A stretch of 64,000 nt of DNA, taken from the NCBI GenBank assembly GCA_944320495.1, contig CALUHR010000005.1, positions 160,001-224,000 on the forward strand, written 5' to 3'. A program made the translations under genes and the position numbers. Source of the DNA: Candidatus Methanomethylophilaceae archaeon (GTDB taxonomy: Archaea > Thermoplasmatota > Thermoplasmata > Methanomassiliicoccales > Methanomethylophilaceae). Positions 1 to 64,000 of this stretch are shown piece by piece. Numbering within the stretch: the first letter of the stretch is position 1; each line of letters begins with the position of its first letter. Under the pieces are notes generated by a model. That model searched no databases. It was given only the letters and a program-made list of their open reading frames with translations, and was not told the origin of the DNA.

Positions 1-1
1 C

Positions 2-805
2 ATCGACGACATAGAGTTTTCTGGATACCTTCACGGGGACGGCGATTTCAGATCCGAGGAGGTATGCAGACTCAGAGATGAGGCCGACATAATCATAACC
101 AATCCCCCGTTTTCGTTGTTCAAGGAATTCCTGGCATGGATAATGGAAGCTGACAAGAATTTCGTAATTCTCGGAAACATGAACGCGATACCTTACAAGG
201 AGGTCTTCCCCTATCTGAAAAACAACCAGATATGGCTCGGATACAAGTCACTCAATCAGGAGATGTATTTCGAGATTAACGATGAATACCGTAAGTGGCT
301 GTTGGAGAACAAGAAGGAAGGCTCAGCCTATAAGATAGTTGATGGTAGAGTTATGGGTAGGCTGGCCTCGGCTTGCTGGTTCACCAATCTAGATCATGGA
401 AAACGCCATGAGAAGTTAATTCTCGACACGATGGAGCACAATCTGAAGTTTAACAAGAGACTTCGCAGCGAGTTGGAAAAACACTACGGCGAGATAAAGT
501 ACCCGAAGTATGACAACTATGATGCCATCGAAGTTCCATTCGTCGAGTGCATACCATCCGATTATGATGGAGTAATGGGCGTTCCCATTACATTCTTGGA
601 CAAATATTGCCCGGAACAGTTTGAAATCATCTGGCAAGCAAGCGGAAACGCCTATGCCAATGCTCCCAAAGAAATCATGGAGGAGCTGAAATTTGATCCG
701 TCTGTGAAGTATGGCGGAGGCCTTGGAACGGGCGTGATTAACGGGAAGGCAAAATACAGTCGCATACTGATTCGGACCAGGAGGGATGAGGGGGCGATTG
801 AATGA
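2..805 (+). CDS. EcoRI-family adenine-specific DNA methyltransferase (5' partial)
   Basis: Frame is open from the window edge: GDGDFRSEE...DIIITNPPFSLFKEF (NPPF catalytic motif), ILGNMNAI, YPKYDNYDAIEV, GVMGVPITFLDKYCPEQF, all typical of this family. Confidence 0.9.
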   Translation: MDDIEFSGYLHGDGDFRSEEVCRLRDEADIIITNPPFSLFKEFLAWIMEADKNFVILGNMNAIPYKEVFPYLKNNQIWLGYKSLNQEMYFEINDEYRKWLLENKKEGSAYKIVDGRVMGRLASACWFTNLDHGKRHEKLILDTMEHNLKFNKRLRSELEKHYGEIKYPKYDNYDAIEVPFVECIPSDYDGVMGVPITFLDKYCPEQFEIIWQASGNAYANAPKEIMEELKFDPSVKYGGGLGTGVINGKAKYSRILIRTRRDEGAIE

Positions 806-1968
806 AGACTACACTGCATACCGATTGGACCGTCGGGGACGTCTGTGAGGGATTCATCTTCGACAGGAATGAGAACAAGGGGCTGTTCGGACTGGATGGC
901 AAGCTCATCATCCAGCCGGAATACCAGAGGAACTACATCTACGGCGACGGCAAGAGGGACGTCGCTGTCGTGGACTCCCTCCTCAAGGGGTACCCCCTGG
1001 GCCTGATATACTTCGTGAAGAACTCGGACGGGATATACGAGGTCCTTGATGGACAGCAGCGCATAACTTCATTCGCCAGGTTCGTCAACAAGTCATGGCC
1101 CTTCGCTGTCATCCGCAACGGGAAGCCGAGGTACTTCGACAGCTTGGACGACGACGAACGCGAACGCATCGTGGATGCCAGGCTGACGATCTATGTATGC
1201 GAGGGAGAGCCGTCCGAGATCCAGGAGTGGTTCGAGACCATAAACATCGCAGGGGTCCCGCTCGTCAAGCAGGAGTTACGCAACGCATCCTACCACGGTC
1301 CGTTCGTATCGCTGGCTCGTGCCGAGTTCTCCAACACATCCAATTCCAATATGACCCGCTGGCAGACCTACGTAAAAGGGGATCCCAAACGCCAGGCGAT
1401 TCTGGAAACGGCCCTCGATTGGGTCAGTGACGGAAACATCGACGATTACATGGCCAAGCACCGTTACGACACCGACATCAGGGAGCTGAAGGGCCATTTC
1501 GAGACCGTAGTCGACTGGGTGGATTCAATCTTCGACTATACTGGCAAGGAAATGTGCGGACGCGAGTGGGGCCGTCTGTACAGACAGTACCACTCGAATT
1601 CCTATTCCAAGTCCGAGGTAACAGCCGAGGTGGACAGACTCATGGATGATTCCCAGGTGCAGGACAAGAAGGGGATTTTCGAGTACATCCTCGGCGGTCA
1701 GAAGGAGACGAGTCTGCTCAACATACGCGTCTTCGACGAGAAGACGAAGAAAGCCGTCTATGCCACCCAGACGAAGGATGCGATGGCATCGGGCAAATCG
1801 AACTGCCCACTTTGTGCCTTGGGTCGTGGCAACAACTCCACGCGCATCTACAAGATGGGGGAGATGGATGCGGACCATGTGACGGCATGGAGCAGGGGCG
1901 GATCCACGGACATATCTAACTGCCAGATGCTCTGCAAAACCCACAACCAGGCAAAGGGAAACAGATGA
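802..1968 (+). CDS. DUF262 (GmrSD/ParB-like) plus C-terminal HNH endonuclease
   Basis: QPEYQRNYIY and VLDGQQRITS (DUF262); CPLC...DADHVTAWSRGGSTDISNCQMLCKTHN (HNH). ATGA overlap with the methylase. Confidence 0.9.
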   Translation: MKTTLHTDWTVGDVCEGFIFDRNENKGLFGLDGKLIIQPEYQRNYIYGDGKRDVAVVDSLLKGYPLGLIYFVKNSDGIYEVLDGQQRITSFARFVNKSWPFAVIRNGKPRYFDSLDDDERERIVDARLTIYVCEGEPSEIQEWFETINIAGVPLVKQELRNASYHGPFVSLARAEFSNTSNSNMTRWQTYVKGDPKRQAILETALDWVSDGNIDDYMAKHRYDTDIRELKGHFETVVDWVDSIFDYTGKEMCGREWGRLYRQYHSNSYSKSEVTAEVDRLMDDSQVQDKKGIFEYILGGQKETSLLNIRVFDEKTKKAVYATQTKDAMASGKSNCPLCALGRGNNSTRIYKMGEMDADHVTAWSRGGSTDISNCQMLCKTHNQAKGNR

Positions 1969-2055
1969 CTATGCGGACGAAAGGGCTCTGAACCAGAAAT
2001 GATCGGATCCCGGTGGCAATCGCACTTATCACCTCGAACCTCCGATGCACCCCGC

Positions 2056-2362
2056 ATGGAATTCGAAGAGGCGAAGGACAGACTCTACGCCGTGTTCCCG
2101 AGGCTCGTCATCGAGGACGGGCTGTCCGTGTACGAGGGCATGGCCTACGGGCTGGTGAGGGGGATCGGGATGAAGCCCGTCGAGGCGGCCGCGGTGATGT
2201 CGCGGCTCACGGGGAAGGACGTGACCAACCACGCCGTCTCCAAGTACGTCCAGAAGGCGAGGGAGAAGTACAGGGATGCGCCGCGGGCCGATGCCCCGCG
2301 AGATCGTCATGGGGTTCGAGGGCATCGAGGAACTGCAAGCATTGTCCGGATTTTCGGGATAA
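2056..2362 (+). pseudogene. Small HTH-like protein, probably frameshifted near 2280-2300
   Basis: MEFEEAKDRL...VEAAAVMSRLTGKDVTNHAVSKYVQKAREK looks like an HTH. A short duplication (gatgcgccgcg/gatgccccgcg) shifts away from a plausible tail PREIVMGFEGIEELQALSGFSG-TAA. Confidence 0.4.
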
Positions 2363-2635
2363 TGCGGTGGGTCCTCCCGATCTACTATTTCAATCTTGGC
2401 CGATTGTACCGACGGATTGTGACAATCGGCTACCACAATCCCCTGCCCATCCCGAAATGTTCTAAAAATGAACATTTCACGAAATGTTTTTTTCTTGAAC
2501 ATTTGGGGAAAGGCATCGGAATCCGCACATCGGGCCATATTTCAACCCGGGTTTGTTGACATTTTATTCAACAAACATTTTTTGTTGAGAAATCTGACAA
2601 CGAATCATCAGCGAAATCTCACGATTTCCAGAGAT

Positions 2636-3313
2636 TCATAGCGAATCGACCCACTCAGCCAGCTCCTCCGCGTACATCCTCAGGTCCCCCTCCGGGTCCC
2701 CGTCCCTCATGACGATGCAGCGGAACTCCCCCGCGGGTCCGGGGAACTCCCCGATGTACACCCTTAAGATACCCCTCAGGTCACCATCCAGGACGCCTTC
2801 CCTCTCAAGGGTGTCCAAGCACCCGTCGTACGCCTTCGTCCCTCTCAGGCCGTTCCTAGACGCCCACACGGCCCTTCCCCTGCCGAGCACGGGGATGCGG
2901 ATGTCCGGGAACCCCAATCCCTCCTCAGAATCCTCGGCGATGTCCCTCAGCATCCTTACCATCGAATCCCGGGGGACGTCCGAGAACAGGTCGGGGACGC
3001 CCACGGCGACCCAGTCCCCCATGCGGACACATCTGGGGTTCGGGTTCCACGACAGGACGTAGAACGCCCTCATGTCGATCCCGAGTTCATCCCCGATCCC
3101 GGCGGCGATGCCCGCCAGCTCCGCATCCGATATGCGCCCGTGCATCCTCGGAGGGAGCGGACACGTCCCGCATACGCGGGCTATATCATCCTCGGAGATC
3201 GGGAACGGCATCAGACGGGGAAGATCCTCCCTCTGTGCGCCTGCGGAGATCAGCATCTCCAAGGCATCGATCCTGTCCTTTTTGTTCCCCCAATCATACG
3301 TGCGGTTGTCCAT
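2636..3313 (-). CDS. Hypothetical protein
   Basis: Protein-like composition from MDNRTYDWG; downstream of and co-oriented with the MNT-HEPN pair. Confidence 0.6.
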   Translation of the reverse strand: MDNRTYDWGNKKDRIDALEMLISAGAQREDLPRLMPFPISEDDIARVCGTCPLPPRMHGRISDAELAGIAAGIGDELGIDMRAFYVLSWNPNPRCVRMGDWVAVGVPDLFSDVPRDSMVRMLRDIAEDSEEGLGFPDIRIPVLGRGRAVWASRNGLRGTKAYDGCLDTLEREGVLDGDLRGILRVYIGEFPGPAGEFRCIVMRDGDPEGDLRMYAEELAEWVDSL

Positions 3314-3363
3314 GGGGACGTCCGGATGGGACGGGGGTTTATAGAATCGCCAGAACCAAAATA

Positions 3364-3798
3364 TCAGAAAGCTCGTCTGCGACGGAACAGACCTCTCACG
3401 CTCTTGGAGGCCGTCACCCTGTGGTCGATTCCGTTGAGCAGTTCGATGGCGGTCGATTCTATCATGGGCAGTTCGTTGACCATGAAGTTCCATACAAGTT
3501 CGGGCTTGGTGCGCTCGTACTGATGGATGAAGAAGACTCTCATCTTCTTCACACCCTTCATGACATCCGTGAAATGCTGTCTGTAAATGGCGGGATAATG
3601 CTCCTCGATCCTGTTGACGCACTGTATGATCTGATTGATCTTCGAGTAGCAGCAGTCTTGGAACATCATGGACTCGACGAAATCCTCTCTCGAATGCCCG
3701 AAGTAGTTCATGTATGAATCCACACCCGAGCAGTATTCGACGATCCAGTGGAGGTTGTCCTCCAAGTCGGTCAAGTCAATCTCGTCACGTCCTCTCAT
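3364..3798 (-). CDS. hepT: HepT-like HEPN ribonuclease toxin (DUF86)
   Basis: R-X4-H-X-Y motif (MRVFFIHQY) followed by LVWNFMVNELP; overlaps the upstream MNT gene. Confidence 0.85.
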   Translation of the reverse strand: MRGRDEIDLTDLEDNLHWIVEYCSGVDSYMNYFGHSREDFVESMMFQDCCYSKINQIIQCVNRIEEHYPAIYRQHFTDVMKGVKKMRVFFIHQYERTKPELVWNFMVNELPMIESTAIELLNGIDHRVTASKSVRGLFRRRRAF

Positions 3799-4096
3799 AG
3801 ATCAACCTCAGATCACCGGATATGCGGTTCCTGAACCTATCGCCCATGTAGTCCTCGAACGCCAGGTCGACATCCCTTCCGAGGGCATCCTCGAGATCCT
3901 CCCTGTACGCCTCGACATCCAGGATGGACGCGTCATCCGTGGTCAGGATGCAGAAGTCATAGTCGCTGTCACGACGATTGTCGCCGCGTGAACGGGACCC
4001 GAAGATGGAGACGCGGATGATGGACTGGTGTCTCTCAGTGACCGACGACACCACTTGCCTGACATGTTCCAGGCTGTCCTTGCGTCTCCAGAACAT
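3785..4096 (-). CDS. mntA: MntA-like minimal nucleotidyltransferase antitoxin
   Basis: GS-X10-DXD motif (FGSRSRGDNRRDSDYD), LGRDVDL, 103 aa, directly upstream of HEPN. Confidence 0.9.
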   Translation of the reverse strand: MFWRRKDSLEHVRQVVSSVTERHQSIIRVSIFGSRSRGDNRRDSDYDFCILTTDDASILDVEAYREDLEDALGRDVDLAFEDYMGDRFRNRISGDLRLIYERT

Positions 4097-4259
4097 GATA
4101 CGACATCGTCCCCTCGATAGATAATCGTTCTGGGACCACGTCGCGTGTCGCTTCCCGAACCCCAACCGATGCCCCCTAGCCCAATCCCTTGCCGACGTCC
4201 CGAACCGATTGCCGTCGGGGTTGCGAAGCGGTTTATCCCACCCCGCTCTCCACCGTCCC

Positions 4260-4355
4260 ATGACCTGTCCGTTCTGCCACTGCGACATCCCCGACTTCTG
4301 TCCGTTCTCCCTCTGTCCCACCTGCGGACAGCCCATCGAATCGCGCCAAGCATGA
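4260..4355 (+). CDS. 31-aa CPxCG-type zinc-finger microprotein
   Basis: Manual translation MTCPFCHCDIPDFCPFSLCPTCGQPIESRQA*. TTTATC lies about 25 nt upstream. Below the ORF-track cutoff. Confidence 0.6.
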   Translation: MTCPFCHCDIPDFCPFSLCPTCGQPIESRQA

Positions 4356-4411
4356 ATGGTTCGATTCATCCTTTTTGTGGATGAGTATGCCCATGAGGCA
4401 TTTGTCATCGG

Positions 4412-5599
4412 ATGTATTCTAATCCTCGAGGATTATACAGGATTGTGAGAATCCTACATAGAAAATCAAAGGATGACAGACTGACAGAATATCATCCGGA
4501 CACTTGGGAAGATATCAAAATCAATGGACTGCCACCTGGCGGCGTTCCGGGATATGTCGGACCATTTACCGCGAACATCGTTTTCAGAGGCAAGAGGTAC
4601 AAGATACCAGTAGGAATCGACGGATGTGTTCTGGCTGAGGATCTTGTGCGTAGATTCTACAAAATGGACGGCAAGAACAGAGACACTTCCAGAGACAAGG
4701 CGAGAGATGCTGAGAGGATTCTCAAAGGATACAATGGACTTAGGCCCGAGGATATTATCGAATGGTGGGCGGATCCCTCCAGTTGCGATATACTCGGAAT
4801 AGACGATAGCAAGCACTGGATAATCGCAAATGAGTATTATGACGATCCAGAACGCGCCGAAGTCAACGAATGGTTCTACATTTCGCCAAATTTCACTGAA
4901 TCTGAGAAGACAACCATTCGTGAAGCCCTCAACTCCTCATTCTCCCTCGATGAACTGAAGATGGTTGTTTCGGACGGAACTGTGAACATAGTTCCGGCCT
5001 TCACGATTGAACACGGTGCGGCTGGTGCGTTCAGCCCTATCAACAATGAAATCACGCTGAGGGTTGCGAAACGTAACGCAAAGAATCCTGAGGATACGCG
5101 CAACATCATCGATAAGAAGACTGTCATACACGAGGTTGTTCACGCCCTCAAATACCATGAGATTCGGCGCAAGCATCCGGTGACGAGAAGTCATTTTGAC
5201 GATTATTACTCACATCTCGACGATAACCTGGCAGAGGCGCATCGTTTCCAAGATTTGGAAGAATCCGAGACGGAACTTGAATCCATAAGCCGTCTGACAC
5301 CGTATAGTACGCCCTCGAATCCCGGGTATTATGCCCATCTTCCAGAATCGAGAGTTTATACAGACGATCCCCAGCAACGGTTCAGGGTTGCCAAGGATCT
5401 TATGATGGATGACAGGGACAAGATCGACAAAAAGAAGACACTGATCGGTCAAACCGGTAAAACTCTTTTGAACAGAATCGAACGCAAATACGAAAACACT
5501 CATATTTCCAGGTTGCAATACTTTGGTGACACCCCTGCCATTGAGACGGCCAGGAGAGTCAAGAAAAATGAAAAGGAGGAATCGAGACGGAAGAAATAA
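4412..5599 (+). CDS. Putative zincin-type metallopeptidase (HEXXH)
   Basis: AAGAFSPINNEITL...KKTVIHEVVHALK; AT-richer than flanks. Confidence 0.65.
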   Translation: MYSNPRGLYRIVRILHRKSKDDRLTEYHPDTWEDIKINGLPPGGVPGYVGPFTANIVFRGKRYKIPVGIDGCVLAEDLVRRFYKMDGKNRDTSRDKARDAERILKGYNGLRPEDIIEWWADPSSCDILGIDDSKHWIIANEYYDDPERAEVNEWFYISPNFTESEKTTIREALNSSFSLDELKMVVSDGTVNIVPAFTIEHGAAGAFSPINNEITLRVAKRNAKNPEDTRNIIDKKTVIHEVVHALKYHEIRRKHPVTRSHFDDYYSHLDDNLAEAHRFQDLEESETELESISRLTPYSTPSNPGYYAHLPESRVYTDDPQQRFRVAKDLMMDDRDKIDKKKTLIGQTGKTLLNRIERKYENTHISRLQYFGDTPAIETARRVKKNEKEESRRKK

Positions 5600-5631
5600 C
5601 CTACATCGAGGGGTACGAAATCGATGCCCCC

Positions 5632-5889
5632 TTGGAGAACATGGTCCGCTATTACATGGACCTCGGCATGGATGTCCGCGAGGCAATTGCGGCCGCATAC
5701 GGCGTCAGACGCCCCGCTGTACTTGCGAGGATGCTCCGCATCTCCGAGAATGAGGCGTCTGGGGTCATAGACGCCACCTTCCGCAAGTTGGATGCCGTCG
5801 AATCGGATCTCGGCACCCCTAAGGATACGACGGGGTGTCTCGTCTACCCATCCTTCGGGGCACGATGTCCGCAGATCCACCATTCCTAG
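5632..5889 (+). CDS. Small hypothetical, possibly HTH, protein
   Basis: PAVLARMLRISENEASGVIDATFRKL resembles an HTH. Start is uncertain and may lie upstream near the AGGAGG at 5574. Confidence 0.5.
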   Translation: MENMVRYYMDLGMDVREAIAAAYGVRRPAVLARMLRISENEASGVIDATFRKLDAVESDLGTPKDTTGCLVYPSFGARCPQIHHS

Positions 5890-5952
5890 ATGGTATCCGA
5901 ATAGGCCGTTTCCCACGAAAGGTATAAATGCAACCGAAATCCCTTTTATATC

Positions 5953-6138
5953 ATGGACAGGAACACCGAGTGTCTGGACATATCCGGGGCCAAGGCGTCC
6001 GAGATCGTATCGATTGTGTCCACCGACGCGGGAATCCGCGTCACCCTCCGCGACGGCACCACCGGCATGGTCGGCGGCGGCATCGCCGAGTTCTACACCC
6101 TGAGGGACAGGTGCCCCTGGGCCGTCGCCGCGATGTGA
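5953..6138 (+). CDS. Small hypothetical protein
   Basis: 61-aa ORF with TATAAA about 28 nt upstream (leaderless spacing). Confidence 0.5.
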   Translation: MDRNTECLDISGAKASEIVSIVSTDAGIRVTLRDGTTGMVGGGIAEFYTLRDRCPWAVAAM

Positions 6139-6189
6139 TGTGGAATCGGGAAAATGTGCGTGCTAACCGGGTTCCCCCGGCATGACACG

Positions 6190-6549
6190 CTACAATCGGA
6201 CATGATCTGGCCGATATATGGCGGTTTGCAGCCATCGAACCCTGTATGCCACGTATCCCGACTCCATTATCTCGTGGACGAACGAGGCGGGATCGCCCTT
6301 CGCCCTCTCGAACTCCTCGGGCGTCACCACCAGGACGTCCGTGTCCACGCGGAGTCTGCTCAGGGAGATGATGAGGGGTATGCGGCGGGAGATCCTGTCC
6401 CCCTCCGCATCCATGACCACGAGGATGTCGATGTCGCTGCCGTCCTCAGCCGTTCCCGAGGCGGCGGAACCGAAGATTACGACCTTCTGCGGATGGAACT
6501 CCGTGACGATCAGTTCGACGGCGTCGTCCACGAGACTGTAATCGAACAT
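6190..6549 (-). CDS. Stand-alone minimal nucleotidyltransferase (MNT)
   Basis: HPQKVVIFGSAASGTAEDGSDIDILVV and DTDVLVVTPEEF; no adjacent HEPN partner. Confidence 0.85.
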   Translation of the reverse strand: MFDYSLVDDAVELIVTEFHPQKVVIFGSAASGTAEDGSDIDILVVMDAEGDRISRRIPLIISLSRLRVDTDVLVVTPEEFERAKGDPASFVHEIMESGYVAYRVRWLQTAIYRPDHVRL

Positions 6550-6683
6550 CGGATTCCCCCTTCCCCTGACCGGCACACATTCCGAATCGGCCGGCGATAC
6601 TGGATGCGATCCCGGTGATTTAAGGGAGACATCGAAGACCTCCGTAGGTAACCCATATTACCGCATCCCGCATCCCCCTTCCC

Positions 6684-8009
6684 ATGAGGTTCTACGGCCG
6701 CGTATCGGAGATCGGCGTCATCCGCTCGCGCACCGACGACGGTCGCGGCGGATGCCGCATCACCGTCGTCACGTCCCCGAGACGCCACGGCCTCACAACC
6801 ACCGTCCTGAAGGCTATGGAGGACAGACACCACGTCTTCCTCCCCGTCACCCGCCAGTCGGACCCCGTCCTCGGCATGGACATGATGCGTCTCGCATCGG
6901 GGCAGGGATTCGAACTCCCCCCGTGCCGTTCCCTCCCGGACGTCCTCCGCGGCCTCATGCGGCTATCCCGGAAGGAACACCTCATCGCCGTCATCGACGA
7001 CATCGACGAGTCCTACTCCCAGTCCCCCGCCGTCCTCTCCGCCCTCGGAGAGGTTTGGAGGGATGAGGCGGCATCCTCGAACCTCGATCTCGTCGTCACC
7101 GGCCACACGGAATGGGTCCTCAGGGAGCTTTTCTCCGAGGAGGGGCCGATGGCCCACCCCGACACCGAATTCGTCCCCATCGGCCCGCTTTCCCTCAAAG
7201 AAATCAAAGCAATCCTCCATGACCACAACCCGGACTACCGTCCCGGAGACCTGATCGCCCTCTACGCCGTCGCGGGCGGCTCCCCCGCCCGCATCGGACT
7301 CCTCATGGACGGGGGATGCACCACAGAGGACTCCATCATCGGATCCGTCTCCGACCCTTCGTCCCCTCTGATCGCGGACATCCGCCTCACCATGGCCGAG
7401 ACCCTCGGCTACCGCTCCCGCGCCTACCGCACGATCCTCCGCTGCATCGCGCGGGGCGTCGACCGCAAGACGGAGATCGAGATGCACACGGGGATCCCGT
7501 CCGGGAAGTACCTGAGCCAGCTGGAGCTGGACTACGGGCTGATCCGCCCCGAGAGGTCCGTGTTCAGCCGCTTCGAGTTCGTCCGCTTCTCCATACCCGA
7601 CCCGTCGGTGCTGTTCCACTTCGCCGTCGTCGAACCCGTCGAGTGGAGGATCGCCATGGGCGACAGGGGCGCCCTGGCCGAGTCCGTCAAGGGGAACATC
7701 CAATCCTGCCTGGACAAGTCTCTGGTGTCCCTCCTGAGGATGGACATGGCCGAGCGGAACCCCGGATGCAGGGTCGGCGGGATGTGGAGCAGGGACGAGG
7801 ACACCGCCGCGGACGTCGTCGTGAGGGACGACGGGAACATGACGGGGAGGTTCTACTCCGTCGTCTCCCCTAAGGAGGAGCTGGAGGGGTCCGTGGAACG
7901 CCTCTCGAGGTTCTACGAGGGATACAGCGTGTCCTTCGGGACACTGGGGCCGGAGGATCTGCTCCATCCCGAGGACGACGTTCGTCGATGGTTTGAACTT
8001 GTGAAGTAA
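6684..8009 (+). CDS. Archaeal ATPase/DUF234-family protein with degenerate catalytic motifs
   Basis: MRFYGRVSEI start, YAVAGGSP, wHTH region, IPDPSVLFHF. Walker A reads SPRRHGLTT (Lys absent). Confidence 0.75.
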   Translation: MRFYGRVSEIGVIRSRTDDGRGGCRITVVTSPRRHGLTTTVLKAMEDRHHVFLPVTRQSDPVLGMDMMRLASGQGFELPPCRSLPDVLRGLMRLSRKEHLIAVIDDIDESYSQSPAVLSALGEVWRDEAASSNLDLVVTGHTEWVLRELFSEEGPMAHPDTEFVPIGPLSLKEIKAILHDHNPDYRPGDLIALYAVAGGSPARIGLLMDGGCTTEDSIIGSVSDPSSPLIADIRLTMAETLGYRSRAYRTILRCIARGVDRKTEIEMHTGIPSGKYLSQLELDYGLIRPERSVFSRFEFVRFSIPDPSVLFHFAVVEPVEWRIAMGDRGALAESVKGNIQSCLDKSLVSLLRMDMAERNPGCRVGGMWSRDEDTAADVVVRDDGNMTGRFYSVVSPKEELEGSVERLSRFYEGYSVSFGTLGPEDLLHPEDDVRRWFELVK

Positions 8010-8028
8010 CGATACGTCCCACCAGTGC

Positions 8029-8094
8029 GATTGCACGCGGGGGGGGGGGTCCGCTGTCTTCGGCTGTCCTCCCCGTCCTCCGTTCGGAGGGAAA
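8029..8094 (+). promoter_or_regulatory. Poly-G (G11) leader with SD-sequestering hairpin, copy 1
   Basis: GATTGCACGC-G11(8039-8049)-TCCGCTGTCTTCGGCTGTCCTCCCCGT-CCTCC gttc GGAGG-gaaa-ATG; near-identical to 10874-10941. Confidence 0.75.
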
Positions 8095-10737
8095 ATGAAC
8101 AAACAGATGATGACAGCCATCGTTCTGATGGCAATACTGTCTCTGACGGGAATTCTGGCCGTCGCTCCAGCGATTGATGCGGAGGATGTTGCTGACAATC
8201 AGGCCCATGACGTCCAGAAAACTGTTCTGGACAGCGAATACCTCGCATCCATCGGGGATTCGATGAACTATTACCGGTTGACTGGGGATTTCATTCTCCA
8301 GGACGATACTCTTGACCTAGGAGGCAAATCGATCCAGTTCCAAGGGGATTGCTCCCTTGACCTTAATGGGAAGAGGCTTCAGGCCAACGGTAACGTGATT
8401 TCGGTTCAGACCAAGGACTCTGCTGGAACCACGTACATATATGACAGTTCAACCGAGGGTAACGGCACGATTTACTCATCGATTACATCAACAAGTAGCG
8501 GTGCCATCGTGAATACGGGGAACCTTGTCATCCAGAGCGGTATCATCGAATCCACTGGAATCACCGTGTTCAACAACAACTATGGCGGAACGATCTCAAT
8601 ATCTGGGGGGACTCTGAAGGGGAGTACTGCACTTGCGATGTGGAAGGGCGATCTCACCGTCAACGGAGGAAACTTCGAAGGAACAAACTGCGGAATCGAG
8701 GTTAGAGGCTGGGGAAGCAACAACGCCTCGGCAACAATTAATGCTGGTACGATCGAGGCACCGGCCGCCATCGTAGTAGAAGGCGGAAGGGGTTCGACAG
8801 AGCTCCTCGTGAATGGCGGCACTATCACCGGCACCAACTACGGAATCTCCGGCAACGGAACCTATGACAATACGGACATTACAATTGCTGGAGGAACAAT
8901 ATCCAGCAGCAACGCACCCGCGATCTATCATCCCCAGAAGGGCAACCTGACCATCAAAGGGAACGACACTACCATCACCGGACCCACGGGAGTGTTGTTC
9001 TGCGGTAGCGGAAGCATCGACATATCCGGAGGTAAGATCACTGGAACTGGTGCATATAACATGGATGATGCAGAATCCAGCGGAAACCTCCAGACAGGTT
9101 CCGCGATTTCTGTGGTTACCCGCGACGGATACTACGAAGATGGTGATACAACCACGCTCACCATTACAGGAGGAGAATTCGTCAGCCAGCAATCCAGCGC
9201 CGTTTCCGAGATGAGATACAGCTACGACGAGACGGCCGGTGCCATCGTCGGTTCCGACAATTCCATGAGGTCCATCGTCTCCAGCATATCCATCGGGGCG
9301 GGAACCTTCAAGGGTGCCGAAGGCAGCGATGCCATCGATATTGACGATGCGGGCGATGAAACGAGCATCAGCGGGGGATCGTTCTCCAGCGATGTGAGGG
9401 ATTACTGCGAACCCGGATTCGCCCCCGCCCAGGACGTGAACGGCAACTACGTAGTCTCCGAGGATCCAGACTATGTTTATGGCGTCACCGCCGCCGAGTT
9501 CCTAGCCACCGGCTCGTACTCCGACGACGGAAAGACCGTCACCTTCTTCCTCGACAGGGACTACAGGATCACCGACGGCACCATCTACTTCGCCGATCTG
9601 GCCGAGCAGGGATACGAGTCCATCTCCATCGCCGGGAACGGACATACGATTTACGGCGGCCTAAGGTTCGATGCGGACTACGAGGACGGCGAGAGCCAGA
9701 GCTATTCCGTGACCATCTCCGACCTCAACCTGGATGGCAAGGAAATCGCTGACTGGGGATACGGCATCGTGATCCAGAACCAGAGCCCCGTCTCCAACCC
9801 CGCCCGCACCATAGACTTCACCATGACCGGCGGATCGGTCAGGAACTTCGATTCCAAGGGCATCTACCTGATCAACGTCCAGTCCGTGTACATCCAGGGT
9901 GCCGAGATCGAGAACTGCGCCACCGTCCCCCACTACCACGACGAGGCCAACGAGGACTTCAAGTACTACGTCAGAGGGGACTACGCGGTGGACATCGACG
10001 TCACCGGCATCGAAGGCGCGGAGATCAGGATCGACGACGTCGCCTTCTCCGGCAAGACCGGAGCGGTCGCCGCCCTCAAGATCGCCCAGCGCGGAGGCGC
10101 TGGCGACAATCCCGACACCTGGGGCGACGCCTCCATCTACGGCGTCATCCTGAACGGGCTGGACTTCTCCGCCTCCGAGGCACCGCGTGACATCATGCTC
10201 GGCAGCGAGCCCAACATCACCGGAGACGACGAGGAGGAGCTCAGGGACTACAACTCCGCCTTCACCGTCCTGCTCTCCGCCAGCGGCGAGACGGTCCTCT
10301 CCGTCTGGGGGGACGACAGGAACGGCGACAGGAACCTGGACGTGACCCTCTCCGACGGGTCCATGCTTGGCACCTCCTGCGAGACCAGCGGCGGGGAGCA
10401 CGGGAAGATCGGCTTGGAGCTTCTCTCCGGCTCCGCGAAGGTCTCCGGAGTGCTGGGGCCGAACATGTCACTGAAGGCCGACGAGGATGCGGTCACGTTC
10501 GAGGACTTCGCCGACGAGAGCGAGGGCGGACTCGAGATCGTCGAGCCCGAGCCGGAGCTCCCGCCCTTCATACCGTTCCCGCCCGAGCAGGGTGGGGACC
10601 CCGTGGAGGTCTACCCGAGCGGGGACAGCGGATCCTCCGACGACAGCGACGACACCCTGAAGGTCGTGGCCGTGGCCGCCGCAGCGGTCATCGCGGCCAT
10701 ACTGGCCATCGTCCTTGCGTCCACATACCGCAAGTGA
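8095..10737 (+). CDS. Adhesin-like surface protein A (beta-helix-like repeats, C-terminal anchor)
   Basis: Signal peptide, repeated I.GG.I.G motifs, C-terminal PPFIPFPPEQGGDPVEVYPS, TM helix, RK. Confidence 0.85.
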   Translation: MNKQMMTAIVLMAILSLTGILAVAPAIDAEDVADNQAHDVQKTVLDSEYLASIGDSMNYYRLTGDFILQDDTLDLGGKSIQFQGDCSLDLNGKRLQANGNVISVQTKDSAGTTYIYDSSTEGNGTIYSSITSTSSGAIVNTGNLVIQSGIIESTGITVFNNNYGGTISISGGTLKGSTALAMWKGDLTVNGGNFEGTNCGIEVRGWGSNNASATINAGTIEAPAAIVVEGGRGSTELLVNGGTITGTNYGISGNGTYDNTDITIAGGTISSSNAPAIYHPQKGNLTIKGNDTTITGPTGVLFCGSGSIDISGGKITGTGAYNMDDAESSGNLQTGSAISVVTRDGYYEDGDTTTLTITGGEFVSQQSSAVSEMRYSYDETAGAIVGSDNSMRSIVSSISIGAGTFKGAEGSDAIDIDDAGDETSISGGSFSSDVRDYCEPGFAPAQDVNGNYVVSEDPDYVYGVTAAEFLATGSYSDDGKTVTFFLDRDYRITDGTIYFADLAEQGYESISIAGNGHTIYGGLRFDADYEDGESQSYSVTISDLNLDGKEIADWGYGIVIQNQSPVSNPARTIDFTMTGGSVRNFDSKGIYLINVQSVYIQGAEIENCATVPHYHDEANEDFKYYVRGDYAVDIDVTGIEGAEIRIDDVAFSGKTGAVAALKIAQRGGAGDNPDTWGDASIYGVILNGLDFSASEAPRDIMLGSEPNITGDDEEELRDYNSAFTVLLSASGETVLSVWGDDRNGDRNLDVTLSDGSMLGTSCETSGGEHGKIGLELLSGSAKVSGVLGPNMSLKADEDAVTFEDFADESEGGLEIVEPEPELPPFIPFPPEQGGDPVEVYPSGDSGSSDDSDDTLKVVAVAAAAVIAAILAIVLASTYRK

Positions 10738-10742
10738 TGACC

Positions 10743-10787
10743 AAACGAGGTCCACGAGACCTCACCTTACCGCCCCTCCGGGGGCGG
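10743..10787 (+). terminator. Double-hairpin 3' element, copy 1
   Basis: AAAC-GAGGTC/GACCTC stem then CTTA-CCGCCCC/GGGGCGG stem; recurs after all three cassettes. Confidence 0.6.
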
Positions 10788-10873
10788 ACATCCTTCACGG
10801 TCTATGATTCTCTGACCATTCACCACAGATACCTTGTTTAACCCATACCGCGATGCGAACCCTCAGTGCTTCA

Positions 10874-10941
10874 GATTGCACGCGGGGGGGGGGGGTCCGC
10901 TGTCTTCGGCTGTCCTCCCCGTCCTCCGTTCGGAGGGATAA
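10874..10941 (+). promoter_or_regulatory. Poly-G (G12) leader, copy 2
   Basis: G12 at 10884-10895; otherwise identical to copy 1 through GGAGGGA. Confidence 0.75.
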
Positions 10942-13900
10942 ATGAATAGCAAGACAGTGGCCATCGTCGCTACAGCGGTGGCCTTCATTCTGGTGCTGTG
11001 CGTAGTGGTACCCGTTTCCGAGGAATCGGAGGCCGCCGACTACAACATCAATGATTCGCAGTCACTGAAAGATAATATCAGCACGATAACCAATGCGATA
11101 GCCTCGCAGTCCGCAACGAGCGCAACATATAACATCAAAATCACCAGCGACATCGAACTGGATTCTCTGAACCTGGATTTCAGTGGAAACAGGACTGAGG
11201 CGAAAAAATACACGATCAACCTCGACATCGGAACCAAAGAGGATCCGAAGACACTGACCCTTGCAGGAACGGAGACGGGGTCGGGGATCACAATCGCCAA
11301 CAACGGCCTCGACAGCATCACGATAAACATCAGATATGGCAACATCATCGACAACCGCACCCCGACGACGGGTCCGATGTCCACAATAACCGTGCAGGGG
11401 CCCGGTGATGGAACCGGCACCACCAATGCCACACTGCTCAACATGAGCGTCTCCTCCACCGTTCCGTCGACCTCCGAATCCAGTTGCATCCTGTCCGTCT
11501 CGGATGGGGCCTCCGTCACGCTCAACAGTGCCGTCCTCAAGACGAACGGGAATGACGGAACCGTAGGGGTATCGATGGAGCCAAACAACGGTTCCAAGAC
11601 CACGACACTGAAGACATACTTCGACACCCTGGTTGAATCGTCCGCCCAGGGAATCCTGACGGAAGTCGGAAAGACATCAATCTCAATGTCCGGCAACACG
11701 CATATCGTCAGCACCGGCTCCAATGCAATACAGCAGGACGGGGGAAAACTCACCGTCAGCAGTGCCAAAGTCGTGGTGGAAGGGGCTGATTACGCCATCT
11801 CCAAGAACGCAGGGGACCTCGCCGTCTCTGGCGGATTAATCAAGGGAACAATCGGTGCCATAGAGAACACCGGTACCAACAAGATCAGCACTACTCTGAG
11901 TCAAAGCGGAGGGGTGTTCAGCAGCGACATATCCGACGCATGCAACATAACCTCGGAATATTCCGTCGTACGGGTCGGAGACAGATTCTACGGATCCTAT
12001 GAGGGAGAAGAACCCGTCGCATCCATTGGAGATGCGAAATACTCGTCTATAAGCTATGTCAACGCCGCGCTCCACAGTTCAGATGCGGATTCGTTCGAAG
12101 TGACCCTGCTTTCCAATACGAGTAGCTCAACATTCACGCCCTTGAATGATGTTACCATCAATCTGAATGGATACAACCTCGCTCTGACCAGAAGCGATGC
12201 TCTCGTGGTGGACGGATTCTCCGTCGAAATCACAGGAACAGGCACTTTGAGTCTTTCCGCCCTCTCTATTCTCGGATCGGACGACCCGAACGCCGAGAAC
12301 TACAGCACGCTGAAGATCGGAGAAAACGTCACCGTCAAAGTGACCAACGCCATCATAATCGGCGAGGCCGACAGACCCCACGGATATGGGGTCGTCGTCG
12401 ATGTGAACGGAAAGATTGACGCTTCCACCGAACAGGGAAGCGAACCCCCTCAGGGAATCACCGTCAACGGAACCCTCAAGGACACCACCGGCAACACCCC
12501 AGTCATCAACGTCAACGGCGAGATTCTCGCGGTCAATAACAGCTACGCAATCTACGCCGCCGGATACGCCACATGGAACATCTACGGCAAGGTATCTGGC
12601 GGAACGGGAATCGAGATCCGCGCCGGAAACGTCAACGTCTACGATGGATCGACGATAACATCAACGGCTGAGGGGTTCACCGAGAAGAAGAACCCCGACG
12701 GCCCGACCATGATCGGTGCGGGAATCGCCGTCAGCCAGCACACCACCAACCTCCCGATCGCCCTGAACATCGAGGGCGGGGACATCTCCGGACCCTACGC
12801 GCTCTACGAGAAGGACCTCGAGGACGACACCGGAACGGAAGACATAGGCATGGAAGTCACCGGAGGTACATTCACCGGAACCACAGCATCCGTGTCCAGC
12901 GAGAACGTCAAGGACTTCCTCGCGGGAGGAACGTTCCTCAAGCAGAATGGCAACGAGACGCCCGTGGCGGACACCTCTCTGAACGAATCCGACCTCCTGG
13001 CGGGGGACCGCACCATCGACGAGGACGGAGGCGTCACCCTCGCGAACGCCGTCGCGAAGGTCGGCTCCGTGGAATACGGCACCATCGCCGACGCCGTCGC
13101 CGCGGCCAAGAACGGCCAGATTGTCACCCTGCTGAAGGATACTGCCGAATCCATAACCATTTCTGGCAAGGACATCACCCTCGACCTCGGGACCTACACG
13201 CTCACCAACACCGCCAATGAGCACACGATCACCGTCGAGTCCGGCGCGACCCTCACCATCCAGGGGAACGGTACCGTCGACAACATCTCCCATGCCAAGG
13301 CGGCCGTCTCCAACGAGGAGGGCGGCACCGTGACCCTGGAGGGCGGAAGCTACACCCGCAGCAAAGAGGCGGGGATGTCTAGCAACGACAACGGAGGCAA
13401 CTCCTACTACAACATCCTGAACCAGGGCACCATGACCATCAAGGCGGGGGTCACCGTATCCCAGAAGGGGGTCTACTCCAGCCTCATAGACAACGGCTGG
13501 TTCGATACCGACGGAATGACCGGCGACCATGAGGCCAAACTCACGATCGAGGGCGGAACGTTCACGGGCGGCAAGTACACGGTCAAGAACGACGACTACG
13601 GCACCGTCGAGATCTATGGCGGCACGTTCACCAACACGGCGCAGGCGACCGTCCTCAATTGGAACGAGATGACGATCGACGGAGGCACGTTCGACGGAAC
13701 TGGTGCTGGAGCGGTCATCGTGAACGGCCATTACGCTGACAGCAGTGTCGGTAGCCTGACCGTCAAGAAGGGACAGTTCAACGGCACAGTCGGAATCAAG
13801 GACGGCGGCTACGGTACTGGGACGACCATCCTCGTAGAGGGAGGTGATTTCGACGTCAGCGGCGACGTGTTCAGCTTCACCGGCGGCGAGCCCGACGTCT

Positions 13901-14652
13901 CCGTGTCCGGAGGTACCTTCAACAAGACCTTCGACAGCAAGTACATGGCACCCGGAGTCACCATGGCCCAGAACCCCGACGGCACCTACGGCGTGGTCGA
14001 ATCCATAACCATCACGTTCGTCGACATCGACGGAACCACCCTCAAGCAGGTAGACATACCCAAGGGATCCTCGGTCCCCGCCGAGGAGATCCCCGCGTTC
14101 GGCACCGCCCCCGAGAACTACGCGTACCACTGGAACAGCGAGGACGTGGTCGACGTCTATCCGGACATCGATGTGTTCTATACGGACACGACCCTCACCG
14201 CGGCCCTTCACATAGAGCCCTTCGAGATAACCGTCGAGGTCTCCGGAAACACCGCGACTGCGGTGTTCGATGTGCCCGTGGATGGCTGCACCGTCAACGG
14301 ATACCTCTGGTTCTACGTGAACGGGGAATCGTTCGAGGATGTCGGATCCGACGCCTCCGTCACCCTTGACAGGGACGGACTGTACTATGTCCAGGTGGAG
14401 GTGGAGGATTCCGAAGGCATCGTCGGCTACGGTATAGGCTACACAGAGTACACCGCCGGATCGGAGCTTCCGCCCTTCATCCCCTTCCCGCCCGAGCAGG
14501 GAGGGGACCCGGTCGAGGTGTATCCGAGCGGAGACAGTAGTTCGTCGTCCGACGATGGAGACGGCACCCTGAAGGTCGTGGCCGTTGCGGCCGCGGCCGT
14601 CATCGCGGCCATTCTCGCCATCGTCCTCGCGTCCACCTACCGCAAGGACTGA
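10942..14652 (+). CDS. Adhesin-like surface protein B
   Basis: Signal peptide (SEESEAA), beta-helix-like repeats, VAKVGSVEYGTIADAVAAA module, same C-terminal motif and TM. Confidence 0.85.
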   Translation: MNSKTVAIVATAVAFILVLCVVVPVSEESEAADYNINDSQSLKDNISTITNAIASQSATSATYNIKITSDIELDSLNLDFSGNRTEAKKYTINLDIGTKEDPKTLTLAGTETGSGITIANNGLDSITINIRYGNIIDNRTPTTGPMSTITVQGPGDGTGTTNATLLNMSVSSTVPSTSESSCILSVSDGASVTLNSAVLKTNGNDGTVGVSMEPNNGSKTTTLKTYFDTLVESSAQGILTEVGKTSISMSGNTHIVSTGSNAIQQDGGKLTVSSAKVVVEGADYAISKNAGDLAVSGGLIKGTIGAIENTGTNKISTTLSQSGGVFSSDISDACNITSEYSVVRVGDRFYGSYEGEEPVASIGDAKYSSISYVNAALHSSDADSFEVTLLSNTSSSTFTPLNDVTINLNGYNLALTRSDALVVDGFSVEITGTGTLSLSALSILGSDDPNAENYSTLKIGENVTVKVTNAIIIGEADRPHGYGVVVDVNGKIDASTEQGSEPPQGITVNGTLKDTTGNTPVINVNGEILAVNNSYAIYAAGYATWNIYGKVSGGTGIEIRAGNVNVYDGSTITSTAEGFTEKKNPDGPTMIGAGIAVSQHTTNLPIALNIEGGDISGPYALYEKDLEDDTGTEDIGMEVTGGTFTGTTASVSSENVKDFLAGGTFLKQNGNETPVADTSLNESDLLAGDRTIDEDGGVTLANAVAKVGSVEYGTIADAVAAAKNGQIVTLLKDTAESITISGKDITLDLGTYTLTNTANEHTITVESGATLTIQGNGTVDNISHAKAAVSNEEGGTVTLEGGSYTRSKEAGMSSNDNGGNSYYNILNQGTMTIKAGVTVSQKGVYSSLIDNGWFDTDGMTGDHEAKLTIEGGTFTGGKYTVKNDDYGTVEIYGGTFTNTAQATVLNWNEMTIDGGTFDGTGAGAVIVNGHYADSSVGSLTVKKGQFNGTVGIKDGGYGTGTTILVEGGDFDVSGDVFSFTGGEPDVSVSGGTFNKTFDSKYMAPGVTMAQNPDGTYGVVESITITFVDIDGTTLKQVDIPKGSSVPAEEIPAFGTAPENYAYHWNSEDVVDVYPDIDVFYTDTTLTAALHIEPFEITVEVSGNTATAVFDVPVDGCTVNGYLWFYVNGESFEDVGSDASVTLDRDGLYYVQVEVEDSEGIVGYGIGYTEYTAGSELPPFIPFPPEQGGDPVEVYPSGDSSSSSDDGDGTLKVVAVAAAAVIAAILAIVLASTYRKD

Positions 14653-14657
14653 TGGAT

Positions 14658-14700
14658 AAACGAGGTTCTCCGAACCTCCCTTACCGCCCCTTCGGGGCGG
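14658..14700 (+). terminator. Double-hairpin 3' element, copy 2
   Basis: AAAC-GAGGTT/AACCTC then CTTA-CCGCCCC ttc GGGGCGG. Confidence 0.6.
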
Positions 14701-14754
14701 TTTCTCACCATACCCTCTTAAGACCCCATAGCACGATTCTCCCCCCGCATGAAA

Positions 14755-14824
14755 ATGCACGCGGGGGGGGGGCGACCGATTCTGTCTTCCCTCCTCGTCC
14801 TCCGCATAAAAAGGAGGGAAACGA
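14755..14824 (+). promoter_or_regulatory. Poly-G (G10) leader, copy 3 (diverged)
   Basis: TGCACGC-G10(14763-14772)...TTCCCTCCTCGT-CCTCC gcataaaaa GGAGG-gaaacga-ATG; stem kept, loop changed. Confidence 0.7.
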
Positions 14825-16333
14825 ATGAACAGAGCAGCTTTTGCGGCCATTCTCATAGCCGCCATCACCGCCCTGTCCATGATGGTATCCATGCCATCGA
14901 TGGAGGCCGAGGTTACGGACACCTGGGACGGTACCGCCGACATATCATGGTATGACGGCATGAAAACCGAGTATCATATCGACACGGCGGAGAAGCTTGC
15001 CGGACTGGCACAGATCGTGAATGGGGATCCAGCCGAAGAGTTGGAAGGGATCACGGTATACCTCGATGCCGACCTAGACATATCCGGGCATGAATGGGAT
15101 GCCATCGGACAGGGGAACAACGCATCTGGATTCTTCGGAGGGATATTCGACGGACAGGGGCACGAGGTCAGGGGACTGACCCAGCACGAGGCTGAAAGCA
15201 TCGGCCTGTTCTCCGTTATAGGGATGAGCGGTGCCGTCAGGAACCTCGGCGTAACGGAAGCCGACATCGATTACACCGGGAATCGCCTGGATGCCGGCAT
15301 CCTCGCGTCGTGGGTCGACGGAGGGGTGATCGAGGATTGCTACTCGACTGGTTCGATGTACATCGGAATGAACATGCTGATCGGAGGCCTCATCGGCCAG
15401 TGCACCGCGGGTGCGAGAGTCATAGGATGCTACTCCTCTGCCGATGTGACCGTAAACACGCCTGGGGAGGATATGACGGTTGGCGGCGTCATCGGACAAT
15501 GGGAGAATTCCACCGATGCGTCCCTGATCAAGGACTGCTACTTCTCAGGAAGCATACATGAGATAGGAGCCGGAGGCGCCGCGGTGGGCGGGATACTGGG
15601 GGCCAACTTCGATTTCTCCGGTCAGCCCGGCGTAGACATCGAGGGATGCTTCGTGACCGCGACAGACCTCGTAAGTTCTAACATGGACAACATCCTCTGG
15701 ATCGGGGCGTTAGTGGACGGCAACGTCTCGAATTGCTACTGGCCATCGGAGCCGGAAGAGCGTATGACCGTCGTCAAGATGGTGGTGGACTGGGATGCAG
15801 GTACCGCATCGGCCGATCCGGATTTCGATCAGAGCACCTGCGGCAGTGCCGTCACCGACTTCTCGACGGACGAGTTCCTCCAGACCCTCAATGGCGGAGG
15901 GGACACATGGATCGCGGGTCCGGACGGACATCCCATCCATTCCTGGGACGCCGTCAACCACCCCGCGGACTACTCCGAGGTGGAGGAGGCAGTCGCCATC
16001 GCTGGAGGGATGGATAGCTCCGACTACTCGAACTGGGAAACCGTTCAGTCCGCCATCGACGCCGTCGACTATGGCCTCACGTTCGACAGGCAGGCGGAGG
16101 TCGACGCCATGGCCCAGGTAATCCTGGATTCGATTGACGGTCTGGAACACGCTCTGCCTCCATTCATACCGTTCCCGCCCGAGCAGGGAGGGGACCCCGT
16201 AGAGGTGTATCCCAGCCAGGACAGCGATTCATCCGATGAGGATGGATCCATGAAGGTAGTCGCAGTCGCGGCCGCCGCTGTGATTGCGGCGATTCTCGCA
16301 ATCGTGCTGGCGTCCACATATCGTCACGACTAA
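14825..16333 (+). CDS. Adhesin-like surface protein C (GLUG-like repeats plus FIVAR-like module)
   Basis: WDGTADISWY...TAEKLAGLA, GGLIGQ/GGVIGQ/GGILG repeats, ADYSEVEEAV...QAEVDAMA helical module, shared C-terminal motif. Confidence 0.8.
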   Translation: MNRAAFAAILIAAITALSMMVSMPSMEAEVTDTWDGTADISWYDGMKTEYHIDTAEKLAGLAQIVNGDPAEELEGITVYLDADLDISGHEWDAIGQGNNASGFFGGIFDGQGHEVRGLTQHEAESIGLFSVIGMSGAVRNLGVTEADIDYTGNRLDAGILASWVDGGVIEDCYSTGSMYIGMNMLIGGLIGQCTAGARVIGCYSSADVTVNTPGEDMTVGGVIGQWENSTDASLIKDCYFSGSIHEIGAGGAAVGGILGANFDFSGQPGVDIEGCFVTATDLVSSNMDNILWIGALVDGNVSNCYWPSEPEERMTVVKMVVDWDAGTASADPDFDQSTCGSAVTDFSTDEFLQTLNGGGDTWIAGPDGHPIHSWDAVNHPADYSEVEEAVAIAGGMDSSDYSNWETVQSAIDAVDYGLTFDRQAEVDAMAQVILDSIDGLEHALPPFIPFPPEQGGDPVEVYPSQDSDSSDEDGSMKVVAVAAAAVIAAILAIVLASTYRHD

Positions 16334-16338
16334 TCCAT

Positions 16339-16383
16339 AAACGAGACCCGAAGGGTCTCCCTTACCGCCCCCATCGGGGGCGG
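16339..16383 (+). terminator. Double-hairpin 3' element, copy 3
   Basis: AAAC-GAGACCC gaa GGGTCTC then CTTA-CCGCCCCC atc GGGGGCGG. Confidence 0.6.
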
Positions 16384-16400
16384 GACATCCCGTTCTGAAA

Positions 16401-16464
16401 TTGCTATGTTATAACACATCATTCTCCCTTTCAAATTGAATTTGCTATGTTATAACACATCATT
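16401..16464. promoter_or_regulatory. Operator-like 23-bp direct repeat upstream of the AAA ATPase
   Basis: TTGCTATGTTATAACACATCATT at 16401-16423 and 16442-16464 (internal palindrome TGTTATAACA); TTTATAA at 16476. Confidence 0.65.
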
Positions 16465-16503
16465 TTCAAAATCAATTTATAATCCGATGTGATACAACAC
16501 ATC

Positions 16504-17709
16504 ATGTCCTCCGAAACCCCCATCCCCCGCGAACACTACATGGAACGCATCCGCCAAGCCCGCGACACCCCTTTCATCAAGGTCCTCACGGGCATCCGCA
16601 GGTGCGGCAAGTCCACCCTCCTGGGCATGTTCATCGACGAGCTCAGGGCGTCCGGCGTCGCCGACGACAGGATCTTCTCCGTCAACCTGGACGACGAGGG
16701 GTGCGGCATCGGAACCTACGCGGAACTCATCTCAGCCGTCGAATCCCATATCCCCGAACTCGAAGGCTCCTACATCTTCCTGGACGAGGTCCAGAACATC
16801 CCCGAGTGGGAGCGCGCCGTCTCCACGTTCTACGTCCGCAAGGCGGACGTGTACATCACCGGCTCCAACTCGAACATGCTGTCCTCGGAGCTGGCCACCA
16901 AGCTCTCGGGCAGGGCGCTGGAGATTCCCGTCCGCCCTCTCGTCTTCTCCGAGTACGTCGGGTTCCGCGGGATCGACGACCGCCGCAGGCTGTTCGAGGA
17001 CTACATCCGCTACGGCGGGTTCCCCGCCGTCGCCCTGATGATGGATCGGATGCCCACGCAGGTGCCGTCCGTCCTCGAGGGGATCTACAACACCGTGTTC
17101 AACAAGGATGTAGCAGGGAGACACGAGATCCGCGGGACCGCCACAATCTCCAACCTCTGCCGCTACATGATGCGGAACATCGGCGACCGCACCTCCGCCC
17201 GCGGTGCGGCCGAGTACCTTACGAGCAAAGGGCTCCGCACCCAGCCCGCGACCATCGAGCAGTACATCGGCTTCCTGGAGGAGGCCATGCTGTTCTCCAG
17301 GGCCAAGCGCCTGGACTCCAAGACGAAGGAGTACCTCCGCACCTCGGACAAGTACTACGTCTCGGACCTGGGCATCAGGAACGTCCTGGTGCCGTTCACG
17401 CCGAACGACCTGGACGGCATCCTCGAGAACGTCGTCTACAACGAGCTCCTGTACAGGTACGGAGGGGCCGTCGTCGTGTCCGTGGGGAACACCGAGGTGG
17501 ACTTCATGACCGAGCCCTCGGAACCCGCGTCGTACTACCAGGCGTCGGTGAGCGTTGCCAACCCGGAGACGCTGGAGAGGGAGCTACGCTCCCTCCGGGC
17601 GCTGGACGACAACTACCCGAAGACGGTGGTGACGCTGGAGAGGTACCCGATCCCCGACGTCGGGGGCATCGCCGTGAGGGAGGTCGTCGATTGGCTGCTG
17701 GAGGGATGA
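16504..17709 (+). CDS. AAA_14-type ATPase with DUF4143 C-terminal domain
   Basis: GIRRCGKST Walker A, FLDEVQ Walker B, YITGSNS, YGGFP, KYYVSDLGIRN, LENVVYNEL, EVDF. Confidence 0.9.
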   Translation: MSSETPIPREHYMERIRQARDTPFIKVLTGIRRCGKSTLLGMFIDELRASGVADDRIFSVNLDDEGCGIGTYAELISAVESHIPELEGSYIFLDEVQNIPEWERAVSTFYVRKADVYITGSNSNMLSSELATKLSGRALEIPVRPLVFSEYVGFRGIDDRRRLFEDYIRYGGFPAVALMMDRMPTQVPSVLEGIYNTVFNKDVAGRHEIRGTATISNLCRYMMRNIGDRTSARGAAEYLTSKGLRTQPATIEQYIGFLEEAMLFSRAKRLDSKTKEYLRTSDKYYVSDLGIRNVLVPFTPNDLDGILENVVYNELLYRYGGAVVVSVGNTEVDFMTEPSEPASYYQASVSVANPETLERELRSLRALDDNYPKTVVTLERYPIPDVGGIAVREVVDWLLEG

Positions 17710-18081
17710 GGTTCCGAGAACCTACCGCGATGACGGCACGCGTCGTGCGTTCCCTGGCATCGGTTAAATACGCATCGGGCGATGGTTCCTCAGAGGTCCA
17801 GAAATATCTTTCCTACGTCCGTCCAAGAGGAAGACCGCTCCCAAACCCACCCCGCTCCAGATCGCGATCAGGGACGTCGATGGCAAAAACTACATAACCA
17901 TCGACGACGACAAGGTCCCCATAGTCGATGTCATGTGTACCCTCTGGTATGTGGAGGTGGATGATCTGGGGGAGATCACGGCCACGGAGAGGGGACGCGG
18001 GATCATGGATGGGACCATAAAGACCGATTATACAGTCCCCCGGTTCCTCATAGGCTACATGGCCGAGAGGGAGGGCTGCCG

Positions 18082-19086
18082 GTGTGGTACGGCTGGATCC
18101 CAATCCTGAGCGACGGCGACATCCCGCTGGTGAGGGGACATCCGCCGAGACTCGGCAGGAGATACTCCCTGGACGGGACCGATGACGACGGCACGATGCA
18201 CGTGCTCTACAACTCGCCGACGGGGGCCGAAACGATATCGGTCGACCTGGTGGGCGGTTTCATACGTCTGGACGGATTCCGCGAGACGAAGGACAGGGGC
18301 AACTACACCGCGATCAACAGGCTGTACAGGATCCTGAAGGAAAGCTACCATCTGGATGTGACGCACGGTCCCGGCGGCGGGCTGTCGGTTGTCAAGGCGG
18401 ACAGTCTGGAGGATGCCGTATTCAAAACCGCCGATATGATCGTGCGGAACGGCGAGAGTTTCCTGCTCAACGTGGGCGGAGTGACGGATGTGACGACCCT
18501 CCGCTCGATATACACACAGAGCAGGGGCTGCGTCGAATACGGGCTCGCCTTCATCCAACGTTATGGAGACATCCTCGGGGATGCGGGCAGGGGGTATCTC
18601 GAACGTCTGACGTCGCTGTCCCGTTTCATCGACACGATCTACGGAACCAAGCGCGACGAGATACAGGACGAATTGGCGTATCAGAACAAGACCCTCTCGG
18701 AGTCCATGATGAAGCTCTCCAGGAACACCGAACGACTGTCGGTGGCCGTGATAGCGCTCACCGTGGTGTCGGCGATCCTGTCGTATGTGGCGCTGATAGA
18801 GGGCGGGGGAAGGGACATTACATGGGCCGTATCCGTCAGAGTCGTCGTAATAGGGGTCTTCGTGGCAATCGTGATCGGCTATGAATTGTGGAGACGTGGA
18901 AAGGACTCCGAGGAGCCGGAAGATGAGGAGTTCAGACGATCGGATGGGATCGGCGGACCTCGGACCCCCTCGGCGGCTGACGCCGCCGGAGGGACGGTAT
19001 GCGATCCCTTCGGATCGGGGAGGCCGTGCGTCGGGAACGGCGGCGAACACCTTCCGGCCGCCGCCATCCCCTCCGCGACGGGATGA
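18082..19086 (+). CDS. Hypothetical membrane protein (soluble N-terminal domain, coiled coil, two C-terminal TM helices)
   Basis: GAGGGAGG SD before GTG; two hydrophobic segments after LSESMMKLSRNTERL. Confidence 0.65.
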   Translation: MWYGWIPILSDGDIPLVRGHPPRLGRRYSLDGTDDDGTMHVLYNSPTGAETISVDLVGGFIRLDGFRETKDRGNYTAINRLYRILKESYHLDVTHGPGGGLSVVKADSLEDAVFKTADMIVRNGESFLLNVGGVTDVTTLRSIYTQSRGCVEYGLAFIQRYGDILGDAGRGYLERLTSLSRFIDTIYGTKRDEIQDELAYQNKTLSESMMKLSRNTERLSVAVIALTVVSAILSYVALIEGGGRDITWAVSVRVVVIGVFVAIVIGYELWRRGKDSEEPEDEEFRRSDGIGGPRTPSAADAAGGTVCDPFGSGRPCVGNGGEHLPAAAIPSATG

Positions 19087-19407
19087 TCCCTGCAAGGAAG
19101 GCATCCGTTCCGCGTGCCCGATTCGCGGTCGCTGTCTTCAAATCCCGGCGATGCCTGGCAATCTCTGGCCGTGACGCGATCCCCGAGTTCACGATGGGCT
19201 ATCGGGGACAGCAGGGTGGTATTTCCTCAGTAGGTTTCGCAGTCGGCGTCACGGCCGCCTTCCGATCTCTCAATCCGCTGGCACACCCTCTGCCCGTCAT
19301 CCGTTCTTAAACGGTTCCCATCCCATTGTTCCAGCTCCCTTACCCCGCTTATACCGAAACTCTCGAAGATTCAACCGCCCGGCCCACCTTGGGCGGGAGG
19401 ACTTTAA

Positions 19408-20997
19408 ATGTACAGATTCGAGAAAACTGCCAATCATCAGAAGATGTTGGCCGCAGCCCTCGTGGCGATGCTCGCCATCTGCTCCTTCGCGTGCGTATTC
19501 TCTGAGGAGAGCGACGCCGCCTACGACCAGAGCTTCGACATCAACATGAGGACTGGAGACGCGTTCTCCTACACGCCCGCGGTCAATCTCTCCGATGCCA
19601 CCATCGGTACACCCACTGGTTCCGCCATGTCCGCGGGACTCTCTTGGACCACTGGAACTCTCGGCGGATCCTTCGCGACCGCCACCGGTTCGAGTTCCGC
19701 CAACCAGGCCGTCATCACGGCCAACTGGACCAACGGATCCCTGTCCCAGACCGCCAAACAGACCATCAACTTCTACGTCTACGACCTCATCACCTTCAAC
19801 AACGGAACCTCCGGAAGCGAGTCCTACATCATAGAGGACATCACCGAGGACATGTCCGTGGCCACCATCAACGTCGCCAGCGGCCAGTATCCCGTAACCC
19901 CCACGATGACCCATACCATCGCCAAGGACGGGGGATCCGACAACGGACTGTTCACCTTCGACGACGTCTCGGGCGCCCTCACCGCCGCCAGGAACGCCAC
20001 CGCCGGTGACGAGGGAACCTACACCGTCACCGTCACCGCCACCTACTCCGGCGACGGCGGACACGCCAACGGAGGAACCGTCACAGACACCAAGCAGTTC
20101 GTCTACACCATCAACGTCGGAGCCGACTTCGCCCTCGACAGCGAGCCCGAGCAGGTCAACACCTTCGTCACCAACACCACCACCTCCCAGAACCAGTTCA
20201 CCATCACCACGAACTACCCCGATGAGACCTTCACCTACACCATCAAGGAGGTCACCAACGGAATGACCGCCCTCGTCAAGCAGGGTTCCGCCGGAAGCGA
20301 GAACGTCTTCACCATCGACACCTCCGCCGGTGCCAACCCCTGGGACGACGACAAGACCACCACCGTCAAGGAGTTCGACGTCACCGTCACCGTCGCCGGA
20401 ACCATCGGCGAGTACGGCGACTCCGAGGTCAGCGAGGACATCACCGTCCACGTGAAGATCTTCGCCGAGCTCGTGTTCATGGACGAGCCCAAGATCGCCG
20501 ACGTCCAGGCCCTCTCCGCCACCGGCAACGGCCTCGACGCCCTCGCCACCGCCAGCTTCTCCGGAGCCAAGTCCATCACCTACAACTGGGGAGACGGAAC
20601 CCAGACACACGTCGACGTGAAGAACACCTCCAACCCGACCTACTCCGCCAGGCATGTCTACGACTCCGCCGGCACCTACCTGGTGACCATCACCGCCGAG
20701 AACGATGTCGGAACCCAGAAGGCTTACATGCTCTACGACGCCACCAACGGCGCATGGGCCGCCGCCGACGAGACCACCGAGACCAGCGACGATGACAAGG
20801 GCTTCTTCGAGGAGCACGGATACCTCTTCATCCTCTTCGCGATCTTCGCCCTGCTGATGGTCGTCGTCTTCTTCGGAGTCGGCATCCAGCACCCCTTCGT
20901 CGCCATCGCCGCCATCGCCTTCGTGATCCTGGCGGTGCTCTGCTTCCTGTACGACGACTTCGGACTCCTCGACGGATTCCTGGACGGAGAGAGCTGA
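19408..20997 (+). CDS. Surface protein with Ig/cadherin-like and PKD domains and two C-terminal TM helices
   Basis: Signal peptide (SEESDAA), YNWGDGT...HVYDSAGTYLVTITAEN (PKD), strong NNC codon bias. Confidence 0.85.
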   Translation: MYRFEKTANHQKMLAAALVAMLAICSFACVFSEESDAAYDQSFDINMRTGDAFSYTPAVNLSDATIGTPTGSAMSAGLSWTTGTLGGSFATATGSSSANQAVITANWTNGSLSQTAKQTINFYVYDLITFNNGTSGSESYIIEDITEDMSVATINVASGQYPVTPTMTHTIAKDGGSDNGLFTFDDVSGALTAARNATAGDEGTYTVTVTATYSGDGGHANGGTVTDTKQFVYTINVGADFALDSEPEQVNTFVTNTTTSQNQFTITTNYPDETFTYTIKEVTNGMTALVKQGSAGSENVFTIDTSAGANPWDDDKTTTVKEFDVTVTVAGTIGEYGDSEVSEDITVHVKIFAELVFMDEPKIADVQALSATGNGLDALATASFSGAKSITYNWGDGTQTHVDVKNTSNPTYSARHVYDSAGTYLVTITAENDVGTQKAYMLYDATNGAWAAADETTETSDDDKGFFEEHGYLFILFAIFALLMVVVFFGVGIQHPFVAIAAIAFVILAVLCFLYDDFGLLDGFLDGES

Positions 20998-21095
20998 GGA
21001 GTGGGCATGGACGGGACAGCGGATGCGCGGACCGTCCGCGCGGATCTGTACGGGGGATCCTCCCCCCATCCCGGCCCCTTTCATGAGGTGACCCC

Positions 21096-22634
21096 ATGAA
21101 CTGGAAGATGGCATTCGCCGTCGTTCTGATCATAGCGGTCGCCGCAGGGGCCGCCGTCATGGGCCTCGACGCCGCCGACGACGGCGGCATCGAGGACACC
21201 TACGTTGACAACGAGGTGTTCCAGGTGCCCTATGCCGCGGACGGTTCCATGGGCTCCGTCGAGATGGAGGGCTATCTGTCCTGGGATGAGGTGACCTTCA
21301 CCGCCGTCCCCAGCCAGGGATACTCCTTCGACCGCTGGGCCTACGCGTCCGACGGCTCCACCTACTCCGAGAGCATCTCCTTCACCGTACCGATCGGGAG
21401 CGTCCCCGATGTGGTGGCGTACTTCGTCCCTCTCGAAGGGAACAAGGTCGTCACCCTCGAGTGGGACATGCCCGCCTTCGACGGCGACGACATCGAGGTT
21501 GTCGCGGTCACCCACGATTCGTTCTCCGTCGCCATAGACTCCGCCGAATGGTGGGAGTCCGTCTACGGCGACGGCGACACCCAGAGGCACGCGACCTCGG
21601 ATGTCCTGGTCCCCTCGGCCCTGGTGGTATGCGACGGCGTCGTCGACGCCATAGCGGACCACCTGGAGCCGATGATGGCGGGGCTCACGGACACCCAGAG
21701 GGCGATCGCTGTCATGTACTTCGTGCAGGACGCGATTGACTACCGCGAGGACATCTCGCTGTACGGCGAGAGCGAGTTCTGGGCCCTGCCGATGGAGACC
21801 GTGTACTCCCTGGAGGGGGACTGCGAGGACACCTCCACACTGTATGTGGCGATCGCATCCGTCCTCGGCCTCCAGGCGGGGTTCGTCTCCTTCGAGGACC
21901 CCTCCGCCGGCCACATGGGCGCGGCCGTCGCCATAGTCGACGGCGCGCCCGTGTCCGGCAACGGGGTCTTCGGGATCGACGGGACGACCTACGCCTTCGT
22001 GGAGACCACCTCCGACGGGTACAACTGCCCCCTCGGCTCCCTGGGCACCTACCAGGGAGGGGTGACCTTCGACATCGACGACGGCAAGTGGACCCCCCTC
22101 TTCTACGAGGAGGGGACATTCACCTCCGGTGCCACCGCGCCGATCGCCGGGTCCTCCGACCCGGCGACCCAGTACGGGGTGGTGTACGGCTCCTTCTCGG
22201 AGCCGCCCTCCATCCCCCTGGGCGTCGGCGACACGTTCCTCTACGTCCCGACAACCTCCCTCCCGAGCGAGATCGCCGCCTCCGGCGACGGCCTCGTCTC
22301 GGAGGGGGGATTCCTTATCTGGGATGCGGAGGCGAACGAGCTCTCCGGGACCGCAGTCGAAGAGGGCACCTACACGGTGACCCTCTCCGCCTCCTGGACC
22401 CACGGGGAGCTGGAGCAGACCGCCACCCAGACGATCGTGTTCACCGTCTCCTCCTCCGCCCCGGACTACTCCGGGGAGGACGTGGAGCTGGTGTACTCCG
22501 CGGCCACGGGCGAGTGGAACATCGTGACCACCGAGCCCGTCAGCCCCGAGAGGGACAACTCGGTCCTCTGGATGGCGGCCGGCGCGCTGGCCGTCATCGT
22601 GGCGGGACTCCTGATCTGGAGGACGGTAGCATGA
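21096..22634 (+). CDS. Membrane-anchored transglutaminase-like cysteine protease (BTLCP/LapG-like motif) with Ig domain
   Basis: DYREDISLYGESEFWALPMETVYSLEGDCED, GHM, YAFVETT (Cys-His-Glu); signal peptide; C-terminal TM. Confidence 0.75.
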   Translation: MNWKMAFAVVLIIAVAAGAAVMGLDAADDGGIEDTYVDNEVFQVPYAADGSMGSVEMEGYLSWDEVTFTAVPSQGYSFDRWAYASDGSTYSESISFTVPIGSVPDVVAYFVPLEGNKVVTLEWDMPAFDGDDIEVVAVTHDSFSVAIDSAEWWESVYGDGDTQRHATSDVLVPSALVVCDGVVDAIADHLEPMMAGLTDTQRAIAVMYFVQDAIDYREDISLYGESEFWALPMETVYSLEGDCEDTSTLYVAIASVLGLQAGFVSFEDPSAGHMGAAVAIVDGAPVSGNGVFGIDGTTYAFVETTSDGYNCPLGSLGTYQGGVTFDIDDGKWTPLFYEEGTFTSGATAPIAGSSDPATQYGVVYGSFSEPPSIPLGVGDTFLYVPTTSLPSEIAASGDGLVSEGGFLIWDAEANELSGTAVEEGTYTVTLSASWTHGELEQTATQTIVFTVSSSAPDYSGEDVELVYSAATGEWNIVTTEPVSPERDNSVLWMAAGALAVIVAGLLIWRTVA

Positions 22635-23941
22635 GCGCAGCCAGAAGGGCCATCGCCCTGATGGCCGTGATCGTGACCCTGACGGCCGCCTTCGCTGTTG
22701 TGGGAACCGTAGGGTTCGACGACAGCGAGGGGTCTGTCGAGATTGTCGACGGATTCAGAGCGGAATCCGAATCCGAGATGACCCAGATGGTCCTCGACGA
22801 GGACGGTACCGAACTCATCGAGATCACGGCTGTGATCCGCTCGGACGGCTGGGTGAAATTCACATACGGCCCCGTGCTCGAGGACAGCCGCAATTATCTG
22901 GCATACACGATCGGCTTCAAATTCGGCGATAACCCCCTCAGGGAGGGACACTCTGCGATGGAGGGCGTTAATCCCGCACTCATAGAGAACGCCGGACTCC
23001 AGCCGACCGGCGAGGGTTACGGATACGCCGAATTCTACATGGCGGAGGATGGGGTAAGTGCAGACACCCCCATCGGCCCCGTGACCAGGTTCGATTTCAC
23101 CTTCACCGCCCAGACAATCTACAACTACACCACAACGATAACATACGATGCCAACGCGACGGGAGATTACAACCTCCCTCCGACGACCTCCCGCGAGGAC
23201 AGTAGGACATCCGCGTCCACCATGAATGTGAGTCTCACCGCCTCCTCGACCGAGCTCACCCGCGACAGGTACGTCCACGTCGGATGGAACACCAAAGCCT
23301 CCGGCGACGGCGTCCACTGCGACCTCGGAGGGAGCATCGACGTGAGGATCGGCGATGACATAACCCTCTACGCCGAGTGGGAGATTGTCTCCCATACCGT
23401 GTCGCTGTACACGACCGACGACACCACGCCCTGGAAGCAGGTGTCGGTCCAGGACGGACAGGTACTGTCCGTCGGCGACCCGACCCCGCCCGAGGGACAG
23501 TTGTTCGCCGGATGGTACACCGACAACACCCGTTCCACCCCGTTCGACCCCACTACGGCGATCACGGCGGACGACGCCCTCTTCGCCAAGTTCGTGGACG
23601 AGCTGGAGTTCACCACCACGCCCACGGCCAAGGCCAACGTCACCTCCGTGGAATCCAGCGGCACGTTCGTGTTCGACTCCGGTGCATCCGCATCGGCCGC
23701 CAAGGTGCTCTGGGAGTTCCCCGACGGCACCACATCCACCGACAGGGTGACCACGCACTGGTTCGAACCTGGAACCCATACTGTCAAGCTGACCGTGTGG
23801 AACAGCAACGGCGAGATGTCCGAGACGGAGTTCGACGTCACCGTCACCGACGGTAACGACAATCTCCCGATCCTCTGGATCGCCGCGGGCATCCTCGCAG
23901 TCGCAGTCATCGGCATCGTGATCTGGAGGGTTGCGATATGA
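22631..23941 (+). CDS. Adhesin: two InlB B-type repeats, PKD, TM
   Basis: HVGWNT...TLYAEW, FAGWYTD...LFAKF, WEFPDGTTS...HWFEPGTHTVKLTV; ATGA overlaps at both ends. Confidence 0.85.
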   Translation: MSAARRAIALMAVIVTLTAAFAVVGTVGFDDSEGSVEIVDGFRAESESEMTQMVLDEDGTELIEITAVIRSDGWVKFTYGPVLEDSRNYLAYTIGFKFGDNPLREGHSAMEGVNPALIENAGLQPTGEGYGYAEFYMAEDGVSADTPIGPVTRFDFTFTAQTIYNYTTTITYDANATGDYNLPPTTSREDSRTSASTMNVSLTASSTELTRDRYVHVGWNTKASGDGVHCDLGGSIDVRIGDDITLYAEWEIVSHTVSLYTTDDTTPWKQVSVQDGQVLSVGDPTPPEGQLFAGWYTDNTRSTPFDPTTAITADDALFAKFVDELEFTTTPTAKANVTSVESSGTFVFDSGASASAAKVLWEFPDGTTSTDRVTTHWFEPGTHTVKLTVWNSNGEMSETEFDVTVTDGNDNLPILWIAAGILAVAVIGIVIWRVAI

Positions 23942-25323
23942 ACGCATCCAACCGCGCGGTCGCCATCCTGGCAATCGTCGTCACCCTTCTCTCGGCATCG
24001 TTCGTGGGAATCGTATTCTCCGACGATGCCGACGCCAGCAGCACTCCGACGGAGCTCATCCACATGGGCACTGCCTCGGACAACATCACATCCGACAACC
24101 CCGCCGTCATCGAATACGGCGGAGAACCCGCAGTGGAGGTCTACGTCAACAGCAACCTCTCCGACGGCGAATCCGCCGAATCCTGGGACAAGACCGTCTA
24201 CTTCCGCTTCGTTTCCGACGCGCTGAAGGGCTACAACATCTACATCTACGACACGTGGTACTTCACGGACGGTTCCTCGGACGAGTACAACGGGAACAAC
24301 GCTCTCAACAGGAGCAACGAGTACTGGAACACCAACGCGTGGTCCTCGCTCAGGCCCGTCAACCTGACGATGGACAGCGGGGTCAACCGCATCGTCATTC
24401 ACGCCTACATCAACGACCAGGACAGCGGCTACTCGGGGAAACCCGACAGGCTCTCCGGGACCAACGAGGTCACCTTCGACTTCACCCTGGGCAGGACTGA
24501 CGGGTACACCTACGTCACGAAGGTGTCCTACGACATCAACTACTCCGGGGGTTCCAACCCCAACGCGACCTCCACCGATCCCGTGTACCGGCCCTCCGCG
24601 TCCACGGAGAATGTGAAGGTCAAGATCGCGGGCGAGCAGACGAGGTCGGGTTACACCCACGTGGGATGGAACACCTCCTCGTCCGGGAACGGCACCCACT
24701 ACGACGTCGGAGCCACCATCGACGTGAGGATCGGCTCCGAGATCACCCTCTACGCAGAGTGGCAGATCGACAGCCACTCGATAGCACTGTACACGACTGA
24801 CGACTCCAACCCGTGGAAGACGGTATCCGTCCAGCACGGACAGCATCTCTCGATAGAGGATCCGACGGCCCCCGAAGGGAAGCTGTTCGCGGGCTGGTAC
24901 ACGGACAACACCAGGACGCAGCCCTACGACTATCCGAGCGTGACGGCGGACGATTCGCTGTATGCTTTGTTCGTCGACGAGCTGGCGTTCACCACCACGC
25001 CGACGGCGTCCCAGAACGTGACTCCCATCGAGCCCGAGGGGACGTTCATGTTCAGCTCGCTCGAATCCGAATCCGCTGCGAAGGTTCTCTGGGAGTTCCC
25101 CGACGGGACGACTTCTACCGACAGGGTGACGACCCATTGGTTCGAACCCGGTTCCTACAAGGTAAAGCTGACCGTCTGGAACAGTCTCGGAGAAGCATCC
25201 ACCACGGAGATTCAGGTCGAGGTCGGAGAGGAACCCGACGAGGATTCGAACGTCCTGATCTGGGTTACCGCTGGGATCGCGGTCGTGATCGTCGCCGTCG
25301 TCGTGGCGAGGAGGTTCATATGA
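23938..25323 (+). CDS. Adhesin: two InlB B-type repeats, PKD, TM
   Basis: Same stalk as the previous gene with a different head. Confidence 0.85.
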   Translation: MNASNRAVAILAIVVTLLSASFVGIVFSDDADASSTPTELIHMGTASDNITSDNPAVIEYGGEPAVEVYVNSNLSDGESAESWDKTVYFRFVSDALKGYNIYIYDTWYFTDGSSDEYNGNNALNRSNEYWNTNAWSSLRPVNLTMDSGVNRIVIHAYINDQDSGYSGKPDRLSGTNEVTFDFTLGRTDGYTYVTKVSYDINYSGGSNPNATSTDPVYRPSASTENVKVKIAGEQTRSGYTHVGWNTSSSGNGTHYDVGATIDVRIGSEITLYAEWQIDSHSIALYTTDDSNPWKTVSVQHGQHLSIEDPTAPEGKLFAGWYTDNTRTQPYDYPSVTADDSLYALFVDELAFTTTPTASQNVTPIEPEGTFMFSSLESESAAKVLWEFPDGTTSTDRVTTHWFEPGSYKVKLTVWNSLGEASTTEIQVEVGEEPDEDSNVLIWVTAGIAVVIVAVVVARRFI

Positions 25324-26645
25324 ACATGACTAAAACCCGCGACATCAGCGGGAGATCGGCCGCCATCGGCATCGTCGTGCTGATGGCGGTCGCCGCCCTG
25401 GCGATCGTGCCGATGTGCTCGGACGATTCCGAGGCCGTGACGGATCTCGGAGTTTACACCGGCGGAACCAATCTGAGCAGTAAGGACGCCGCATATTCTG
25501 GAATCGAGGTTGACATCTCCAGAATCAATGGGATGACACTCTTCGTCTCAATGGGCGCCCAAATCAAAGTGACATATGACAACTACGTCGACAAATATGA
25601 TGATAATTCGAATGGATTGGGAATGGGATGGAGCATCGGATCTGGCACAGTTTCCGAATACGGAAGTTGCAGATGGGAGGATGCAGCAATCAATTCCTTC
25701 AAACTCATCTGCCTCGATCCGAACAACATTACGAATCTGGGACCATACACTGGCGGAGAGAATCTGAGTTTTGAGAAAGCTGCATATTCTGGCGTAAACG
25801 CCAGTGTCACAGATGATGCTTTTCCAAACACTGGTGCGGGTCGTCCAAATGATATCTATGTGTTGCCTGGGGCCCATATACGCATTGTTGCAGAGGACAC
25901 GGGCCCTTCTTTCACATACTACCCGAATTGGTTCATCTCGTCTACCAATGGGAGAGGGTTGGAGGTGATTGATGGGACAGTCCCAGGCTACGGCGAATGG
26001 TTGGTGATGTGGGACGGTATCGTTCACATCGACATAGGGCTAGTGTGTCTGGGCCCCAGCCACACCGTAACCTTCAACTCGAACGGAGGTTCCGATGTCC
26101 CCAACCAGGTGACCGACTCCGACGGATACGTCATCGCCCCCGAGGACCCCGTCCTCGCGGGCCATGTGTTCGCGGGATGGTTCACCGACGACGGAGAGCC
26201 CTTCGACTTCTCCCAGCCCGTGACATCGGACATCACCCTCCACGCCCAATGGGTCGACGAGCTCGTGTTCACCACGACTCCCACATCCAACGGCACGGTC
26301 CAGTCCGTCCCGATGATGGAGGGCATGATCGTCTGCGACGCCACCCAATCTTCCGATTACACGTCCATCCTCTGGGACCTGGGGGACGGGACGTTCTCCA
26401 CCAACACATACGTCACCCACAGCTACGCCTCTCCGGGGCAGTACACGGTGACGCTCACGGTCTTCAACGAACATGGGAGTGATACCACGGAATTCACTGT
26501 GAACGTGCCCGAGGATGCCGGCAGGGGGGGGGGGGCAGTGACCTCTTGCCCTACGTTCTCGTCGCCATCCTGGCACTCGTATCGGGAGGTCTGGTCCTCA
26601 GACGTCTCCTGTGAACTGATGACAAATGAGGGGGTGTTCCAGTGA
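25320..26645 (+). CDS. Adhesin (DLGxY-repeat head, InlB B-repeat, PKD); anchor out of frame at G12 tract
   Basis: Alternate frame after 26535 encodes GSDLLPYVLVAILALVSGGLVLRRLL* (TGA 26612-26614). Confidence 0.8.
   Translation: MNMTKTRDISGRSAAIGIVVLMAVAALAIVPMCSDDSEAVTDLGVYTGGTNLSSKDAAYSGIEVDISRINGMTLFVSMGAQIKVTYDNYVDKYDDNSNGLGMGWSIGSGTVSEYGSCRWEDAAINSFKLICLDPNNITNLGPYTGGENLSFEKAAYSGVNASVTDDAFPNTGAGRPNDIYVLPGAHIRIVAEDTGPSFTYYPNWFISSTNGRGLEVIDGTVPGYGEWLVMWDGIVHIDIGLVCLGPSHTVTFNSNGGSDVPNQVTDSDGYVIAPEDPVLAGHVFAGWFTDDGEPFDFSQPVTSDITLHAQWVDELVFTTTPTSNGTVQSVPMMEGMIVCDATQSSDYTSILWDLGDGTFSTNTYVTHSYASPGQYTVTLTVFNEHGSDTTEFTVNVPEDAGRGGGAVTSCPTFSSPSWHSYREVWSSDVSCELMTNEGVFQ
26524..26535 (+). repeat. G12 tract before anchor (one G short of in-frame)
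   Basis: gca-G12-cagtgacctc; 10 or 13 G restores the anchor. Confidence 0.9.
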
Positions 26646-27964
26646 ACACCCTCTCGAACCTCAAAACCATAGCCGTGGCCGCAATCGCGATCGTCTCGGC
26701 GCTGATGTTCGTACCGATGATGTCGGACGATTCGGATGCGGTCACGGATCTCGGAGTTTACGCCCAAGAGGGGGAGAATGTCAGTTCTCCGACGGCGCTC
26801 TACTCCGGCATCAATGTATGGACAACCGTAGCATTCGTTGACAACAACGAGGTTTACTACGTCTCCCCCGGATCGGAGATCACTTTCGTCATGAACGACA
26901 TCGGGGGACTCACCATCGATTCGAAGGACAAACTCGGATTGAAGGAGGATTCGAGTGTTGGAATCTATGGCGGAATCAGCGGGACGATCACCGGCCAGGG
27001 GTATGTGGAGATCACAGCCGAGGGGGAGTTTTTCTCCAAGTTCTCGTTCTACGTCGCCTGCATCGACCCGAACGGCAGTTCCGATCTCGGAACATACGAT
27101 GGCGGACCCAACATGAGTTCGCCAGAGAAGACGTATTCCAAGATTGAAATACGTGGCTATACCGACTTTTGGAATTTGATCGACGGTTCGAATCTCGTCG
27201 TCTACGTCTCTGATGGGTCGGAGGTTTGGGTCCAGGGTGCCATAATGAGCACGAATCTGGAACGCAACGATCTGAATCTCTCCATTGCTGACATGGAGAT
27301 ATTGTATGGGACGGTCGAAGGCTATGGAACCACGATTTTCAGATCCGAGGCATCACTGTTCACGGTTGTGTGTATGGCCCCTACTCACACCGTCGTCTTT
27401 GACTCCGAAGGCGGTTCCAGTGTCCCCAATCAGGTAACCGACACAGACGGCATCGTCACCGCCCCCGAGGACCCCGTTCTCTCAGGATACATCTTCGGCG
27501 GCTGGTACACCGAGGACAACATCCCGTTCGACTTCTCCCAACCCATATCAGAGGACATAACGCTCCACGCCAAATGGATCGAGACACTCGTCTTCACCAC
27601 GGTTCCAACATCCAGCGGTACCGTCAAGGCCGTCCCGATGATGGCGGGAACCATCGTATGCGACGCATCCCAATCCAGCGACTACACGTCGATCCTCTGG
27701 GATCTCGGGGACGGGACCACATCCACCAACACGTATGTGACACACTACTACAGCCAGCCCGGGACCTATGAGGTAACCCTCACCGTCTTCAACGAACACG
27801 GAACGGATGTCACTACATACACTGTCGAGGTTCCCGAGAGCTCGACCGGGGGGGGGGGCATGACAACCTTCTCCTCTACATCGCAGTCGGACTGCTCGCA
27901 ACCATTCTCATCGCAGTCGTCGCATTGCGGTTGCTCTGACCACTCCATGGGGGCGGTCGCGTGA
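26642..27964 (+). CDS. Adhesin paralog; anchor out of frame at G11 tract
   Basis: Alternate frame encodes HDNLLLYIAVGLLATILIAVVALRLL* (TGA 27937-27939). Confidence 0.8.
   Translation: MNTLSNLKTIAVAAIAIVSALMFVPMMSDDSDAVTDLGVYAQEGENVSSPTALYSGINVWTTVAFVDNNEVYYVSPGSEITFVMNDIGGLTIDSKDKLGLKEDSSVGIYGGISGTITGQGYVEITAEGEFFSKFSFYVACIDPNGSSDLGTYDGGPNMSSPEKTYSKIEIRGYTDFWNLIDGSNLVVYVSDGSEVWVQGAIMSTNLERNDLNLSIADMEILYGTVEGYGTTIFRSEASLFTVVCMAPTHTVVFDSEGGSSVPNQVTDTDGIVTAPEDPVLSGYIFGGWYTEDNIPFDFSQPISEDITLHAKWIETLVFTTVPTSSGTVKAVPMMAGTIVCDASQSSDYTSILWDLGDGTTSTNTYVTHYYSQPGTYEVTLTVFNEHGTDVTTYTVEVPESSTGGGGMTTFSSTSQSDCSQPFSSQSSHCGCSDHSMGAVA
27848..27858 (+). repeat. G11 tract before anchor (one G short)
   Basis: acc-G11-catgacaac; 9 or 12 G restores the anchor. 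Confidence 0.9.
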
Positions 27965-29247
27965 CCGCCCCTGTAAACCTCAAGACGGCCTTCGTGACGA
28001 TTCTCGCTTTGGCATCCGCGATGGCGTTCGTCCCATTGATTGCGGACGATTCCGACGCGGTTACCGATCTCGGGACGTACGCTGGCGGGGAGAATCTCAG
28101 CACCCCAGACGCCGCCTATTCTGGGATAGTTATAAACAGCGTGGGAACAACGCTTCCCAGCAACAAGGTGTTCTACGTAACCATTGGTGCGGACGTGAGT
28201 CTGTCCCTTGGAGATGAGAATCAGAGTTTCGATTGTGAGAATAACGACCTCGGCCTGTACAATGACGACTTGTACGGCGGTGTCGATGGAACCGTCTCCG
28301 GGTACGGATGTGCGGAGATTTTTGCGGATTACAGTTACAGCAGATTCTACATCCTGATTGTCAGTCTCGATCCGAATGGAGTGACCGATCTGGGATCGTA
28401 CGACGGTTCGGTGAACGTCAGCAGCCCCACCGCCACATATTCTGGCATTACGAAGCACGGGGACTGGTTCGAGACGATTTACGTCTCGCTTGGTGCGGTC
28501 ATAGACGTCAGGGAGGAGAATGAACCGCTTGTTCTCTCCCTGTCGAACGATGACATGGGCATCTATGTCTGGACGGACAACAGCATCGACCAGCTCGGAG
28601 GCACGGTTTCAGCCTATGGTTCAACCGATGTGATGATCTCCTACTCTACGGGCGGTTACAGCTATACCATAACATGTCTAGAACCCATCAAAACATACAC
28701 CGTCATCTTTGATTCCAACGGCGGTTCCACAGTGGACAACTTCGTCACCGATGCCGACGGACTCGTCAAGGAACCCGACGACCCGGTCCTGGCGAACCAC
28801 ATCTTCGCAGGCTGGTACACGGACGATGGCGAACCCTTCGACTTCTCGCAGCCGATCTCCGAGGACATAACCCTCTATGCCCAGTGGGTGGACGAGCTCG
28901 TCTTCACCACCATTCCCACATCGGATGGCATCGTCAAGGCTGTTTCCAGTCTCGCAGGCACGATCCTCTGCGACGCCACGCTGTCCTCCGACTACACCTC
29001 CCTTCTCTGGGATCTCGGTGACGGAACGACATCGACCAACACCTACGTCACACACTACTATGGCGAACCGGGCCGGTACAAGGTGACTCTAACTGTTTTT
29101 AACGAACACGGGAGTGATACCACGGAATTCACAGTCAATGTGCCCGAAGAGTCCGTCGGGGGGGGGGGCAATGAACTCCTTCTCTACGCCGCAGTCGGAC
29201 TGCTGGCACTCGTCGCGGGAGGTCTGGTCGTTAGAAGGTTCCTCTGA
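27961..29247 (+). CDS. Adhesin paralog; anchor in frame
   Basis: Ends GGGGNELLLYAAVGLLALVAGGLVVRRFL*. Confidence 0.85.
   Translation: MTAPVNLKTAFVTILALASAMAFVPLIADDSDAVTDLGTYAGGENLSTPDAAYSGIVINSVGTTLPSNKVFYVTIGADVSLSLGDENQSFDCENNDLGLYNDDLYGGVDGTVSGYGCAEIFADYSYSRFYILIVSLDPNGVTDLGSYDGSVNVSSPTATYSGITKHGDWFETIYVSLGAVIDVREENEPLVLSLSNDDMGIYVWTDNSIDQLGGTVSAYGSTDVMISYSTGGYSYTITCLEPIKTYTVIFDSNGGSTVDNFVTDADGLVKEPDDPVLANHIFAGWYTDDGEPFDFSQPISEDITLYAQWVDELVFTTIPTSDGIVKAVSSLAGTILCDATLSSDYTSLLWDLGDGTTSTNTYVTHYYGEPGRYKVTLTVFNEHGSDTTEFTVNVPEESVGGGGNELLLYAAVGLLALVAGGLVVRRFL
29158..29168 (+). repeat. G11 tract before anchor (in frame)
   Basis: gtc-G11-caatgaactc. Confidence 0.9.
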
Positions 29248-29274
29248 TCTTGCTATGGCCGAGGGGGCGGTCGA

Positions 29275-30186
29275 ATGACCGCCTCTACAAACCTAAACAA
29301 GGGGATGTGCGGAATCGCCATCCTGGCTATCATCATTTCATCGTTGTCTGGGATGATTATGGTTTTCTCAGAAGATGGAGAAGCCGCTACGAGAGGTGGT
29401 TCTGGAACCCCCGAAGATCCATACTGGGGAACATTCGGTGGTCTGACAATTTATCTTCAGTGTAATCAGCACGATGGTGCCTATTTCCTCGTCGGCACCG
29501 TGTTCAGGTATGGTGAGCCATCTAGTGGTGAGGGATTCTATGACATATCTCCTGGATTTGGCCTAATCAGTGATGACTATACCATCGTAGGCACTGTGAC
29601 AAAGTCTGGGCAGTTCGATGCCCACCTCAAGAATCCAGCACAGGCCGATGAAATAACTCCAGCACACTTCACGATTTATTTCATAGACGAACCAGTCACA
29701 CCAACATATACAGTCGTCTTCAACTCCAACGGCGGATCGGACGTCCCCAACGCCACCACCGATGCCAGCGGCCTTGTCAAGGAACCCGACGATCCAGTCC
29801 TTGCGGATCACGTCTTCGCGGGCTGGTACACCAGCGACGGCGAGCCCTTTGACTTCTCCCAGCCCGTTACGGAGGACATAACCCTCCATGCACAGTGGGT
29901 CGACGAACTCGTGTTCACGACCATACCTACATCCGATGGCACCGTAAAGGCCGTGTCCGGCCTTGCAGGTACCATCCTCTGCGACGCAACCCTGTCCTCG
30001 GACTACACATCCCTTCTCTGGGACCTGGGCGACGGCACCTTCTCCGACAACACCTATGTCACGCACTACTACTCCGAACCCGGAACGTACACCGTGACCC
30101 TCACCGCGTACAATAACTACGGCACCGACGTCACGAAATTTACTGTCGAAGTGCCCGAGAATCTCGCTGGGGGGGGGGGGCAATGA
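29275..30186 (+). CDS. Adhesin paralog; truncated right after G12 tract
   Basis: Reads GGGGQ*; anchor frame encodes NDSILLWVPVILLAAILAAVVITRLL* (TGA 30260-30262). Confidence 0.8.
   Translation: MTASTNLNKGMCGIAILAIIISSLSGMIMVFSEDGEAATRGGSGTPEDPYWGTFGGLTIYLQCNQHDGAYFLVGTVFRYGEPSSGEGFYDISPGFGLISDDYTIVGTVTKSGQFDAHLKNPAQADEITPAHFTIYFIDEPVTPTYTVVFNSNGGSDVPNATTDASGLVKEPDDPVLADHVFAGWYTSDGEPFDFSQPVTEDITLHAQWVDELVFTTIPTSDGTVKAVSGLAGTILCDATLSSDYTSLLWDLGDGTFSDNTYVTHYYSEPGTYTVTLTAYNNYGTDVTKFTVEVPENLAGGGGQ
30169..30180 (+). repeat. G12 tract before anchor (one G extra)
   Basis: gct-G12-caatgacagc; 11 or 14 G restores the anchor. Confidence 0.9.
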
Positions 30187-30283
30187 CAGCATATTGCTGT
30201 GGGTCCCCGTCATCCTCCTGGCAGCCATCCTCGCCGCCGTGGTCATCACTCGGCTGCTCTGAACCCATTGCGGAGGTGGTCTG

Positions 30284-32155
30284 ATGGCCACCTCCGTCAA
30301 ACATCTCAGGGAATTCGCCGTCCTTGCGGTGGCGATTTGCTTGATTTCGATCATCTCCTTCGATGACGTGTCGGCGGATTCGGACGACTACTATCGCTAT
30401 GTCATTCATACCGATGGCACCATTGAGGGAAACTACACACCCATCGGAACATCATCGTCCACTGGCAGCTACACCAGCGTGAATGGTACGAACAGCGGGT
30501 CCTGGGCGTTCGACGAGGATGGATATGGCCCCTTCGGCTCGTTCTACGCGGCATTCGATCCTGCACAGGACAACAAGATGATTGGCCATCTGGATCCCGA
30601 TGACCTGACCAGGCTTGTCGATGGTACAAGCATTGCCGGACAACGGTACAATGTGATGTGGTGTCTCCCGACAGTGTACTGGCTCACGGATTCGAACGGG
30701 AATCTGATTCTCACCGACGACCCAGATGCTGGCGGAACTGCCTACGCGCACACCATAGATGGACACGTCTACGGCTACATCGGGATAGGAGTTTATGAGG
30801 CTAGCACTTGGACTGTCAATGGTAAGGCAATCTTAACATCATTCACAGAGATGGACCCAAGAACAGCTACAACACCAATCATCATGCGCGGTTGGGCAAA
30901 CAATCAACTTGTCAACACCTCTAATGACGAAACAAACGGTTGCGCCATGTTATGGAACTTCTACCAGTGGCAGTTGTATCGTTTCTGCGCTGTATCGGTT
31001 ATGGGATCTTGGAATTCCCAATCGGTTGCTGGGACTGGTAGTTTCAATTACAATAGATTCGATGGATATGCGGAAACCACGGGACAACTCGACAGCTCTG
31101 GACCTTACGCTGGAGACAAAACAACTGGCTCTGCAGGATATTGTACCCCCGTCAAGGTTTTCATCGAAAACGCATGGGGATCCACCGAAGAGTATGTTGA
31201 CGGCGTGGTAATTGATTCGCTCGAATACTATATCGATCAATCCGCGGTACCAACAGGAACAACGTCTGGAACATACATAACCAATCCGAATGGAAAACTA
31301 CCTCTGGGTTTAACTGGAGTGTATGCAGGCAGCCCCTCAACCGAAACCCAGATATGGGGTATGCCGACATCGATGGCGTCGACGCCTTTGCTATATGACG
31401 CGGCCATAACCACAAATGATACGGGAACACGCATCATGCTGGTTGGAGGCGCCCCCACAACTACGGATTCAATAATATCTGTCGCACAGTTCGGAGGCAT
31501 TTCGGCTATTAATTGCTCATACGTCGGGACATCCAGCATATATGTGGGGTCCCGTCTCGCCTTCGTCTTCGACGACGACCCATTCCAGCCCCAGACACAC
31601 ACCGTAACCTTCTCCACCGGTTCCTCCACCACCATCCCCTCCCAGATCATCGAATCCGGCCAGACCGCCCTCACACCCTCCAACCCCACCCTCGAAGGCT
31701 ACGTCTTCGACTGCTGGAGCACTTCCCCGACATCCCGCGTCCCCTACGACTTCAACACCCCCGTGACGCAGGACATCACCCTCTACGCCTTCTGGGTCGA
31801 GACCCTCGTCTTCACCACCACGCCCACCTCGCAGGGAACCGTCTCCGCCGTCCCGCGGATGGCCGGCACGATCCTCTGCGACGCGACGGGTTCCAGGGAT
31901 TACACGTCCCTGCTCTGGGACCTCGGCGACGGGACGCTCTCGACCGACAACTACGTCACCCACTACTACTCCGATCCGGGGACCTACACGGTCACGCTGA
32001 CCACGTACAACTCCCAGGGTGCGGACGTCACCACCTTCACCGTCGAGGTGCCAGAGGCACCCGGCGGGGAGGGCGACGGCGATCTCTTGCTCTGGGTCGC
32101 CATCGGGCTGTTGGTTTTACTGATAGTCGTCGTGGTGCTAGCGAGGATTCTATGA
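30284..32155 (+). CDS. Adhesin with phage tail-fibre/CLec-like head, InlB B-repeat, PKD, TM
   Basis: IENAWGSTEEYVDG and VGG...VGSRLAF motifs; linker codons are interrupted (GGC GGG GAG GGC GAC GGC), so no G tract. Confidence 0.8.
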   Translation: MATSVKHLREFAVLAVAICLISIISFDDVSADSDDYYRYVIHTDGTIEGNYTPIGTSSSTGSYTSVNGTNSGSWAFDEDGYGPFGSFYAAFDPAQDNKMIGHLDPDDLTRLVDGTSIAGQRYNVMWCLPTVYWLTDSNGNLILTDDPDAGGTAYAHTIDGHVYGYIGIGVYEASTWTVNGKAILTSFTEMDPRTATTPIIMRGWANNQLVNTSNDETNGCAMLWNFYQWQLYRFCAVSVMGSWNSQSVAGTGSFNYNRFDGYAETTGQLDSSGPYAGDKTTGSAGYCTPVKVFIENAWGSTEEYVDGVVIDSLEYYIDQSAVPTGTTSGTYITNPNGKLPLGLTGVYAGSPSTETQIWGMPTSMASTPLLYDAAITTNDTGTRIMLVGGAPTTTDSIISVAQFGGISAINCSYVGTSSIYVGSRLAFVFDDDPFQPQTHTVTFSTGSSTTIPSQIIESGQTALTPSNPTLEGYVFDCWSTSPTSRVPYDFNTPVTQDITLYAFWVETLVFTTTPTSQGTVSAVPRMAGTILCDATGSRDYTSLLWDLGDGTLSTDNYVTHYYSDPGTYTVTLTTYNSQGADVTTFTVEVPEAPGGEGDGDLLLWVAIGLLVLLIVVVVLARIL

Positions 32156-32159
32156 GAAC

Positions 32160-32189
32160 CCCGGGGGCGGGCGGATGCCCGCCCCCGGG
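32160..32189. terminator. Perfect 13-bp hairpin ending the adhesin operon
   Basis: CCCGGGGGCGGGC ggat GCCCGCCCCCGGG, 4 nt after the stop. Confidence 0.7.
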
Positions 32190-32217
32190 AAACCCTTTGA
32201 CCGTTCGTTCTCGGATG

Positions 32218-33306
32218 TTAACATTTGTTGATATGATGTATACAAATGTTAACATTGGAACGGGACGAGAGATCATGTGCCAGCGCCCTGACGGGCGCCG
32301 GCATGGGAACATGGTTGTTGATCCCTTCGTTCCAACCGCCGGACCGCGTCCGGCGGAGGATCGACCGCCCGGCCCCTCGGGCATGAAGCCCGGGGCCGGA
32401 CGGCGTCAGCCGTCCCGCCCCTCGCTCGGACGGATCATAGTACTTGGAAGTTCTGCGAAGTCTCGTCATATACTCATACGCCAGATCGGATTCGGGATTC
32501 GATGGAATCTTATCAATCAAGTCCTGATTAATCTGGTCTGAACTTCTGGCCATAAGATATTCCAAGGCATAGTGGGTAGCTATACAATTGATCGCAATTG
32601 GATTCATCAGACCCGCGGTTTGACAGAACTCTCTTTGGAAGATCTCTGCGTCTTCCAGATTGAATATTGTGAATAATCCCCTCGGGGACAGTGGAAAGAT
32701 GTAGCCGTCCAAACACATGCCGCGCTCCCGATACTCCTTGCAATGTTTGTGAATGTCGAACAGGTTGCATGGCATCACGGGGAAATCGCAGGTTATTAGC
32801 GCATCATGTTCCCACGATACGAACGAACACCCGTAGCTCTCCATCGGTTTCCCCGCGAGTTCCTTCTCAGAGCTGTCTATGGCCATCTGTCTCAGACGGC
32901 GGTTTGTCTCACAGATCCTGCTCTCATATTCCGGCCCGAACCTGTCGTCGTAGAATATGTCGGTGGCGGGGGATCTCGCAATCATTAGACTCGCGTATCT
33001 CAGAACCTTGCGCCATTGCTCCCAGTCCGTGATGGTTCCCTAAAGCATACCATCTATCATCGGTTCGCATTCACGCTCTATCCTCGCGATGTCTTTCTCG
33101 GTGAAGTTGATTGGACGATCCTTGGATTCATAGAGTTTCTCTATGAACAACACATTGTTCGGCGACGTGAGGAATCCTCTCCTTCTGCGTGTGTTGTAGA
33201 AGTAGACCTTTCCCTTCGCAGATCCGTCCTAGCTGGCGAATCTCTCCATGTACGCCTGAGGGATGAAGTGGGATCTCCGTGTGGGATTCTGGGCGTTCGT
33301 AGGCAT
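32218..33306 (-). CDS. DUF4238-like protein with two in-frame TAG codons (pyrrolysine read-through or pseudogene)
   Basis: MPTNAQNPTRRSHFIPQAYMERFAS-TAG(33229-31)-DGSAKGKVYFYN...MIDGML-TAG(33040-42)-GTITDW...RYASLMIARSP is one continuous frame; GAGGAT SD. The 3' end is uncertain. Confidence 0.65.
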
Positions 33307-33411
33307 ATCCTCATCCACCGGGGGTCGCAGGTATAAAGGAATCGACCGACTGGTTCTGGCAGCATATTCCGAGAATCCGTTCGAACGAAGTTCAACGGAG
33401 CAATTGTCTCT

Positions 33412-36400
33412 ATGATATCTTCGAATATGAACAAAAATGGGGAGAAAACCAAGCTCCTCGCAGCGGTCGCCGTGCTCGCCATGATCATGTGCGTGTTCGC
33501 GGTCGCCGCCATCCCGTCGTCCGATGCGGTCACAGGAGACGAATTCCTGGACGGTGCCGATGCAAACGGCGTTATCACCCTCGACGCGGATGTCACCGTA
33601 AGTTCCGTTATCACCGTGACCGGAGCACTTACCATCAACGGTAACGGACACACCATCTCCGCCGCCAAGGACTTTAGCACCTCTGGCCAGGGAGACAAGA
33701 ACCTCATAAGCATCGAATACAACGAGGACAAAGTCGTTCTCAACGATGTCACCTTCGCCGGTGCCTACGGAGTCAACGTCTACGATGCCGATGACGTCAC
33801 CCTGAACAACGTCACCGTCAAGGACAGCACCGGTGCCGGACTGACCGTCGGAACCAACTCCGTCGCCACCGTCAACGAGTCCTTCTTCAGCAACAACGGC
33901 TGGGGAGACATCAACGTCGACAAAGCTTCCACCCTGAACATCGACGACGCCACCGAGCTGACCAGCAACTTCCAGATCTGGTCCGAGGACGTCACCGCCG
34001 AAGAGAACCCCAGCGTCATCAACGCCGACTCCTACGTCGGCTACAGGTGGGACAAGACCGGCAACGATGCCGTCACCGACGGACGCGCCTACTTCAAGAA
34101 CGGCAACGTCCCTGCTGACATCACCCTCACCAGCCAGACCCTGACCGTCGCGGAGGGCCAGGCCCTCTTCATCGTCGGAGGCTCCACCGGAGTGATCCCC
34201 ACCGGAATCACCAACAACGGAATCGTCTACACCATCCCTGAGGGAACCACCGGTACCGTCAGCGGCAACACCGTCAGCATCTCCGGCACTGCAGCTATCG
34301 CGGACCTCGATGCCACCGGAGCCGACTGGAACGGCCTCTTCGACGGTGTCACCTCCAGCTGGTCCATCGTCGGAATCGCCGTCACCCTGAGCGACTACGA
34401 GTCCGTCGACCAGACCAACCCCGCGATGAACGACGCCTACCCCAAGGAGGACGGCACCGAGTCTTTCCCCAACGACAAGAAGACCACGACCCTCACCGGT
34501 AACGAGACCGGAAGCTACTGGTTCCTCATCCCCACCGACGGATCCCCTGTCAGTGTCACCTTCAACGGAAAGGACACCAACGCGGACCTCGCTCTGACCT
34601 TCAACTTCGACGTCGAGAACAAGGCCACCGCCACCGATGCCGCCTCCGCTAACGATGCTCTGAAAGACGAGAACATCAGCGAGGTCTCCATCGACGGATC
34701 CAAACTGACCAGCAGCACCACCCCCATTGTGGTCCCTGCCGACAAGACCCTCGTCATCGAGAACTCCACCGCTGACAGCGAGTTCGCCATCAACACCGTC
34801 GACGGCGACAAGACCCAGAGCGCCAAATTCGATGGAGTCACTGGAACCATCATCATCACCAAGGGATCCGTCGTGATGTACAGCCCTGACATGGTCAAGG
34901 ACGGAGTCGTCACCGTCGGAGCCGGCACCACTCTCAGGATCGCCGACGGAACCTCCATCGACGGAGTCAAGTTCGTCGGAACCGACGACAAATCCATCGT
35001 CGAGGTCCCCAGGAGCGCGACCGTCACCTTCGCCAACACCGTCACCTTCGACGACGTCGCCGTCAACCTGAAGGGAACCGTCAACGGCGGAACCATCCAG
35101 GTCGAGGAGGGCGCCACCGTCACCATCGACGGAACCGTCACCAGCGCCTTCGTCAACAATGGCGGAAAGATCGTCAACAACGCCCCGTCCCTCGGAGACA
35201 TCGAGCTCAAGGATGGAACCACCGTCATCGACCAGACCTCCATCAACGGAGCCCTCGGCCAGGACATCACCGTCACCGGCGAGGTCACCGTCGCCAAGGG
35301 AGGACACATCATCTCCAACGGAACCCTGACCATCGCCGAGGGTGCCAAGCTCATCCTCGAGGAGGGATCCTACCTCGCCATCGGAGCCACCGGAATGGTC
35401 GTCAACAACGGAACCATCGAGGTCCAGGCCGGAACCGAGGGCAACGAGACCTTCCGCTACGGCGGAAGCAGCATGGACGTCAGCACCACTGGAGCCATCG
35501 ACTTCCAGGGCGCCAACTCCTTCGCCAACGCCTTTAACGGCAGCACCGGAACCGACATCTCCGTCGCCGGAACCGTCACCGTCGGTGAGGAGGCCGCCGC
35601 CAACATCACCGGTATGACCGTCGCCGCCGGAGGCAACCTGTACGTCTACGGCAACGCCACCGGAGCCATCGTCAACAACGGAACCGTCACCGTCGACACC
35701 GAGGTCGGTTGCGACCTCGATGTCAACATGGGCAACGGGGCCGTTCTGAACCTCGTCAATGCCGTCGGAACCGTCGACGTCGCCGATGACAAGATGTCCT
35801 TCAAGTACCAGAACGCCGACAAGCCCATCAAGAACCCCGCCGAGGTCACCTTCCAGGACGTCTCCGGAATCACCGTCACCGACTCCCTGACCACCAAGGT
35901 CGAGAAGGACACCGCCACCGCGGATCCCGATGATACCACCAGGAACGGATACGGCAAGCTCTGCATCTCCGGAGCCGCCGGCATCGCCTCCAACGTCGAT
36001 GACACTCTCGATAAGGCCACCATCACCGTCGTCAGAGGAACCGTCAACGTCGCCGAGGACGCCACCCTCTCCTTCGTGAAGGGCTACACCCTCGCCGTCA
36101 ACGGAACCCTGGCCGTCGCCGGATCCGTCGACGCCACCGCCGAGGAGACTTCCATCAACGGCACCGGAACCGTGGACGTCACCGGAAAGATTACCTCCGA
36201 CGATACCATCGCCACCACCACCGTCAACGCCGCCTGGTACACCAGCGGAACCGGAAAGGACGCCGTCAACGTCTACACCTCCCTGGCCACCGCCATCGCC
36301 GACGGAGCCGACGACATCGATCTCCTGGGCAACTACAAGATCGCCGAGAACATCACCATCCCCGCCAACGTGAAGGTCAACGCCAACAGCGCCATCACCG

Positions 36401-38394
36401 TCACCGTCGACAAGGATGTCACCGTGACCGTCGCCTTCGACGCCGCCACCAACGCCAGCGGAAAGCTGATCAACAGCTCGAAGGTCATCACCGTCAACGG
36501 AACCCTGATCGCCCAGAACTACGACAAGAGCGGAGTCGTCCAGAACAACGTCGTCTGCGACGTCATCGTCGACAACGAGCCCGAGAAGAAGTTCACCAGC
36601 ATCTACGTCGCCCTCGACGAGGCCGTGGCCGGAGATGTCATCAACATCACCAAGACCGGAACCCTGACCATCACCGAGGACATCGTCATCCCCGAGGACG
36701 TCAAGCTCGTCGTCCCCAGCGACTGCGACGTGGTCGTCGACGACGGTGTCACCGTGACCGTCAATGGAACCTACGAGGGAGAGGGTGCCTACGACATGAC
36801 CAACCCCGAGGATGAGAAGGACCCCGCCCAGACCATCGTCAACGGCATGTTCAAGGTGTCCAACACCTGGACCGACGAGATGAGGCAGTACGTCTCCGGA
36901 GCCTACTACTCCTACGACGGCTTCTACGTCATCTCCCCGCTGTCCGTCCTCTCCACCGTCATGGCCGACGTCGAGAGCGAGGACGCCAAGATCTACGGAA
37001 CCGTCACCGAGGGAGCCGTCACCCTGGCCTCCGAGGACGATTTCGCCGTCGTCATGACCGCGAACGCCAACCTCACCGTGACCGACCTCACCCTCGACGG
37101 TGTCAAGTTCGACTTCGCCGCCGACAAGTCCAGGGTCAACGGAACCGTCACCACCGCCGACGGAAGCTTCGCCCTGACCAACGTCATGGGAGGAGTCATC
37201 ACCGCCGAGACCGCCATCGACGGGGACAACGAGACCGTCACCGCCACCCTCACCGGCAACGTCGTGAAGACCAACCTCACCGTCGGAAACGAGAAGGTTG
37301 ATGACATCAAGGCCTCCGTGACCGTCTCCGGCACCGCCGACATCGCCGACGCCACCGCCTTCGGAGTTCCCATGACCGTCTCCAAGGACGCCGTCGTTGG
37401 AGTCGACTCCGTCAAGTTCGACGAGACCGTCACCGTCGAGGGAACCCTCAACGTCAAGAGCACCGCGGTCGAGTTCACCACCATGAACGTCACCGGAACC
37501 GTCGCAGTCGCCGACAAGGCCGCCGCCTCCGTCGACACCCTGTACCTCGGCGTCTCCAAGAACGCCACCACCAACGTCATCACCGACCTCGGTGCCGGAA
37601 CCATCTCCAACGTGACCGTCGACAGGGTCGCCTACGTCGGACCCTCCGCCTCCTTCACCGCGATCGATGCCCAGGCCGAGGACGGAACCAACGCCCTCAA
37701 GGTCACCGCCTACTACGCCGAGGACGCCCTCGTCGTGACCGCCTACGCCAACGGCACTGCGGCCACCCCTGTCAAGATCTCCGAGATCACCGCCTCCGTC
37801 CCCAACGCCTACCTCTACGGATGGGCCGACGAGGAGGGCAAGGTCATCGGCGAGAAGTACGACAACGTCGAGTACGATCCCGTCGTCGGAGCCGAGGACT
37901 GCGCCAGGGTCGATGCGAAGGTCAACTACGACATCTACGTCATCAACCTCAGGGCCGACCAGAACGCCATCAGCAGCATCTCCGTCGATGGAAACCTGAT
38001 GGAGTTCGGAATGATCCAGGGCGGAGTAGCCACCGATGGAAACGCTGGATGGTACTACGGCTACACCATCACCGTCGCCGCTGGCAGCCACACCATCCAG
38101 TACCAGCTGGCCAACGGTTACTCCGGAGAGGGTGTCCTGACCGTCAACGGAACCCAGCAGAGCGGACTGACCTTCACCACCGAGGGCAACCCGACTGGCA
38201 CCGACAAGACTGTCACCTACAACCTCCAGCTCACCGGCTTCGAGAAGTCCGGCTATGTGCCCGACTCCCCCGACACCGGAGACAGCGACTCCGGCGAGAC
38301 CGGAATGACGATCACCGACTACCTGCTGATCGTCCTCGTCGTCCTCATCATCGTCATGGCCATCATCGTGGCCATGAGGCTCATGAGGAGCTGA
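33412..38394 (+). CDS. Major surface (S-layer/adhesin-like) protein, paralog 1
   Basis: Signal peptide, T/V/G/N-rich beta-repeat body, C-terminal YDIYVINLRADQN domain and TDYLLIVLVVLIIVMAIIVAMRLMRS anchor; extreme NNC codon bias. Confidence 0.9.
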   Translation: MISSNMNKNGEKTKLLAAVAVLAMIMCVFAVAAIPSSDAVTGDEFLDGADANGVITLDADVTVSSVITVTGALTINGNGHTISAAKDFSTSGQGDKNLISIEYNEDKVVLNDVTFAGAYGVNVYDADDVTLNNVTVKDSTGAGLTVGTNSVATVNESFFSNNGWGDINVDKASTLNIDDATELTSNFQIWSEDVTAEENPSVINADSYVGYRWDKTGNDAVTDGRAYFKNGNVPADITLTSQTLTVAEGQALFIVGGSTGVIPTGITNNGIVYTIPEGTTGTVSGNTVSISGTAAIADLDATGADWNGLFDGVTSSWSIVGIAVTLSDYESVDQTNPAMNDAYPKEDGTESFPNDKKTTTLTGNETGSYWFLIPTDGSPVSVTFNGKDTNADLALTFNFDVENKATATDAASANDALKDENISEVSIDGSKLTSSTTPIVVPADKTLVIENSTADSEFAINTVDGDKTQSAKFDGVTGTIIITKGSVVMYSPDMVKDGVVTVGAGTTLRIADGTSIDGVKFVGTDDKSIVEVPRSATVTFANTVTFDDVAVNLKGTVNGGTIQVEEGATVTIDGTVTSAFVNNGGKIVNNAPSLGDIELKDGTTVIDQTSINGALGQDITVTGEVTVAKGGHIISNGTLTIAEGAKLILEEGSYLAIGATGMVVNNGTIEVQAGTEGNETFRYGGSSMDVSTTGAIDFQGANSFANAFNGSTGTDISVAGTVTVGEEAAANITGMTVAAGGNLYVYGNATGAIVNNGTVTVDTEVGCDLDVNMGNGAVLNLVNAVGTVDVADDKMSFKYQNADKPIKNPAEVTFQDVSGITVTDSLTTKVEKDTATADPDDTTRNGYGKLCISGAAGIASNVDDTLDKATITVVRGTVNVAEDATLSFVKGYTLAVNGTLAVAGSVDATAEETSINGTGTVDVTGKITSDDTIATTTVNAAWYTSGTGKDAVNVYTSLATAIADGADDIDLLGNYKIAENITIPANVKVNANSAITVTVDKDVTVTVAFDAATNASGKLINSSKVITVNGTLIAQNYDKSGVVQNNVVCDVIVDNEPEKKFTSIYVALDEAVAGDVINITKTGTLTITEDIVIPEDVKLVVPSDCDVVVDDGVTVTVNGTYEGEGAYDMTNPEDEKDPAQTIVNGMFKVSNTWTDEMRQYVSGAYYSYDGFYVISPLSVLSTVMADVESEDAKIYGTVTEGAVTLASEDDFAVVMTANANLTVTDLTLDGVKFDFAADKSRVNGTVTTADGSFALTNVMGGVITAETAIDGDNETVTATLTGNVVKTNLTVGNEKVDDIKASVTVSGTADIADATAFGVPMTVSKDAVVGVDSVKFDETVTVEGTLNVKSTAVEFTTMNVTGTVAVADKAAASVDTLYLGVSKNATTNVITDLGAGTISNVTVDRVAYVGPSASFTAIDAQAEDGTNALKVTAYYAEDALVVTAYANGTAATPVKISEITASVPNAYLYGWADEEGKVIGEKYDNVEYDPVVGAEDCARVDAKVNYDIYVINLRADQNAISSISVDGNLMEFGMIQGGVATDGNAGWYYGYTITVAAGSHTIQYQLANGYSGEGVLTVNGTQQSGLTFTTEGNPTGTDKTVTYNLQLTGFEKSGYVPDSPDTGDSDSGETGMTITDYLLIVLVVLIIVMAIIVAMRLMRS

Positions 38395-38808
38395 AGGTAA
38401 GATTCCGTCCCTCAACCTGAAAAGCAAACCCCGAGGGGTCCGTAAGGACCTCTCCCAAGGGATGGGTCGAAGGCAGACGAATCATCTAGTAACCTGAACA
38501 GGAAACCCCGACGGCCAGGTAGGGCCGTCCCGCCGATCCGGTGCCGCCAAAGGCGGCACCCGGTCGGCACAGCATTCTCCAGATCCGTCGGATCGGACTT
38601 ATCATCGTTCTCCCGAACAATCCGTTCGGATCTCTCATTGAGGAAGAATGATCCCTCCGCTCTCGGAGGGTCGGCAGTCCTTTCGGGACCGCCTGTGTTT
38701 GCTCTTCAGGTGATTGGTTACTTTCTCTTGCTATTGCTCCCCATCCCTTTGGAGGGGTCCTCACGGACCCCTCGGGGTTTCCTCTTCAGGTTGTTGGATG
38801 GTTCGCGA
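38395..38808. repeat. About 410-bp structured tail-to-tail spacer, copy 1
   Basis: Highly similar to 52182-52588; inverted ends; four AACCTGAAnAGSAAAC-type motifs; GNRA-capped hairpins. Confidence 0.85.
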
Positions 38809-41800
38809 TCAGCTCCTCATCAGGCGCATGGCCACGATGATGGCCATGACGATGATGAGGACGACGAGGACGATCAGCAGGTAGTCGGTGATCGTCATTC
38901 CGGTCTCGCCGGAGTCGCTGTCTCCGGTGTCGGGGGAGTCGGGCACGTAGCCGGACTTCTCGAAGCCGGAGAGCTGGAGGTTGTAGACCTTGACAGGGGA
39001 GTCGTATCCGGAAACGGTGGACAGCTCGCCCTCGGCGGTGAATGTCAGTCCGGACTGCTGGACTCCGTCGACGCTCAGGACGCCCTGTCCGGAGTATCCG
39101 TTGGCCAGCTGGTAGCTGATGGTGTGAGCTCCGGCCTCGACGACTGCGGTGTAGCCGTAGAAGAAGCTGCCCTTTCCATCGCTGATCATTCCGAACTGCA
39201 TGATGTTGTTGTCGATGCTGATGCTGGAGATGGCGTTCTGGTCGGCCCTGAGGTTGATGACGTAGACGTCATACTTGACCTGGGCATAGACCGCGGCCAC
39301 CTGTCCGACGCTCTTCTCGTTGGCGGAGACTCCGTCGGCATCGAGCCAGGTTCCGTTGAACCAGGCGTTCTCGACGGGGACGGCGGCCTTGATGGTGTTC
39401 TCGAGGGTGTCTCCATCGATACCGAGAGCGGGCTCGCTGGTGTAGGCGGTGATCCAGAGGGCATCCTCGACGTAGTACTCGGTGCTGTTGTCGAACACAT
39501 CCTCGTCGACGGCCACAGTGGTTCCGGCGGCGGCGTAGATGGTGTCGCATCCGACGGTTCCGTTGACGGCGGCGGAGGTGCTGGTGACGGCGAACTCGTC
39601 GTCGAGACCGACGTACATGATTCCGTTGACGATTCTCAGGTTTCCGTTGGAGTTGGTTCCATCGGCAGCGGCGACGGTGACGGTTCCGGCGACGAAGAGG
39701 TCGTCGACGGTCAGGGTCTGTCCACCGGCGACGGTGACGGTTCCGGCGACGAACAGCTTTCCGTCGATGGTGCCGTAGGTGGCGGAGACGGAGGTGCTGG
39801 TCGCGGGGACGGTCAGAGTGGCATCCGCATCGACGGTGACGTCGCCTGTGACGGCGGCGGTAGCGGCGTTGGCGCTGCTGACGATGACGGTTCCGGCGGT
39901 GACGTTGAGGGTGGCCAGGTTCTTCTTGGGAGTGTTCTTGTCGTTCGGGTCGGGGTAGTTGACGTTGGCTCCGGTGATGACGAGTCCGTTCTCGGAGTCG
40001 ACGTCGAGTCCCTTGACCTTGACGGCCTCGATGCTGGCGTCGCCGACGGTGACGGTTCCGCTGAAGACACCGGCAGCGTCGGAGTCCAGCTGGGCCCCGT
40101 TGGCGAGGACCAGGGAGGTCAGGGTGACCTCGGCCTTGGCACCGATCTTGATGACGGCGCAGTCGTCGGTGGCGGTGAAGGTGGTGTCTCCCTCGGAGAC
40201 GGTTCCGTAGATGACGATCTCGTCGAGGACGGTCGGGAGGACCGCGGCGGAGACAGCGGTGGCGACGGTGGTGACGTAGTTGTAGTCGCCGTCGGTGAAG
40301 TAGGCTCCGGAGATGTAGGATCCGTCGTCCAGGGTGTTCTTGGTGGTGTTGGACGCCTCGTAGACGACGTCCTCCATGACCTTCAGGGTGCCGGTGACGA
40401 CGATGGCGGAGGCCTCCTTGTCCTTCTCGGTGGTGGCCTTGGTGGCGAACTGCTTCTCGGCGACAATGCCCTCGTTGGGCCTGTCGGACTGGAGGGTTCC
40501 GGCGACGGTCAGGGTGACTCCGTTGTTGATGACGATCTGGGAGTCGAACGGGATGACCAGGGTGACGCCCTCCTTGACGGTGAAGTCCTTGTCGAGGGTG
40601 ACCTTGGTGGCGTCGAAGACGTTGATGACGTCTCCGGCGGTGGCCTCGGTCATGGCGGTGTAGATGTTGGTGTACTTTGCCCATCCGTTCTTGGTGAGCT
40701 TTCCGTCGGCGTCGACCTGCTTGGAGACGACGTCGGCCTTGATGGTGGTCTCGGCGGCCTTCAGGTCGGTCCTGTCGTTGAAGTACAGGGTTCCGAGGAC
40801 GTTGGTGGTTCCGACCCTGCCGTAGGTGGCACCGGCGGCGATGTCCAGCCTGACGTCCCTGTTGTCCTCGTCTCCGATGTTCAGGACGGTCTTGTCGTCC
40901 TTGAAGGTGAAGTCGATGGCGGGGACGGTGGCGGAGGTCAGGACGGTGTTGGTTCCGTAGAGGGTGATCTCGTCGATGGTGCTGTCCGCGTTGGCGGCTG
41001 CGATGGCCTCGTCGACGGTGACGTAGTTGCTGTAGTCGTCGGCGTTGACCTTGGTGACGTAGTGCGCGGCGTTGACGGTTCCGCCGATCTCGAACTCGGG
41101 CATGTAGATGTGTCCGGCGTCGGCGAGGGTGATGGTTCCGGTGCTGACGATTCCGTTGTTCAGAGCCTTGTCGGAGACAGGGACGTATCCGGAGACGGTC
41201 AGCTTGGCGGTGCTGCTGATGGTGAGCTTGGTGTTCTCCCCGATGGAGAGGGCGGCGGCATCGTTCTCGGCAGCGGAGACGGTGAAGTTGCCCTGTCCGA
41301 GCTCAACGACGGCAGCAGGGTTTCCATTGTCATTGCCATTGTAGTCGGCGGCGATGCTTCCGGAGATGTCCATGACGTTGGTGATCTTGTCGACGCCGTC
41401 CACCTTCTTGACGCTGAAGTTCTCGACGACCGTCAGGCCGGAGATGGTGGAGTTGGTTCCGGAGGAGCTGAATCCGAGACCGTTGGCGGTGACGCCGGCG
41501 GTGGATCCGATGGTCTGTTCGTCCTTCACGATGAGGCTGGCATCGGTGATGTAGAGGTATCCCCCGGTTGCCATGGCGAGTTTCTGAACCTCGACGGAGG
41601 CTCCGTCGGCCATCATGTTGATGTTGATGTTCACCTGGCAGGGGAGAAGGTTGCTGTCGATGTCGGTGGGCTCGGAGTCGATGATGATGGCTCCGCTGTT
41701 GTCGAAGGTGACCTTGTCCTTGAACTGGCCCTCGAGGGTCAGGGTGACGTCCTGGGCGACGACGATCTTGGCTCCGTCAACCTGGTAGAGGCTGGAGGAG

Positions 41801-43659
41801 TCGGAGAGGGTCGTGTTGCTGTTGACGTTGACGGTGGCCTTGGTGTTCTTGACAATCTCGGAGTCGGCACGGATGGCACCATTCTCGTCGAAGAATCCGG
41901 CGGCCATGGTGGTGTCCGCGTTGTCCTTGAGTCCGTATCCGACCATGACGGTACCGTCGATGTTGGCGGTGCCCTCGATGTTGAGGGTTCCGTAGGCGAC
42001 GGACAGGACGGCTCCCTCCTCGACGGTCAGGGTGCCCTCGACGTTGGCGGTTCCGAATCCGATCCTGGTCTTGTCGGTTCCGCACTCGGATCCTCCGATG
42101 ATGAGGACTCCGCCCTCCTCGATGACGAGGTTTCCGAGGACGTTCAGGGTTCCGGGGACGACGATGACGTTGCCATTGGTGATGGTCCAGGTCTGTCCCT
42201 CAGGTACGGTGAGATTCTGCTTGGCAGGGTACCAGTTGGTATCGATGCTGTCTCCGTACACGATCTGCTCGGAGGTGTTGTTGTTGACGTATCCGGGGGC
42301 CTCGACGGCGACTCCCATGTTACCGGAGGTGTCGTTGGTGACGGATCCGGATCCGGTGATGGCGGTGGTTCCGGTGACGTCGGCGCTGTTGGTGAACCTG
42401 CCCTCGACGTTCAGTCCCTTTCCGTATCCGGTGTCGACGGTTCCCCTGTTCCTCAGGTTGTCGGCGACGGTGATTCCGTCCGCTCCGGCAGAGAGGGTGA
42501 CTTTCTCGCTGACGGTGTTGGTTCCGGTGAGGGTGGTTCCGTTCAGCTCGTAATCGGCGGCATTCTTGGCGGCGCCGGCCCCGGTGGAGGCGAGGAAGGT
42601 GGCTCCGTCGATGGTACCTCCGGTGACGGTAGGCATGGCAGCGTCAGTGGTATCCTCTTTGATGTCTCCGTTCCAGTCCTCTGCGACCTTGACGGTGTCG
42701 GCGGAAATCTTGGAGTCATCGTCCATGGTGACTGCGGAACCGGTGTAGAGGATGACACCAGCCCTGCTGGCGTTGTTGTCCTTGTTGGCGTCGTTGACTT
42801 CGAAGGTGGAGTTGTCGGTGGTGACTTTTCCCTTGAAGGCGAGTCCCTGGACGTTGGCACCGTTGACGGTGTAGGCCAGGTTGGCGATGTTGGAGCCGTC
42901 GGCGGCGACGAGTCCGACCTCGACATCGTTCATGACGATGGTGTTGGCGGTGCCGGTGGTGGTGATGACGGTGTCCATGAAAGCGGCGGTGCCGTTGCAA
43001 ACGAGGTCGGCGTTCTCCAGCTTGAGGTTGGAGACTTTGCCCTCGCCGGTGGCGGCGATCCAGGTGGATCCGGATCCGCCGGAGACGACGGAGCCGGACT
43101 GGGACAGGGTCAGGTCGGCGTTCTTGACGCTGACGGTGGCGGTGTATCCGCCGGTGGTACCGTACTGGCTGTTGAAGATGGAGTCGGTACGGTTGTTGTC
43201 GGTGGCGTTGTCGAGGTAGACGCTGGCGTTCTCGACGTTGAAGGAGAGGTTGTCGGCATTGAAGTAGACAACCGTGGAGTAGTTGTTGGTTCCGCTGGTG
43301 ACCGTGGTTCCATCGGTGGTGATGAAGAGGTTGTAGTTCTTTCCCTCAGCGGATTTAATTGTAAGGTTTCCTGCAAGGACGAATGCAACATTCGCGGCAT
43401 CGGCATCAGAGCCGATGTCGTTAGTGAGGGTGATGGTTGCACCCGCAGCAGGCACCTCGATGATGCCGTTGGTGGCCAGAGCCTCGAGCTCGGCAACACT
43501 GCCGACCTCTTTCTCTCCGCTGAGCTCTTTGCCCGCGACGGGGTCGTAAGCATCGGCGGAGGGGGCCGCGACAACTGCCACGGCGCACACGACCATCAGC
43601 ATGGCGATGACGGCGGCGAGCAGTTTGCCGTTGTTTTTGTTCATATTCGAAGATATCAT
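38809..43659 (-). CDS. Major surface protein, paralog 2
   Basis: Starts MISSNMNKN (same start as the other paralogs); same C-terminal domain and anchor. Confidence 0.9.
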   Translation of the reverse strand: MISSNMNKNNGKLLAAVIAMLMVVCAVAVVAAPSADAYDPVAGKELSGEKEVGSVAELEALATNGIIEVPAAGATITLTNDIGSDADAANVAFVLAGNLTIKSAEGKNYNLFITTDGTTVTSGTNNYSTVVYFNADNLSFNVENASVYLDNATDNNRTDSIFNSQYGTTGGYTATVSVKNADLTLSQSGSVVSGGSGSTWIAATGEGKVSNLKLENADLVCNGTAAFMDTVITTTGTANTIVMNDVEVGLVAADGSNIANLAYTVNGANVQGLAFKGKVTTDNSTFEVNDANKDNNASRAGVILYTGSAVTMDDDSKISADTVKVAEDWNGDIKEDTTDAAMPTVTGGTIDGATFLASTGAGAAKNAADYELNGTTLTGTNTVSEKVTLSAGADGITVADNLRNRGTVDTGYGKGLNVEGRFTNSADVTGTTAITGSGSVTNDTSGNMGVAVEAPGYVNNNTSEQIVYGDSIDTNWYPAKQNLTVPEGQTWTITNGNVIVVPGTLNVLGNLVIEEGGVLIIGGSECGTDKTRIGFGTANVEGTLTVEEGAVLSVAYGTLNIEGTANIDGTVMVGYGLKDNADTTMAAGFFDENGAIRADSEIVKNTKATVNVNSNTTLSDSSSLYQVDGAKIVVAQDVTLTLEGQFKDKVTFDNSGAIIIDSEPTDIDSNLLPCQVNININMMADGASVEVQKLAMATGGYLYITDASLIVKDEQTIGSTAGVTANGLGFSSSGTNSTISGLTVVENFSVKKVDGVDKITNVMDISGSIAADYNGNDNGNPAAVVELGQGNFTVSAAENDAAALSIGENTKLTISSTAKLTVSGYVPVSDKALNNGIVSTGTITLADAGHIYMPEFEIGGTVNAAHYVTKVNADDYSNYVTVDEAIAAANADSTIDEITLYGTNTVLTSATVPAIDFTFKDDKTVLNIGDEDNRDVRLDIAAGATYGRVGTTNVLGTLYFNDRTDLKAAETTIKADVVSKQVDADGKLTKNGWAKYTNIYTAMTEATAGDVINVFDATKVTLDKDFTVKEGVTLVIPFDSQIVINNGVTLTVAGTLQSDRPNEGIVAEKQFATKATTEKDKEASAIVVTGTLKVMEDVVYEASNTTKNTLDDGSYISGAYFTDGDYNYVTTVATAVSAAVLPTVLDEIVIYGTVSEGDTTFTATDDCAVIKIGAKAEVTLTSLVLANGAQLDSDAAGVFSGTVTVGDASIEAVKVKGLDVDSENGLVITGANVNYPDPNDKNTPKKNLATLNVTAGTVIVSSANAATAAVTGDVTVDADATLTVPATSTSVSATYGTIDGKLFVAGTVTVAGGQTLTVDDLFVAGTVTVAAADGTNSNGNLRIVNGIMYVGLDDEFAVTSTSAAVNGTVGCDTIYAAAGTTVAVDEDVFDNSTEYYVEDALWITAYTSEPALGIDGDTLENTIKAAVPVENAWFNGTWLDADGVSANEKSVGQVAAVYAQVKYDVYVINLRADQNAISSISIDNNIMQFGMISDGKGSFFYGYTAVVEAGAHTISYQLANGYSGQGVLSVDGVQQSGLTFTAEGELSTVSGYDSPVKVYNLQLSGFEKSGYVPDSPDTGDSDSGETGMTITDYLLIVLVVLIIVMAIIVAMRLMRS

Positions 43660-43674
43660 AGATACATTTGGTTC
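43634..43674 (-). repeat. 41-bp start-codon repeat, inverted partner of 47109-47149
   Basis: GAACCAAATGT(A/C)TCTATGATATCTTCGAATATGAACAAAAA, one mismatch. Confidence 0.85.
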
Positions 43675-44095
43675 CCCGCCGAAAGAAAGAAGAACAGATG
43701 TGCCAGCACCATTCGGAAACCATCGGATGAGGACCCCAAGATACCAATTCCAACCCCTTCCAGGACCGTGTCGGCAGGGACCAGCATCCATTCAGGAACA
43801 GAACACGGGCCCGATACGTGTCAGACCCATTGGATGTCCGAATGCACGGGCCCCCGTCGGACGAACGGGGGCGATGATGAGGAAGTCTCGGATCAATCCC
43901 TCTTCGATCCGAGGAAGGCATGGGGTTTGCGATACTCGTCAAACGCGGGCTCGGGGATTTCCTGGAATTGAATTCCAGTTTTCTCCCGAGAGGGGCATGC
44001 CGACACATCCCCCTCGCATGTCTGCCATTCACTGGGCGTAGTGTCCTGGGACGGCGGATCAGCGACCTGGAAGGCACCCCGGCATACGTTTCGGA

Positions 44096-45304
44096 TTATT
44101 CCCCGCCGTCGTCCAGTAGCCAGTCCACGATGTTCCTGTGCCTTATCCCGCCCTCTATGGGCACCAGGAACGAATCCAGGGAGAGTACGGTCTTGGGGTA
44201 GCTGTCGCCCACGTCCCTCAGGGACCTGACCTCCCTCTCGTAGACGTCCTCGGGCAGCATCGTCTGCGTGACCTGGAAGTATTCCACCCCGCCGTTCCTC
44301 ACGGCCGTGAAGTCGACCTCCCTGTCCCTGTAGCTCCCGACCATCACCCTGTACCCCCTTCTGATGAGTTCCAGGTACACCAGATTCTCCAGCTGCCTGC
44401 TTATGTCGTTGCCGGCGGCCAGGCCCAGGGCGGTGTTCCTTATTCCCGTGTCCGACACGTAGTACTTCTCGCGGGTCTTCAGGAGCTTCTTCCCGCGTAT
44501 GTCGTACCTAGGGACCTTGTAGATCAGGAAGGCGTCCTCCAGCGCCCTCAGATAGCGACCGATCGTGTTGGGGGATGCCTTGACGGTATCGGCGATGTTC
44601 TTGCGGCTGGTGAGGTTCCCGATGTTGGACATCACGAACCTCACGATGTTCTCGAAGCGCACCTGGTCCCTAACGCCGATATGGGTCTGGATGTCCTTCC
44701 TCACCACGGTGTTGTAGATCCCAAGGAGGAGGTCGGAGGTGTACTGCTCGTCCCTGTCCAGCTCGACCGCTGGGAGGGAGCCGGTCCAGATGTACTGCTG
44801 GAGCCTCCTGTTCCTGTCCTCCTTCGGTGTTGGAGGATTGAGCTCGAGGAACTCCGAGAAGGAGAGCGGCAGCATCCTGATCTCCACATAGCGGCCGGAG
44901 ATGTAGGTGGCAAGGTCCGAGGACAGGAGGTACGCGTTCGAGCCCGTCACATATATGTCAGCGTCATAGTCCACCTGGAGGGAGTTGATGGTCCTCTCCC
45001 ATCCCTTCACCCTCTGGACCTCGTCCAGGAAGACGTAGGTCCTGTCCGTCGGCATCCTGTCGGCGAGCCATGAGTTGAGGGCCTTGGAGTCCGTTATGTC
45101 CTCGAACTGCTTCGACTCCAGGTTGGCGTAGACTATATGATCCTCCGCGACGCCCTCGGACCTGAGACGGTCCATGTACTGCATCATCAGCGTGGACTTG
45201 CCGCAGCGGCGCATGCCGGTGACCACCTTCACGACGTCGGTGTCGTCCCTGCCTTCCTCCAGCCTCTCCAGGTAGCGGCGGCGGAGGACCATCTTTCCTT
45301 TCAT
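44096..45304 (-). CDS. AAA_14-type ATPase with DUF4143 domain (paralog of 16504-17709)
   Basis: GMRRCGKST, FLDEVQ, YVTGSNA, KYYVSDTGIRN, LENLVYLEL, EVDF. Confidence 0.9.
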   Translation of the reverse strand: MKGKMVLRRRYLERLEEGRDDTDVVKVVTGMRRCGKSTLMMQYMDRLRSEGVAEDHIVYANLESKQFEDITDSKALNSWLADRMPTDRTYVFLDEVQRVKGWERTINSLQVDYDADIYVTGSNAYLLSSDLATYISGRYVEIRMLPLSFSEFLELNPPTPKEDRNRRLQQYIWTGSLPAVELDRDEQYTSDLLLGIYNTVVRKDIQTHIGVRDQVRFENIVRFVMSNIGNLTSRKNIADTVKASPNTIGRYLRALEDAFLIYKVPRYDIRGKKLLKTREKYYVSDTGIRNTALGLAAGNDISRQLENLVYLELIRRGYRVMVGSYRDREVDFTAVRNGGVEYFQVTQTMLPEDVYEREVRSLRDVGDSYPKTVLSLDSFLVPIEGGIRHRNIVDWLLDDGGE

Positions 45305-45337
45305 GATACTGAAAGGAACCGCTGAAGTTTATATTTG

Positions 45338-45392
45338 TTTCAGTCAACTGAAAACTTATCAGAGATTTGATAGTTGTTTCAGTTGAATGAAA
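45338..45392. promoter_or_regulatory. Paired operator-like palindromes upstream of the AAA ATPase
   Basis: TTTCAG-tcaa-CTGAAA (45338-53) and TTTCAG-ttga-ATGAAA (45377-92); ATATAAA on the minus strand about 25 nt before the ATG. Confidence 0.6.
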
Positions 45393-45597
45393 TAAAATGT
45401 TTGGGAATCGGACATGATGCATGATATCCCGTCCCTGATTCCATGGGCGGATCCGTTCGGGACGGTCGATGCCCGTATGTGCGGATCCCGACTCACCAGA
45501 GGATGCATTCCTCGGTGGGCCAGGTGAAATTGGGATTCGCGGCCTCGATATTGAATTGAGCAGCCTCACGCGCGATACCGCTCAACTCAAATCATAA

Positions 45598-46812
45598 TCA
45601 ATAATCTGACCACTTGAAATTCGGATTATTCTTTTTGATCAAGTCAGAATAGTGTGCAGCATCGCATATTGCATATACATAAGAGATGACAAAGGTCAGT
45701 TCTGTCACAACATAGAGATTCGTCAGATACTTGTCAGGGTTTATCTTCCTCTGCCCGATTTGATATATATCAGTATTCCACCATTCGTGCGCTAACCTAT
45801 CACGGATGTCGTCAGGAAAATCATCCGTCTTGTTTTTTGAGTCCTCATCTGTTCTGGAGTCCCGACTCATATCTGTCTTGGATTCTGCACTCTTATCGAG
45901 CAAGAAGTGTTCGTTGAGCCATCCTAATATTACATTACTATTGGTCAAGCGTTTGATTACTTCCCTGGTTCTCGGCCATCTGGATTCAACTTGATTGATG
46001 ATAGTTACTCTGAGAGCCATGTCATACGTTGCATTATTGATCCCGACTTGTCCGGACAGAACCGGTTCGACATCTCTAATCAATTTTTCCAAATAATGGC
46101 TGACATCGTCTGGGAAATCAAGAATGTGAATCTTTTGGGCGACTCTCAAAGCTATTTCTTGTATCGCCTCAGTGCTGACTGTCATACGAAAATCTACTTC
46201 TTCGTTTCCGCCGTGTCTGTTTTCGAAACATATCACATTCTCGCCTATCTTTACGTTATTATGCATGACTGCATGTCTGATATCGACCAGGATCGGATTC
46301 GGGCTGTCGTGATTGAAGAGCGGGAAGCACTCATCAAACGGCCTCAATGATTCTTTGCATTTTCCGTTTTTGCGATAAGCAATCATTCCGACAGAACTGA
46401 GAAACAGAATAGAAACCAAAGCTGGGTCACCCTCGTATCTAAAATCAACACTGGATCCCATGAATCCCAAAAGTCTGTTCATGAAGCTGGTGTTGTCAAT
46501 CACAGGGACTGGGAGTTTTACCTTGCGTCCATGTTTAGGTACATATTGAGCCCATAAGTTGTTGTTCAGATAACTGACTATCCAATTCATGCCGAAGCGG
46601 GAAGTAAGGCACTCGTCTAATGGTATCAGAAGAGTCTCAGCAGGCACATCCTTGACCAATCCTCTTTTATAGTAACTGAAGATAACGTCGAGTTCCACTA
46701 AACCCTTCCAACACCCGATGCTGGACATGAATTCCATGACAGTCTTGATGGCAGGACCTAAATTAGGTTCCAGGCCCTTGTTCATCAGTTCTATCGATCT
46801 GTCGTTTGACAT
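45598..46812 (-). CDS. AT-rich hypothetical protein with a HEPN-like R-X4-H motif
   Basis: ILVDIRHAVMHNN...ICFEN; composition differs sharply from flanks. Confidence 0.65.
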   Translation of the reverse strand: MSNDRSIELMNKGLEPNLGPAIKTVMEFMSSIGCWKGLVELDVIFSYYKRGLVKDVPAETLLIPLDECLTSRFGMNWIVSYLNNNLWAQYVPKHGRKVKLPVPVIDNTSFMNRLLGFMGSSVDFRYEGDPALVSILFLSSVGMIAYRKNGKCKESLRPFDECFPLFNHDSPNPILVDIRHAVMHNNVKIGENVICFENRHGGNEEVDFRMTVSTEAIQEIALRVAQKIHILDFPDDVSHYLEKLIRDVEPVLSGQVGINNATYDMALRVTIINQVESRWPRTREVIKRLTNSNVILGWLNEHFLLDKSAESKTDMSRDSRTDEDSKNKTDDFPDDIRDRLAHEWWNTDIYQIGQRKINPDKYLTNLYVVTELTFVISYVYAICDAAHYSDLIKKNNPNFKWSDY

Positions 46813-47108
46813 GATATTTCCTCTCTGCCATCTGGTTGAGGATGTGCTTGCGCATCATTCTCTGATGGATAGGAATGTACATACATCCTTAGTTCTTAAA
46901 GTATTGCATATTTGAATACGATAGATACTACTGTAGTAGTATGTATTGTATAGGCACACAGGTGGTCACAGATTGCATACAGCACGGTATGACAGCTAAA
47001 GGCCATCTGAAATCATCTTCTCGACTTTGACCGCTTTATGATTGGATGATAATCCAACTGAACAGTTTCCATATGCACGTACTGGAACTGGACACAATTC
47101 GAAGTAAC

Positions 47109-47149
47109 GAACCAAATGTCTCTATGATATCTTCGAATATGAACAAAAA
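47109..47149 (+). repeat. 41-bp start-codon repeat
   Basis: Inverted copy of 43634-43674; the 29-bp core also occurs at the starts of paralogs 1 and 4. Confidence 0.85.
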
Positions 47150-50100
47150 TGCGGGAAAATATCTCGCTGCGGCCATCGCCATGCTCATGATTGTGTGCGC
47201 TGTGGCCGTCGTGGCGATGCCGTCCGAGGCTGACGCCGCAACCGTCCCCGAGCTGGAGACCCCCAGCTTCGCCGACGATGCCAAGGCCACCTCTCTCGAC
47301 GGACTCACCACTGCTCTCGAGAAATACGATGCCGTCGCCGTCACTGGCCCCATCACCATTTCTGGAGGGCAGCCTTTCGAGCTCAAAGAGGGCAAATCCC
47401 TCTACATCATCGACAGTGGAAAGGTCACCGTCAACGGTGGAAACCTCACCATCGACGGAACCGTCTACAACCAGGTCGGAACCAGCGATGCCAATTCCGG
47501 TATTGCATACCAGAGCGGAACCATCACCGTCAACGGAATCATCTACAGCGTGAGCGCTGTCAATACCACGGGGATTCTCACCCAGAGCCCCGTCATCAAC
47601 GCCTACTTCACCAGCATCGACGACGCCGTCGAGGGAGCCACCGGCTACCAGCACATCTACGGCGGAGACCTCGCCACCGTCGCTGGCTATGCCGTCGACA
47701 ACGAGTACACCAGCGGCCTGAGCGGCAAGTACGTCATGGCCTACGGTACCCAGGAGATCACCGGAACCGTCAACATGGCCGGTGTCGGACTGGTCGTCGG
47801 ATCAACTGGACTCAACAGCACGCTGACTATCGCCGAGGACGCCGTCGTCATCGCCAGCTCCTTCACCGCCCAGAGCGGAAGCACCATCACCTACAACGGA
47901 CTGGCCTTCGACCTCCCCGAGGGAGCCTCGGCCAGCTACGCCAACAACACCATGACTATCTCCGGAACCCTGGTCGCCGCCGCTGCCGACGACGACTGCG
48001 AGGATGGAAAGTTCTCCGGAATCTTCACCGACAGGGCCGCCGGATACGCGTTCATCCAGATCAACGGTCTCCAGAACGTGATCGGAGAGAACACCGTCAC
48101 CATCAAACAGACCAACAACGCCCTGGAGGAGGTCTACACCGGAAACCATCAGGACAACATCCATGAGGTTGTTGACGGCACTTGGTACAAGTTCGACTCG
48201 TACACCGCCGATGAGGTCGATCAGGGATACGCCTTCCTCGTCCCCAAGTCCGGCAACGTGACCGTCGAGGTCGGAGAGACCACCTACACCTTCAACTTCT
48301 CCGGCGTCACCAACGCCGCCGAGTTCGATGCTCCCGCCGCGACCGAAGTCGCCGACGCATTCAGGGCCGGCAACACCCTCGTCACCCTCAACGGTGTGGC
48401 TAACAATGCGATCTACGACGTCCCCGCCAACGCGACCCTCGTCATCAACAACGTCACTGCGAATCAGACCTTCAGCATCTCCACCACCGTGGTCGGAGAG
48501 ACTGCACCCCAGTCCGTTGAGATCAGCGGAGCCAACATCAGCTCCATGACCGTCAACCAGGGATCCGTCACCCTCAAGGACGTCGTCATCGACTACGACA
48601 TCAACGCTTCTCAGAAACCGGTGATTACCGTCGATGCCAACACCAACCTGAAGTTCACCGGCAAGATCTCCGTCACCGGAGACCTCACCATCGACGCCAC
48701 CGCCTCCAACGCCGTCGTCGACGTCCTGAGGAGCGCCGAGATCACCCTCGTCGAGTACAAGAACGCCGCAGGTGCGACCGTCCAGTCCACCATCACCTTC
48801 GTCGGCGGAGAGGTCAACATCAAGGGATCCATCCTCGGCGGAGAGATCATCGCCGGAAACGGATCCACCGTCACCATCGACGGAACCGTCACTTCCGACA
48901 TCAGCAACACCGGTGGAACCATCATCAACAACTCCGCTACCGCCGGAACCATCACCCTGTCCGACGGATCCATCGTCGACAACAGGACCTCCGTCAACGG
49001 TTCCATCTCCCAGGAGATCATCGTCTCCGGAGAGGTCACCGTCGTCGCCGGCGGTCACATCACCGTCAACGGACTCCTGACCATCCAGGAGGGAGCCACC
49101 CTCGTCCTCGAGCAGGGAGCCACCCTCGAGATCAACGCCTCCGGTAACGTCGTCAACAACGGAACCATCAGCGTCGAGGCCGAGGCTGACAACGATGACA
49201 TGATCTTCACCTACGCCGGAAGCAGCATGGCGATCAACGGAACCCTCAACCTCGAGGGTAAGAACGCCTTCAAATCCACTGGAAAGGGAATCACCGTCTC
49301 CGGAGACATGAACGTCGGAGACGACGCCACCGCCGACATCGACGGACTCGTCGTCGCCGCGGGCGGAGAGCTCAACGTCAACGGAGAGATCGCCGGCGAG
49401 TTCACCAACAACGGAACCGTCACCATCGACTCCGAGGTCGCTCCCAAGACCACCCTCACCGACGGAAAGAACGTCAAGATCTTCATGCGCGACGGAGCCG
49501 TCCTGAACCTCGTCAACGCCGATGGTGAATACACCGTCACCGACGCTGGAATGAAGTTCAGAAACTCCGACGGAAAGGACGTCTCCATCGCCGACGACAA
49601 GGATGCATCCGTCACCTTCACCGATGTCTCCGGAGTCACCGTCACCGAGTCCCTCATCGTCAAGATGGAGCCCGCTGGCTCTACCAACGCCACCAGGGTC
49701 GGATACGGCAACATGGCCATCAGCGGAGCCGCCGATGTCGCCAGCACCCTCGCGACCACCGCCAACACCGGTGCCACCATCGCCATCACCGATGGAACCG
49801 TCAACGTCGCCGCCGAGACCGAGCTGACCCTCGCCGAGAACGTTAACATGACCATCGCCGGAACCCTGGCCGTCGCCGGATCCGTCGACGCCACCGACGA
49901 TAAGGCCGGCATCACCGGTGCCAACCTCACCGTCACCGGGACCGTCACCTCCGACGTGGAGCTCGACCAGATCACCAACATCCTGGCCGCCGTCTACGAG
50001 AGCGGAACCGGAAGCTCCAAGGTCTTCACCTACACCACCCTGGCCGCCGCCATCGCCGCGGGAGCCGACGACATCGAGCTCCTCGGGGCCTACGTCATCG

Positions 50101-52181
50101 ACGAGGACATCACCATCCCCGCCGGGGTCGAGGTCGACGCCAACACCGCCGACGAGAGGGTCCTGATCAAGGAGGACGTCACCGTCACCGTCGCCTTCGA
50201 CGCCGCCGCCAACAGCAGCGGTAAGTTCACCAACGGCACCGTCGTCATCGACGTCGACGGAACCCTCATCACCGAGCACCTCAAGAAGAGCAACGTGAAG
50301 GAGAACGCCGTCGAGAGCGATGTCACCACCAAGAACGGCGACTACGCCAAGTTCACCAGCATCTACAACGCCCTCGCCGAGGCCCAGCCCGGCGACGTCG
50401 TCACCGTCACCACCACCGAGAAGATCACCATCAAGAAGGACATCACCATCCCCGCCGGAGTCACCCTCTCCGTCCCCTACGCCGACATCGATGTCGACAA
50501 GGGAGTCACCGTCACCGTCGACGGAACCTATGAGGGAGACACCAAGTACACGATGCTCCCCGGAGCCGAGGACGACCCGACCCAGACCATCGTCAACGGA
50601 ATGTTCAAGCTCCTCGGAAGCACCAGCCAGTACACGACCACCGCCAACAACGTCAACCTCATCGCGGGAGCCTACTACTCCTACGACGGCTACTATGTCA
50701 TCTCCCCGCTGTCCGTCCTCGCCACCGTCATGGCCGACGTCGACGGAGAGAGCGCCATGGTCTACGGAACCGTCACCGAGGGAGACGTCGCCCTGACCTC
50801 CGAGGACTTCACCCTCTACGTCATGGACAAGGCCGTCCTGACCCTCAGCAGCCTGGCCCTCGACGGAGTCGACTTCGACTTCCAGAACGGAAGGACCAGC
50901 GCCACCGTGACAGTCGCCGACGGAACCTTCGTCCTCGACAAGGTCAAGGGAGGAATCATCACCACCGTCTCCGAGACCAAGAACGACGTCACCACCGTGA
51001 CCGCCGTCCTCCGTGGAACCCTCACCGATGCGCCCGCCATCACCACCACCGAGAAGGTCGACGGATCCGTCACCGTCTCCGGCACCGCCCAGATCGGACT
51101 GACCGGCGTCGCCGCCACGAACGTCGCCGTCGAGACCGAGATCGCCGCCGAGGCCTCTGTCGCAGCCGTCAACGCCGGATTCGCCGGAAAGGTCACCGTC
51201 ACCGGGACCCTCACCGTCGAGAGCGCCAACGTGACCTTCGGAACCATCGAGGTCTCCGGAATCGTCAGCGTCGCCAAGGATTGCAGCGCCACTGCCGACA
51301 AGATGTACGTCGGAGTCACCCAGGTCGACAGCACCGGTGCCGACGACGGAATCGTCACCGACCTCGGATCCGGAGCCGTCTCCGGAGTCGAGCTTGACGC
51401 GGTTGCATCCCCTTCTGTCGACACCAACGTCGTCTACGTCAGCCCCAACGCCACCTTCACCCCCGTGGAGGACCAGGCTGCCGACGGAACCGATGCCCTC
51501 GTCTCCACCGAGTACTACATCGAGGACGCCCTGTTCGTCACCGCCTACGCCAACAACGGCAACGAGGTCAGGATCGACGATGTCAAGGCCACCATCACCA
51601 ACGCCTACTTCGCCGGATGGGCCAACGAGGACAACCAGTTCGCGTTCGTCGACAATGGAAACAAGGCAGACACCATCCGCCACGTCGGAGAGGACAACTT
51701 CGAGCAGGTCTACGCCGACATCGAGTACGACATCTACGTCATCAACCTCAGGGCCGACCAGAACGCCGTCTCCAGCATCAGCATCGATGGCAACATCATG
51801 CAGTTCGGAATGATCTGGGACACCACCGTTGCCGATGGATACTACTACGGCTACACCGCCGTTGTCGCCGCCGGCAGCCACACCATCAGCTACCAGCTGG
51901 CCAACGGATACTCCGGAAACGGAGTCCTCACCGTCAACGGCACCCAGCAGAGCGGACTGACCTTCACGACCGAGGGAACCCCCGAGGTCGGCAAGCAGAC
52001 CATCAGCTACAACCTCCAGCTGACCGGCTTCGAGAAGTCCGGCTACGTGCCCGACTCCCCCGACACCGGAAGCGACTCCGGCGACTCCGGAATGACGATC
52101 ACCGACTACCTCCTGATCGTCCTCGTCGTCCTCATCATCGTCATGGCCATCATCGTGGCCATGAGGCTCATGAGGAGCTGA
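47124..52181 (+). CDS. Major surface protein, paralog 3
   Basis: MISSNMNKN start; body most similar to paralog 1; conserved C-terminal anchor. Confidence 0.9.
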   Translation: MISSNMNKNAGKYLAAAIAMLMIVCAVAVVAMPSEADAATVPELETPSFADDAKATSLDGLTTALEKYDAVAVTGPITISGGQPFELKEGKSLYIIDSGKVTVNGGNLTIDGTVYNQVGTSDANSGIAYQSGTITVNGIIYSVSAVNTTGILTQSPVINAYFTSIDDAVEGATGYQHIYGGDLATVAGYAVDNEYTSGLSGKYVMAYGTQEITGTVNMAGVGLVVGSTGLNSTLTIAEDAVVIASSFTAQSGSTITYNGLAFDLPEGASASYANNTMTISGTLVAAAADDDCEDGKFSGIFTDRAAGYAFIQINGLQNVIGENTVTIKQTNNALEEVYTGNHQDNIHEVVDGTWYKFDSYTADEVDQGYAFLVPKSGNVTVEVGETTYTFNFSGVTNAAEFDAPAATEVADAFRAGNTLVTLNGVANNAIYDVPANATLVINNVTANQTFSISTTVVGETAPQSVEISGANISSMTVNQGSVTLKDVVIDYDINASQKPVITVDANTNLKFTGKISVTGDLTIDATASNAVVDVLRSAEITLVEYKNAAGATVQSTITFVGGEVNIKGSILGGEIIAGNGSTVTIDGTVTSDISNTGGTIINNSATAGTITLSDGSIVDNRTSVNGSISQEIIVSGEVTVVAGGHITVNGLLTIQEGATLVLEQGATLEINASGNVVNNGTISVEAEADNDDMIFTYAGSSMAINGTLNLEGKNAFKSTGKGITVSGDMNVGDDATADIDGLVVAAGGELNVNGEIAGEFTNNGTVTIDSEVAPKTTLTDGKNVKIFMRDGAVLNLVNADGEYTVTDAGMKFRNSDGKDVSIADDKDASVTFTDVSGVTVTESLIVKMEPAGSTNATRVGYGNMAISGAADVASTLATTANTGATIAITDGTVNVAAETELTLAENVNMTIAGTLAVAGSVDATDDKAGITGANLTVTGTVTSDVELDQITNILAAVYESGTGSSKVFTYTTLAAAIAAGADDIELLGAYVIDEDITIPAGVEVDANTADERVLIKEDVTVTVAFDAAANSSGKFTNGTVVIDVDGTLITEHLKKSNVKENAVESDVTTKNGDYAKFTSIYNALAEAQPGDVVTVTTTEKITIKKDITIPAGVTLSVPYADIDVDKGVTVTVDGTYEGDTKYTMLPGAEDDPTQTIVNGMFKLLGSTSQYTTTANNVNLIAGAYYSYDGYYVISPLSVLATVMADVDGESAMVYGTVTEGDVALTSEDFTLYVMDKAVLTLSSLALDGVDFDFQNGRTSATVTVADGTFVLDKVKGGIITTVSETKNDVTTVTAVLRGTLTDAPAITTTEKVDGSVTVSGTAQIGLTGVAATNVAVETEIAAEASVAAVNAGFAGKVTVTGTLTVESANVTFGTIEVSGIVSVAKDCSATADKMYVGVTQVDSTGADDGIVTDLGSGAVSGVELDAVASPSVDTNVVYVSPNATFTPVEDQAADGTDALVSTEYYIEDALFVTAYANNGNEVRIDDVKATITNAYFAGWANEDNQFAFVDNGNKADTIRHVGEDNFEQVYADIEYDIYVINLRADQNAVSSISIDGNIMQFGMIWDTTVADGYYYGYTAVVAAGSHTISYQLANGYSGNGVLTVNGTQQSGLTFTTEGTPEVGKQTISYNLQLTGFEKSGYVPDSPDTGSDSGDSGMTITDYLLIVLVVLIIVMAIIVAMRLMRS

Positions 52182-52588
52182 TCGCGAACCATCCAACAAC
52201 CTGAAGAGGAAACCCCGAGGGGTCCGCAAGGACCTCTCCCAAGGGATGGGCTGAAAGCAGACGAATCATCCCGTAACCTGAACAGGAAACCCCGACGGCC
52301 GGAACATGGCCGTCCCGCCGATCCGGTGCCGCCGAGAGCGGCACCCGGTCGGCACAGCATTCTCCCGATCCGTCGGATCGGACTTGCCATCGTTCTCCCG
52401 AACCGTCCATTCGGTTCAGTCATTGAGGAAGAAGGACCCCTCCGCTCTCGGAGGGTCGGCCCCCTTCGGGACCCGTGTTTGCTCTTCAGGCGATTGGTTG
52501 CTTTCTCTTGCGACTGCGCCCCATCCCTTTGGAGGGGTCCTTGCGGACCCCTCGGGGTTTCCTCTTCAGGTTGTTGGATGGTTCGCGA
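52182..52588. repeat. About 410-bp structured tail-to-tail spacer, copy 2
   Basis: Direct repeat of 38395-38808 with stems conserved and loops changed; ends are long inverted repeats continuous with the gene 3' ends. Confidence 0.85.
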
Positions 52589-55500
52589 TCAGCTCCTCAT
52601 GAGCCTCATGGCCACGATGATGGCCATGACGATGATGAGGACGACGAGGACGATCAGCAGGTAGTCGGTGATGCCCATTCCGCTGTCGCCGGAGTCGCTG
52701 CCGGTGTCGGGGGAGTCGGGCACGTAGCCGGACTTCTCGAAGCCGGTGAGCTGGAGCTCGTAGATGACGGTGGATCCGGTGGTGGGCTCGCCCTCGGTGG
52801 TGAAGGTGAGGCCGGACTGCTGGGTGCCGTTGACGGTCAGGACACCGTTGCCGGAGTATCCGTTGGCCAGCTGGTACTGGACGGTGTGGCTACCAGCGGC
52901 GATGGTGAGGGTGTATCCGTAGTAGTATCCCTCGACACCCATGTTGGGGTGGGCGGGGTCCTTGTACTCGGCGATCATTCCGAACTGCATGAGGTTACCG
53001 TCGATGCTGATGCTGCTGATGGCGTTCTGGTCAGCCCTGAGGTTGATGACGTAGATGTCGTAGGTGACCTCGGCGGTGACGACGTTGAAGTTGTCGGTTC
53101 CGACCTTGGCGGTGGTGTTGCCGACGGCGACCTTGGTGGTTCCGTCCTCGGCGACCCAGGTTCCGTTGAAGTACGCGTTCTCGACGGGGACGGACTTGAT
53201 CTGCTCGGAGGTCAGGGCGACATCGACGGGTCCGCTGGCGTAGGCGGTGATCCAGGTCGCTCCCTCGACGACGTACTCGGTGGACTTCTTCTCGGCGTTG
53301 GTTCCGACTCCGAGGGTCTCGTCGGAGACGGTGGCTCCGGCGACAGCGTAGACGGTGGTGCATCCGACGAGTCCGTTGACGACACCGGTTCCGGTGGTCT
53401 CGAGCTTGTCGTTGAGTCCGACGTACATGATGTTACCGGTGACGTTCAGGGTTCCGGCGGTGGCGGTGGAGGTGGCGACTGCGACGTCGACGGTTCCGTT
53501 GACGAACAGGGTTCCGACGCTCATGCTCTGGTTGCTGCCCAGGGTGACGGTTCCGTCGACGATGAGCTTGCCGGAGACGGATCCGGAGGTTGCTCCGGCG
53601 GTGGCGGCGGGGACGGTCAGGGTTGCGCCCTCGGCGACGGTCATGTCGCCAGTGACCGCATTGTTCCCGATAATGACGGTTCCGGCGGTGGCGGCGAGGA
53701 TCGCATCGACCTTGTCGTCGTCATTCTCGTGGGTGACGTTGGCACCGGTCACGGTAAGTCCGTTCTCGGACTCGACGGTCAGGTCCATGACATTGGTGGC
53801 CTGGATGCTGGCGTCTCCGACGGTGACGGTTCCGGTGAAGAGTCCGTAGTTGGTGGTGCTCCCGTAGAGAACATCGAGGACGGCGTTGTTGGACAGGGCC
53901 AGGGAGGTCAGGGTGACCTTGGCTCCGTTGTCGACGATGATCTGCTCGCATCCGTTGTCGGTGGCGGCGAAGACGATGTCTCCCTCGGCGACGGTTCCCT
54001 TGAGGGTGATCTTGCTCTCGATGTTCGGGAGGACGTTCGCGGAGACGGCGACGGCCAGCGGGGTGACGTACCTGTACTCTCCGTCGGTGTAGTAGGCACC
54101 GCTGATGTAGGATCCGGTGAGGTCGGCGACGGCGTTGGCCTGCTTGTAGTCGACGGTCTCCATGACCTTCAGGGTTCCGGTGACCACGATGGCAGACGCG
54201 TAGTCCTTCTTGACCTGGTCGTTGACGGCCTTGTCTGCGAAGGCGGTCTGGGCGATGATTCCCTGGGAGGCCCTCTCGGACTGGAGGGTTCCGGCGACGG
54301 TCAGGGTGACGCCGTTCATGACCTTGATCTGTCCGTTCTCGGGGACGATGAGGGTGACTCCCTCCTTGACGGTGAAGTCGCTGTCGAGCTCGACGACGGC
54401 GTTCTCGAAGACCTCGATGACGTCGCCGGCGACGGCCTCGTTCATGGCGGTGTAGACGTTGGTGTACCTGGCCCAGCCGTTCTTGACGAGCTTGCCCTCG
54501 GCGTCGACCTGCTTGGAGACGACGTCGGCCTGGATGGTCTCCTCGCCCATCCTGAGGTCGGTCCTGTCGGTGAAGTACAGGGTTCCCTCGACGACGGTGG
54601 TTCCGGTTCCGTTGTAGTCGGCTCCGGCGGCGATGGTCAGGACGACGGTCCTGTCCTTCTCGGTTCCGATCTTCAGGGTAGCATCGCTGAAGGTGAAGTC
54701 GATGGCCGGCACGGTCGCGGAGACGGTGACGGTGTTCTCTCCGTAGAGGACGATCTCGTCGATGGTGCTGTCAGCGTTGGCGGCGGCGATGGCTGCGTCG
54801 ACGGTGACGTAGTTGCTGTAATCGTCGGTGTCGACGGTGGTAAGGTAGTGGGCGGCGTTGACGGTTCCCTTAATCTCGAACTCGGGCATGTAGACATGTC
54901 CGGCCCCAGCCATGGTGAGGGTTCCATCACTGTTGTAGATGTTGGCGGATTTGTTCACGGGGACGTATCCGCTGACGGTCAGGGTCGCCTTGTTGTCAAG
55001 GGCGACCTTCTCACCAAGGGACAGGGCAGCGGTGTTCTCGCCGGCGTCGGAGACGGTGAACTTTCCGCTAACGAGCTTGAGGTAGGCGGAGTAGTTCCTG
55101 GTGTCGGCGGTGGAGGAGTTCGCAAGGGCGGACAGCTCTCCGCTGACGTTTCCGGCGATGTCCATAACGTTGGTCAGCTTGTCCTTGGTGCTGTTGTAGG
55201 TGACGTCCTCGACGACGGTGAGTCCGGAAATGACGGAGTTGTTGTCGGAGGAGTTGGTCACGTAGAACTGAAGGCTGGTAGCGATGGTTCCCGCAGTGAC
55301 TCCGATCTTCTTGTCCTTGGCATACTCAAGTCCCGCGTCGGAGACGGTCACTCCGCCACCGGTGGTGACGGCCATGTTCCTGACCTCGACGGAGGCTCCG
55401 TCGGCGGCCATGTAGACGGTGACCATGTCGTCTGCGTAGATGATGTTGCCCGCGTCGTTGGTGGGCTCGGAGTCGATGACGACAGCTCCGCTGTTGTAGA

Positions 55501-57430
55501 TGGAAACGGCCTCCATGAACTGGCCCTCGAGGGTCAGGGAGACGTCCTGGGCGACGACGACCTTGGTTCCGTCGTTCTGGTAGATCGCGGAGGTGTCGGA
55601 CAGGGTGGTGTCGCTGTTGATGTTGAGGGAGGCGTTGGCGTTCTTGGTCTCGGGGTTGGGACCCATGTTGCTGATTGCGTTGAATCCGTATCCGACCTTG
55701 ACGGTACCGTCGATGTCGGCGGTGCCCTCGACGTTGATCTGTCCGGCAGCGACGGCCAGGGTGGCACCCTGCTCGACGGTCAGGGTTCCCTCGATGTTGG
55801 CGGTTCCGGGTCCGATGCGGGTGTTGTCACCGGTGCACTGGGAGGCTCCGATGACGAGGACTCCTCCATCCTCGATGACGAGGTTACCGAGGACGTTCAG
55901 GGTTCCGGGGATGACGATGACGTTTCCGGAGATGATGTTCCAGGTCTGTCCCTCGGGGACGGTGATGTTCTGGTTGGAGGTGTACCACTGGGTTCCGGTG
56001 CTGTCTCCGTAGACGGACAGGTCGGAGGTGTTGTTGTTGGTGTACTTCTCGACCAGGACGGGGGCGCTCATGGTTCCGTCGTTGGTGACGGATCCGGATC
56101 CCTCGACGGGTTTGGAACCGTCGACGGTTCCGGAGTTGGTGAACCTTCCCTCGACGGTCAGGCCAGCGGTGTTGAGGTCGACGGTTCCCCTGTTCCTCAG
56201 GCTGCTGTTCTCGGTGACGGTGATTCCGGTTCCGGCAGAGGCGAGAGTGACGTTCTCGTCGACGGCGTTGGTTCCGGTGAGGGTGGTTCCGCTCAGGGTG
56301 TACTTGGCAGGAAGGATGTCACCGGTTCCGGTGGAGGCCTTGAAGGTGGCTCCGTCGATGGTACCGCCGATGATCTTGGGCATGACAAGGTTCTTGTCCT
56401 TCTCGGCGTCGAGATCGCCCTTCCAGTTGCTTCCGGCGACCTTCATGGTGTCGGCGAAGATCTTGGAGTCGTCGTCCATGGTGATCTCGGATCCGCCATA
56501 GAGCATGACACCGGCCCTGCTGGTGTTGTTGTTCTGGTTGGCGTCGTTGATGTCGAAGGTGGTGTTGTCAACGTCGACGGCTCCCTTGAAGGCGAGTCCC
56601 TGGACGTTGGCACCGTTGACGGTGTAGGTCAGGTTGACCAGTTTGGAACCGCCGGCGGCGACGAGTCCGACCTCGACATCGGTCATGTTGATGGCGTTCT
56701 GCTCACCGGCGGTGGTGATGACAGCGTCCTGGAAGGCGGCGGTTCCTATGCAGTTGAGGGTGGAGCCCGTCATCTTGAGGTTGGTCTTGTCTCCGTCGGT
56801 GGCTCCGATCCAGGTGCTTCCGGACACGGTCGCGGAGCCGGTCTGCTTGATGGTGACGACGGAGTTCTTCATCTCGAAGGTCGCGTTGACACCGGTCTTC
56901 GTAGCGTCGCTGACATTGGGCTCGGCGTACTGGCTGTTGAAGATGGAGTTGGTGCAGTTGCCCTTGGAGGCGTTGTCGAGGGTGAGGTTCACGTTCTCGA
57001 CGATGATGGACTTGTTGTCGACCGCGAAATAGAAGACGGAGGAGTAGTTGTTGGAACCACTCGTCACGGTGGTCTTGGTGGTTTTGATGTAGAGGTCGTA
57101 GACCTCGGTGGCCTCATCATCGGATTTGATGGTGAGGTTTCCGTTCAGGATGAATGCAACATCCGCAGCGTCGGTGGAGTCACCGACGTCGTCGGTCAGG
57201 ATGATGGTTGCACCCGAGGCAGGCACCTCGATGATGCCGTTGGTGGCCAGTGCCTCAAGCTCCTCAACGGAGCCGACACTGTTCTCCACTTCGAGCTCTT
57301 TACCCTCGACGGGGTCGTAAGCATCGGCGGAGGGGGCCGCGACAACTGCCACAGCGCACACGACCATCAGCATGGCGATGACGGCGGCGAGCAGTTTGCC
57401 GTTGTTTTTGTTCATATTCGAAGATATCAT
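52589..57430 (-). CDS. Major surface protein, paralog 4
   Basis: First ~125 nt nearly identical to paralog 2; conserved anchor. Confidence 0.9.
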   Translation of the reverse strand: MISSNMNKNNGKLLAAVIAMLMVVCAVAVVAAPSADAYDPVEGKELEVENSVGSVEELEALATNGIIEVPASGATIILTDDVGDSTDAADVAFILNGNLTIKSDDEATEVYDLYIKTTKTTVTSGSNNYSSVFYFAVDNKSIIVENVNLTLDNASKGNCTNSIFNSQYAEPNVSDATKTGVNATFEMKNSVVTIKQTGSATVSGSTWIGATDGDKTNLKMTGSTLNCIGTAAFQDAVITTAGEQNAINMTDVEVGLVAAGGSKLVNLTYTVNGANVQGLAFKGAVDVDNTTFDINDANQNNNTSRAGVMLYGGSEITMDDDSKIFADTMKVAGSNWKGDLDAEKDKNLVMPKIIGGTIDGATFKASTGTGDILPAKYTLSGTTLTGTNAVDENVTLASAGTGITVTENSSLRNRGTVDLNTAGLTVEGRFTNSGTVDGSKPVEGSGSVTNDGTMSAPVLVEKYTNNNTSDLSVYGDSTGTQWYTSNQNITVPEGQTWNIISGNVIVIPGTLNVLGNLVIEDGGVLVIGASQCTGDNTRIGPGTANIEGTLTVEQGATLAVAAGQINVEGTADIDGTVKVGYGFNAISNMGPNPETKNANASLNINSDTTLSDTSAIYQNDGTKVVVAQDVSLTLEGQFMEAVSIYNSGAVVIDSEPTNDAGNIIYADDMVTVYMAADGASVEVRNMAVTTGGGVTVSDAGLEYAKDKKIGVTAGTIATSLQFYVTNSSDNNSVISGLTVVEDVTYNSTKDKLTNVMDIAGNVSGELSALANSSTADTRNYSAYLKLVSGKFTVSDAGENTAALSLGEKVALDNKATLTVSGYVPVNKSANIYNSDGTLTMAGAGHVYMPEFEIKGTVNAAHYLTTVDTDDYSNYVTVDAAIAAANADSTIDEIVLYGENTVTVSATVPAIDFTFSDATLKIGTEKDRTVVLTIAAGADYNGTGTTVVEGTLYFTDRTDLRMGEETIQADVVSKQVDAEGKLVKNGWARYTNVYTAMNEAVAGDVIEVFENAVVELDSDFTVKEGVTLIVPENGQIKVMNGVTLTVAGTLQSERASQGIIAQTAFADKAVNDQVKKDYASAIVVTGTLKVMETVDYKQANAVADLTGSYISGAYYTDGEYRYVTPLAVAVSANVLPNIESKITLKGTVAEGDIVFAATDNGCEQIIVDNGAKVTLTSLALSNNAVLDVLYGSTTNYGLFTGTVTVGDASIQATNVMDLTVESENGLTVTGANVTHENDDDKVDAILAATAGTVIIGNNAVTGDMTVAEGATLTVPAATAGATSGSVSGKLIVDGTVTLGSNQSMSVGTLFVNGTVDVAVATSTATAGTLNVTGNIMYVGLNDKLETTGTGVVNGLVGCTTVYAVAGATVSDETLGVGTNAEKKSTEYVVEGATWITAYASGPVDVALTSEQIKSVPVENAYFNGTWVAEDGTTKVAVGNTTAKVGTDNFNVVTAEVTYDIYVINLRADQNAISSISIDGNLMQFGMIAEYKDPAHPNMGVEGYYYGYTLTIAAGSHTVQYQLANGYSGNGVLTVNGTQQSGLTFTTEGEPTTGSTVIYELQLTGFEKSGYVPDSPDTGSDSGDSGMGITDYLLIVLVVLIIVMAIIVAMRLMRS

Positions 57431-57911
57431 AGAGACATTTGCTCCTTTGTTGGGCATTCTGCACGGTTCCCCCTCACCGGCCACGCTTCCACGCGACCTC
57501 AGGGGGACCATGCAGACGAGCTGCGTCCCGGACGCCCGGGGGCGCCCGATACACGGCTTGTCTCCCGAGTGGGTTCTTCCACCCGGTAAAATACGAGACT
57601 CTTCGTTTCGGATATTAAAGCGTTCCCCCGAGGCTCGGAGTCGGTACACGAAAACGGGGTGTTTTTCACGGTCGCGAGAGGACGGGGATCGGGCGGACGG
57701 TGCGGACGCCGTCCGCGCGTCCCGATTCCCCTCCCCGGGGCCGGGAGGCCCCTCGGAGGGCCGATCCCCGGCGGCGGGGGCCGCCGATCCGCCGCGTTCC
57801 CCGATCTCCCGCATTAAGATTGGATAATAGATCGCCGTCCGTTTTATCTCCGGGGACCGCATCCGAATCCCCGTCATAGGGGTCGTCTCCCGAAAGGGAG
57901 CAGTTGTCTCT

Positions 57912-60900
57912 ATGGTTACTAACTATGCGAACAAAAACACCAGCAAACTGCTGGTTGCGGTCCTCGCGATGCTCATGATCGTCGCGGGAGCCGCAGTCGT
58001 CCTCGGTGACACCGTCTCGGCAGCTGATCCCGAGACGGATGACACATCCGTCGCGAATGTGTCCACCGCGGAGGAGCTGGCCACCGCCCTCTCCAGTGAG
58101 GACGTCACCACCATCAATCTGACCAAAGACATCGACCTTAGACAGATTGATGACAAGAATGGATATGTCATCGGCAAAGCCGTCACCATCAACGGAGACA
58201 ACCACACCATCTCTGGAAATCTCTACAACGATCCTTCCGCCAAGCTGATCGTCGTCCAGAACGTCAACACCAATAATGCCAAGGTCGTCTTCAACGACGT
58301 CAAGCTCGCCGGTGCCCTCAACGTCTACAAGTCCAATGTTGACCTGAACAATGTCGCCATTACCGTCAACGGTCTCTCCGGACTCATCGTCGGGGACACC
58401 GCCATCGTCAAAGCCGAGAACCTCTCCATCACCGGCAACTACGGTGTCTGGGGCGGATTCGTCAACGTCGACAAGGGCGGAGACTTCACCGTCGACACCA
58501 TCTCCGGAGTCGGTTCCATCTACTCCGAGACCCTCGGAACCTCTGCGATCACCGTCGAGGACGCCCCCGTCTACGTCCAGGGCACCGGAACCTGGGCCGG
58601 ATACTATGCCGACATCGACGACGCCCTCAAGGCCGTGAAGGGAACCTCTTCCACTGAGGCCACCGTCACCGTCAACGGATCCACCACCCTCGACGGAGAC
58701 TACACGGGAGTCAATAAATTCACCACCCTCAACATCACCGTCACCGAGAACGGTAACCTGAGGAACAACGGAAAAATCGCCTTCACCGACTTCACCGTCG
58801 ACGGAAGGTTCACCAACAACTCCGACGGAGTCGTCGACGGTGCCAACGCCATCGACGGAACCGGAAAGATCGTCAACGACGGTACCATGAACGCCGCCGT
58901 TCTCGTCGAGAACTACACCAATAACAACACCTCCGAAATCAAGCTGTCCGGAGACAGCACCGGAACCAACTGGTACCCCGCCAAGCAGACCATCACCGTC
59001 CCCGCCGGCGAGACCTGGACCATCATCAAGGACAACATCATCGTCATCCCCGGGACCCTGAACGTCCTCGGAAACCTCGTCGTCGAGGAGGGCGGAGTTC
59101 TCGTCATCGGAGCCGCCCAGTGCACCGGAGACAACACCAGGGTCGGAGCCGGAACCGCCAACGTCGAGGGAACCCTGACCGTCGAGGAGGGCGCAGTCCT
59201 CTCCGTCGCCATGGGACAGCTCAACATCGAGGGGACCGCCAACATCGACGGTACCGTCAAGGTCGGATACGGATTCGATACCATCGCCAACATGAGCGAT
59301 GACCCCACCGTCGAGAACGCCAACGCCAAGATTAACGTCAACAGCAACACCACCCTGTCCGAGACCTCTGAGATTAGCCAGGTCGACGGAACCAAGGTCG
59401 TCGTCGCCCAGGACGTCACCATGACCCTTGAGGGAGTCTTCGCCACCGCCGTCACCTTCGACAACAGCGGCGCCGTCATCATCGACTCCCAGCCCACCGA
59501 CGCCAGCAAGAACAACGCGCCCGTGGCCTGCGGTGTCGCCATCAACGTCAACATGATGGCCGACGGAGCCTCCGTCGAGATCCAGAACCTCGCCGTCAAC
59601 AAGGACGGAAAGGTCATCGTAGACGATGCCAACCTCGTCGTCAACAACAGGACCGGCGTCACCATCGGAGACTACAAGGCCGATGCATCCGACTCCAAGG
59701 TTTACAACAACAGGATGAAATTCGATTCCAACGGAACCGACGCTGTCATCTCCGGACTGACCATCGTCGAGAACTACGACGGGCTCAAGGCCGTCGCCGG
59801 CGACGCAACCAAGAAGGTCCCCCAGAACACCATGGACCTCTCCGGCAGCATCTCCGTCAGCGATCTCAACAGGGATCAGGATGCCGATGGAAAGGTCCGC
59901 ATCTATCTGAACAACGGAAACTTCACTATCACTGATGCCGGAGACGCCACCGCTCTCGCCATCGGTGCCGGAGCGACCCTCGCCGTCATGAACCAGGCCG
60001 AGCTGACCGTCTCCGGATACGTTCCCGTCAGCGCCGACAGCACCGCTCCTGGCGACATCACCAACGCCGGAGAGATCACCCTCGCCGGAAACGGACACAT
60101 CTACATCAAGGACTCCAACGACAAGATCACCACCGACAACGTCAACGCCTCGATGTACGAGACCCTCGTCAACGCCGACAGGTACAACAACTACGTCACC
60201 GTCGACGCCGCCATCGCCGCAGCCAACGCGGACAGCACCATCGACGAGATCACCCTCTACGGGGAGAACACCGTCACCGCCTCCGCCACCGTGCCCGCCA
60301 TCGACTTCAGCTTCGACAAGGCCGTGCTCTACATCGGAAGCGAGGACGACAGGACCGTCACCCTGACCATCGCCGCCGGAGCCAACTACAACGGAACCGT
60401 CGGATCCGCCGACGGAGTCGATGCCGGAAAGGCCACCGTCGTCTACGGTACCCTGTACTTCACCGACAAGACCGACCGCGCCATGTCCGAGGACACCATC
60501 GACGCCGACGTCAGGTCCTACCAGGTCGACGCCGAGGGCAAGGATGTCAAGAACGGCTGGGCCAGGTACACCAACGTCTACACCGCCATGGACGCCGCCG
60601 TCGCCGGCGACGTCATCGAGGTCTTCGACGGAGCCAAGGTCGAGCTCGACAGGGACTTCACCGTCAAGGAGGGAGTCACCCTCATCGTCCCCGAGAACGG
60701 ACAGATCAAGGTCATGAACGGCGTCACCCTGACCGTCGCCGGAACCCTCCAGTCCGAGAACCCCACCGCGGGAATCGTCGCCGAGAACGAGTTCGCCGAC
60801 ATTGCCGAGAACAACACCGCCACCGCGGACGGAAAGAAGACCTCCGCCATCGTGGTCACCGGCACCCTGAAGGTCATGGAGGACAGGGCATACAAGGCCG

Positions 60901-62483
60901 CCACTGTCACCGAAGCCAACAAGGGAACCCTCCAGAACTCCTGGATCGACGGAGCCTACTACACCGACGGAGAGTACAACTACGTCTCCCCGATTGCCGT
61001 CGCCGTCTCCGCGACCGTCCTGCCCACCATCGAGAACGACATCACCGTCTACGGAACCGTCGCCGAGGGTGACATCGCGTTCGCCCCCAACGACAACGAC
61101 TGCAACCAGATCATCATCGCCGACGGAGCCAAGGTCACCCTGAGCTCCCTGACCCTGAGCGACAGGGCCATCCTCGACGTCTCCTTCACCAGCGAGACCG
61201 TCTACGGACTCTTCACCGGAACCGTCACCGTCGGAGACGCCAGCATCCAGGCCGTCAACGTCAGGGACCTGACCGTCAACTCCGCCAGCGGACTGACCGT
61301 CACCGATGCCGATGTCAAATACGACGACAAGAAGGCCGAGACCAAGGTCGACGCCTCCCTCTCCGCCACCGCCGGAACCGTCATCGTCGCCAACGTCGAC
61401 GGAGACATGACCGTCGCCGAGGGCGCCACCCTGACCGTCGCGACCCCTGCCTCCGCCAACCAGACCACCGACGGAACCGTCACCGGCAAGCTTACCGTCA
61501 ACGGAACCGTCACCCTGGCCAGCGGACAGAACCTCCTCGTCAACGGAACCCTGTTCGTCAACGGAACCGTCGACGTCGCAGCCGCCACTGACACCGCCGT
61601 CGCCGGCAGCCTGAACGTCGACAACAACGCTGTTACTACCGACGGCTACAACGGAATCGTCTATGTCGGACTCAGCGATAAGTTCAAGACCACCGGAACC
61701 GGAGCCGTCAACGGACTCGTCGGATGCGCCACCATCTACGCCGTCGCCGGAGCCACCGTCTCCGACGCCACCATCGGTGTCGGAACCGCCAACGAGAAGG
61801 ACTCCACCGAGTACTACATCGAGGACACTCTCTGGATGACCGCCTACGGTGCCGGCAACATCGTCGCCGACAACATGGAGAACGCCCCCGTCGAGAACGC
61901 GTACTTCAACAACGTCTGGCAGAACGAGGCCGGCGATGCCACCTACGACAACGTCGAGTCCACAGTGAGCGCTACCAACCCCGCCATCGGATCCGTCGAT
62001 GCCGTCTACGCCGTCATCGAGTACGACATCTACGTCATCAACCTCAGGGCCGACCAGAACGCCATCTCCAGCATCAGCATCGATGGCAACATCATGCAGT
62101 TCGGAATGATCCAGGATACCACTGCTGGATCCACTGGCTACTACTACGGCTACACCGCCGTCGTCGCCGCCGGCAGCCACACCATCAGCTACCAGCTGGC
62201 CAACGGATACTCCGGCAACGGAGTCCTGACCGTCAACGGAACCCAGATGTCCGATCTGACCTTCACCACCGAGGGTAACCCCGCCGATGGAAAGCAGACC
62301 GTCACCTACAACCTCCAGCTCACCGGCTTCGAGAAGTCCGGCTACGTGCCCGACTCCCCCGACACCGGCGACTCCGGATCCTCCGACTCCGGAATGACGA
62401 TCACCGACTACCTGCTGATCGTCCTCGTCGTCCTCATCATCGTCATGGCCATCATCGTCGCCATGCGCCTGATGAGGAGCTGA
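57912..62483 (+). CDS. Major surface protein, paralog 5 (mosaic)
   Basis: MVTNYANKN aligns to MISSNMNKN; N-terminus resembles paralog 1, body resembles paralogs 2/4. Confidence 0.9.
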   Translation: MVTNYANKNTSKLLVAVLAMLMIVAGAAVVLGDTVSAADPETDDTSVANVSTAEELATALSSEDVTTINLTKDIDLRQIDDKNGYVIGKAVTINGDNHTISGNLYNDPSAKLIVVQNVNTNNAKVVFNDVKLAGALNVYKSNVDLNNVAITVNGLSGLIVGDTAIVKAENLSITGNYGVWGGFVNVDKGGDFTVDTISGVGSIYSETLGTSAITVEDAPVYVQGTGTWAGYYADIDDALKAVKGTSSTEATVTVNGSTTLDGDYTGVNKFTTLNITVTENGNLRNNGKIAFTDFTVDGRFTNNSDGVVDGANAIDGTGKIVNDGTMNAAVLVENYTNNNTSEIKLSGDSTGTNWYPAKQTITVPAGETWTIIKDNIIVIPGTLNVLGNLVVEEGGVLVIGAAQCTGDNTRVGAGTANVEGTLTVEEGAVLSVAMGQLNIEGTANIDGTVKVGYGFDTIANMSDDPTVENANAKINVNSNTTLSETSEISQVDGTKVVVAQDVTMTLEGVFATAVTFDNSGAVIIDSQPTDASKNNAPVACGVAINVNMMADGASVEIQNLAVNKDGKVIVDDANLVVNNRTGVTIGDYKADASDSKVYNNRMKFDSNGTDAVISGLTIVENYDGLKAVAGDATKKVPQNTMDLSGSISVSDLNRDQDADGKVRIYLNNGNFTITDAGDATALAIGAGATLAVMNQAELTVSGYVPVSADSTAPGDITNAGEITLAGNGHIYIKDSNDKITTDNVNASMYETLVNADRYNNYVTVDAAIAAANADSTIDEITLYGENTVTASATVPAIDFSFDKAVLYIGSEDDRTVTLTIAAGANYNGTVGSADGVDAGKATVVYGTLYFTDKTDRAMSEDTIDADVRSYQVDAEGKDVKNGWARYTNVYTAMDAAVAGDVIEVFDGAKVELDRDFTVKEGVTLIVPENGQIKVMNGVTLTVAGTLQSENPTAGIVAENEFADIAENNTATADGKKTSAIVVTGTLKVMEDRAYKAATVTEANKGTLQNSWIDGAYYTDGEYNYVSPIAVAVSATVLPTIENDITVYGTVAEGDIAFAPNDNDCNQIIIADGAKVTLSSLTLSDRAILDVSFTSETVYGLFTGTVTVGDASIQAVNVRDLTVNSASGLTVTDADVKYDDKKAETKVDASLSATAGTVIVANVDGDMTVAEGATLTVATPASANQTTDGTVTGKLTVNGTVTLASGQNLLVNGTLFVNGTVDVAAATDTAVAGSLNVDNNAVTTDGYNGIVYVGLSDKFKTTGTGAVNGLVGCATIYAVAGATVSDATIGVGTANEKDSTEYYIEDTLWMTAYGAGNIVADNMENAPVENAYFNNVWQNEAGDATYDNVESTVSATNPAIGSVDAVYAVIEYDIYVINLRADQNAISSISIDGNIMQFGMIQDTTAGSTGYYYGYTAVVAAGSHTISYQLANGYSGNGVLTVNGTQMSDLTFTTEGNPADGKQTVTYNLQLTGFEKSGYVPDSPDTGDSGSSDSGMTITDYLLIVLVVLIIVMAIIVAMRLMRS

Positions 62484-62585
62484 TTGCGAACCATCCCACG
62501 AACCTGAACAGCAAACCCCGAGGGTCCGCGAGGACCCTCCCAAGGGATGGGAAACCCGGTAACCTGAACAGCAAACCCCGCGGTG
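62484..62585 (+). repeat. Half-copy of the structured 3' element
   Basis: AACCTGAACAGCAAACCCCG at 62501 and 62561; GAGGGTCC gcga GGACCCTC hairpin. Confidence 0.8.
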
Positions 62586-62785
62586 AGAACCGCCCGCCCC
62601 GTCCGGACGCGAGAGGCGTCCGGCCGGGGCATCCTTCTGTTTGATTGTCATTGCCCGCCGCCGAAGGCGGCGGATCGGAGTGGTTGGCGGGGGACACCCG
62701 CACCCCGCCCGGCCATACGGCCGCGGGGTGCGGAGACAGGTCCGCTCCGCGGACCTTGATATTCCCCCGATCCGTTCCATCACCG

Positions 62786-63412
62786 ATGTCCCCTCCCTAC
62801 GACGCCACCGACATCGCACGCTTCATCGTCCAGAGTTCCAGAGGGATGGGCAACCCCGTGACGAACGCCAAGCTCCAGAAGCTGCTCTACTACGCATGGG
62901 TCGGATACTACGGGAGGACGCACACATACCTCTTCTCCGACGAAATCTGCGCCTGGAGGTTCGGCCCCGTCATCCCGTCCGTCCACCGCGAGTACAGGAT
63001 CTGGGCCGGCGTCCCGATCCTCCTCGCCGAGCCGCCGTCGGAGATCGACGGCGACACCAAGCGGTTCCTCCTCGATTTCATCCGGGACAACAGCGACTTC
63101 ACCGCCAGCCGTCTCGTCAACCTCCCGAACCGGGAGGACTTCCCCTGGGGGTCCGTCTATGACGGAAATCGGAAGTTCACCCCGATCCCCTTCGAGAGGA
63201 TCGCCGCCATCGAGCGTCTCGGGGATTCGGCCCGATTCATAAACGCTTCCCGACCCATTCGCCCGTCGGCTTCGCGGCAGGCTTCATCACGGAACCGCAC
63301 GCGGTTCCGTGTTCAGCGTCCCCCCGTTCATCATCAGATATGTCATCGCCCCGCTGGCCCTCAGCGGTTTCGGGATCGCGTTCGGGATCCTCTCCGCCGT
63401 CGGGTACGATGA
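62786..63412 (+). CDS. Panacea/SocA (DUF4065, GepA-like) antitoxin-domain protein
   Basis: TNAKLQKLLYY...LFSDEICAWRFGPVIPSV; sequence beyond about 63230 may be a read-through extension. Confidence 0.8.
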   Translation: MSPPYDATDIARFIVQSSRGMGNPVTNAKLQKLLYYAWVGYYGRTHTYLFSDEICAWRFGPVIPSVHREYRIWAGVPILLAEPPSEIDGDTKRFLLDFIRDNSDFTASRLVNLPNREDFPWGSVYDGNRKFTPIPFERIAAIERLGDSARFINASRPIRPSASRQASSRNRTRFRVQRPPVHHQICHRPAGPQRFRDRVRDPLRRRVR

Positions 63413-63755
63413 CCCCTTTCCCGTCGCCGTTGCCACCATCATGCTCGGCGCATACGTCTGGACGGTCCTCGTCTTCCGCATGACGGGTCTCCGCTACCTC
63501 ACCGTGGACCGGACGCACCCCTTCGGCCCCGATGCCCCCGCGTCCGCCCTCGAGCGCCCCTTCTGGGGACTCGCCCGCCGTTGGTCCGTCATCATGGAGT
63601 GCGGCCTCGGGGGTTGGATGGTCAGATTCCACGGATGGCTGTGCAGGGGCTCCCTGCTGTTTCTGGCATTCGGGTGCTGCGCGGTGGGACTCCTCGCCCA
63701 GATCATGGGATTCCCGGGATTGACGATATTCTTCCTGTCGAGCGTCCCCTGCTAG
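63309..63755 (+). CDS. Hypothetical membrane protein
   Basis: Three or four hydrophobic segments; overlaps the doubtful tail of the previous ORF. Confidence 0.45.
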   Translation: MFSVPPFIIRYVIAPLALSGFGIAFGILSAVGYDDPFPVAVATIMLGAYVWTVLVFRMTGLRYLTVDRTHPFGPDAPASALERPFWGLARRWSVIMECGLGGWMVRFHGWLCRGSLLFLAFGCCAVGLLAQIMGFPGLTIFFLSSVPC

Positions 63756-64000
63756 CTGGGTTACATCGCCATCTCCGACGACCGGGCTGAAAGGCGGGAC
63801 GATTCTGCCACCTCTCGAACTCGGGATCGACGATTATGTCCCCGTTCTCGTCCCGTTTCGGCTGATAGGTCCCCCGATTCTCGAACCATTGCAGGACGAA
63901 CGCCATCGGATAGGTCAGAACGACTATACCGAATAACGCCAGAGGGACCATCCAGAGGTTCGGCGCGACATACGCGTCCACGAACGCCCCGACTTCGCCG
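63703..64000 (-). CDS. Hypothetical membrane protein (5' partial)
   Basis: Frame is open to the window edge; TM segment LWMVPLALFGIVVLTYPMAFVL. Confidence 0.45.
   Translation of the reverse strand, partial: GEVGAFVDAYVAPNLWMVPLALFGIVVLTYPMAFVLQWFENRGTYQPKRDENGDIIVDPEFERWQNRPAFQPGRRRWRCNPASRGRSTGRISSIPGIP

Follow-up and report, generated by a model that had tools for sequence, protein, structure and literature searches.

Three adjacent adhesin genes lie in the window (the whole 64,000-nt stretch of DNA analyzed here), each preceded by a leader with the same order of parts, as the preliminary description had read from the sequence: TGCACGC followed by 11, 12 or 10 G, a pyrimidine stretch and a CCUCC-loop-GGAGG hairpin right before the ATG. 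A pattern search gave exactly three TGCACGC plus poly-G sites in the window, at 8032-8049 (G11), 10877-10895 (G12) and 14756-14772 (G10), and none in 100 shuffles. The first leader (copy 1; all leader elements are given on the + strand) begins with a small hairpin GUGC-gauu-GCAC, here called P0 (8025..8036), and a GC linker (8037-8038), and continues with the G11 tract (8039..8049) and a spacer plus upstream pyrimidine block (8050..8076), delimited by folds, the RNAalifold consensus and pyrimidine statistics. In folds and consensus the G tract pairs with this block, which is the 3' arm of a helix P1, and a purine frequent at position -7 is represented by G8075. Then follows the hairpin P2 (8077..8090), in which the anti-Shine-Dalgarno sequence (anti-SD) CCUCC (8077-8081) and the SD GGAGG (8086-8090) enclose the loop GUUC, and the ATG at 8095 opens a gene for 880 aa (8095-10737). 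In copy 2, sequence and MFE folds give P0 as GUGC-uucagauu-GCAC (10866..10881), with the G12 tract at 10884..10895 and, in the stretch 10896..10936, the same spacer, pyrimidine block, anti-SD (10923-10927), GUUC loop and SD (10932-10936) as in copy 1; the gene (10942-14652, ATG at 10942) encodes 1236 aa. Copy 3 has P0 as GCAU-gaaa-AUGC (14747..14758; sequence and hairpin search) and a G10 tract (14763..14772), and the rest of the leader (14773..14817) comprises a spacer, a 12-nt pyrimidine block (14785-14796), the purine G14797 and P2, with the anti-SD at 14799-14803, the 9-nt loop GCAUAAAAA and the SD at 14813-14817. Its gene (14825-16333, ATG at 14825) encodes 502 aa with a GLUG motif.

Copies 1 and 2 had been described as identical apart from the number of G's. 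This holds for the segment that begins 10 nt before the tract and ends with the SD, but the two diverge further upstream, and between SD and ATG copy 2 is longer by one T. In copy 3 the loop is changed (GCAUAAAAA vs. GUUC) and the CCUCC/GGAGG stem kept, as had been noted. The TGCACGC element is the 3' arm of the small hairpin (GUGC...GCAC) plus the GC linker and is particular to the copies of this genome; it was rejected as a protein-binding or family-wide motif, being not conserved outside this genome, and the hairpin at the equivalent position differs in sequence from copy to copy.

The metagenome-assembled genome is of archaeal origin, as both TBP and McrA were found, and its relatives are Methanomassiliicoccales/Methanomethylophilaceae; an rRNA search found no SSU gene in it. 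With TBP and McrA marking an archaeon, a sigma-70 promoter reading of TTGCAC-N17 was dropped. A search of the genome for more TGCACGC-Gn leaders, which the preliminary description had suggested, returned two further copies outside the window, for a total of five. The wider family was gathered by covariance-model alignment, a strict regular expression having missed most copies, and amounts to about 70 leader matches in 23 of the 62 genomes of the genus, with signal-peptide ORFs downstream in 58 of 59. Leader sequences are widely diverged between copies and the architecture is retained. All copies stand within one expanding surface-protein gene family of one genus, and part of the conservation is therefore explained by shared ancestry. 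Exact-leader and family-pattern scans of metagenome contigs, and an exact-leader scan of genome contigs, gave zero matches. In an Rfam scan of 7800-15000 the single hit was PhotoRC-I (16.9 bits vs. a cut-off of 45, E 0.98), a chance match towards the 3' end of the first gene.

Across the family the leader is conserved in its anatomy. In the 62-sequence alignment, which was fitted to the model and includes paralogues as non-independent samples, 89.2% of the cells of P1 and P2 together are paired and covariation exceeds that of all 500 shuffles; the closing pair of P1 covaries, and P1 abuts P2 in the RNAalifold consensus. For P2 alone 87% of cells are paired across the 62 sequences, with variable loop sequences. 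Both the anti-SD/SD hairpin and the helix between G tract and pyrimidines are conserved in about 60 leaders, and at real gene starts of this genome a CCUCC/GGAGG-type hairpin is nearly confined to these leaders. Median lengths of the pyrimidine run that ends at the anti-SD are 16 nt in the leaders and 3 nt in 515 control genes, and the run reaches at least 12 nt in 84% vs. 0.2%, respectively. The purine-free block of about 11 nt adjoining the anti-SD offers the tract a cis partner in every leader. P0-type hairpins ending 0-7 nt before the tract show a modest enrichment across the family (mean best stem 4.67 bp vs. 3.95 in shuffles; the observed mean was matched by 0 of 200 shuffled sets). A U-run attenuator in the spacer was also considered, T4-T7 runs being present in many relatives, and was not taken as a family feature because the copies of this genome have none.

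Tract lengths range from G10 to G12 in the window and from G8 to G14 across the family, long enough to slip (about 8 or more), and G10 (14 leaders), G11 (24) and G12 (14) are natural lengths. About 58 of 60 copies have kept a pure homopolymer of 10-13. Near-identical leaders carry unequal tracts (11 vs. 12 in copies 1 and 2; 11/11/6 and 12/12/13 in other sets), and such variation is seen among near-identical paralogues and orthologues, the paralogues being non-independent samples. The length distribution of homopolymers in the genome has two modes, and about 21 G/C tracts are of length 9 or above. The window also holds the second use of G tracts that had been proposed earlier, namely four in-CDS tracts at 26524, 27848, 29158 and 30169. 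The in-CDS tracts of the genome have the same lengths as the leader tracts, which points to mutation dynamics as the probable source of the length distribution. Further G tracts of the genome directly follow TATA-like boxes. No match to MutS or NucS was found in the genome.

Duplex-model folding makes an effect of tract length thermodynamically plausible. The cost of opening the SD falls from 7.9 kcal/mol at short tracts to 2.2 at long ones, most steeply at G11-G13, with thresholds of G10-14; natural tract lengths are at or just under threshold, the commonest being one below it. The effect is specific to G and holds whichever 5' end is chosen, and the response to G number becomes flat when the pyrimidine block is replaced or shuffled. 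The idea that pairing of the tract with the C-rich arm of the hairpin frees the SD is thus upheld as far as the falling cost goes, but in the folds the tract pairs first with the separate block of about 11 nt, and only surplus G's invade the anti-SD, reaching it at G12-14 as an alternative to P2. A base-pair-by-base-pair zipper is seen in the L010 folds. Locus-by-locus tuning was discarded, there being no correlation between natural tract length and locus-specific threshold (rho -0.05).

We propose with moderate confidence that these sequences form a conserved structured 5' leader that a single genus of gut methanogens (Methanomethylophilaceae) has at its surface-protein genes, and that this leader acts as a slippage-driven length switch of SD access. 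The leader would consist of the small 5' hairpin P0, of P1, in which the G tract pairs with a pure-pyrimidine “ruler” block of about 11 nt, and of the directly abutting P2, in which the anti-SD CCUCC sequesters the SD GGAGG. Only purines are excluded from the ruler, because G pairs with both C and U. Replication slippage, in a genome without detectable MutS or NucS, would alter the length of the transcribed tract. P1 would absorb G's up to the length of the ruler; surplus G's would carry P1 over the single purine into the anti-SD, shortening P2 by one base pair at a time and exposing the SD, so that longer tracts would be the ON state. Tract length would in this way act on translation initiation as a heritable, reversible and graded switch, and each cell would therefore show a different subset of adhesin-like proteins.

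The energy model matters for the sign of this effect. With the G-quadruplex option of ViennaRNA, tracts of at least 11 G form a two-tetrad G4 (-18.0 kcal/mol), the extension of the tract into the anti-SD disappears and the SD stays closed. Folding of the leaders across G numbers, as proposed in the preliminary description, hence gave an SD that opens under the duplex model and remains closed under the G4-aware one; length-tuned translational control of the adhesins is supported in silico and refined, but its direction is model-dependent because the G4-aware model abolishes the switch. One alternative is accordingly a G-quadruplex switch, in which tracts with at least 11 G, the fewest from which a two-tetrad intramolecular G4 can form, fold on themselves, either as RNA or as non-template DNA, and leave the pairing, giving a threshold at 11 and an opposite or different sign, with long tracts keeping the SD closed or blocking ribosome or polymerase. 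The G4-aware folds, with the SD sequestered from G11 up, speak for it, as do natural lengths that straddle 11, and the tract would be made before its pyrimidine partner, which would kinetically favor self-folding. The duplex pairing of the tract, however, is worth a median of 15.6 kcal/mol, and the outcome hinges on a poorly known parameter since this is to be set against -18.0 for the G4; the -18 kcal/mol assigned by ViennaRNA far exceeds the stability of two-tetrad RNA G4s. A G4-only mechanism also leaves unexplained the conserved purine-free block abutting the anti-SD and the covarying closing pair of P1, and the lengths around 11 recur in the in-CDS tracts, probably through mutation dynamics. 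We regard this alternative as unlikely, and favor the pairing switch.

Whether the tract is part of the transcript was approached with a BRE/TATA position weight matrix (PWM) derived from tRNA genes, where 22-24 nt separate the end of the motif from the mature 5' end. In 35 of 58 leaders the best match ends 30-49 nt upstream of the tract, and the mean maximum score is 7.3 there, compared with 3.6 for the proximal window and with 0.8 and -0.2 for control windows. The predicted BRE/TATA of copy 2, GATACCTTGTTTAACC (10828..10843, +), ends 40 nt before the tract and scores 8.2 (top 0.07% of the genome background), and that of copy 3, ATACCCTCTTAAGACC (14710..14725, +), ends 37 nt before it and scores 7.6 (top 0.09%); copy 1 and locus A have weak promoter scores. 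Because archaeal promoter motifs are concentrated 30-49 nt before the tract, we predict that it is transcribed, with a start about 15-20 nt upstream and the G's at about +12 to +25. This placement bears on a second alternative, transcription-level phase variation, in which the tract would alter TATA-TSS spacing, promoter escape, pausing or reiterative transcription and the RNA helices would be secondary. Tracts in promoter spacers are a classic bacterial mechanism of phase variation, the genome has G tracts right after TATA-like boxes, and in 7 of 58 leaders the best promoter-like match is at most 10 nt from the tract. The copies of this genome, however, have no A/T-rich element adjoining the tract, promoter motifs across the family cluster about 40 nt upstream of it, and the ruler and the SD hairpin would be left unexplained, all of which makes the transcriptional reading rather improbable.

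The partner of the tract might also act in trans, either as a C/U-rich small RNA or as a G-tract-binding protein whose binding is tuned by tract length. There is a direct precedent in tlpB/RepG of H. pylori (PMC8295292), and any tract exceeding the ruler in length would be accessible. No C/U-rich sRNA candidate could be singled out among the 1,022 pyrimidine runs of the genome, which are mostly antisense to coding sequences, and all leaders have conserved a cis partner in perfect position; we consider a trans-acting partner quite improbable. That tract length has no regulatory role, the G run being simply a stable helix arm of a constitutive structured UTR (e.g. for mRNA stability), would fit with shared ancestry in one expanding gene family of one genus as the source of part of the conservation, but is very improbable given that architecture is kept in far-diverged sequences, that the most mutable kind of helix arm, a homopolymer of 10-13, is preserved in about 58 of 60 copies and is unequal between near-identical ones, and that the same tracts serve as frameshift switches in coding regions of this genome.

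Phase variation counts as a strategy by which bacteria live with hosts. To our knowledge, surface variation in gut archaea has hardly been described, and we know of few examples of cis-RNA regulation of archaeal translation initiation. The leaders suggest a full contingency-locus system in one genus of gut methanogens, with which the other G tracts of the genome agree (frameshift switches at membrane anchors; tracts between TATA box and TSS) and which at the leaders would act on translation initiation. If so, a clonal methanogen population would show a combinatorial surface repertoire in the animal gut. The pairing model predicts output as a function of G number, and the length of the pyrimidine block would determine the threshold; since the leader is compact (about 85 nt), has about 70 natural variants and comes with this simple quantitative prediction, it is directly testable, and it may be useful as a tunable expression part for methanogens.

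In the literature a switch of this kind is known from a few bacteria, and we found no report for archaea. There is, in our estimate, a slightly less than even chance that the leaders work as a translational rheostat, cis-acting and driven by slippage, which would be the first described in Archaea and in which a ruler counts G's and the surplus opens the RBS, in parallel on many adhesin-like genes. The contingency loci of Campylobacter, Neisseria and Helicobacter have G/C tracts of 8-13 at surface-structure genes, with many loci per genome, and such classical poly-G/C loci belong to host-associated organisms with small genomes and without mismatch repair, acting by frameshift in the CDS or by promoter spacing. 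The methanogen window likewise holds frameshift-type in-CDS tracts, whereas its leaders lie upstream of the start codon, probably act at the RNA level and are found in an archaeon.

At the adhesin gene hmw1A of H. influenzae, the transcript includes a repeat ahead of the coding region; this repeat provides one arm of a long hairpin in the 5' UTR and sets the level of the adhesin (PMC12721329). The combination of a simple sequence repeat and a complementary region upstream of an adhesin gene is shared, the methanogen pairing being predicted, but the hmw1A unit has 7 nt and is not a homopolymer, RNase III cleavage is involved, and more repeats give less protein; for the methanogen leader no nuclease step is known and the predicted output is SD sequestration. 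In the tlpB leader of H. pylori a variable G6-G16 repeat pairs with a C/U-rich sequence for graded post-transcriptional control rather than on/off switching (PMC8295292). In the methanogen too, a G repeat in the predicted 5' UTR of a surface- or envelope-related gene would have a C/U-rich partner, which for tlpB is the loop of a trans-acting sRNA, with the repeat far from the RBS, and in the methanogen leader lies in cis and contiguous with the anti-SD. A poly-G insertion in the 5' UTR of M. tuberculosis espR relieves RBS occlusion, as verified with reporters: one extra G gives a longer G/C hairpin with less pairing around the RBS, and translation rises at unchanged mRNA level (PMC11898584). 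Both cases have a G homopolymer in the 5' UTR with a cis-acting, structural effect, predicted from sequence in the methanogen. In espR, however, this is a single bacterial locus whose 7-8 G stand at the extreme 5' end, some 140 nt ahead of the start codon, and which lacks a dedicated anti-SD hairpin or pyrimidine ruler (PMC11898584), whereas the methanogen leader is archaeal, multi-copy (about 70 copies in 23 species), compact at about 85 nt and built of abutting helices.

Only three sites in the window, 8032, 10877 and 14756, have TGCACGC followed by poly-G (pattern search of the whole window; none in 100 shuffles), and each belongs to the leader of a predicted surface-protein gene. The tract is G11 in copy 1 (8039-8049), G12 in copy 2 (10884-10895) and G10 in copy 3 (14763-14772). 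Downstream of each tract the sequence is pyrimidine-rich; then come a CCUCC-loop-GGAGG hairpin that contains the Shine-Dalgarno (SD) sequence, and an ATG (8095, 10942 and 14825, respectively) from which a long ORF starts. The three leaders of the preliminary description are all present in this form, as is the preserved hairpin stem of copy 3 with its altered loop, now 9 nt. Copies 1 and 2, described there as identical except for the number of G residues, are so between the SD and a point 10 nt upstream of the tract, but copy 2 has an additional T between SD and ATG and the sequences diverge upstream of -10. In copy 2 only, the spacer after the tract (10896-10905, CCGCUGUCUU) shows complementarity to ORF codons 4-7 (10952-10961, AAGACAGUGG), forming an alternative long-range helix in several minimum free energy folds; this complementarity is possibly due to chance.

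The second use of G tracts noted for the window is seen in four G11-12 tracts inside consecutive surface-protein genes (26524-26535, 27848-27858, 29158-29168 and 30169-30180), just before the C-terminal TM segments; these are frameshift-type switches. Leader genes 1 and 2 also have conserved paired hairpins just 3' of their stop codons (about 10741-10788 and 14657-14701), GAGGTc...GAcCTC and then CCGCCCC-loop-GGGGCGG, which may represent a 3'-end or terminator element common to the gene family. A weak Rfam match at these hairpins is a chance match.

A check for further leaders in the genome found two more copies of the same architecture elsewhere on the contig, both G11, and pattern search showed that further species of the genus have homologous leaders. 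RNAalifold analysis of 17 leaders predicted two abutting helices, P1 (10 bp), in which the G tract pairs with the pyrimidine tract, and P2, anti-SD with SD; substitutions in P1 are restricted to GC<->GU, plus a GC->AU compensation at the closing pair. A covariance model made from this alignment matched about 70 sites, spread over 23 of the 62 genomes of the genus. Outside the genus it had a single match, in one genome of a second genus in the same family; 87 genomes sampled from six other families of the order gave no match. Tract lengths in the family are G11 (24 cases), G12 (14), G10 (14), G9 (3), G13 (3), G8 and G14, besides two decayed tracts; the evidence that tracts change in length comes only from comparison of near-identical paralogues and orthologues (11 vs. 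12, 11/11/6, 12/12/13). Scans of metagenome contigs for the exact leader and for the family pattern, and of genome contigs for the exact leader, gave no match. Orthologous leaders in two other genomes, L095:201-284 and L094:201-281 (both G117) and L059:1501-1577 (G127), have decayed or interrupted tracts (G6, G5AG4 and G8AGGGA) and retain the pyrimidine tract and SD hairpin; they may be "locked" variants.

ORFs downstream of 58 of 59 leaders have a signal-peptide-like N-terminus. All five leader proteins encoded in this genome have a signal peptide and a near-identical C-terminal TM anchor, together with a G/S/T/D-rich ectodomain and a Ser/Asp-rich linker. The ectodomains have beta-helix or pectate-lyase-like look-alikes, and that of copy 3 has a GLUG motif; "adhesin-like surface protein" appears a fair label, judging from the sequences.

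With the anti-SD 3' end as the alignment point, about 100% of residues were pyrimidine at positions -1 to -6; position -7 was often a purine, and 78-100% were pyrimidine at -8 to -18, with the signal decaying beyond. The pyrimidine run, with one purine allowed, has a median of 16 nt in leaders vs. 3 nt in 515 control SD-led genes, and reaches at least 12 nt in 84% vs. 0.2%. A partner for a G tract would be expected to contain C and U, with both of which G pairs, but no purines, exactly as seen here, and the block, at about 11 nt, is as long as the modal tract. In a 62-sequence alignment, itself fitted to the model, 89.2% of cells were paired and covariation exceeded that in all 500 shuffles. 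The tract would pair first with this pyrimidine "ruler", and only surplus G residues would reach the anti-SD.

Under the standard nearest-neighbour model the mean cost of opening the SD is 7.9 kcal/mol with short tracts and 2.2 with long ones, with the half-transition at G10-14. The effect is specific to G, A or U tracts having none, and insensitive to the assumed 5' end. In folds of one leader (L010) the tract is clamped at its 3' end by a UCGA/UCGA helix, and with every further G P1 grows into the anti-SD by one pair, so that P2 has 8 bp at G8, 5 bp at G12 and none at G14. Shuffling the ruler block or replacing it with A turns the steep drop between G11 and G13 (6.2 to 3.3 kcal/mol) into a shallow slope, and the block therefore acts in these folds as the sink that sets the threshold. 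Natural length is most commonly the threshold minus one, and showed no correlation with the threshold of its own locus. In the same model copy 2 is predicted to be open (1.3 kcal/mol), copy 1 intermediate (5.1 kcal/mol) and copy 3 closed (9.0 kcal/mol).

A serious physical rival to the duplex switch is a G-quadruplex formed by the tract itself. With the G-quadruplex option of ViennaRNA, tracts of at least 11 G fold as a two-tetrad quadruplex, to which the program assigns -18.0 kcal/mol, and the SD is not released. The median gain from tract pairing is 15.6 kcal/mol, so that the direction of the switch hinges on a poorly known parameter. The proposal that tract pairing frees the SD, giving slippage-tuned translational control, is supported by nearest-neighbour folds, in the refined form of ruler plus surplus, but loses its switch once quadruplexes are allowed. 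An sRNA might also bind the tract in trans; among the 1,022 pyrimidine runs of the genome, mostly antisense to coding sequence, none stood out as a candidate. Ruler-plus-surplus translational control is a model supported in silico.

Such control presupposes that the tract is transcribed. A 16-nt BRE/TATA weight matrix was derived from the sequences that precede the 45 tRNA genes of the genome; there, 22-24 nt separate the end of the motif from the mature 5' end. The best match ends 30-49 nt before the tract in 35 of 58 leaders; mean maximum scores are 7.3 in this interval, 3.6 at 0-20 nt, and 0.8 and -0.2 in control windows, which puts the predicted TSS about 10-25 nt upstream of the tract. 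Copies 2 and 3 have motifs scoring 8.2 and 7.6 at 40 and 37 nt from the tract. The copy 1 promoter score is weak, and this leader may be transcribed by read-through from the upstream gene. The conserved leader segment begins at 8030, and 22 nt before it a 441-aa ORF without Pfam match (6684-8009) comes to its end; lacking a good motif of its own, copy 1 is perhaps co-transcribed with this ORF. Just upstream of the tract, with its end at a distance of 0-7 nt, a small hairpin occurs more frequently than chance would give, its stem sequence differing from copy to copy (mean best stem 4.67 bp vs. 3.95 in shuffles; 0 of 200 shuffled sets as high). This enrichment is consistent with a 5'-terminal RNA element and is independent of the promoter evidence; together, motif and hairpin predict a tract within the transcript.

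A third class of G11-12 tracts directly follows TATA-like boxes (in one example the box has a matrix score of 12.9 and lies, by its end, 6 nt from the tract), which places them between TATA and predicted TSS. In the genome under study (G000) these are found on contigs C13 (38064-38075, minus strand; 434257-434268, plus), C1 (82856-82867, minus), C11 (15930-15940, plus) and C5 (40615-40625, minus). The C11 tract is followed by catATG, so that a change in its length would alter the distance between TSS and start codon in a near-leaderless mRNA.

The genome is a MAG of 1.77 Mb (61.6% GC, 90.6% complete) in which no rRNA gene was found. It encodes TBP and McrA, and relatives with the same leader are named as Methanomassiliicoccales or Ca. 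Methanomethylophilaceae MAGs, UBA71 among them; it is therefore taken as a gut methanogen, and its promoters as archaeal BRE/TATA promoters. Its homopolymers have a bimodal length distribution, in which G/C tracts of 7-8 are very few and about 21 are 9 or longer. Searches for MutS (PF00488) and NucS (PF01939) domains had no hit in this 90.6%-complete MAG, an apparent lack of mismatch repair that parallels H. pylori and C. jejuni.

No Rfam family matches the leaders, and literature searches returned no report of such leaders in archaea. Homopolymeric tracts in prokaryotes, archaea included, are mentioned in general surveys (PMC2831843), and contingency loci in archaea are cited generically by one preprint. 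The principle is already known from bacteria: a 5'-UTR poly-G insertion relieves occlusion of the ribosome binding site in M. tuberculosis espR (PMC11898584), the G-repeat of H. pylori tlpB is bound by the sRNA RepG (PMC8295292), and H. influenzae hmw1A has a repeat hairpin in its 5'-UTR (PMC12721329). In contrast to these precedents, the leader system described here is archaeal, multi-copy and compact, and its C/U-rich partner lies in cis, contiguous with a dedicated anti-SD.

Follow-up and report, generated by a model that had tools for sequence, protein, structure and literature searches.

A tandem array of surface-protein genes with G tracts

The window, which is the whole 64,000-nucleotide stretch of DNA analysed here, contains four tandem paralogs on the plus strand, all of them Flg_new and PKD surface-protein genes and each carrying one pure G tract. 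Gene 1 (25320–26645, plus strand) encodes a signal peptide, two beta-sandwich modules, Flg_new and PKD and, as assembled, runs through its G12 into a hydrophilic tail of 35 codons (36 aa with the Ala codon that spans the end of the tract), the TGA of which overlaps the GTG start of gene 2. Gene 2 (26642–27964, plus strand) reads through a G11 into a 34 aa tail that ends at the GTGA of gene 3. Gene 3 (27961–29247, plus strand), the sole paralog among the four with its anchor in frame, reads GGGGNELLLYAAVGLLALVAGGLVVRRFL followed by a stop, and the shorter gene 4 (29275–30186, plus strand) meets a stop one codon past its G12, after GGGGQ. Further array members lie upstream (21096–25323, plus strand); these have a C-terminal membrane helix without a tract, and at both of the upstream junctions checked (23938 and 25320) the stop of the anchor frame overlaps the next start as ATGA.

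The genome contains mcrA, whose closest relatives belong to Methanomethylophilaceae and Ca. Methanoprimaticola; we know of no culture of this organism. Pfam scores are 43–56 bits for Flg_new (PF09479; cut-off 27) and 38–51 bits for PKD (cut-off 23.5), and with both domains, a signal peptide and a methanogen of the right order as the source, the proteins qualify as Listeria-Bacteroides-repeat/PKD surface proteins of host-associated Methanomassiliicoccales. That family has been discussed as an adhesion factor (PMC7883539); for adhesion by the array proteins themselves there are no data, and a fold search returned only a string of Ig/cadherin-like beta-sandwich domains, with no ligand indicated.

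Alignment of the four genes shows that the tracts occupy a homologous site, 3' of the PKD sequence '...F/Y-T-V-x-V-P-E-xxx' and 5' of a hydrophobic segment of 25–26 aa that ends in RRLL, LRLL, RRFL or TRLL; they lie 0–36 codons before the stop in genes of 303–441 codons. The anchor of gene 1 would be in frame if tract 1 (G12, 26524–26535, plus strand) were G10 or G13, that of gene 2 if tract 2 (G11, 27848–27858, plus strand) were G9 or G12, and that of gene 4 if tract 4 (G12, 30169–30180, plus strand) were G11 or G14; tract 3 (G11, 29158–29168, plus strand) has the anchor of gene 3 in frame at its present length. The present tract lengths, and the shared place of the tracts in the genes, had been given in an earlier sequence-only reading and hold base for base. 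Translation of the frames bears out two more of its claims, that the third gene alone is in frame and that every out-of-frame gene keeps an intact anchor in another frame: SDLLPYVLVAILALVSGGLVLRRLL and a stop in gene 1 (26537–26614, plus strand; hydropathy 2.47), HDNLLLYIAVGLLATILIAVVALRLL and a stop in gene 2 (27859–27939, plus strand), and NDSILLWVPVILLAAILAAVVITRLL and a stop in gene 4 (30182–30262, plus strand).

Depending on the frame, genes 1–4 end in the anchor, in an immediate stop or in a hydrophilic tail of 33–36 aa, and the best 19-aa hydropathy is 2.5–3.1 in the anchor frame, against roughly 0 for the tails. The immediate-stop frame ends in GGGQ in genes 1, 3 and 4 and in GGGA in gene 2, and peptides specific to the tail frame are AVTSCPTF... 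(gene 1), MTTFSSTSQ... (gene 2), AMNSFSTPQ... (gene 3) and AMTAYCCG... (gene 4). No in-frame CGA occurs in any of the six genes or in the tails, so a reading of CGA as a stop would make no difference to these products. In the AlphaFold model of gene 3, a disordered linker occupies residues 398–405 and a terminal helix 405–427. This coding layout has the properties that define C-terminal phase variation, namely a late tract, a C-terminus that depends on the frame and translation in every frame, and also that of repeat-controlled anchoring, an anchoring signal present in one frame and missing from the others. The next paralog, gene 5 (30284–32155, plus strand), shares the Flg_new and PKD scaffold of genes 1–4 and, as the same reading had it, interrupts the Gly codons of its linker: at the homologous place lies a Gly/acidic linker in mixed codons (GGC GGG GAG GGC GAC GGC), followed by a fixed anchor. 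Gene 5 can therefore be used as an internal control.

Sorting signals for an archaeosortase (PGF/PEF-CTERM) or a rhombosortase (GlyGly-CTERM) were considered and rejected, as there is neither a CTERM match nor a cognate enzyme: the NCBIfam CTERM models gave no match even at E<=10, and genes for Exosortase_EpsH and Rhomboid were not found in this 90.6% complete genome.

Long G/C tracts in the genome and genus

The first mark of a contingency locus, a repeat far longer than composition predicts, is evident in the bimodal distribution of run lengths in the 1.77 Mb genome. G/C runs fall from about 3,440 of length 5 to 365 of length 6, nine of 7, four of 8 and one of 9, after which there are 22 of length 10–13; the long tracts are a separate class and not a product of chance. 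They are found in 59 of the 62 species genomes of the genus, closed genomes among them, and in this genome they include leader tracts (window positions 8039, 10884 and 14763) besides the coding tracts. In a rough ORF set, runs of glycine are seldom coded by GGG alone: 1 of 37 runs of four Gly is, and 2 of 316 runs of three. The anchor-junction layout is not repeated at any other long tract of the genome, and the three additional matches to the pattern G9+CA(N)TGA are unrelated G9 runs. T-ending codons follow the tracts, and in the ORF set 14% of the codons for Asn are AAT and 3.4% of those for Ser are AGT; this bias is no more than suggestive, since the paralogs lack independence and shadow frames are present in the ORF set. 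The genome, 90.6% complete, yielded no gene for mismatch repair by MutS or NucS, which fits poor correction of slippage.

A genus-wide protein search recovered a close array in only one other species (G060), where a pure G11 stands at the homologous site with the same three frames and where the end of the contig coincides exactly with the start of another such tract. The tract and its frames are conserved in a second species, and the sequence-only reading, which would have been refuted by orthologs with mixed GGN linker codons, passes this check. Scanning metagenomes with the family alignment yielded one relevant locus, from the human gut, that has an anchor and a linker in mixed codons; the scan supplied no further tract alleles.

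Frame states of natural alleles

Alleles of the array genes were collected from public ENA, Logan and NCBI assemblies, for which sample independence is unproven and the sequencing platforms are unknown. Tract lengths were inferred from the proteins on the assumption of GGG codons; the DNA itself was seen only for the window genome and G060. Public proteins identical across 300–400 upstream residues are found anchored, stopped at once or extended by a hydrophilic tail of 33–36 aa. There are no differences in 402 upstream residues among P0001, P0035 and P0039, in 380 among P0020, P0079 and P0080, or in 298 between P0049 and P0050, and within each set the frame after the tract differs. At tract 1, P0039 and P0011 are anchored, P0035 and P0041 stop and P0001 has the tail, and the real C-terminus of P0039 is identical to the out-of-frame anchor of gene 1. 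At tract 2, P0066 and P0006 are anchored, P0065 and P0067 stop, and P0043 and P0045 are tailed; at tract 4, P0051–53, P0055 and P0058 are anchored, P0054 stops, and P0050 (identical upstream), P0013, P0056 and P0057 carry the tail. Alleles differ by whole codons as well (GG, GGG, GGGG and GGGGG), which puts the inferred tract lengths at G7 to G14. The comparisons show length polymorphism among otherwise identical natural alleles, and two further marks of contingency loci are present: length differs among near-identical strains (as inferred from proteins, except in the window genome and G060), and a change in length alters the product, giving the anchor, an immediate stop or the hydrophilic tail according to frame. 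Of 58 distinct sequences from the public assemblies, 24 have the anchor, 22 the long tail and 12 the immediate stop, a spread near enough to even that no state is visibly favoured, which counts against the switch proposed below.

Runs of G11–12 are error-prone on every platform, and it could be that all of the genes are truly in frame and anchored, with the out-of-frame lengths here and elsewhere being homopolymer miscalls. The window genome is in just 14 contigs and could have been assembled from long reads, many of the public alleles sit on short contigs of 1–3 kb with possibly low coverage, and of the three genes that are off here two need one more G, the usual direction of under-calling. 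However, 34 of the 58 distinct sequences are out of frame, which far exceeds a consensus error rate; the differences among alleles include whole codons over the inferred range; gene 4 here needs one G fewer rather than one more; and shorter runs elsewhere in the genome are not littered with frameshifts, with ORFs of 1,200–1,700 aa intact. The state also differs between long contigs, being stopped on one of 69.7 kb, anchored on those of 85.5 kb and 79.9 kb and tailed on one of 21.6 kb, and these contigs probably had good read coverage. As judged from the sequences, the frame states do not seem to be mainly assembly error, and we regard a wholesale miscall as very unlikely. Some states, including the window's own, could still be homopolymer miscalls, so that three of four genes being off records the state of a single assembly and no fixed property; on another NCBI contig, gene 2 is off and genes 3 and 4 are on.

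The same alleles bear on gene decay, in which the out-of-frame paralogs would be redundant copies turning into pseudogenes through ordinary inactivating mutations. Redundancy is plausible in an array of many paralogs, three of the four being off in this genome. Decay is nevertheless hard to reconcile with frameshifts that fall exactly at the tract and nowhere else across 300–440 codons, with anchor frames free of stops and degradation, with sister alleles in which the same gene is on, or with tract purity kept in two species, and we give it almost no credence.

Slippage by RNA polymerase or the ribosome on the G run could instead make each gene yield anchored and unanchored protein in fixed proportion, with DNA length mattering little. 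Long homopolymers are known sites of RNA polymerase slippage, each of the three frames gives a defined product, and the predicted RNA folds of all five genes allow pairing of the G run with nearby downstream Leu codons, which are pyrimidine-rich. The downstream structure is not consistently stable, however (z-scores from +1.1 to -3.4), and otherwise identical alleles vary in DNA length itself, which would be needless for a fixed recoding signal; a programmed frameshifting or transcriptional slippage site was rejected on these two grounds, a DNA frame that varies among alleles and inconsistent downstream folds. In addition, an intragenic G tract in pilus genes of Bifidobacterium breve was shown to act by replication slippage (PMC9187656). 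Recoding at the level of expression could coexist with slippage in DNA without necessarily replacing it, and as the main explanation we consider it improbable.

Proposed anchor switching and comparison with known systems

The best reading, and in our judgment probably the correct one, is slipped-strand C-terminal phase variation by which membrane tethering is switched separately for each gene. The interpretation first offered, that slippage chooses between a tethered and a released product for each gene, is supported, with slippage as the mechanism, as well as export and release of the unanchored product, remaining inferences. The four genes would be contingency loci, each carrying, within the linker codons that join ectodomain to C-terminal membrane helix, a hypermutable G tract at which replication strand slippage would add or remove G's and shift the last 25–26 codons among three frames. 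The predicted ON product is a type I membrane protein made up of signal peptide, two beta-sandwich modules, Flg_new, PKD, Gly linker, helix and a short basic tail. Gain of one G would bring a stop within 0–1 codon; loss of one would lead into the 33–36 aa hydrophilic tail, rich in Ser, Cys and Pro and without a membrane segment, which would end at a stop overlapping the start of the next gene. In both OFF frames a complete ectodomain would presumably be made and exported without attachment to the cell. Tethering would be set separately by each tract, so that surface display could switch independently for each gene, allowing up to 2^4 display combinations within one lineage. High-rate switching within a clone is likewise inferred, as is any benefit, which might lie in decoys, in changing partners, or in evading phages or host factors that exploit these proteins.

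A stronger version, which we think unlikely, is a designed three-state switch, the array forming a chain of linked stochastic switches and the first contingency-locus system described in Archaea. In state 0 the adhesin would be tethered; in the +1 state an immediate TGA, formed by the final T of a rare codon (AAT, AGT or CAT) and the GA after it, would release a clean ectodomain; and in the -1 state the ribosome would pass through the stop-free tail to the stop overlapping the start codon of the next paralog, tying translation of gene n+1 to whichever state gene n is in.

Host-adapted bacteria have in phase variation through repeat slippage one of their central strategies. This gut methanogen shows the full signature, with long G/C tracts genome-wide, placed in or before surface-protein genes, and alleles that differ only in tract length. 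If tethering is switched as proposed, gut archaea would diversify their surfaces stochastically, as bacteria do, with a bearing on the bacterial partner choice of methanogens, on their persistence in the host and on escape from viruses. Automatic annotation will report such genes as truncated or as frameshifted, and the number of 'adhesin-like protein' genes counted in archaeal MAGs will depend on tract state. With the anchor switched rather than synthesis, there would be a simple way to test whether released ectodomains have any role of their own.

A 2025 review describes archaea as still unexplored territory for phase variation (PMC11868660), and in the literature we found no archaeal description of a slippage-driven random surface-protein switch like those of bacteria. 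The Campylobacter autotransporters CapC and CapD resemble the array in joining variable passenger domains to a conserved C-terminal anchoring module, and their G tracts lie upstream of or inside the genes, much as this genome has leader and coding tracts; their anchor is an outer-membrane beta-barrel, whereas that of the array is a membrane helix, and the account of capC/capD describes lineage-specific decay and no tract exactly at the junction of passenger and anchor (PMC7168839). Among gut commensals, the sortase-dependent pilus genes of Bifidobacterium breve similarly place a G tract inside a gene for an adhesion structure, and replication slippage makes tract length vary across the population (Penno et al., 2022, PMC9187656). 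There the tract gates synthesis of the pilus protein ON or OFF, whereas in the array the ectodomain is encoded in every frame and tethering alone would change. Closer in effect is Streptococcus agalactiae, in which a repeat-linked loss of the cell-wall anchor motif was described in 2010, as cited in PMC5320596: to the extent that this secondary mention conveys it, a repeat near the 3' end again decides whether a surface protein retains its anchoring signal, the anchor there being a sortase LPXTG motif on peptidoglycan and here a plain membrane helix in an archaeon.

C-terminal phase variation is itself an established bacterial class, known from Helicobacter canadensis (Snyder et al., 2010, PMC2823697) and Neisseria gonorrhoeae (Zelewska et al., 2016, PMC5320596); as we found no archaeal description, it would be new for archaea, and also for a transmembrane anchor. 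As in those bacteria, the C-terminus moves among three frames without stopping protein synthesis, and one frame may reach or enter the next gene. The bacterial cases are mostly enzymes or small membrane proteins in which few residues change, whereas in this archaeon the tracts govern the reading frame of the only membrane anchor that a large surface protein has, and do so in four tandem paralogs.

Poly-G tracts and the three frames behind them

Genes 1 to 4 lie consecutively on the plus strand (25320-26645, 26642-27964, 27961-29247, and 29275-30186), between an upstream paralog (23938-25323) and gene 5 (30284-32155), and all six encode a Flg_new domain (Listeria-Bacteroides repeat, PF09479) and, after it, a PKD domain, each scoring above its Pfam cut-off. 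The sequence-only reading had placed a pure G tract in each of the four, and the window sequence bears this out: the uninterrupted runs are G12 (26524-26535), G11 (27848-27858), G11 (29158-29168), and G12 (30169-30180). In a DNA alignment (A2), these and a G11 tract from a second species of the genus share the same columns, 3' of the last PKD strand ('...V-P-E-xxx') and 5' of a hydrophobic segment ending R-R/L-L/F-L. In these columns gene 5 reads GGC GGG GAG GGC GAC GGC, the interrupted glycine linker that had been claimed for it. In-frame CGA codons are absent from the six adhesin genes (23938-32155) and from their alternative tails; CGA is present in a rough genome-wide ORF set, probably via shadow frames.

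The frames that follow the tract share one plan in all four genes. The anchor frame (on) encodes 25-26 amino acids with a best 19-residue Kyte-Doolittle score of 2.5-3.1, a second frame stops after 0-1 codon (C-A-A/G-TGA or CA-TGA), and a third yields a hydrophilic tail of 33-36 amino acids with a hydropathy of about 0. The assembled sequence reads into the tail in genes 1 and 2, into the anchor in gene 3, and into the early stop in gene 4. Gene 3 has its anchor in frame at the present G11; for the others, the in-frame lengths would be G10 or G13 in gene 1 (now G12), G9 or G12 in gene 2 (now G11), and G11 or G14 in gene 4 (now G12). Frame translation thus upholds the earlier claim that only gene 3 is in frame while the other three keep an intact anchor in another frame, as the anchor frames of the off genes have no interruption.

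The hydrophobic segment is best read as a plain membrane anchor, because neither an archaeosortase nor a rhomboid gene was found in the genome (90.6% complete) and there was no CTERM sorting-signal match. In the AlphaFold model of gene 3 (mean pLDDT 74.7), a hydrophobic helix near the N terminus (6-22) is the signal peptide; two beta-sandwich modules span about 34-239 and precede the Flg_new and PKD domains, after which come the glycine linker, disordered at 398-405, and a terminal helix (405-427). Its Foldseek matches are only strings of Ig/cadherin-like ectodomains. Most large surface-protein genes of the window encode proteins built the same way, from a signal peptide through an ectodomain to a C-terminal membrane helix and a short basic tail. 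The genome contains mcrA, and the closest McrA sequences belong to MAGs of Methanomassiliicoccales and Methanomethylophilaceae; that of Candidatus Methanoprimaticola hominis is at 95%. A role in adhesion has already been discussed for Listeria-Bacteroides-repeat proteins in host-associated Methanomassiliicoccales (PMC7883539); adhesion here is an inferred role only.

Frame states among public alleles

Searching a public protein collection with gene 3, together with two cluster look-ups, yielded dozens of alleles drawn from assemblies in ENA, Logan, and NCBI, and all three states were found for each gene inside clusters of at least 90% identity. Three gene 1 alleles, P0001 (the window's, tail), P0035 (...GGGQ*), and P0039 (anchor), have 0 differences over 402 upstream residues, and the anchor expressed in P0039 is identical to the out-of-frame anchor of the window's gene 1. 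For gene 4, P0049 (the window's, stop) and P0050 (tail) are identical across 298 residues, and P0054 (stop) and P0055 (anchor) form a second pair; in a second species all three states occur among P0020, P0079, and P0080, which share 380 identical residues. The 58 distinct tract-type sequences divide into 24 anchor, 22 tail, and 12 immediate stop. Glycine number also varies, from GG to GGGGG, which corresponds to tracts of about G7 to G14 if all glycine codons are GGG, as inferred from protein. P0062 and P0076, compared with P0009/P0063 and P0007, join the same N-terminal 'passenger' to different C-terminal scaffold/tract/anchor modules (gene-2-like versus gene-3-like), a mismatch that, on sequence comparison alone, indicates recombination or gene conversion among array paralogs.

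Assembly error, in which homopolymer length is simply miscalled, and gene decay, in which redundant copies are turning into pseudogenes, are both poor explanations for the frame pattern, because otherwise identical alleles differ in state, the off anchors are uninterrupted, states differ on long contigs (69.7 kb stop, 85.5 kb anchor, 21.6 kb tail, and 79.9 kb anchor), which probably have good read coverage, and the second species retains a pure tract. Individual states, the window's included, could still be miscalls. On a further NCBI contig (111 kb) only gene 2 of genes 2 to 4 is off, a combination unlike the window's. Orthologs with mixed GGN linker codons would have counted against the proposed switch; we looked for them, and the only close species representative (G060) keeps the tract pure (G11, in frame), followed by the same three frames. 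This G060 contig (C36) ends exactly at '...gcgcctggg' (L031:12100-12109), where another anchor-junction tract begins, as would be expected if the assembly broke at a run of mixed length.

Proposed slippage, off states, and tracts elsewhere

G/C runs of 10-13 are a separate class in this 1.77 Mb genome and not the tail of a distribution: there are about 3,440 runs of 5, 365 of 6, nine of 7, four of 8, and one of 9, but 22 of 10-13. Glycine runs coded purely by GGG are almost absent elsewhere in the genome. Of the 62 species genomes of the genus, 59 have runs of at least 10 G, closed single-contig genomes among them.

The evidence best supports slipped-strand mutation, acting on a coding homopolymer in a linker that can absorb the gain or loss of glycines. 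Slippage would put only the anchor in or out of frame; off products would be exported, as inferred from the intact signal peptide and ectodomain, and presumably released from the cell, since the other frames encode no hydrophobic segment. Neither MutS (PF00488) nor NucS/EndoMS (PF01939) was detected in the genome at 90.6% completeness, leaving no known mismatch-repair route by these two models; this would help slippage products to persist, as happens in Campylobacter and Helicobacter. Slippage during expression may add to the product mixture. RNA fold prediction for all five genes (26524-26560, 27848-27880, 29158-29190, 30169-30220, and L031:8692-8720, the G060 locus) has the G run base-pairing with pyrimidine-rich Leu-Leu-Leu codons that lie 8 nt 3' of it, but overall fold z-scores of the five regions are not significant, and no consistent RNA structure supports a programmed event.

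Both off frames keep a conserved layout, which may mean that the off states are not equivalent. The spacers from anchor stop to next start are 27, 21, 27, 21, and 30 nt (26614-26642, 27939-27961, 29247-29275, 30262-30284, and L031:8781-8812), all multiples of three, so the stop-free tail in the -1 frame invariably terminates at a stop that overlaps the start codon of the following gene (GTGA at 26642 and 27961, ATGA at 29275, TGATG at 30284, and ATGA in G060), and the downstream paralog may be translationally coupled in this off state. At both junctions checked among tract-less upstream paralogs (23938 and 25320), it is the anchor frame that overlaps the following start (ATGA). The codon after the tract ends in T every time (AGT, CAT, AAT, AAT, and AAT at 26536-26541, 27859-27863, 29169-29174, 30181-30186, and L031:8703-8708), supplying the TGA of the immediate-stop frame, although AAT accounts for about 14% of Asn codons genome-wide and AGT for about 3% of those for Ser. 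This evidence is only suggestive because the paralogs have common ancestry.

Other tracts lie outside the array. G10-12 runs sit about 55 nt 5' of the ATG of large secreted-protein genes (window 8039-8049, 10884-10895, and 14763-14772; G000:C5:83098-83108 and 105826-105836, in the window's own genome), within a conserved leader, attgcacgc-Gn-tccgctgtcttcggctgtcctccccgtcctccgttcggaggg, whose CCTCC can pair with a GGAGG ribosome-binding site. A G9 found 14.6 kb ahead of the window (G000:C5:145408-145416) sits within an ORF; past the tract, a different frame encodes a DNA-methyltransferase motif (…DPFLGSGTT…), and this may be a phase-variable methylase. A C12 (L031:1251-1262) occupies an intergenic AT-rich promoter-like region of the G060 contig that also carries the anchor-junction tracts. 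On a human gut metagenome contig, a G13 (L042:1122-1134) about 150 nt 3' of the stop of an anchored mixed-codon paralog is probably of the leader type, in which case such tracts reach a human-gut relative.

Relation to known phase-variable systems

C-terminal phase variation is a named class in bacteria, described in H. canadensis (PMC2823697) and N. gonorrhoeae (PMC5320596). The closest precedent in concept, cited in the latter, is S. agalactiae, in which repeats are reported to decide the presence or absence of cell-wall attachment motifs; pilus genes of a gut commensal, B. breve, show G-tract replication slippage (PMC9187656). We found nothing of this kind described in archaea in the literature: a 2010 survey of 18 archaeal genomes gave tract statistics only, and a 2025 review named archaeal distributions as future work (PMC11868660). 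The proposed switch is therefore of a known type, and what is new here is the domain of life, the element switched (a membrane helix), and the arrangement in four tandem paralogs.

Follow-up and report, generated by a model that had tools for sequence, protein, structure and literature searches.

Four neighboring genes for adhesin-like proteins in the genome of a gut methanogen each carry a long run of G just 5' of the sequence for the membrane anchor, that is, between the ectodomain and the C-terminal anchor. Each of the three reading frames that can follow the run has a specific ending: one encodes the anchor, one closes almost at once and one remains open until the start of the next gene. 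The presence of this three-frame layout at the tract junctions is not due to chance, and the conservation of all three frames in a specific form implies a use of the "off" states and not mere tolerance. The reading that we favor, moderately probable when taken as a whole, is that of a poly-G switch that would set both the anchoring of the protein and the supply of ribosomes to the next gene.

Three frames behind each G tract

The window (the whole stretch of DNA that was analyzed, 64,000 nucleotides long) comes from a member of the Methanomassiliicoccales. The McrA of the source shows 96% identity to strains Mx-03 and DOK. At least seven genes for adhesin-like proteins are found head to tail, and we propose that they would form one translationally linked array. 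Pfam matches to Flg_new (PF09479) and PKD were above the cut-off in all six array genes scanned, and the four tract-bearing genes (g1 to g4) combine a signal peptide, Flg_new and PKD with a C-terminal membrane anchor (the anchors were read from the translation), the features by which the array genes meet the criteria of the adhesin-like family. In the related M. alvi, which has neither wall nor S-layer, Flg_new adhesin-like proteins are membrane-bound (PMC10673518).

All the genes described here are on the forward strand. The first one, g1 (25320..26645), has a variable head between the signal peptide and the Flg_new and PKD domains and is followed by its paralogs g2 (26642..27964), g3 (27961..29247) and g4 (29275..30186, with a shorter head). 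In the assembly, g1 (12 G) and g2 (11 G) are in the tail frame and end on the GTGA at the start of g2 and g3, respectively, g3 (11 G) is in the anchored (ON) frame and g4 (12 G) ends at the instant TGA, all three frame states being present among four genes in a single assembly.

The tracts are located at 26524-26535 (g1), 27848-27858 (g2), 29158-29168 (g3) and 30169-30180 (g4). The anchored frame would be restored with 13 or 10 G in g1, 12 or 9 G in g2 and 11 G in g4. It encodes a hydrophobic stretch of 25-26 codons that ends in R-R, L-R or T-R plus two residues, and its stops (26612, 27937, 29245 and 30260) are 27, 21, 27 and 21 nt 5' of the next start; in g1 it extends over 26537..26614 (25 codons and the TGA). 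Another frame meets a TGA zero to one codon past the tract (26539, 27861, 29172 and 30184), built from AGT, CAT, AAT and AAT followed by GAC, GAC, GAA and GAC in g1 to g4. Every instant stop belongs to an ATGA or GTGA, and the start codon in it opens the tail frame (GTGA at 26538..26541 in g1; ATGA at 27860-27863, 29171-29174 and 30183-30186 in g2, g3 and g4). The purine that precedes the instant TGA and supplies the first base of the ATG or GTG reaches only weak significance. The tail frame itself runs for 35, 34, 35 and 33 codons in g1 to g4 and stops on the start of the next gene, within a GTGA in g1 and g2 (26643 and 27962), an ATGA in g3 (29276-29278) and a TGATG overlap with the start of g5 in g4 (30282-30284).

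The original prediction had placed the instant TGAs and the tail stops at these positions, with a TGA within two codons of the tract in four of four genes, anchor stops 21 or 27 nt before the next start and a tail frame open through the anchor, and each of them was confirmed. It had also regarded a T-ending codon before GAN as unusual in this region, as is indeed the case: over the last 160 codons of g1 to g4, only 23% of the two-fold codons that end in a pyrimidine have a T. The direct ATGA coupling that it described for the tract-less genes upstream was found at 22631, 23938 and 25320, the last of these between the tract-less paralog g0 (23938..25323) and g1, a junction without a hairpin. 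Since g1 to g4 are paralogs, four of four cannot be counted as four independent trials. The idea of a conserved, functional domain in the tail peptide was rejected; its conserved stretch merely reads the conserved codons of the anchor in another frame. No CGA or TAG codon is present in the anchor or tail frame of 14 junctions, nor is there an in-frame CGA in g0 to g5, so that the layout would be the same if CGA were a stop and TAG a sense codon in this genome.

We have examined orthologs taken from metagenome assemblies. The layout is kept in 15 of 15 tract junctions from nine lineages, with 52-80% nucleotide identity from the tract to the next start, and the junctions of one more locus (L110), examined later, match too; the expectation that diverged orthologs with a tract would keep the pattern was borne out. 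The +1 frame is open up to a stop that overlaps the next start in 15/15, and the +2 frame is closed within two codons, also in 15/15. The acidic residue is preceded by AGT, CAT, AAT, TAT or GAT, codons for five different amino acids that all end in T, and the spacer between the anchor stop and the next start is 21, 27 or 30 nt in every tract junction. We consider it probable that selection acts on both out-of-frame layouts.

The system is narrowly distributed, since the search of GTDB species representatives brought up no close orthologs; those of the genus and order gave only distant PKD/Flg_new matches (identity ≤37%). A contig search of genomes with g3 as query confirmed no relatives, and the motif of nine G, 1-3 nt and RTGA is rare outside genome G000. 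The metagenome search retrieved mostly generic PKD proteins, with family-like sequences at 4 of 80 loci (L028-L031), only two of which (L028 and L029) have a G run. The run of L028, 7 G, gives a hint that a lost tract may be followed by loss of the open tail frame, the T-ending codon and the hairpin.

A hairpin over the start of the next gene

At all tract junctions, and at no other start in the loci, a stem of 10-13 bp hides the Shine-Dalgarno and start codon of the next gene. Between g1 and g2 (26627..26656, 13 bp) the 5' arm contains the G-rich Shine-Dalgarno and the 3' arm codons 2-5 of g2, whose GTG occupies the loop and the closing pair. The hairpins at g2/g3 (27947..27974, 12 bp) and g3/g4 (29263..29286, 10 bp) cover the Shine-Dalgarno together with the GTG of g3 and the ATG of g4, respectively, and at g4/g5 (30268..30300) GGAGGTGG pairs with CCACCTCC over the Shine-Dalgarno and ATG of g5. 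In the hairpins 88% of the cells are paired, compared to 47-59% when the partner is slid, and five pairs have changed on both sides in a compensatory way. The covariation score is 0.342 versus 0.223, and none of 500 shuffles scored as high as the hairpins. The 15 tract junctions have a mean minimum free energy of -19.8 kcal/mol, whereas 27 further starts from these loci average -12.0 kcal/mol (p = 2e-6). The starts at the tract junctions fulfill what is expected of a sequestered initiation region, a stable and conserved structure that holds the Shine-Dalgarno and the start codon.

Only ribosomes in the tail frame would traverse the hairpin; the anchored frame ends 21-30 nt upstream of the next start, and it is also only in the tail frame that the overlap characteristic of termination-reinitiation (NTGA or TGATG) is present, in 15/15 junctions. 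In archaea, termination-reinitiation works at 4-nt and 1-nt overlaps (PMC6728339, PMC10666635), and in an archaeon it is almost lost once stop and start are ~20 nt apart (PMC10666635), with which the predicted tuning of downstream translation agrees. The covarying hairpin gives independent support to this predicted effect, although the effect itself is inferred. In the absence of expression data, we regard gating of the next gene by frame as evenly poised. A ribosome terminating at a distance of 21 nt from the next start may already unwind the foot of the hairpin, so that silencing of the next gene would not be a necessary consequence of the anchored state.

The most serious alternative is a phase variation of anchoring alone, in which the protein would be bound or released, the open tail and quick stop would only avoid harmful or wasteful peptides, and the hairpin would act on mRNA stability or as an attenuator that is always in place, with the next gene independent of the state of the tract. 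Both the tract polymorphism (see below) and the three defined products are seen, as this explanation expects, and we have no measurement of differential downstream translation that could contradict it. A similar strong hairpin is also found where no gene lies behind, after the tract-less paralog g5 (30284..32155; its anchor has a closed +1 frame, and a GC hairpin of 15 bp lies behind the gene), so that the hairpins may serve otherwise. What this alternative leaves unexplained is that in 15/15 junctions the tail frame ends precisely at the next start, by two different solutions (NTGA and TGATG), that the spacers stay multiples of 3 and that the hairpin is restricted to starts after tract-bearing genes. 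It remains possible, if unlikely.

Tract length, tract-less controls and chance

Tract lengths differ between samples in which the flanks are identical. Three such loci (L023, L024 and L025) have 13, 13 and 12 G at one tract and 10, 11 and 11 G at another. The g1 tract, G12 in the window, is G10 and anchored in L109 and G11-A-GG with an instant stop in L021, while that of g4, G12 with the instant stop in the window, is G11 in both L021 (anchored) and L110 (tail). The database proteins of the family have anchored (~11), tail (~7) and instant-stop (~3) endings. The consensus of an assembly at 10-13 G can be one base off.

The G/C runs of the genome have a bimodal length distribution, with 365, 9, 4 and 1 runs of 6, 7, 8 and 9 nt and a second mode of 4, 9, 6 and 1 runs of 10, 11, 12 and 13 nt. 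Most of the 21 runs of at least 9 nt are within genes for signal-peptide proteins or 43-56 nt upstream of them. Three of the four requirements applied for a contingency locus are fulfilled: a slippable homopolymer (at least about 8 G/C) within or just upstream of a gene, here G11-G12 inside four genes; a repeat length that differs between close relatives with conserved flanks; and long repeats that are over-represented and concentrated in surface-protein genes. The polymorphism at identical flanks supports phase variation at the DNA level, as far as can be judged without within-population read data, and with it the predicted three-state switch. Phase-variable anchoring seems to us highly probable.

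The use of three frames past a slippery run is established for the editing sites of some RNA viruses, and here too there is a long homopolymer with a defined end in all three frames. Polymerase stutter or ribosome slippage on the G run could then produce the three forms from one genotype in a set ratio, the DNA length differences being secondary. We consider such RNA-level recoding improbable, since the tract lengths differ in the DNA between samples and fix the frame called, and no stimulatory structure follows the tract (the 65 nt 3' of each tract gave z from -1.2 to +0.35 against shuffles). What defines a programmed ribosomal frameshift site, a slippery run with a stimulatory hairpin or pseudoknot a few nucleotides behind it, is likewise not fulfilled, as these 65 nt fold no better than the shuffles. 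Recoding at the RNA level would in any case be compatible with slippage of the DNA.

Synonymous recoding, the test fixed beforehand as able to refute the original prediction, left the tail frame open over the anchor with a probability of 0.19-0.64 per junction (mean 0.37) and gave an instant stop with a probability of 0.09-0.45 (mean 0.19), values that are unremarkable taken one by one. The remaining chance terms are an open spacer (0.68) and the right phase (1/3); base four is A in 0.70 of the starts of this adhesin family, so that an A is common there anyway. With all chance terms combined the joint pattern is expected in ~1% of junctions, and the prediction was not refuted. The junction counts are not independent, as all of them descend from one ancestor. 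The natural controls, anchors without a tract, have the opposite frame layout. In the same family and arrays their +1 frame is closed in 14/15; genome-wide it is closed in 43/51 and open in 8/51, the recoding expectation of 16%, and the +2 frame is open in 90%. That the pattern is without function, having arisen by chance in the ancestor of the paralogs and been kept by descent, gene conversion and GC-rich codon bias, with the frame differences between assemblies as homopolymer errors, is hardly credible: the junctions are homologous, the chance values of each are modest and homopolymers are error-prone, but there is no loss of the pattern in nine lineages that are 20-48% diverged, the hairpin changes are compensatory, the T is retained by five different codons, tract-less relatives with equal codon bias have the opposite layout and long G/C runs are strongly over-represented.

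The proposed switch and known systems

In the model of a switch that sets both anchoring and ribosome supply, slipped-strand mispairing in replication, inferred as the cause, would alter the run of 10-13 G by one G and change the frame. Frame 0 would give the anchored surface protein, with a stop that lies before the hairpin and, at 21-30 nt from the next start, would be too distant for reinitiation. Frame +1 would give an anchor-less ectodomain with a hydrophilic tail of 33-37 residues, and its ribosomes would open the hairpin over the next Shine-Dalgarno and start, terminate at the NTGA or TGATG and take up the next gene from there by reinitiation. Frame +2 would stop immediately and leave a clean anchor-less ectodomain; here the start codon of the ATGA or GTGA would open the tail frame, with a G-rich Shine-Dalgarno-like run 5' of it, and ribosomes may be passed via the tail frame to the next gene. 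Each tract would determine the fate of its own protein, bound to the cell or released, and in addition the number of ribosomes that reach the next gene. Release of the anchor-less forms and every translational effect are inferences, made without RNA, ribosome or protein data.

That the whole array works as a translational relay displaying one paralog at a time we find doubtful. In such a relay the tail frame would pass ribosomes on directly, and those at an instant stop would reinitiate at the overlapping ATG or GTG and cross to the next gene in the tail frame. The anchored frame would halt them before the closed hairpin, so that the first anchored gene would be displayed, the later ones shut off and those upstream of it shed as soluble forms. 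Applied to the window, g1 and g2 would be shed, g3 displayed and g4 and g5 silent. If true, this would be a purely translational, slippage-driven and mutually exclusive expression of surface antigens in an archaeon.

A gut methanogen carries, in any event, about 21 long G/C runs, four of them with a conserved three-frame form. If the coupling of anchoring and next-gene translation is true, a single G would decide whether an adhesin is retained on the wall-less cell or shed and whether the next adhesin is translated or not, a compact combinatorial route to surface variation in the gut. In practice, annotation pipelines will label such genes at random as truncated, fused or frameshifted.

For pathogenic and commensal bacteria, phase variation driven by repeats is a textbook strategy; in archaea, to our knowledge, it is barely documented. 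We found no report in the literature of poly-G switching in Methanomassiliicoccales or of tracts at anchor junctions coupled to a neighboring gene, which does not prove their absence. Among RNA viruses, co-transcriptional editing (filovirus GP, paramyxovirus P/V/W) derives three frames with defined C-termini from a homopolymer and yields secreted and membrane-anchored forms of one glycoprotein, by polymerase stutter and in a fixed ratio, whereas in the array the length of the DNA run itself varies between populations. A secreted, anchor-less form is also known for InlA of Listeria. The inlA gene of Listeria monocytogenes (Orsi et al., PMC2831843) resembles the array in that it codes for a surface adhesin with related repeats whose function or anchoring is lost by a homopolymer frameshift, but the tract studied in it is at the 5' end, the protein is abolished and there is neither a three-frame layout nor coupling to a neighbor.

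The poly-G/C contingency loci of Campylobacter jejuni, Neisseria and Helicobacter (PMC8355987, PMC11868660) share with the array the runs of 9-13 G in surface-protein genes, the length polymorphism among close strains, the over-representation in a small host-associated genome and the presence of many loci at once. A centenary review of 2025 names archaeal phylogenies just as a future expansion (PMC11868660). The array differs from these loci in its archaeal host and in the position of the run at the 3' end, where the whole ectodomain is still made and the anchor alone is toggled. Both of its out-of-frame ends are specific and conserved, and the switch is wired to the start of the next gene. 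The hairpin at the tract junctions and the instant stops whose ATG or GTG opens the tail frame are new here. With the gene pairs coupled by termination-reinitiation at ATGA or TGATG (Huber et al., PMC6728339, PMC10666635; reviewed in PMC12548453), the array has in common the 4-nt or 1-nt overlap and the Shine-Dalgarno just upstream, and with systems that depend on melting by upstream translation it shares a stable structure over the initiation region, which in those systems is opened only by translating ribosomes. Unlike in the known coupled pairs, the overlap in the array exists in only one of three frames, the frame is set by a hypermutable run ~100 nt upstream and the normal, anchored frame ends 21-30 nt short.

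The gene array and its three reading frames

The draft genome that holds the window (1.77 Mb, 61.6% GC; contig C5:160001-224000) encodes a McrA that is 96% identical to that of Methanomassiliicoccales strains Mx-03 and DOK and, judging from this similarity, belongs to a gut-type methyl-reducing methanogen. A head-to-tail array of surface-protein genes extends over positions 19408-32155. Six consecutive genes, g0-g5, were scanned, and each encodes a signal peptide, a variable head, one Flg_new (Listeria-Bacteroides repeat) domain, one PKD domain and a C-terminal hydrophobic anchor (6/6). The related isolate M. alvi, with similar membrane-bound adhesin-like proteins, has neither wall nor S-layer (PMC10673518), so that the anchor is what keeps such proteins on the cell. 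The codon CGA is absent in frame from the approximately 2600 codons of g0-g5 (23938-32155), where the five other arginine codons are present; neither CGA nor TAG was found in the frames analysed after the tracts described below, so that the frame results do not hinge on whether CGA acts as a stop.

In four consecutive genes the coding regions for the PKD domain and the anchor are separated by a run of G: G12 at 26524-26535 in g1 (start 25320), G11 at 27848-27858 in g2 (start 26642), G11 at 29158-29168 in g3 (start 27961) and G12 at 30169-30180 in g4 (start 29275). The original prediction was that both out-of-frame states look designed, and translation of all three frames downstream of each run bore out its particulars. 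The anchor frame (frame 0) encodes an anchor of 25-26 codons and stops 27, 21, 27 and 21 nt upstream of the next start in g1 to g4, as foreseen. The tail frame (+1) remains open for 35, 34, 35 and 33 codons, and its stop, at 26643, 27962, 29276 and 30282, overlaps the next start (within GTGA, GTGA, ATGA and TGATG), while the instant-stop frame (+2) meets a TGA at 26539, 27861, 29172 and 30184. The upstream tract-less genes are indeed coupled by direct ATGA overlaps (22631, 23938 and 25320), and the T-ending codons that precede the acidic residue are unusual as claimed, T-ending usage being 23% over the final 160 codons of g1-g4. In the window assembly g1 and g2 read into the tail, g3 into the anchor and g4 into the instant stop; thus, all three states coexist side by side.

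Conservation of the pattern and its expectation by chance

The prediction would have fallen had the pattern been absent from diverged orthologs that keep the tract, or common by chance; neither was the case. A search of the genus and the order among GTDB species representatives gave distant matches only. Orthologous arrays came from metagenome assemblies (L021, GCA_964306345.1; L022-L027, L029, L109 and L110). The 15 tract-bearing junctions compared (stretches from a tract to the next start) include the four of the window and represent 9 lineages, with 52-80% identity between lineages; two junctions of L110 were seen afterwards and are not among the 15. In 15/15 the instant stop is kept, the anchor measures 25-26 codons, the tail runs for 33-37 codons and ends on the next start (ATG, GTG or TTG), and the spacer from anchor stop to start is 21, 27 or 30 nt, in every case divisible by three. 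The two of L110 are alike in all these respects. The T of the instant stop comes from AGT, CAT or AAT at the 15 junctions, from GAT in L110 and from TAT in L028, a locus with a decayed run of 7 G; these codons encode five amino acids and always end in T preceded by a purine. At the g4-g5 junction the overlap is TGATG in the window and GTGA in L021, two solutions with the same outcome. In L028 (2307-2470) the position expected for the next start codon reads ACG (ACGA), and the tail frame continues over 50 codons; reading CGA as a stop would leave the end of this tail unchanged. After a tract-bearing gene, the next one starts with GTG or TTG in 7/15 cases (window, L021-L029) versus 4/27 at other starts of the same loci, an excess that would fit a reliance on reinitiation.

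When the anchors were recoded synonymously using genome codon usage, the tail frame stayed open with a probability of 0.19-0.64 (mean 0.37) and the third frame met a stop in its first two codons with a probability of 0.09-0.45 (mean 0.19). With the further terms of an open spacer (0.68), an A after the start (0.70 in the adhesin family) and the right phase (1/3), the whole pattern is expected at about 1% per single junction. Since g1-g4 are paralogues, we have given more weight to natural controls. Among 51 tract-less C-terminal anchors of the same genome the +1 frame is open in 8 (16%, matching the recoding expectation) and the +2 frame in 90%; among 15 tract-less anchors from the same arrays and relatives, +1 is open in one and +2 mostly for more than 100 codons. 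Tract-bearing junctions, in contrast, have +1 open in all 15 and +2 closed at once in 15/15. Counted by lineage, +1 is open in 9/9 tract-bearing versus 1/10 tract-less. The junction counts are limited by the shared ancestry of every junction.

A predicted hairpin and the possible link to the next gene

A hairpin predicted at every tract junction is a new finding, absent from the original prediction. A 51-nt segment around each next start folds into a stem of 10-13 bp: the G-rich Shine-Dalgarno lies within the 5' arm, codons 2-5 of the next gene make up the 3' arm, and the loop of 4-7 nt holds bases one and two of the start codon, whose G closes the stem. In an alignment of 14 sequences pairing holds in 88% of cells, versus 47-59% with the partner slid, two-sided changes occur at five pairs (e.g. 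GGGGG vs GGAGG, opposite C vs T), and the covariation score is higher than in 500/500 shuffles. At the 15 tract junctions the MFE averages -19.8 kcal/mol, versus -12.0 at 27 other gene starts of the same loci (p = 2e-6, not independent), and directly ATGA-coupled junctions folded likewise gave no such hairpin. Separately, a perfect 15-bp GC hairpin with ATG in its loop directly follows the g5 stop (32160-32190; -39.9 kcal/mol, z -4.5) and is kept behind the g5 orthologues of L021 and L022; it resembles a junction hairpin that lacks a next gene, or else an operon end.

The tail frame is the only one that crosses the 5' arm and stops inside the loop, so placed that the two genes overlap by 4 nt or 1 nt, an arrangement for which experiments on an archaeon and on E. 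coli have demonstrated termination-reinitiation (PMC6728339). The anchored frame ends 21-30 nt upstream of the next start, 7-17 nt ahead of the stem, and a stop-to-start gap of about 20 nt almost abolishes such coupling (PMC10666635; same group). From these two positions we infer that the tract state would set two things, whether the protein retains its anchor and, in the absence of expression data, how efficiently the next gene is translated. Each instant stop is ATGA or GTGA, where the overlapping start codon opens the tail frame, and the G run just upstream resembles the family's own Shine-Dalgarno; on these grounds ribosomes may also be relayed onward to the next gene in the instant-stop state, although the statistics are weak. 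Recoding at the RNA level at the G run, rather than DNA slippage, would be an alternative, and the two are not mutually exclusive; we rank it lower because no frameshift-stimulating structure was found downstream of the tract.

Tract-length variation and known systems

As to DNA slippage, the preferred reading, a single species is represented by three contigs, each from a different sample; their flanks are identical, and their runs measure 13/13/12 G at one junction but 10/11/11 G at the following one, with differences that alter the frame state. The g1 run is G12 (tail) in the window, G10 (anchored) in L109 and G11-A-GG (instant stop) in L021, and g4 is in instant stop in the window, anchored in L021 and in the tail frame in L110. 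The family's database proteins comprise ~11 anchored, ~7 tail and ~3 instant-stop forms. Long homopolymers can be miscounted by assemblies. Throughout the genome there are 365 G/C runs of length 6, a count that declines to 1 at length 9 and then rises again, with 4, 9, 6 and 1 runs at lengths 10-13; 21 runs measure 9-13 nt, and almost none 7-9 nt. Most long runs lie inside, or 43-56 nt upstream of, genes of signal-peptide proteins; seven sit upstream of genes at that distance, 5/7 of these genes having signal-peptide-like N-termini, and three further runs occur within long open frames (C3:84105, C13:38064 and C1:52693). Variation and distribution together are, as far as sequence can tell without within-population switching data, the signature of contingency loci.

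A second class of tracts (G10-G12) is found in leaders, at 8039-8049, 10884-10895 and 14763-14772 of the window and at 15677-15687 and 19613-19623 of L023, where they precede the start codons of large surface proteins with signal peptides by 45-52 nt. Behind every such tract come a C/U-rich block and a hairpin of the form CCUCC-loop-GGAGG that covers the Shine-Dalgarno. Folding predicts a paired Shine-Dalgarno for the leader with 11 G; for the one with 12 G it predicts that the tract pairs as far as CCUCC, which releases the Shine-Dalgarno.

Our literature search found no report of such G tracts in Methanomassiliicoccales, nor of a tract that sits at an anchor junction and is linked to the adjacent gene. 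The locus has the testable membership features of poly-G contingency loci and of translational coupling alike, switching rates and downstream dependence not being among those tested, and it appears to work like the bacterial poly-G contingency loci with classical translational coupling added.
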